Shown here: one piece after another, positions 1-5,519 of the stretch | Position numbering within the stretch: the first letter of the stretch is position 1 | How the letters are laid out: each line of letters begins with the position of its first letter | DNA from: a virus | Taxonomy: Duplodnaviria; Heunggongvirae; Uroviricota; Caudoviricetes | DNA: 5,519 nucleotides | IMG/VR virus record: IMGVR_UViG_2703718781_000016 | Direction: 5' to 3' (one strand) | The notes under the pieces: model-generated | Seen by the model: only the letters and a program-made list of their open reading frames with translations | Database searches by the model: none | What the model was told of the DNA's origin: nothing | Made by a program: the position numbers and the translations under genes

Positions 1-48
1 TGCCGTCTTTCAGCACACCTGAAATCTTAACTGCCATATTCACCCCAC

Positions 49-74
49 AAAAAAGCCCGCCTTAACCGGCTGGC
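49..74 (-). terminator. Putative Rho-independent terminator downstream of lom
   Basis: On the minus strand: imperfect hairpin aGCCAGCC-GGTTAA-GGCGGGCt (7-8 bp stem, one central A.G mismatch) followed by TTTTTT (complement of the A-run at 49-54). It lies about 27 nt after the lom stop codon. Seen directly in the sequence; strength not computed. Confidence 0.4.
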
Positions 75-101
75 TGTCATAACTCTGTGTTACCTGGCTA
101 A

Positions 102-701
102 TCAGAATTTATAGCCGACACCCACGATGAAGCCGTCAGTGCGCCAGTCGCCACTGCCGGAGCCTTCATAAGCAATATCAATGGCCACGGATTCGGTCGG
201 GTTAAACTGCACGCCAGCCCCCCACGCCAGAGACGTGTTGCTGTGGCGACCGTCATCACTTCCGGTCAGCACGTCGTGCGTTTTCCCCTTGTTGTCAGTT
301 ACGCGGAGATAATCCCCGGAGAAAGTCGACACACGGCTGTAAGCCACACCCGCCATCGCATACGCGCTGAACCATTCATTCACGCGCACAGACGGCCCCG
401 CCATTACGCTGAACCAGCGGTTACGAACGGAATCTTCATGCCAGCGGGTATCGCTGTAACGGGTAAGCTGGCGATTCCTGTCTCCTGCATAGCTGAATGA
501 CGTCACCATCCCCAGCGTATCCGTAAACTCATAACGGTATTTCACGTTAATCCCGTTAAGATTATCGCTACCGGGAGCGTTCGTCCGGGCATGAAGATAC
601 CCCGCGCTCAGCGTGGCCTGCTGCTCAGACGCCCATGCAGGCGCACCGGATACGGCCAGACAAATGGCTGCGGACAAAATGGCGGCATAAAGTTTACGCA
701 T
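102..701 (-). CDS. lom: Lom/Ail/PagC-family outer-membrane beta-barrel protein (lambda Lom-like)
   Basis: 199-aa ORF. The N-terminus looks like a signal peptide ([24 protein letters not shown]). The C-terminal ...[28 protein letters not shown] matches the lambda Lom C-terminus as I recall it, and internal motifs ([24 protein letters not shown]) are shared. Terminal aromatic residue F is typical of OMP barrels. RBS GAGAGG lies 5 nt upstream of the ATG. Position immediately downstream of J matches the lambda gene order. Confidence 0.9.
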
Positions 702-725
702 AATTACCTCTCGCTTTTCTGCAAT

Positions 726-749
726 AAAAAAGGCGTCATTTCTGACGCC
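726..749 (-). terminator. Intrinsic terminator-like hairpin between J and lom
   Basis: On the minus strand: GGCGUCA-GAAA-UGACGCC (perfect 7-bp stem at 732-738/743-749, 4-nt loop) followed immediately by UUUUUU (complement of the A-run at 726-731). It sits 18 nt after the J stop codon and about 25 nt before the lom start. Confidence 0.5.
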
Positions 750-767
750 CGTTCTGGGTTATAAAAT

Positions 768-3700
768 TCAGCTGATACTGATACCTGCTGTGGATTTTTT
801 CATCACCACAACCAGCAGATCGCTGATACTGGTTGTTGGTGTCCAGTTATTCGCTCCTGATGAAGATACGGTGAATGTCAGTGTCAGCGTCCCCTGTCCG
901 GCAGGCATATCTATAACTGAGGAAAATACGCCCTGAACATCCGTCGTGGACTGATTAAAAATCTCCTGACCATTGCGGGTCACTCTTAACCGGCAGGTTG
1001 AATACCAGTATGACTGTTGGTTATTACTGTTGAAATTCTCATGCTTACCACCGCGGAATAACACTGGCGGTATCATGACCTGCCGGTCAAACTTCTGATC
1101 ATCACTGATTCTTACCGTGATGGTGCCACTGGCATAAGTGCTCGTGCGGGGGAAAGACTTGCTGACCGTTTTGACAATATCGCCTTCAATCTGGTTGGCT
1201 GACAGTTTCCCCTTAATCTGACAGTTCTCATTAATCGTGACGTTGTTGAGCGTCCCTGAGTTCGCATTCACACTGCCACTGATATCCGCATTTTTCGCCG
1301 TCAGTCGCCCGTCCGGCGTCAGGGAAAATGCCGGAGGATTGCCGGATGACGTGATGCTCACCGCAAACAGTCGTTTCAGGAACACGTCGTTCATGAACAG
1401 CTGATTCCCCTGCGCCACAAATAACGGCGTGCTGTTGCCGCTCTCCGGATTTATCATCGCGATACGGTCAGCCAGCAGCAGTATGTTGCTCAGTGGCTGG
1501 CCATCAGTATCCTCAATCCCTGCACCAATCCCGGCCACATAGGGTATGCCATTTTTTGTTTTCTGTACCTTCAGCATGTAAAGTGCAGCAAGGTCATCAT
1601 TTGTGTCCTTCTGCACGCGCTGTATCTGCTGTATGGTGGCGCTCTGGTCCTCCAGCGTTTTACTGACCGTCTGTGTGATTTCATTGCGGGTTTCTGTGAT
1701 GGTGGTCTGCATTTCCGCCATCTCGTCCTTCAGCTGACTGTTGTCAATCTCTGCCCACAGCGCCTCTGCCAGATGCGTTTTTCCTATCTTTTCCCGGAAA
1801 AGTTCCAGATAGCCCGCAGCATCATTGCTCGCCCGTCCACTGGCTTCCACAAAAGCAGATTTACCCACCAGGTTGACGCTGCGCACATAAAACCAGAAAT
1901 CCTTTCCGGGCTTAATGTGCGGACCGGAGACACTCCACTGACTGCCGGTCCCCAGATAACGGGCAGAGGTTTCCACCTGTGCGGCGTCTGCAATTTTTGC
2001 CTCCGAAAACCAGAACTCAAACTGCACCGTCGGGTCATAAATGGTCAGTTTCGGGACTGCCGTTATCTGAAAATAGCCCGGTGTCAGCTCAATCGTGGCG
2101 GGTACCGCAGGTGCATTAATCCTGAACGTGGTGGTGGCCGGTTCCCCCTGCTGGCCATAACTGTTAATTGCCCTGACTGTCAGGGTGTATTCCCCGAGCG
2201 GCAGACCACTGAAACGATGCTCTGTATCCGCAGTGATGGCGGTGGTCACCAGACGGCTGTCTTCTCCGCTTCCGCTGGTCAGGCGCAGACTGAAGCGCAC
2301 ACCCTTCACCACCCGCGGCGTGTCCCATTTCGCCTGTGCCAGATACTGGCCGTCAGCTGCGCTCACCTCCACCGTCAGGTGCTGCACTGCCGGAGGGATG
2401 ACGCTGTTCAGGGTGCCGCTCTGGTCGCCGTCAAAGTGCGCCCCGTTATCCACGATGGCTTCTTTCTCCGGCACATGCTGCACTGCCGTGATGGCAAAGG
2501 TACCGTCCGTGTTTTCCCGGATGGAAACACAGCGGAACAGGCGACGACGCAGTGACGGCAGGGATAGTCCCCATACACCGTATGTCTCCACACCATCAGG
2601 CAGGGTGCTGACCTGTATCCGGTCCGGCGCGGGGTGTGCGGTGATGTCCACACTCACCGGCTTACCGCTGCCGTTAATCAGGTTCACCGTGGCGGCACCG
2701 GTCTCCGGCAGTGTCACCTCACGGTCCAGCGTCAGGGTGCGGCTGGCGGCATCGATGGACAGGACACGTCCGCCGGTCATGGTCCCGGCATAGTCGTTAT
2801 CACAGATTTCAATAATGTCACCGGGTGTGTGACGCAGCCCCTGTGACCCGAGCGTGAAATCCACCGTCTGCGTTTCCAGCAGTCCGGTCTTTATCACCCA
2901 CAGCCCGGCACGGTGGGCCTGACCGCGACTGGTGCAGCCGAACGCATCCATCTTCAGCAGGTTGCGCCCGTAGCGCAGTATGGCTTCCGGGTCTTCCACC
3001 AGTTCCGTGGAGGTCTGCCAGCCGTTCTGCGGGTCGGTGTAATTCACCTCCACCGCCGTGTGGCGGTCCTTCAGGGCGCTGAAGCTGTAGCGGAACCCCA
3101 CGCCGTTATCATCCACCACCACATCGCTGTTGGTGTACGGCCACACCGCATCCGACGGGCGGTCCTGAACGAACGTCAGCGTCTGGCCGTTCCATACCGG
3201 CATACAGCGCATCGCCGAGCAGAAATCACTGAGAACGTCCCACGCCTTACGCTGTTGTGACAGGTACGCATTAAAGGTCATCCGCGGCTCTGTCCCTCCG
3301 AAGCCGTCCGGGACACGCTGGTCACAGTACTGCCCGATGGCATACAGCGCCCACTTGTCCACATCCGCGGCCCCCAGGCGTTTTCCCATGCCGTAGCGCG
3401 GGTGAGTCAGCATGTCCCACAGGCACCAGGCCGGGTTGTTGCTGTATGCCGGTTTCAGGCTGCCGTCCCAGATGCCGCTGTACGTGCGTTTTTCCGGGTC
3501 ATAGTTTGACGGTACCTGAATGATGCGACCGCGGATATGGTAGTTCACCGTCATCTGCTGACCGCCAAACTGCTCCGCATCCACCTGCAGCCCCACAATC
3601 GCCGTGTTCGGGTAGCACTGTTTCACATCGATGATTTCGGTGTATGACGACCAGAGCGTCTTATTCTGCAGCTGGTCCGTGGTGCTGTCCGCCGTCTCCC

Positions 3701-4247
3701 TGACCATCCGGATGTTAAAGGGGCGGGGAGGCAGATTCTCCAGAATCACCGACGCCAGGTACTGTGAGGTGGTCTTGCCGTTAATGGTGACATCCTTTTC
3801 CGTCACCCAGTTACCGTTACGCTGCAACTGAATCAGCAGTCGGACAGAAGAGGGATTACGGTCGCCCTTTGAGGTGGTCTCCAACAGTGACTGCACCCCG
3901 AAGGTGACCCGCAGGCGGTCAATGTTCGCGGACGTAATGGTGCGCGTCACCGGCTTTGCCTTCGTCACTTCCACGCCCAGTGCGGTTTCAGCTCCGGAGG
4001 ACTCAAAGCCTTCAGGTGGTGTCTGCTCCTGCTCCCCGGCGCGCCAGACCGCTGTCACACCATGTATCACAGGATTACCGTCCGTGTCCGTCAGCGGGGT
4101 TTTGTTCACCAGGATACTCTGCAACCCCTTCACCGAACCTTCAATCGGCCCTTCACCAATGGCGTCAATCACGCTCATCATCTGCGTGGACTTAAGATTG
4201 TCCTTTGCCTCTACCGGCGTGTGCGCCTTGCCGCCACCTTTACCCAC
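768..4247 (-). CDS. J: Tail tip host-specificity protein J (central tail fibre), lambda gpJ homolog; 1159 aa with the GTG start
   Basis: The long minus-strand ORF (768..4307 in the track). From the position aligned to the lambda J N-terminus (lambda [30 protein letters not shown]...; here [31 protein letters not shown]...), long stretches are near-identical to lambda J as I recall it (for example [55 protein letters not shown]). I place the start at the GTG at 4245-4247 because it is preceded by the Shine-Dalgarno GGAGAGGGGGA with 5-nt spacing and aligns with the lambda start. The upstream ATG at 4307 would add 20 residues translated through the heptamer repeat tract. Confidence 0.9.
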
Positions 4248-4251
4248 TCGG

Positions 4252-4262
4252 TCCCCCTCTCC
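4252..4262 (-). promoter_or_regulatory. Shine-Dalgarno / ribosome-binding site for J
   Basis: Minus-strand sequence GGAGAGGGGGA followed by ACCGA and then GTG. It is purine-rich and complementary to the 16S rRNA 3' end. Confidence 0.55.
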
Positions 4263-4290
4263 TGTCTGATGTCTGATGTCTGATGTCTGA
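4263..4290 (-). repeat. Perfect tandem heptamer repeat, (TGTCTGA)x4 on the plus strand = (TCAGACA)x4 on the coding strand, in the J 5' leader
   Basis: Read directly: four contiguous identical 7-bp units at 4263-4269, 4270-4276, 4277-4283 and 4284-4290, followed by a degenerate partial unit (atctg). The tract lies between the minus-strand terminator-like hairpin and the J RBS. Confidence 0.9.
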
Positions 4291-4305
4291 ATCTGTTTAT
4301 GCCCC

Positions 4306-4336
4306 AAAAACGACAGGCACCCCGGAGGGTGCCTGT
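4306..4336 (-). terminator. Terminator-like hairpin inside the I-J intergenic region (minus strand)
   Basis: On the minus strand: ACAGGCACCC-UCCG-GGGUGCCUGU (perfect 10-bp stem at 4313-4322/4327-4336, 4-nt loop), then CG and UUUUU (complement of 4306-4310). This is the classic intrinsic terminator architecture, on the same strand as the tail genes. Confidence 0.5.
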
Positions 4337-4470
4337 GTCATGACGGAATAAAATTTCTGAATTTCTTCACATTTTCTGTACGCCCCCGTGGCAGATATCA
4401 TTCCCGGGCGTTACAGTTTTTTCGGGCCAATAAAAACAAAACTCCCTGTGGTTAATCTTCATTTTCTGTT

Positions 4471-4502
4471 CCCGCAGCCTCCATACACTGCGGGATTTTT
4501 TT
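4471..4502 (+). terminator. Terminator-like hairpin on the plus strand (antisense to the tail operon), abutting the I stop codon
   Basis: On the plus strand: CCCGCAG-CCUCCAUACA-CUGCGGG (7-bp stem at 4471-4477/4488-4494, 10-nt loop), then A and UUUUUUU (4496-4502). On the minus strand the same hairpin follows the I stop codon but is preceded, not followed, by the homopolymer run. Confidence 0.45.
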
Positions 4503-4507
4503 ATGCT

Positions 4508-5188
4508 TTACCCCTGCCGCCCGATAACCACCACCTTCCCGTCACCGCCTTCATCACGGGTACTGATGTCCTGGGAGATTCGCCGTGAGCCAACCAGCAT
4601 TTCACCGTAAGGCACCGGCATCGGGTTCCCCTGAGCAATCATGTTATCCAGCGACGAAAAGTACGTGTTCTGTTTACCGTTATCCGTTGCCCTGTATTCC
4701 GGTGTTTTTGGCTTCGGGGCCAGCATCTGTGCCACACCACCCAGTATCATGCTGGCACCCAGTGAAAACAGCATCGTGGTGGCAGAAAAACCGCCGGCAC
4801 TCAGCGCTGCACCCCAGGCTGCCATCGATGCTCCGGCCGTGAAGAAAGAGCCCACGATGGCTGCCGCCCCCAGCACAATCTGCAGTCCGCCCTTTCCGGC
4901 TCCGGCCAGTCGCGGCACAATATGGATGACCGCCCCCTCACCCAGAGGTTCGTGAAGACGGGCGTACACCGCCTCCGGTGCCGTGTCCTCACCGCGAATA
5001 CGTATCTGGTACCAGCCTTCGTTCATCTGACGGCGGAATCCCGGCACCTGTAACGACAGCGCCCGGATGGCTTCCGCTGCCGTGTTCACGTACAGGCTGA
5101 GGCGGCGGCCAAATCGTTGCAAATCCCCGTGAAGGCAGATGCGTGCCAGTGGCGGTGACGCCAGACAGAATGCGTTCGTCGTTGCCAT
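4508..5188 (-). CDS. I: Tail assembly protein I (lambda gpI homolog)
   Basis: 226-aa ORF. Motifs ARICLHGDLQRFGRR, AVIHIVPR, the Gly/Ala-rich hydrophobic segment QIVLGAAAIVGSFFTAG...FSLGASMILGGVAQMLAPK and TDNGKQNTYFSSLDNM match lambda gpI as I recall it. The start lies 103 nt inside the 3' end of K, the same overlap as lambda K/I by my recollection of lambda coordinates. Possible RBS GAGAGG upstream. Confidence 0.9.
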   Translation of the reverse strand: MATTNAFCLASPPLARICLHGDLQRFGRRLSLYVNTAAEAIRALSLQVPGFRRQMNEGWYQIRIRGEDTAPEAVYARLHEPLGEGAVIHIVPRLAGAGKGGLQIVLGAAAIVGSFFTAGASMAAWGAALSAGGFSATTMLFSLGASMILGGVAQMLAPKPKTPEYRATDNGKQNTYFSSLDNMIAQGNPMPVPYGEMLVGSRRISQDISTRDEGGDGKVVVIGRQG

Positions 5189-5519
5189 TTTTCGGAATAC
5201 CTCTCCCGTTTACTCAGTTGTTCAGGCAGATGGTGAAGCAGTTCACCGTTGCCGCAGTAAATGGCGGCATGATTGGCCACCGATGCGCCAAAGCAGCACA
5301 GCAGGATATCGCCCGCCTGTGCAGAGGACAGGGGCACCCGGTAAAAGCCGGTGACCGCCATATTGTCCAGGTAAAGGTTCTGACCGTTGCGCCACCAGTC
5401 ATCCTCACGCTCAAAATCCGGCATATCAATTCCCGCCAGATGGTATGCATCCCGGAACAGCGTGTAACAGTCCGTCACCCCGTGCTCAAAGCGCCGTCCT
5501 GTCAGATGTGGCACACAGC
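5086..5519 (-). CDS. K: Tail assembly protein K (lambda gpK homolog), C-terminal part only; N-terminus lies beyond the window edge
   Basis: The open frame runs to the window end (the first in-window Met at 5514 is not the true start). The visible part has a Cys (VTDCYTLF) and downstream His residues (ANHAAIY, LLHHL) consistent with the NlpC/P60-type papain-like fold attributed to gpK. Placement immediately upstream of and overlapping I fits the lambda K-I-J-lom order. Confidence 0.85.
   Translation of the reverse strand, partial: CVPHLTGRRFEHGVTDCYTLFRDAYHLAGIDMPDFEREDDWWRNGQNLYLDNMAVTGFYRVPLSSAQAGDILLCCFGASVANHAAIYCGNGELLHHLPEQLSKRERYSEKWQRRTHSVWRHRHWHASAFTGICNDLAAASACT

Follow-up and report, generated by a model that had tools for sequence, protein, structure and literature searches.

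The tip of the J protein decides the range of cells open to a lambdoid phage, and this holds for the long-tailed Shiga-toxin-converting phages as well. The stretch of DNA analyzed here (the window; 5,519 nucleotides from the Caudoviricetes record IMGVR_UViG_2703718781_000016) encodes a J protein whose last 150 residues differ strongly from those of phage lambda, which raises the question of the receptor that this tip recognizes. The tip could use LamB, as lambda does, alone or together with another protein. Alternatively, it could require a different outer membrane protein, or the divergence could be the product of drift in a cryptic prophage and have no current functional meaning.

The window represents a distal tail region from a lambdoid prophage, with its genes on the minus strand (Table 1). 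The genes K, I, J, and lom follow one another within it in the lambda order. The genome closest to the whole window is a prophage of an O103:H2 strain (98.4% identity), in which a tail fiber gene comes after lom, so that the order K-I-J-lom-side tail fiber is present, and in which T3SS effector genes lie after the tail fiber genes. The prophage that carries the window J is lambdoid and of the kind carried by EHEC. J itself is encoded on the minus strand, a correction to the account in the first-pass annotation. Searched against Rfam at E ≤ 0.1, the complete window gave a sole match, to a eukaryotic lncRNA inside lom, which was below threshold and is a chance hit.

The mechanical open reading frame of J begins at a TTG, but residue 21 of this frame is a GTG that aligns with Met1 of lambda J, and GGAGAGGGGG lies directly before this GTG. 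The RefSeq gpJ in the closest genome has the same start position and a length of 1159 amino acids (3480 nt). The GTG at 4247, and not the TTG at 4307, is most likely the true start of J. Residue numbers are given here in the TTG frame; subtracting 20 yields the GTG numbering, and subtracting 137 yields the numbering of the phi330 protein discussed below. Every defining feature of lambda-type J that was tested is present, and the protein belongs to this family. Six J domains of Pfam scored above their cut-offs (FNIII-A_GpJ, Phage-tail_3, Ig_J, Ig_J_second, Phage_Tail_Tip, and Ig_GpJ_C), and the alignment to the solved lambda J (8iyk) reached 1730 bits and ran from the first residue to the last.

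Table 1. Genes of the window and sites in its J protein (positions of the window; residues numbered in the TTG frame)
Feature	Position	Strand	Remarks
lom (Ail/Lom outer-membrane protein)	102..701	minus	PF06316, E = 1e-117; directly downstream of J, lambda-like
J (central tail fiber/tip attachment protein)	768..4247	minus	1159 aa from GTG at 4247
J, mechanical ORF	768..4307	minus	starts at TTG at 4307
Tip region of J	768..1220	minus	about 15 residues of distal straight fiber plus receptor-binding domain (RBD), allele of putative OmpC type
Last 150 J codons	771..1220	minus	directly after ...NVTINENC; TGA stop at 768..770
Ig-like C-terminal RBD (PF12421, Ig_GpJ_C)	771..1142	minus	aa 1056-1179; E = 4e-36; profile positions 16-135 of 135
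Hairpin ANNWTP (phi330 A1015-P1020)	837..854	minus	on OmpC rim in published AlphaFold3 model
Codon V1124	936..938	minus	A in phi330 and A8, V in phage 21; aligned with lambda A1076
Hairpin aa 1090-1099 (phi330 E953-S962)	1011..1040	minus	inside OmpC barrel in published AlphaFold3 model
Codons S1056-T1057	1137..1142	minus	in short loop TSTY (phi330 T918-Y921); N-S in A8, 2H10, and PhiR30_1
I1044-V1045 in GDIVK (phage 21 I1025/V1026)	1173..1178	minus	trimer core; ancestral Ile kept
Conserved 21-residue block, aa 1005-1025	1233..1295	minus	nearly identical in six compared alleles, just before divergence
Tail assembly protein I	4508..5188	minus	
K-like C40/NlpC-P60 peptidase	5086..5514	minus	truncated at window end

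Comparison with lambda J (NC_001416) revealed that identity drops at about residue 1020. Residues 1030 to 1179 match lambda at 63 of 145 aligned positions (43% at the amino acid level and 53% at the nucleotide level), whereas 65 of the preceding 79 residues (951 to 1029; 82%) are shared. The Fisher p value for the drop was 1e-8 relative to the preceding block and 6e-11 relative to all of J upstream, and the loss of identity at the C-terminus is therefore not due to chance. These measurements bear out the first-pass annotation where it described the last ~150 residues as only loosely alignable with lambda. Its description of J as nearly identical to lambda upstream of that point was overstated, as about three-quarters of the residues are identical (704 of the 981 residues upstream of the last 150, or 72%). 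Identity is 73.6% over residues 21 to 850 and 39% from about residue 851 to 950, where the window protein has a 28-residue insertion, and the stretch from 960 to 1019 is the only one to reach 80 to 95%.

[quoted passage not shown] A full-length alignment of 439 bits was obtained to A8 gpJ, a chimeric protein described below. The islands of similarity that had been pointed out are likewise present: the window has VIDMPAGQG where lambda has IVDMPAGRG, and the hydrophobic C-terminal strand is kept. A single-sequence AlphaFold2 model of the last 213 residues had a mean pLDDT of 50, which is too low for a fold search, and the question of the fold is settled instead by the solved structures of A8 (98% identity) and lambda (43%). 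In the low-confidence model, V1124 lies in a loop between two strands, and strand alternation weakly suggests that it would face the receptor.

Two alleles with experimentally studied receptors are nearly identical to the window tip. Over the last 150 residues, the window matches phi330 at 149 positions, A8 at 147, and phage 21 at 122 (81%). V1124, an alanine in phi330, is the sole difference from phi330 in the last 200 residues, and three differences (S1056N, T1057S, and V1124A) separate the window RBD from that of A8. phi330 (vB_EcoS_phi330, PV189401; Microbiol Spectr 2025) is a plaque-forming, long-tailed Stx2a siphophage (PMC12502783). It forms no plaques on the Keio ompC deletion strain, a chromosomal Plac-ompC copy rescues plaque formation, and 53 of 53 other outer-membrane-protein knockouts tested stayed sensitive to the phage (PMC12502783). 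In an AlphaFold3 model of phi330 J with OmpC, residues E953 to S962 lie inside the barrel and A1015 to P1020 lie on the rim (PMC12502783). The corresponding hairpins are unchanged in the window, residues 1090 to 1099 being identical in the window, phi330, A8, and phage 21 and ANNWTP being identical in the window, phi330, and phage 21. The loop TSTY is identical to T918-Y921 of phi330. This conservation of the three contact loops relative to phi330 is at most a necessary feature and is nondiscriminating, with the first two found in phage 21 as well.

The second allele, A8, is a chimera of lambda gpJ with the C-terminal portion of a naturally occurring gpJ (Nature 2024, PMC11338833). DNA delivery by A8 takes place in lamB-deleted cells and depends on OmpC (PMC11338833; bioRxiv 10.1101/2025.02.28.640725). 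A8 was assayed in a lamB/ompC double deletion supplied with plasmid-borne ompC in 23 variants (PMC11338833; 10.1101/2025.02.28.640725), and it recognizes both MG1655 OmpC and EDL933 OmpC (PMC11338833; bioRxiv 10.1101/2025.02.28.640725). The side fiber of the A8 particle is an LPS-binding P2 chimera, and within J the tip alone was exchanged (PMC11338833); OmpC dependence therefore does not come from the side fibers.

Structures of this allele have been deposited. The PDB chain "A8 gpJ 713" (9wca and 9wcb) follows lambda up to ...NANSGTL and continues as the window-type allele. We equate this chain with the published A8 chimera on the basis of the same name and the matching chimeric architecture; a literature search for a paper on 9wca/9wcb found none, and the A8 protein sequence is absent as text from the supplementary files of the Nature 2024 paper. 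Entry 9wcb contains three chains of A8 gpJ and three of OmpC, indicating that a complex of the gpJ trimer with the OmpC trimer has been solved.

Judged by its 98 to 99% identity to these proteins, for which three independent lines of evidence point to OmpC, the window allele is of the phi330/A8 OmpC type. We conclude that positions 768 to 1220 very probably encode a phi330/A8-type receptor-binding tip whose required receptor is the trimeric porin OmpC and not LamB. The prediction of the first-pass annotation that receptor specificity differs from that of lambda thus gains support from two OmpC-dependent relatives. The same annotation had allowed that the C-terminus might turn out to be the common lambda-type LamB-binding allele; lambda-type records are only 41 to 43% identical to it.

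The remaining J tips fall into bands of identity to the window: 81 to 83% for phage 21, 1H12, and Lambda_ev, 77% for BP-4795 and 1717, about 60% for VT1-Sakai, and 41 to 44% for 434/WGPS6 and lambda/HK630. At 63 of 145 residues shared with lambda J, the LamB-type RBD allele of lambda was rejected as a description of the window tip. The allele of phage 434, the classic OmpC-using lambdoid phage, was rejected as well, as the C-terminus of 434 is identical at 65 of 147 residues (44%). A 2026 receptor-prediction preprint deals with Drexlerviridae-type GpJ and not with lambdoid J tips.

Could the window allele nonetheless use LamB, alone or with OmpC? This possibility is raised by phage 21, whose J protein (OL657228) belongs to the same allele family, has both contact hairpins unchanged and a valine at 1124 within its 122 shared residues, and natively uses LamB (Meyer laboratory). 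Because a LamB-using phage carries both hairpins unchanged, the hairpins alone do not specify OmpC. Further, a single phage 21 mutation, I1025T, which lies immediately ahead of the RBD in the trimer core, adds OmpC use (Meyer laboratory). Only a short mutational distance therefore separates LamB use from OmpC use in this family, and a few mutations can be enough to change the receptor. The I1025T mutation itself was rejected as the cause of natural OmpC use, as the window, phi330, and A8 all keep the isoleucine.

The positions that separate phage 21 from the OmpC-dependent alleles nevertheless argue against LamB use by the window protein. Phage 21 differs from the window by 28 substitutions in 150 residues, clustered at 1049 to 1079, 1106 to 1126, and 1138 to 1150. 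The window has the phi330 residue at 27 of the 28 and the A8 residue at 25, A8 differing at 1056 and 1057, and it shares the phage 21 state at one of the 28 discriminating positions, V1124. The exchange of valine for alanine at that position is conservative. phi330, one residue removed from the window, depends on OmpC for plaque formation despite the presence of LamB, and A8 works in an OmpC-dependent manner in cells that have no LamB at all. We therefore regard LamB use, with or without OmpC, as very unlikely for the window allele. The combination S1056/T1057/V1124, which is frequent among Stx1a phages and the prophages of O157:H7 and O145:H28 strains, may differ functionally from phi330 and A8, for example, through dual use of LamB and OmpC or recognition of other OmpC variants, but we give this little credence.

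A different objection to an OmpC-binding tip is that the prophage might be cryptic, with a J protein that is drifting or that binds some other receptor. Defective lambdoid prophages are numerous in EHEC genomes, a single one of which can have as many as 16 matching places, and the window covers only K, I, J, and lom, genes from which the integrity of a prophage cannot be judged. However, J is an uninterrupted frame of 1159 codons, K, I, and lom are intact, and near-identical alleles function in plaque-forming phages. The distribution of the allele also speaks against drift. When the C-terminus was compared by tblastn with 50,697 phage records, 44 of them matched at 95% or more, mostly Stx1a-, Stx2a-, and Stx2c-converting phages but also YYZ-2008, CP-1639, phi330, 2H10, PhiR30_1, and others. 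The C-terminus was 100% identical in five of the Stx1a phage records, which are of the inducible type. Among 5,426 complete E. coli genomes, the 453-nt region was found at 99% identity or more in 720 records and at 95 to 99% in 786 records, and a single genome could hold it in as many as 10 places. In E. coli, few J tips are more common than this allele. Many O157:H7 and O145:H28 genomes contained the region without a single change. Complete identity across these genomes and the Stx1a phages indicates conservation and not drift, and we consider a divergence without current function, or binding to some other receptor by a decaying J, to be extremely improbable.

The abrupt change in similarity to lambda lies just downstream of the conserved 21-residue block (Table 1), in which phage 21 and lambda have one to three substitutions. 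The engineered switch from lambda to the natural allele in A8 falls within the same block. This block is likely a recombination joint, and the RBD module of the window was probably acquired by recombination in it. Phages 2H10 and PhiR30_1 have the exact A8-type RBD, and over the sequenced C-terminal ~200 residues their adjoining upstream fiber segment matches lambda. The J coding sequences of these two phages are of lambda length (3399 nt, encoding 1132 amino acids), compared with 3480 nt in the window. The presence of an A8-type RBD on a lambda-length J indicates that the RBD cassette moves between J backbones by recombination within the block.

If the window tip acts as its relatives do, three RBDs at the end of the J fiber would dock on the three barrels of OmpC via their distal loops. 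The hairpin at residues 1090 to 1099 would reach into the OmpC pore, and the ANNWTP hairpin would sit on the rim. When lambda binds LamB, the RBD and the straight fiber are rearranged, and this rearrangement causes the tail tip to open and eject the DNA (PMC11101478); by analogy, OmpC binding would open the tail tip of the window phage and lead to ejection of its DNA.

An OmpC-type tip predicts which E. coli strains the prophage can lysogenize. It also predicts that resistance would arise by loss of or variation in ompC, and that none would arise by shutting off the maltose regulon. The same module already serves to redirect lambda-based particles that deliver DNA in the gut. For annotation, the analysis shows that near-identity to a typed allele allows a J tip to be placed in a receptor class, and phage 21 serves as a warning that 80% identity is insufficient for such an assignment. 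The OmpC-type tip class itself is already known, its receptor having been published in 2024 and 2025 and the structure of a complex having been deposited. The finding is correct, but with its receptor published and the allele very common, it is not new.

Among the known systems, phi330 resembles the window beyond the RBD: the two have in common a 260-nt insert between I and J, the J backbone with its fiber insertion, and a downstream lom gene. In the window, the gap between I and J contains a hairpin at 4336..4313, at which a transcript may end. The phi330 J gene was deposited as two coding sequences split by a frameshift near the N-terminus, which is probably a sequencing artifact. A8 is lambda upstream of its junction, whereas the window has six differences from lambda in the last 55 residues of the fiber and is ~74% identical further up. 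The J protein of phage 434 (OL657226) contains the same domain family and likewise has OmpC as its receptor, but its first loop is longer; 434 forms an allele class of its own, which reaches OmpC too. The lambda RBD, whose receptor is LamB (PDB 8xcj/8xck/8iyk), differs from the window RBD by three small indels and at more than half of its residues (43% identity), yet the two share the Pfam domain, the length class, the position at the tip of a trimeric fiber, the DMPAG motif, and the C-terminal strand.

The tip attachment protein J of this prophage contains a 28-residue insertion relative to lambda J (window positions ~1638..1757, J residues ~851-890), and a strongly divergent stretch with 39% identity to lambda runs on to residue ~950. 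Both were placed in the helical part leading from the second Ig domain to the straight fibre. In addition, J occurs at two lengths with the same receptor-binding domain: 1159 aa in the window and in YYZ-2008, and 1132 aa, the lambda length, in phages 2H10 and PhiR30_1. The insertion and divergence, together with these two lengths, point to a second exchangeable segment in J. Tandem Repeats Finder also returned two repeats in the part of J encoding the straight fibre, with periods of 19 (1199..1241) and 15 (1366..1400) and low scores of 47-56. These probably reflect chance or an echo of the repetitive fibre sequence.

In the Stx2a phage phi330 (PV189401), J is deposited at 1607..5022 as two coding sequences because of a frameshift near J codon ~115; one is annotated "hypothetical protein" and the other, of 1042 aa, "tail fiber protein." As phi330 forms plaques, this frameshift probably reflects an error in the sequencing or assembly of its Sanger-assembled genome. 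The split annotation accounts for the 137-residue offset between the numbering in the phi330 paper and that of the window ORF.

Two phage database records matching the J tip, the last 150 codons of the gene, carry host labels other than E. coli. MW057783.1 (match H158, "Campylobacter phage CJLB-4," 48,361 bp) is labelled as a Campylobacter jejuni phage and matches the window J tip with exactly the identity (41.2%), E-value and bit score of the lambda records. Its genome is lambda-sized, with J where lambda has J, and the record looks like lambda DNA under another name. In Salmonella phage SPF_0923 (ON032529.1, matches H40 and H111), whose stated host is Salmonella, the window's E. coli OmpC-type J tip recurs with 98% identity.

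The gap between J and the upstream tail assembly gene I is 260 nt long in the window (4248..4507, minus strand), compared with 60 nt in lambda. This gap, which lacks RefSeq annotation, contains four elements and has an RNA fold z-score of -2.7.

Sequence features in the I-J gap (first four rows, in 5'-to-3' order on the minus strand) and in J
Feature	Position	Strand	Context
Hairpin		-	Within I-J gap, immediately 3' of I stop
31-codon ORF, MKINHREFCFYWPEKTVTPGNDICHGGVQKM		-	Reading frame within I-J gap, 3' of hairpin adjoining I
Strong terminator-like stem, 10 pairs, then CGTTTTT	4336..4313	-	I-J gap
Perfect tandem repeat, 7-nt unit CAGACAT x4	4263..4290	-	Adjoins J ribosome-binding site, upstream side
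Weak imperfect repeat, 2.3 copies	1199..1241		J, straight-fibre coding part
Weak imperfect repeat, 2.3 copies	1366..1400		J, straight-fibre coding part

An Rfam scan of the window at E <= 0.1 gave no matches in the I-J gap. The sole match in the window, at 133..237 (plus strand) inside lom, was to ST7-AS1_2, a eukaryotic lncRNA model that has no structure. It scored 24.8 bits, where the gathering score is 50, and we attribute it to chance.

The same I-J insert is carried by phi330. In lambdoid prophages, the sRNA PasB is reported to sit inside a phage structural operon (2026 preprint), and the I-J gap of the window could be the PasB locus.

Follow-up and report, generated by a model that had tools for sequence, protein, structure and literature searches.

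A probable unannotated allele of the PasB/EcOnc22-24 small-RNA family in the spacer between phage tail genes I and J

Introduction

In pathogenic E. coli, small RNAs encoded by prophages rewire core regulation. The closest described relatives of the locus analysed here are PasB and EcOnc22-24. PasB, from EPEC O127:H6 strain E2348/69, is an 83-nt, Hfq-dependent RNA that has been verified by Northern analysis (Pearl Mizrahi et al. 2021, PMC8550237, Table S6). It is among the most connected of the EPEC accessory small RNAs, with 37 RIL-seq interactions (PMC8550237), and its log2 fold change was -6.8 and -2.4 in two wild-type versus delta-hfq comparisons (Table S2, PMC8550237). A published census of PasB, restricted to near-identical matches, counts 24 PasB-positive phages and finds PasB mostly in a single copy. 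In EHEC O157:H7 Sakai, EcOnc22 was detected on Northern blots as an RNA of about 85 nt that is destabilised in a delta-hfq strain, and EcOnc23 and EcOnc24 are its homologues (Tree et al. 2014, PMC4104026, Table S2); the literature gives the targets and function of these RNAs as unknown. The PasB publications (PMC8550237; Zhu, Shabalina and Storz 2026, a preprint) draw no link between EcOnc22-24 and PasB.

We analysed a 5,519-nt stretch of DNA from the tailed-phage record IMGVR_UViG_2703718781_000016 (the window), in which an earlier note, made from the sequence alone, had singled out an expanded spacer between tail genes I and J as a candidate small-RNA locus. That observation is confirmed, the small-RNA guess proves essentially right, and the interpretation as a whole is partly supported. 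We put at roughly 85% the probability that the spacer holds a diverged, unannotated allele (here allele A) of the known PasB/EcOnc22-24 family of Hfq-dependent prophage small RNAs, carried on a cassette of about 155 nt that was added to an ancestral junction. The small-RNA element itself is not new but a new allele of a known family, and the basic picture of an ordinary Hfq small-RNA moron, with no new kind of element, is unchanged. PasB, EcOnc22-24 and the much more widespread EHEC allele A would form one family at one fixed site, which joins two literatures that make no mention of each other in the publications considered here.

Results and Discussion

Layout of the tail operon and of the I-J spacer

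The tail genes in the window all lie on the minus strand:

5086-5514, minus strand: K
4508-5188, minus strand: tail assembly gene I; its stop codon (4508-4510, from the list of open reading frames) is the insertion boundary
768-4247, minus strand: J, with a GTG start at 4247-4245 that was set by homology to lambda J and by the YYZ-2008 annotation
102-701, minus strand: lom

The N-terminus of J matches that of lambda J, and the YYZ-2008 J coding sequence starts at the equivalent base. Since J starts at 4247 and I ends at 4508, the spacer runs from 4248 to 4507, a length of 260 nt. The earlier note gave a gap of about 60 nt in lambda against about 260 nt here, and these figures are exactly 60 and 260; the lambda gap has an operon-strand hairpin as its sole content, and one locus (L130) matches lambda, HK630 and DE3 at 100% identity. 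Spacers of the window type span 240-260 nt, and that of another locus (L052) spans 715 nt. As had been noticed by eye, the spacer is more AT-rich than its flanks, with a G+C content of 0.469 (0.403 for 4337-4470) versus 0.605 in I and 0.569 in J. It is a composite of a plus-strand small-RNA gene, an operon-strand hairpin, a TGTCTGA repeat and the J ribosome-binding site. The last two were found where the earlier note had placed a heptamer tract and the J ribosome-binding site:

4263-4290, J 5' leader: tandem repeat of TGTCTGA (TRF, 4.0 copies, 100% matches)
4245-4262, minus strand: J ribosome-binding site GGAGAGGGGGA with the GTG start at 4247-4245, read from the sequence

Relatives carry 0, 2, 3 or 4 copies of the heptamer. 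Allele A does contain a 34-codon minus-strand frame (4297-4401), from which a small protein might be made; alleles B, D and E lack its ATG and allele C interrupts it with an in-frame stop, so that it is broken in all four other allele types checked, and its conserved part is the RNA hairpin and CRP-like site described below. We give almost no credence to such a protein, in agreement with the earlier judgement that nothing plausible is encoded here.

The small-RNA gene and its terminator

The end of the spacer next to gene I matches the known small RNAs, and the features there are as follows:

about 4423-4502, plus strand, antisense to the tail operon: probable small-RNA gene of the PasB/EcOnc22 family, allele A, from homology to PasB and a covariance model
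4470-4502, plus strand: its intrinsic terminator, an 8-bp stem (4470-4477 with 4488-4495), a 10-nt loop and a U7 tract at 4496-4502 (RNAfold)
4452-4462, plus strand: conserved single-stranded motif UUAAUCUUCAU, just 5' of the terminator, a candidate seed
4440-4445, plus strand: second conserved motif, AACUCC

The ends of PasB in E2348/69 (NC_011601, 1466343->1466261) align to positions 4423-4502 of the window, with identity at 60-61 of 83 columns, and alignment to EcOnc22 (the Sakai allele) gives 53 identical columns of 81. A covariance model (R1) trained on alleles B, C and D only, with allele A left out, matches 4425-4502 over model positions 1-77 of 77 (67.2 bits, E = 4e-11); the same model has no match in the lambda-type, Citrobacter or Pantoea I-J loci. 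This homology bears out the earlier suggestion of a short non-coding RNA that sits as a moron within the tail operon, and the kinship with Hfq-dependent prophage small RNAs, on which the earlier note took no position, turns out to be with the PasB (PMC8550237) / EcOnc22-24 (PMC4104026) family. The 5' end was set by homology, to about +/-2 nt, and the PasB reference end was itself estimated from RNA-seq coverage; a -10-like box 16 nt further upstream (below) makes the start uncertain by about 15 nt.

Position and strand agree as well. In E2348/69, PasB lies between gpI (end 1466255) and gpJ (start 1466496), on the strand opposite to both, and the window element matches this placement in synteny, in its I-J gap and in its antisense orientation. 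The EcOnc22, EcOnc23 and EcOnc24 peaks fall in the I-J gaps of Sp15, Sp14 and Sp11, again on the antisense strand. The coordinate offset between the older and newer Sakai versions was calibrated at +135 to +139 with AsxR, +137 to +146 with AgvB1 and +99 to +227 with EcOnc06 (taken as STnc100); a location of EcOnc22-24 beside the J start, which uncorrected coordinates give, was rejected after this calibration, and the calibrated EcOnc22 Hfq-CRAC peak (2902851-2902911) falls on a PasB homologue at 2902851-2902926. PasB and allele A have in common the I-J locus, the antisense orientation, the distance to the I stop, the terminator stem, the U7 tract, AACUCC and UUAAUCUUCAU, and the upstream TCTGA-N6-TCACA and TAnnnT box, with a length of 80 nt here against 83; they differ in that allele A is only 72-73% identical and in that the 5' third and the promoter spacer are not the same. 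EcOnc22-24 share locus, strand and architecture but are 65% identical to allele A. The expression evidence on homologues concerns alleles B (EHEC) and C (EPEC), to which allele A is 65-73% identical, with the differences mostly in the 5' half.

The terminator seen by eye on the plus strand is recovered by RNAfold with its 8-bp stem and U7 tract; a simple scan missed this hairpin because the loop is 10 nt. It ends 5 nt short of the gene I stop codon. A U-rich stretch, CAUUUUCUGUU, precedes the hairpin and U7 follows it, so that the structure is of the kind that the RIL-seq study accepted, a Rho-independent terminator whose U tract numbers at least 4 (Table S6 legend, PMC8550237); the PasB Northern probe falls on the homologous hairpin (PMC8550237, Table S6). 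The stem CCCGCAG/CTGCGGG is kept in all alleles of the structure test but E, which has another stem. RNAalifold on 18 alleles found the terminator helix alone and no conserved 5' structure, and the rest of the small RNA is A/U-rich and predicted by RNAfold to be unstructured. The folding energy of the small RNA is ordinary compared with shuffled sequences (z = -1.0), and thermodynamic stability is therefore no evidence for the small RNA. The motifs UUAAUCUUCAU and AACUCC, both unpaired in the predicted fold, are the sole near-invariant stretches of the body across allele types, and the PasB seed is likewise placed directly upstream of the terminator (Zhu et al. 2026). Pairing of the small RNA in trans with the J ribosome-binding site was also considered; by eye it amounts to 5-6 bp with no covariation between alleles, and it was dropped.

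The small RNA could pair base for base with the intergenic RNA of the operon, almost up to the I stop, and the antisense I-J arrangement is kept in every prophage examined. It might therefore act mainly in cis, by pairing with the late I-J tail mRNA and triggering its cleavage or altering J/lom expression. We regard this as unlikely. The 37 partners of EPEC PasB are Hfq-mediated, and in the chimeras PasB nearly always takes the second place, as is typical of small RNAs that act in trans; the RIL-seq summary (table S5) lists no transcript of E2348C_1436 or E2348C_1437, and in lysogens the tail genes are hardly expressed (base means 5-15, Table S2). Moreover, Sp15 and Sp14, in which J is broken into two ORFs, still have the small RNA, and Hfq binds it there. 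The cis and trans modes are, however, compatible and do not exclude each other.

An Rfam search, which the earlier note had suggested, returned no family for the window; at E <= 1 it gave two chance-level matches, ST7-AS1_2 within lom and anti-hemB at E = 0.77, the latter driven by the terminator. At the gathering threshold the E2348/69 PasB locus also gave no family. Since Rfam has no model even for the PasB locus, a missing match is no argument against membership. Full-text literature searches with the terminator or probe sequence returned no papers, and one on small RNAs located between the genes for tail assembly and host specificity returned nothing relevant.

Spread of the alleles

Allele A is present in 464 of 5426 complete E. 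coli genomes, at a median of 3 copies, and is never annotated in them; it is at least 99% identical in 399 records, and 147 phage records carry the allele A spacer. Its carriers include the EHEC strains O157:H7 FRIK944 and O26:H11 11368. PasB is catalogued as mostly single-copy with few SNPs, whereas allele A is multi-copy in EHEC. The published census thus appears to undercount the family (24 phages versus 147 records, and a single copy versus a median of 3). Sakai has I-J copies of the family in Sp4, Sp9, Sp10, Sp11, Sp12, Sp14 and Sp15. Allele A was not found in the seven Sakai prophages examined. The Sakai CRAC table lists neither the near-identical C-type copy in Sp12 nor the sodC-linked copies in Sp4 and Sp10; not all copies need be expressed, or multi-mapping reads may have been lost.

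Promoter elements and a CRP-like site

Upstream of the small-RNA gene lies a set of promoter-like elements:

4412-4417, plus strand: probable -10 hexamer TACAGT (TAnnnT), 6 nt upstream of the 5' end located by PasB homology
4396-4401, plus strand: second -10-like box TATCAT, from the allele alignment; a possible alternative upstream promoter, which would give an RNA of about 95 nt
4353-4374, no strand: CRP-like site ATTTCTGAATTTCTTCACATTT, with the core TCTGA-N6-TCACA at 4356-4371 and its centre at 4363.5

A consensus scan for sigma-70 promoters passes none on either strand, which agrees with the earlier failure to find a convincing one by eye, and the small RNA has no good -35 box. TAnnnT is present in 134 of 134 units, in 9 sequence variants. 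The upstream box is TATAAT in alleles C and D and AATAAT in B, and is absent in E/L041; in PasB it belongs to a near-consensus TTCACA-16-TATAAT, where allele A has TTCTGT-16-TATCAT. The sequence TTCACA at 4366-4371, which the earlier note had offered as the best -35 candidate, is instead the right half of TCTGA-N6-TCACA, about 60 nt upstream of the start. This core, TCTGAATTTCTTCACA, agrees with TGTGA-N6-TCACA at 9 of 10 core positions, has the flanks ATT and TTT, and is the sole match in the window at no more than one mismatch.

The CRP-like site upstream of every unit is a new observation. Both half-sites, TCTGA and TCACA, are invariant in the 134 units (the left one always with C where TGTGA has its first G), the N6 spacer occurs in 5 variants, and the site and the -10 box are 40 nt apart in 126 of the 134 units. 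The site also recurs with every unit of the tandem arrays, where the operon-strand hairpin is absent. With a start at 4424 the site is centred at -60.5 (-59.5 to -61.5 for inferred starts at 4423-4425). An invariant site 40 nt upstream of TAnnnT, and hence centred near -60.5, suggests control by cAMP-CRP, with putative activation of small-RNA transcription from a class-I position. Class-I promoters of the lac P1 type have a 22-bp site about 60.5-61.5 bp upstream of the start, a poor -35 and higher expression without glucose, a pattern that a start near 4424 would match; unlike in them, the left half here is TCTGA and never TGTGA, and CRP binding at this site is a prediction. CyaR is an example of a CRP-activated small RNA. 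PasB is more abundant after overnight static growth in LB than in exponentially growing DMEM cultures (PMC8550237) and Spot 42 shows the opposite, a comparison in which growth phase and aeration differ too. The conserved site offers a cheap, testable hypothesis on the timing of small-RNA synthesis.

This patterned conservation bears on whether the spacer is simply an unconstrained junction of variable length with chance hairpins. Its length does vary and the heptamer copy number drifts, but the terminator stem, TAnnnT, the half-sites around a variable spacer and the fixed 40-nt phasing are kept, transcripts have been verified experimentally at homologous loci, and copies with at least 99% identity occur in hundreds of genomes; we consider junk a very improbable account.

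Under the small-RNA reading, a self-contained cassette of about 155 nt would have entered on the opposite strand, directly behind the I stop codon, in the order CRP-like site (4353-4374), weak TAnnnT promoter (4412-4417), RNA of about 80 nt and U7 terminator. In a lysogen, host RNA polymerase would make the small RNA, Hfq would bind and stabilise it, and it would pair in trans with many mRNAs via UUAAUCUUCAU and AACUCC, all as shown for the homologues; the 5' part differs among alleles. Activation by cAMP-CRP from the class-I position may be added to this scheme on sequence grounds. The operon-strand hairpin would stand outside it, as a lambda-like intercistronic terminator or stabiliser.

More tentatively, and with rather less than even confidence, we suggest that the I-J junction of EHEC and EPEC prophages hosts a modular cassette (CRP site, 40 nt, -10 box, Hfq RNA of about 80 nt, terminator) in at least 5-6 alleles that differ in their 5' regions, in tandem arrays of 2-3 units and with as many as 8 copies in one genome. 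In that case a set of related, though not identical, prophage small RNAs would be driven by carbon-source status through cAMP-CRP, and catalogues have so far recorded this set only as single-copy PasB and the orphan EcOnc22-24. Since each RNA is antisense to the tail-operon junction, the cassette might also tie nutrient state to J/lom expression after induction.

The operon-strand hairpin

Between the CRP-like site and the J leader lies a second hairpin:

4303-4336, minus strand: operon-strand hairpin ACAGGCACCC-UCCG-GGGUGCCUGU with a U-run, directly upstream of the J leader

The terminator scan gives it a stem at 4336-4313 of 10 pairs with the tail CGTTTTTGGG, and it has the makings of an intrinsic terminator (7 of 10 pairs G-C, a loop of 4, tail CGUUUUUGGG). 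It folds at -25.4 kcal/mol (z = -3.7), which substantiates the minus-strand terminator-like structure seen by eye, and the stem shows a compensatory change from C-G to T-A in one relative (L121) with a G.U intermediate in another (L019). The earlier note took the two terminators to converge on a core of about 130 nt, as for a small RNA, possibly with a cis-antisense partner. The plus-strand terminator, however, marks the right edge and the minus-strand terminator the left, so that both point outward from the core, which holds the promoter of the small RNA and two-thirds of its length, counted from the 5' end; the EPEC RIL-seq and EHEC Hfq-CRAC tables contain no operon-strand RNA at this position. 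Of the two 3' ends predicted, that near 4502 on the plus strand stands as the end of the small RNA, while for that near 4306 on the minus strand no second small RNA is supported.

The idea that the hairpin is part of the insertion is not supported either, since lambda, a Citrobacter prophage and a Pantoea prophage have a hairpin and U-run right upstream of J with no PasB unit. Equivalents with other stems are found at the same site in these three and in one further locus (L128). Because the 60-nt gap of lambda holds a like hairpin, the operon-strand hairpin is part of the ancestral I-J junction, a predicted terminator or stabiliser, and not a partner small RNA. Both the lambda hairpin and this one are on the operon strand and G+C-rich, have a loop of the UNCG type (UGCG in the first, UCCG in the second) with a U-run after the stem, and stand immediately upstream of the J ribosome-binding site; they differ in that lambda's has no small-RNA cassette beside it and in their stem sequences, which are entirely different, so that structure is conserved and sequence is not. 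On the lambda model, late transcription by Q-modified polymerase presumably continues through the hairpin of the window.

Alternatively, a second small RNA, for example one from the I 3' UTR, might have its 3' end in the hairpin (4336-4303) and the very conserved A/U-rich stretch upstream of it. The strong hairpin and its U-run, the U-rich stretch before it and the compensatory stem change would fit this, as would the fact that 4306-4376 is the best conserved block within the spacer in the allele comparison. That block, however, is the hairpin plus the CRP-like site, which are separable in the tandem arrays and in L128; lambda's hairpin sits in a 60-nt gap too short for a promoter; the EPEC RIL-seq and EHEC Hfq-CRAC tables have no operon-strand peak or entry at I-J loci; and the scan found no promoter-like site on the minus strand. 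We consider a second small RNA quite improbable, and retain the reading of the hairpin as ancestral junction.

Other prophage elements at or near this site

Membership in the AgvB/AsxR anti-sRNAs (RF02702, RF02703) was considered and rejected: neither matches the window at E <= 1, and the locus is in the tail operon. As positive controls, Rfam found AgvB and AsxR in the Sakai control loci, and neither in the window or the PasB locus. These RNAs resemble the present element as short Hfq-binding morons of EHEC lambdoid prophages in which the 3' part is conserved and the 5' part variable, but they are 51-60 nt long, are located in a convergent small-RNA pair downstream of PR' and have no sequence or covariance-model similarity to it. 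EcOnc54 (Sp6), a candidate for a further I-J small RNA, actually lies within the L-K antirepressor moron. Finally, the I-J junction is a moron site in its own right, with an antisense sodC in Sakai Sp4 and Sp10 and in Citrobacter (L148) and a lipoprotein gene in one other locus (L160). The sodC moron has the same insertion point, the same antisense orientation and its own expression signals, but encodes Cu/Zn superoxide dismutase and measures about 0.85 kb versus about 0.15 kb; in Sp4 and Sp10 it adjoins a PasB-like unit.

An expanded I-J spacer in the distal tail region

The window is the distal tail region of a lambdoid prophage, with four genes on the minus (operon) strand:

5086-5514, minus strand, K
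4508-5188, minus strand, I
768-4247, minus strand, J (GTG start)
102-701, minus strand, lom

An earlier note had described an expanded, AT-rich I-J gap of about 260 nt where lambda has about 60 nt, and this is confirmed: the spacer (4248-4507) is 260 nt long, lambda's is 60 nt, and spacer G+C is 0.469 (0.403 at its centre) versus 0.605 in I and 0.569 in J. As that note also held, no plausible protein is encoded, the 34-codon ORF not being conserved. The heptamer tract it had noticed is TGTCTGA in four copies (4263-4290), within the 5' leader of J and 15-43 nt ahead of its GTG codon; copy number in relatives is 0, 2, 3 or 4, and this variation suggests that the tandem repeat is slippage-prone.

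The plus-strand element belongs to the PasB family

PasB of EPEC O127:H6 E2348/69 is a Northern-verified RNA whose level is much reduced when Hfq is absent (Table S2 has two comparisons of wild type and delta-hfq, with log2 fold changes of -6.8 and -2.4) and which has 37 RIL-seq interactions (PMC8550237). It is an 83-nt minus-strand RNA of prophage PP6, at NC_011601 1466343 to 1466261 between E2348C_1436 and E2348C_1437 (Table S6, PMC8550237). In E2348/69 the tail assembly protein gene gpI ends at 1466255 and gpJ starts at 1466496, both on the plus strand; PasB therefore occupies the I-J gap on the strand opposite to the tail operon, and its terminator adjoins the I stop codon. Alignment of both I-J gaps maps PasB onto 4423-4502 of the window. 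Identity extends to 60-61 of 83 columns, both sequences share one terminator stem and a U7 tail, and the PasB Northern probe lies on the hairpin homologous to the window's. In the window this intrinsic terminator, whose presence the earlier note had proposed, folds by pairing of 4470-4477 with 4488-4495 followed by U7, and was missed by the terminator scan only because its loop is 10 nt.

The 61 unique I-J gaps retrieved from IMG/VR yield five allele types: A, that of the window; B, found in Sakai Sp11, Sp14 and Sp15; C, that of E2348/69; and D and E. Sp4 and Sp10 carry a further, sodC-linked type, the sixth, which came from a census of Sakai. Trained on B, C and D alone, with A left out, a covariance model matches window 4425-4502 (67.2 bits, E = 4e-11), and I-J loci of lambda type or from Citrobacter or Pantoea give no match. 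Conservation across alleles is confined to four features: the terminator, AACUCC (4440-4445), UUAAUCUUCAU (4452-4462) and the promoter elements. The 5' part of the small RNA is variable, its body is predicted by folding to be unstructured, and RNAalifold across alleles retains the terminator helix only. Zhu et al. (2026) also put the PasB seed directly upstream of the terminator.

The suggestion of a small-RNA locus in the spacer was thus right in kind. Synteny, homology and architecture place it, as judged from sequence, as a diverged allele of a family validated in both EPEC and EHEC; for allele A, expression, dependence on Hfq and base pairing in trans are all putative. The element is of a known kind, and the by-products of its analysis are the equivalence of PasB with EcOnc22-24, the allelic and tandem diversification of the family, and a testable CRP hypothesis.

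EcOnc22-24 are EHEC alleles of PasB

EcOnc22 of EHEC O157:H7 Sakai is a plus-strand RNA of Sp15, about 85 nt on Northern blots and less stable in delta-hfq; EcOnc23 (Sp14) and EcOnc24 (Sp11) are its homologues (Table S2, PMC4104026). The targets of all three were given as unknown in a 2021 review. Since Tree et al. (2014) used an older Sakai record, the shift in coordinates was estimated from three landmarks: AsxR (+135 to +139), AgvB1 (+137 to +146) and EcOnc06 (+99 to +227), the last taken as STnc100 from its same strand and similar length. In the current record EcOnc22, EcOnc23 and EcOnc24 all lie in I-J gaps with minus-strand tail genes. A +137 shift puts the EcOnc22 peak at 2902851-2902911, on the aligned PasB homologue (2902851-2902926), which makes EcOnc22-24 EHEC alleles of PasB. 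This link is absent from the EPEC paper's table (PMC8550237) and from the 2026 PasB census. The offset of the Tree et al. Table S2 is about +137 nt relative to NC_002695.2, at least between 1.27 and 1.94 Mb, and probably to 3.49 Mb; uncorrected coordinates (retrieved loci L006, L173 and L174) lead to wrong features.

In Sp15 (L003) and Sp14 (L004) J is annotated as two overlapping ORFs, likely a frameshifted pseudogene, and the adjacent EcOnc22 and EcOnc23 are still Hfq-bound despite the split J; the small RNA seems to be retained in decaying prophages. Sakai Sp12, where J is split into three ORFs, has a near-identical copy of EPEC-type PasB (L178:13652-13728, NC_002695.2 2217651-2217727) that is absent from the EcOnc small-RNA list (PMC4104026).

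A conserved CRP-like site upstream of the small RNA

The best-conserved block of the spacer (4306-4376) has two components, the hairpin of the operon strand and an upstream element belonging to the small-RNA unit, whose promoter features are:

4356-4371, CRP-like site, the only match in the window to TGTGA-N6-TCACA at one mismatch or fewer
4396-4401, second -10-like box TATCAT (TATAAT in alleles C and D)
4412-4417, probable -10 box TACAGT, 6 nt before the 5' end mapped by homology

TTCACA, earlier considered as a possible promoter hexamer, is instead the right half of a conserved TCTGA-N6-TCACA site. Across 134 units both half-sites are invariant, the 6-nt spacer between them has five variants, the -10 hexamer has nine, all TAnnnT, and the site-to-TAnnnT distance is 40 nt in 126. 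The window's site has 9 of the 10 core positions of the CRP consensus and is centred at about -60.5, a class-I position with the start placed by homology; the -35 box is poor. CRP activation of the promoter is putative. PasB of EPEC is more abundant in overnight static LB cultures than in exponential DMEM cultures. Spot 42, which is CRP-repressed, is about five-fold higher in DMEM; the contrast fits CRP activation of PasB, but the two conditions differ in much else. The 2026 census makes no mention of CRP or promoters. Use of the TATCAT box could shift the start upstream by about 15 nt.

PasB-like units occur as tandem pairs or triplets in some prophages (L052:8169-8883, an I-J gap of 715 nt; also loci L031, L053, L057, L058, L072, L099, L105, L109, L111, L025 and L097), each with its own TCTGA-N6-TCACA site, -10 box and terminator, and with short remnants between units. 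The L052 units each have their own AAA(A/T)NTCTGA-N6-TCACATTT, without the hairpin. According to the 2026 census, the small RNAs are single per prophage.

The operon-strand hairpin is an ancestral junction element

A minus-strand terminator-like hairpin had likewise been noticed, and the terminator scan finds it, with a 10-pair stem (4336-4313) and the tail CGUUUUUGGG; its fold has -25.4 kcal/mol and z = -3.7. Contrary to the earlier description, the two terminators do not converge: the minus-strand one lies on the left of the spacer and its plus-strand counterpart on the right, and they are therefore directed away from each other. An I-protein search of species-representative genomes located lambda-like I-J gaps, and in lambda and many lambda-like prophages the 60-nt gap holds a hairpin (ACCGCC-UGCG-GGCGGU plus U-run) followed by the J ribosome-binding site.

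4303-4336, minus strand, window operon-strand hairpin and U-run
L130:2173-2232 (lambda-identical locus), lambda I-J gap with operon-strand hairpin

Hairpins with different stems occupy the equivalent position in locus L128 and in one prophage each from Citrobacter and Pantoea. The window's operon-strand loop, UCCG, is of the UNCG type, like lambda's, and its stem shows a compensatory C-G to T-A change in one relative and a G.U intermediate in another. Lambda and unrelated lambdoid prophages all retain such a hairpin, with a UNCG-type loop and a U-run immediately ahead of the J ribosome-binding site, so between them structure is conserved and sequence is not; the hairpin is therefore an ancestral junction element, outside the insertion. 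It had been proposed as the possible end of a second small RNA, a reading against which this ancestry counts, as does the lack of any operon-strand entry at I-J loci in the EPEC RIL-seq summary table or the EHEC CRAC table.

The J-lom interval has an operon-strand intrinsic terminator of its own (750-731, minus strand, GGGCGTCAGAAATGACGCCT plus TTTTTT), so both J and lom are terminator-preceded within the "operon". Late transcription presumably reads through such terminators, as expected from lambda Q antitermination.

The I-J junction as a site of moron insertion

Antisense sodC (Cu/Zn superoxide dismutase) occupies the I-J junction in Sakai Sp10 (L175:8490-9335) and Sp4 (L176:6493-7338), where a PasB-like unit adjoins the I stop codon beside it. 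This unit lacks the CRP-like site because the sodC 3' end replaces the upstream region, and neither copy is in the Hfq-CRAC table. The same junction holds sodC in a Citrobacter prophage and a lipoprotein gene in a Pseudocitrobacter locus. In Sakai, seven I-J (or truncated) junctions of lambdoid prophages were examined, and each has a PasB-like unit.

Between L and K, Sakai Sp6 (L172:1054-2709) and YYZ-2008 (L001:7629-8552) carry a regulator/antirepressor (ant) moron; Hfq-bound EcOnc54 maps within its intergenic region, making this another small-RNA-bearing tail-operon insertion.

Distribution

EHEC genomes of serotypes O157:H7, O145 and O103 carry the spacer at 100% identity, and it occurs in 786 of 5426 complete E. 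coli genomes (median 4 places per genome) and in 147 phage records, mostly Stx1a-, Stx2a- and Stx2c-converting phages. Among the matches listed it is unannotated with two exceptions, phage 2851 (J CDS extending into the spacer) and one record with a whole-prophage feature. With the allele-A-specific query 4377-4470, allele A is found in 464 of the 5426 genomes (median 3 copies, maximum 8), never annotated in these matches, and is at least 99% identical in 399 records, with O157:H7, O26:H11, O103, O111:H8 and O145 strains. In the 2026 census most PasB-positive chromosomes have one copy (58 of 1,107 have duplicates), the copies differ by few nucleotides only, and PasB is found in 24 phage genomes; evidently the diverged A and B alleles were left uncounted.

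Finally, contigs L130-L143, L147, L151-L155 and L128 come from assemblies of unrelated taxa (Neobacillus, Pseudomonas, Shewanella, Bradyrhizobium, Enterococcus and others). Many have the same tblastn match to I as the 100%-lambda contig L130 and therefore look like phage lambda DNA; these, and a 3.4-kb contig of a Streptomyces flavalbus assembly, a PasB-bearing prophage fragment of E. coli type, look like assembly contamination.

Follow-up and report, generated by a model that had tools for sequence, protein, structure and literature searches.

Variable copy number of a heptamer tandem repeat in the untranslated leader of J, the tail-tip gene of STEC-type lambdoid prophages

The I–J junction and its repeat

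The window analysed here (the whole stretch of 5,519 nucleotides, IMG/VR virus record IMGVR_UViG_2703718781_000016) carries tail genes, and the 411 bases around its repeat match a prophage region of Escherichia coli O145:NM strain FWSEC0002 at 100%. RefSeq annotates a frameshifted C40 peptidase (lambda K), a tail assembly protein (I) and a 'phage attachment tail tip protein J' on the minus strand, and Pfam matches comprise NlpC/P60 (K), Lambda_tail_I (I), FNIII-A_GpJ (J) and Ail_Lom (lom). Together, these annotations show that the window has, on its minus strand, the K–I–J–lom end of a lambdoid tail operon. Upstream of I, the K-like C40/NlpC-P60 peptidase gene (window 5086–5514, minus strand; 1738–2475 in locus L001) is frameshifted in the annotation of the source genome, so the tail module of this prophage may be defective. 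The 3′ part of J has two imperfect tandem repeats of its own (window 1199–1241 and 1366–1400, with periods of 19 and 15, 2.3 copies each and 81–84% matches). Searched against Rfam with a permissive threshold, the whole window gave no credible family. The features discussed below are the following.

768–4247, minus strand: gene J, tail-tip/host-specificity protein (RefSeq; Pfam FNIII-A_GpJ, E 2e-42; alignment with lambda J)
4248–4262, minus strand: purine-rich Shine-Dalgarno region GGAGAGGGGGACCGA (read from the sequence; conserved in ~130 loci)
4263–4290, minus strand: variable-number tandem repeat (TCAGACA)x4 in the untranslated J leader (Tandem Repeats Finder; copy variation in homologous loci)
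4291–4305, minus strand: left part of the J-linked leader, GGGGCATAAACAGAT (adjoins the repeat in all heptamer-type loci)
4306–4336, minus strand: intrinsic-terminator-like hairpin between I and J (terminator scan; fold; conservation)
4356–4401, plus strand: putative promoter of the antisense sRNA (invariant TCTGAATTTCTTCACA at 4356–4371; −10 TATCAT at 4396–4401)
4408–4502, plus strand: predicted antisense sRNA gene of the EcOnc22/23/24 family, separate from the repeat (Sakai Hfq peaks; terminator; −10)
4508–5188, minus strand: gene I, tail assembly protein, stop codon 4510–4508 (Pfam Lambda_tail_I; RefSeq)

Read 5′ to 3′ on the minus strand, the junction runs from the I stop codon through a spacer with a hairpin to CGTTTTT, GGGGCATAAACAGAT, the four heptamer units, GGAGAGGGGGACCGA and the GTG of J, with 260 nt between the two genes. 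The hairpin consists of the stem-loop ACAGGCACCCTCCGGGGTGCCTGT (4336–4313), followed by CG and T5 (4310–4306); a terminator scan describes it as a 10-pair stem with seven GC pairs and a 4-nt loop before CGTTTTT, its fold has a predicted energy of −25.4 kcal/mol (z −3.9), and it is nearly invariant among 35 spacer types. Intrinsic (Rho-independent) terminators have a G+C-rich stem-loop and, directly after it on the transcribed strand, a T-run, and we regard the hairpin as a candidate of that class. A perfect 8-bp palindrome, GTCATGAC, adjoins it at 4337–4344 and is likewise invariant across spacer types.

The repeat itself is unambiguous. Tandem Repeats Finder reports period 7 and 4.0 copies at 4263–4290, with 100% matches and no indels. 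A two-unit pattern, allowing at most one mismatch, is confined to the tract within the window and had no match in 200 dinucleotide-preserving shuffles, so the array is far beyond chance expectation. The original prediction had described a perfect four-unit tract, unlikely by chance, lying on the J strand between a terminator hairpin and the ribosome-binding site and forming a CA-rich single-stranded leader. The coordinates and the minus-strand reading agree with this description, and the last point holds as a prediction, the C/A-rich tract being 0.6–0.7 unpaired in folds. Upstream of the array, GGGGCATAAACAGAT includes a degenerate unit, ACAGAT, and is replaced by other sequence in O121-type and lambda leaders. 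Downstream, the Shine-Dalgarno region abuts the last unit directly, with GGAGAGG at 4262–4256.

J starts at GTG (4247–4245) in the RefSeq annotation, and residue 1 of the GTG-initiated protein aligns with residue 1 of lambda J (MGKG…), with 81% identity over 37 aa. Both observations place the repeat in the 5′ untranslated leader. The phage lambda I–J junction has the same order of an I stop, a hairpin with a T-run (CCGCCTGCGGGCGGTTTTGT), a short leader, a Shine-Dalgarno and a J start encoding MGKG…, and the presence of hairpin and T-run at the same place indicates that the I–J hairpin is ancestral to the junction. The lambda spacer measures 60 nt and has no sRNA insert and no heptamers, with J starting at ATG, whereas that of the window is ~200 nt longer, contains both the antisense sRNA gene and the repeat, and precedes a GTG start.

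Repeat number among related junctions

The I–J junction occurs in 886 of 5,426 complete E. coli genomes, mostly STEC/EHEC, at a median of 6 places per genome, and in 134 phage records, nearly all of them Stx-converting phages. A first alignment of ten junctions contained four units in the window and in one O157:H7 strain and two units in seven others; the remaining O121 allele is without the array, differs in leader sequence and starts J with ATG. We then counted units at 134 loci, comprising the window, IMG/VR contigs found by an exact-pattern scan and fetched genome regions, one of which duplicates the window. Two units were present at 115 loci, three at seven, four at eight, five at two and eight at one, and the last locus is cut by a contig end. 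All units at these loci are perfect. Synthetic junction queries against complete E. coli genomes recovered the 4-unit allele in ~99 of 772 matching records (many of them O157:H7), the 3-unit allele in at least 12 and the 5-unit allele in several, with six units in one genome (RM14516) and eight in another (OkiPb01681).

Unit number varies independently of the flanking background. Where 250 nt upstream and 30 nt downstream are identical, one group of loci differs solely in having four or three units and a second group in having two, three or five; conversely, the 4-unit allele is seen on two different J 5′ backgrounds. Different unit numbers within the same flanks are the pattern expected of in-place replication slippage. 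Short head-to-tail units, differences by whole units (2, 3, 4, 5, 6 or 8) and variation in place within the same flanks together characterize a variable-number tandem repeat (VNTR). The slippage-prone simple-sequence repeat suggested originally is thereby supported, and the polymorphism across related I–J junctions removes invariance of copy number, which had been named as one half of what would count against it.

Change nonetheless appears infrequent. Some 93 records of O157:H7 type keep four units, with three in one related record (HB6) on that background, so that, judged by the divergence between strains, the locus does not look hypermutable; another phage lineage has two, three, five and eight. 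It resembles the 6–7-bp VNTRs used as MLVA loci of E. coli O157 in its short, perfect head-to-tail units, its intergenic or prophage location and its whole-unit differences between close strains, also within identical flanks. Compared with those typing loci, the heptamer tract appears much more stable (~93 O157 genomes with four units, one with three). It is also not a single-copy typing marker, since each genome has it in several prophages (a median of 3 junction copies). The repeat does provide a small, easily scored length marker that separates otherwise near-identical Stx-phage tail modules. Searches of the accessible literature for O157 combined with the heptamer unit in each of its rotations, and for the locus tags of Sakai J and I, found nothing, and a scan for the leader in species-representative genomes yielded two unrelated 19-mer coincidences only, both in metagenome-assembled genomes. 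In terms of the literature the tract is a newly described locus of a very familiar class.

A predicted antisense sRNA gene in the I–J spacer

A predicted sRNA gene, antisense to J, lies in the same spacer. Tree et al. 2014 (PMC4104026, Table S2) listed the homologous Hfq-bound sRNA candidates EcOnc22 (Sp15), EcOnc23 (Sp14) and EcOnc24 (Sp11), of which EcOnc22 gave a northern band of ~85 nt and was destabilised without Hfq; the target of the family is listed as unknown in a review (PMC7873438). Their coordinates map into the I–J spacers of Sakai Sp15, Sp14 and Sp11, opposite J. Between Sakai NC_002695.2 and the 2014 table we measured an offset of ~+137 nt using HnrS (EcOnc10–12), whose sequence was recognised from its published properties (PMC13502914). 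Unadjusted 2014 coordinates (loci L011–L015) put HnrS ~130 nt from its true position. Without the correction the EcOnc22 Hfq peak would fall on the heptamers, a placement that the shift in the HnrS control rules out; the corrected peak covers the single-stranded sRNA body and the 5′ half of the plus-strand terminator, >100 nt from the repeat.

We predict that the window carries an allele of the known but uncharacterised EcOnc22–24 antisense sRNA gene. The allele is divergent, and it shares promoter geometry, the body GUUAAUCUUCA and the terminator with Sakai EcOnc22/23/24. The repeat occupies the same I–J spacer as these sRNAs but lies on the opposite strand, 120–240 nt away, and is separate from them. 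The plus-strand terminator has stem arms at 4471–4477 and 4488–4494, followed by T7 at 4496–4502. Predicted sRNA lengths are 89–101 nt across spacer types and ~95 nt in the window, as compared with the ~85-nt northern band. Invariant among the 35 spacer types are the plus-strand terminator stem, the motif GUUAAUCUUCA…AACUCC (4451–4461 and 4440–4445 in the sRNA body of the window) and a 70-nt block made up of the I–J hairpin and AAATGTGAAGA..TTCAGAA.TTTTATTCCGTCATGAC.

Conservation also extends to the putative promoter. A −10-like hexamer (TATAAT, AATAAT or TATCAT) stands exactly 24 nt after an invariant TTCACA in 33 of the 35 spacer types, including the window (TATCAT), and in the other two a 1-nt deletion brings it 1 nt nearer, while the 24 nt in between belong to four unrelated sequence families. 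The invariant block upstream of the promoter includes a CRP-like palindrome, TCTGA-N6-TCACA (4356–4371, plus strand). One match was found with 0.23 expected by chance, and its centre would miss the canonical class II position by ~3 nt; a CRP site here is a weak lead.

The 70-nt block is better explained as the ancestral I–J hairpin joined to the region upstream of the plus-strand sRNA promoter than as a minus-strand sRNA, for which no promoter was found and no minus-strand Hfq peak is listed. Other candidates were likewise set aside. HnrS (EcOnc10–12) was rejected as the conserved spacer element, as it sits between the lysis genes and terminase, and PasB is unlikely to be the I–J sRNA given its single-copy distribution in ETEC and EAEC. 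A hha target common to the EcOnc22-like sRNA and HnrS through UAAUCUUC was rejected at 0.07 and 0.88 of shuffles, against 0.018 for HnrS.

Two further observations concern the spacer. A short minus-strand open reading frame (4461–4366) starts at ATGAAGATTAAC and has 31 codons here and 39 in the Sakai type; the antisense sRNA overlaps it entirely, a layout superficially like a type I toxin–antitoxin pair. Conservation is confined to its first four codons, so it is probably not a real gene. Some junctions, in strain SCU-171 (L010) and in O91/O104-type STEC (L133–L135, L137), have an extra partial or complete spacer module upstream, with a second hairpin and a second GAAATGTGAA.AAATTCAGAA.TTTTATTC block, which suggests tandem duplication of the sRNA cassette. 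As the site of a widespread, multicopy, Hfq-bound antisense sRNA gene with strikingly conserved promoter geometry, the spacer merits more attention than the repeat.

Origin and possible role of the tract

We hold with moderate confidence that the repeat is most likely an ordinary VNTR, close to neutral, within a leader that is unstructured. We propose that replication slippage in the untranslated J leader of STEC-type lambdoid prophages gave rise to it. The ancestral leader probably had one TCAGACA-like unit, the two-unit form would have become the common allele, and occasional slippage would gain or lose whole units to give 3, 4, 5, 6 or 8. In the late, Q-antiterminated transcript, the tract would then serve as an unstructured C/A-rich spacer from the I–J hairpin to the J Shine-Dalgarno, where it may non-specifically provide the ribosome with a stretch of open 'standby' RNA. 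The precise length of the tract would be nearly neutral, and it would have no sequence-specific partner.

Predicted structure is consistent with near-neutrality. We folded the leader with 0–8 units in three transcript contexts, and the unpaired probability of the Shine-Dalgarno and start codon is flat from one to eight units in all three (0.63–0.69 for the Shine-Dalgarno in the full context from the I stop to J). The earlier suggestion that repeat number alters structure upstream of the J ribosome-binding site thus finds no support for one to eight units; folding with and without repeats sets the 0-unit construct alone apart, in just the longest of the three contexts, where predicted Shine-Dalgarno accessibility is 0.31 instead of ~0.65. 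This drop indicates that some spacer may matter. The two-unit form also persists in many otherwise divergent spacers, which could reflect constraint instead of linkage to the conserved J 5′ end.

A modest role for tract length in translation is the foremost alternative, although we think it improbable. The number of C/A-rich units would set the length of a ribosome standby or enhancer segment between hairpin and Shine-Dalgarno and so modulate the output of J, on the premise that J is required in just a few copies per virion. In E. coli, leaders rich in C and A are known to enhance translation. The tract abuts the Shine-Dalgarno and is mostly single-stranded in prediction, J begins with a weak GTG downstream of a strong hairpin, an arrangement that can make effects of the leader important, and removal of all units lowers predicted accessibility as above. 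Against this stand the flat accessibility from one to eight units in three contexts and the lambda and O121-type J leaders, which work without the tract. Moreover, two units dominate with rare, scattered expansions, as expected for mutation pressure and not for tuning.

A stronger version, in which the array is a heritable, slippage-adjustable 'rheostat' for J translation, acting through standby-site length or through variable sites for an RNA-binding factor of lytic growth, is less probable again. If it were true, prophage lineages would differ in tail-tip protein supply or infectivity. Any effect of copy number on J translation would offer a simple route to varied tail-tip production, but nothing found points there. 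The tract shares with contingency loci of Neisseria and Haemophilus a unit length that is not a multiple of three and a position beside a surface or host-interaction gene. Repeats that drive phase variation lie within a reading frame or between −35 and −10 elements, whereas this one lies outside the J frame, 5′ of the Shine-Dalgarno and GTG, in a transcript from a distant late promoter, and no on/off consequence is predicted. Promoter-like sites were sought on both strands of 4000–4800 and none was found, so the tract does not space promoter elements.

Repeated identical motifs beside a ribosome-binding site are a typical layout for a multimeric binding platform or sponge, in which UCAGACA units would bind a UGUCUGA-like sRNA or an RNA-binding protein, thereby regulating J or titrating the regulator. 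We compared leader–sRNA duplexes with shuffled-leader controls for four sRNAs, namely MicF and GcvB (query sequences confirmed as 100% identical core-genome sequences), HnrS and the neighbouring EcOnc22-like antisense sRNA; as a positive control, HnrS recovered its published hha site at 0.018 of shuffles. MicF UCUGAAUGUCUGUUUACCCC can form an interrupted 18-bp duplex with the leader (−22.4 kcal/mol), but a fraction of 0.15 of the shuffled leaders pair at least as well, which is not significant, and the duplex involves mostly the left flank, not the units. Shuffled leaders paired equally well or better in fractions of 0.83 for GcvB, ~0.65–0.8 for HnrS and ~0.6–0.8 for the EcOnc22-like sRNA, so that the search for sRNAs complementary to UCAGACA repeats, proposed originally, gave nothing significant among the four. 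Read from the sequence, the units have neither in-phase A-R-N triplets nor a GGA motif. At corrected coordinates, Table S2 of Tree et al. 2014 (PMC4104026; non-induced cultures) has no Hfq peak at the heptamers; the spacer's published Hfq-crosslinking peak is on the other strand, >100 nt off, and none is listed on the J strand. The unstructured C/A-rich stretch just 5′ of the Shine-Dalgarno does resemble translation-enhancing leaders and the GcvB-target leaders of ABC-transporter mRNAs; unlike the latter, it has no significant GcvB complementarity and no listed J-strand peak. A binding platform is accordingly a doubtful explanation.

It is still less likely that the repeat is a scar of the recombination that joined the J cassette to the upstream I/sRNA module, as had also been suggested. 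The region is indeed mosaic, with several unrelated upstream spacer versions set against a conserved hairpin and J 5′ end. The break in the leader, however, lies elsewhere, as O121-type and heptamer-type sequences, like those of lambda, part at the terminator T-run, 15 nt upstream of the repeat. The O121-type allele departs from the window right after the T-run and rejoins it at the J start codon, and its leader (…TAACAGTTATCACAG…) aligns with …TAAACAGATTCAGACAG…, looking like a diverged single-unit version. The repeat stays with the J-proximal leader in every one of the 35 spacer backgrounds, and its unit number varies within identical flanks, unlike recombination joints.

We dismiss almost entirely the reading in which J starts at an upstream codon at 4307 and the repeat encodes an N-terminal extension: that codon is in the J frame with four units and is used in one deposited annotation, but seven is not a multiple of three and alleles with 2, 3, 5, 6 or 8 units lose the frame, which means that the extension is not genuinely coding, while RefSeq and two other phage records use the GTG, before which the purine-rich Shine-Dalgarno stands and from which the protein aligns with lambda J at residue 1. 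The upstream start had been given as an ATG chosen by open reading frame callers. The codon is TTG, but the behaviour described is real, and the accompanying warning of apparent frameshifts in mis-annotated J N-termini proved justified. In phage 2851 (FM180578.1; L142 403–462), J (vhsJ) is annotated from the TTG in the terminator T-run, through a 4-unit repeat, whereas in phages 1717 and Stx2a_F349, where this junction is laid out identically, J is annotated from GTG; the phage 2851 N-terminus is likely mis-annotated. In annotations of J, the repeat thus gives rise to apparent frameshifts and to falsely extended N-termini, and gene callers and comparative pipelines would best anchor J at the GTG.
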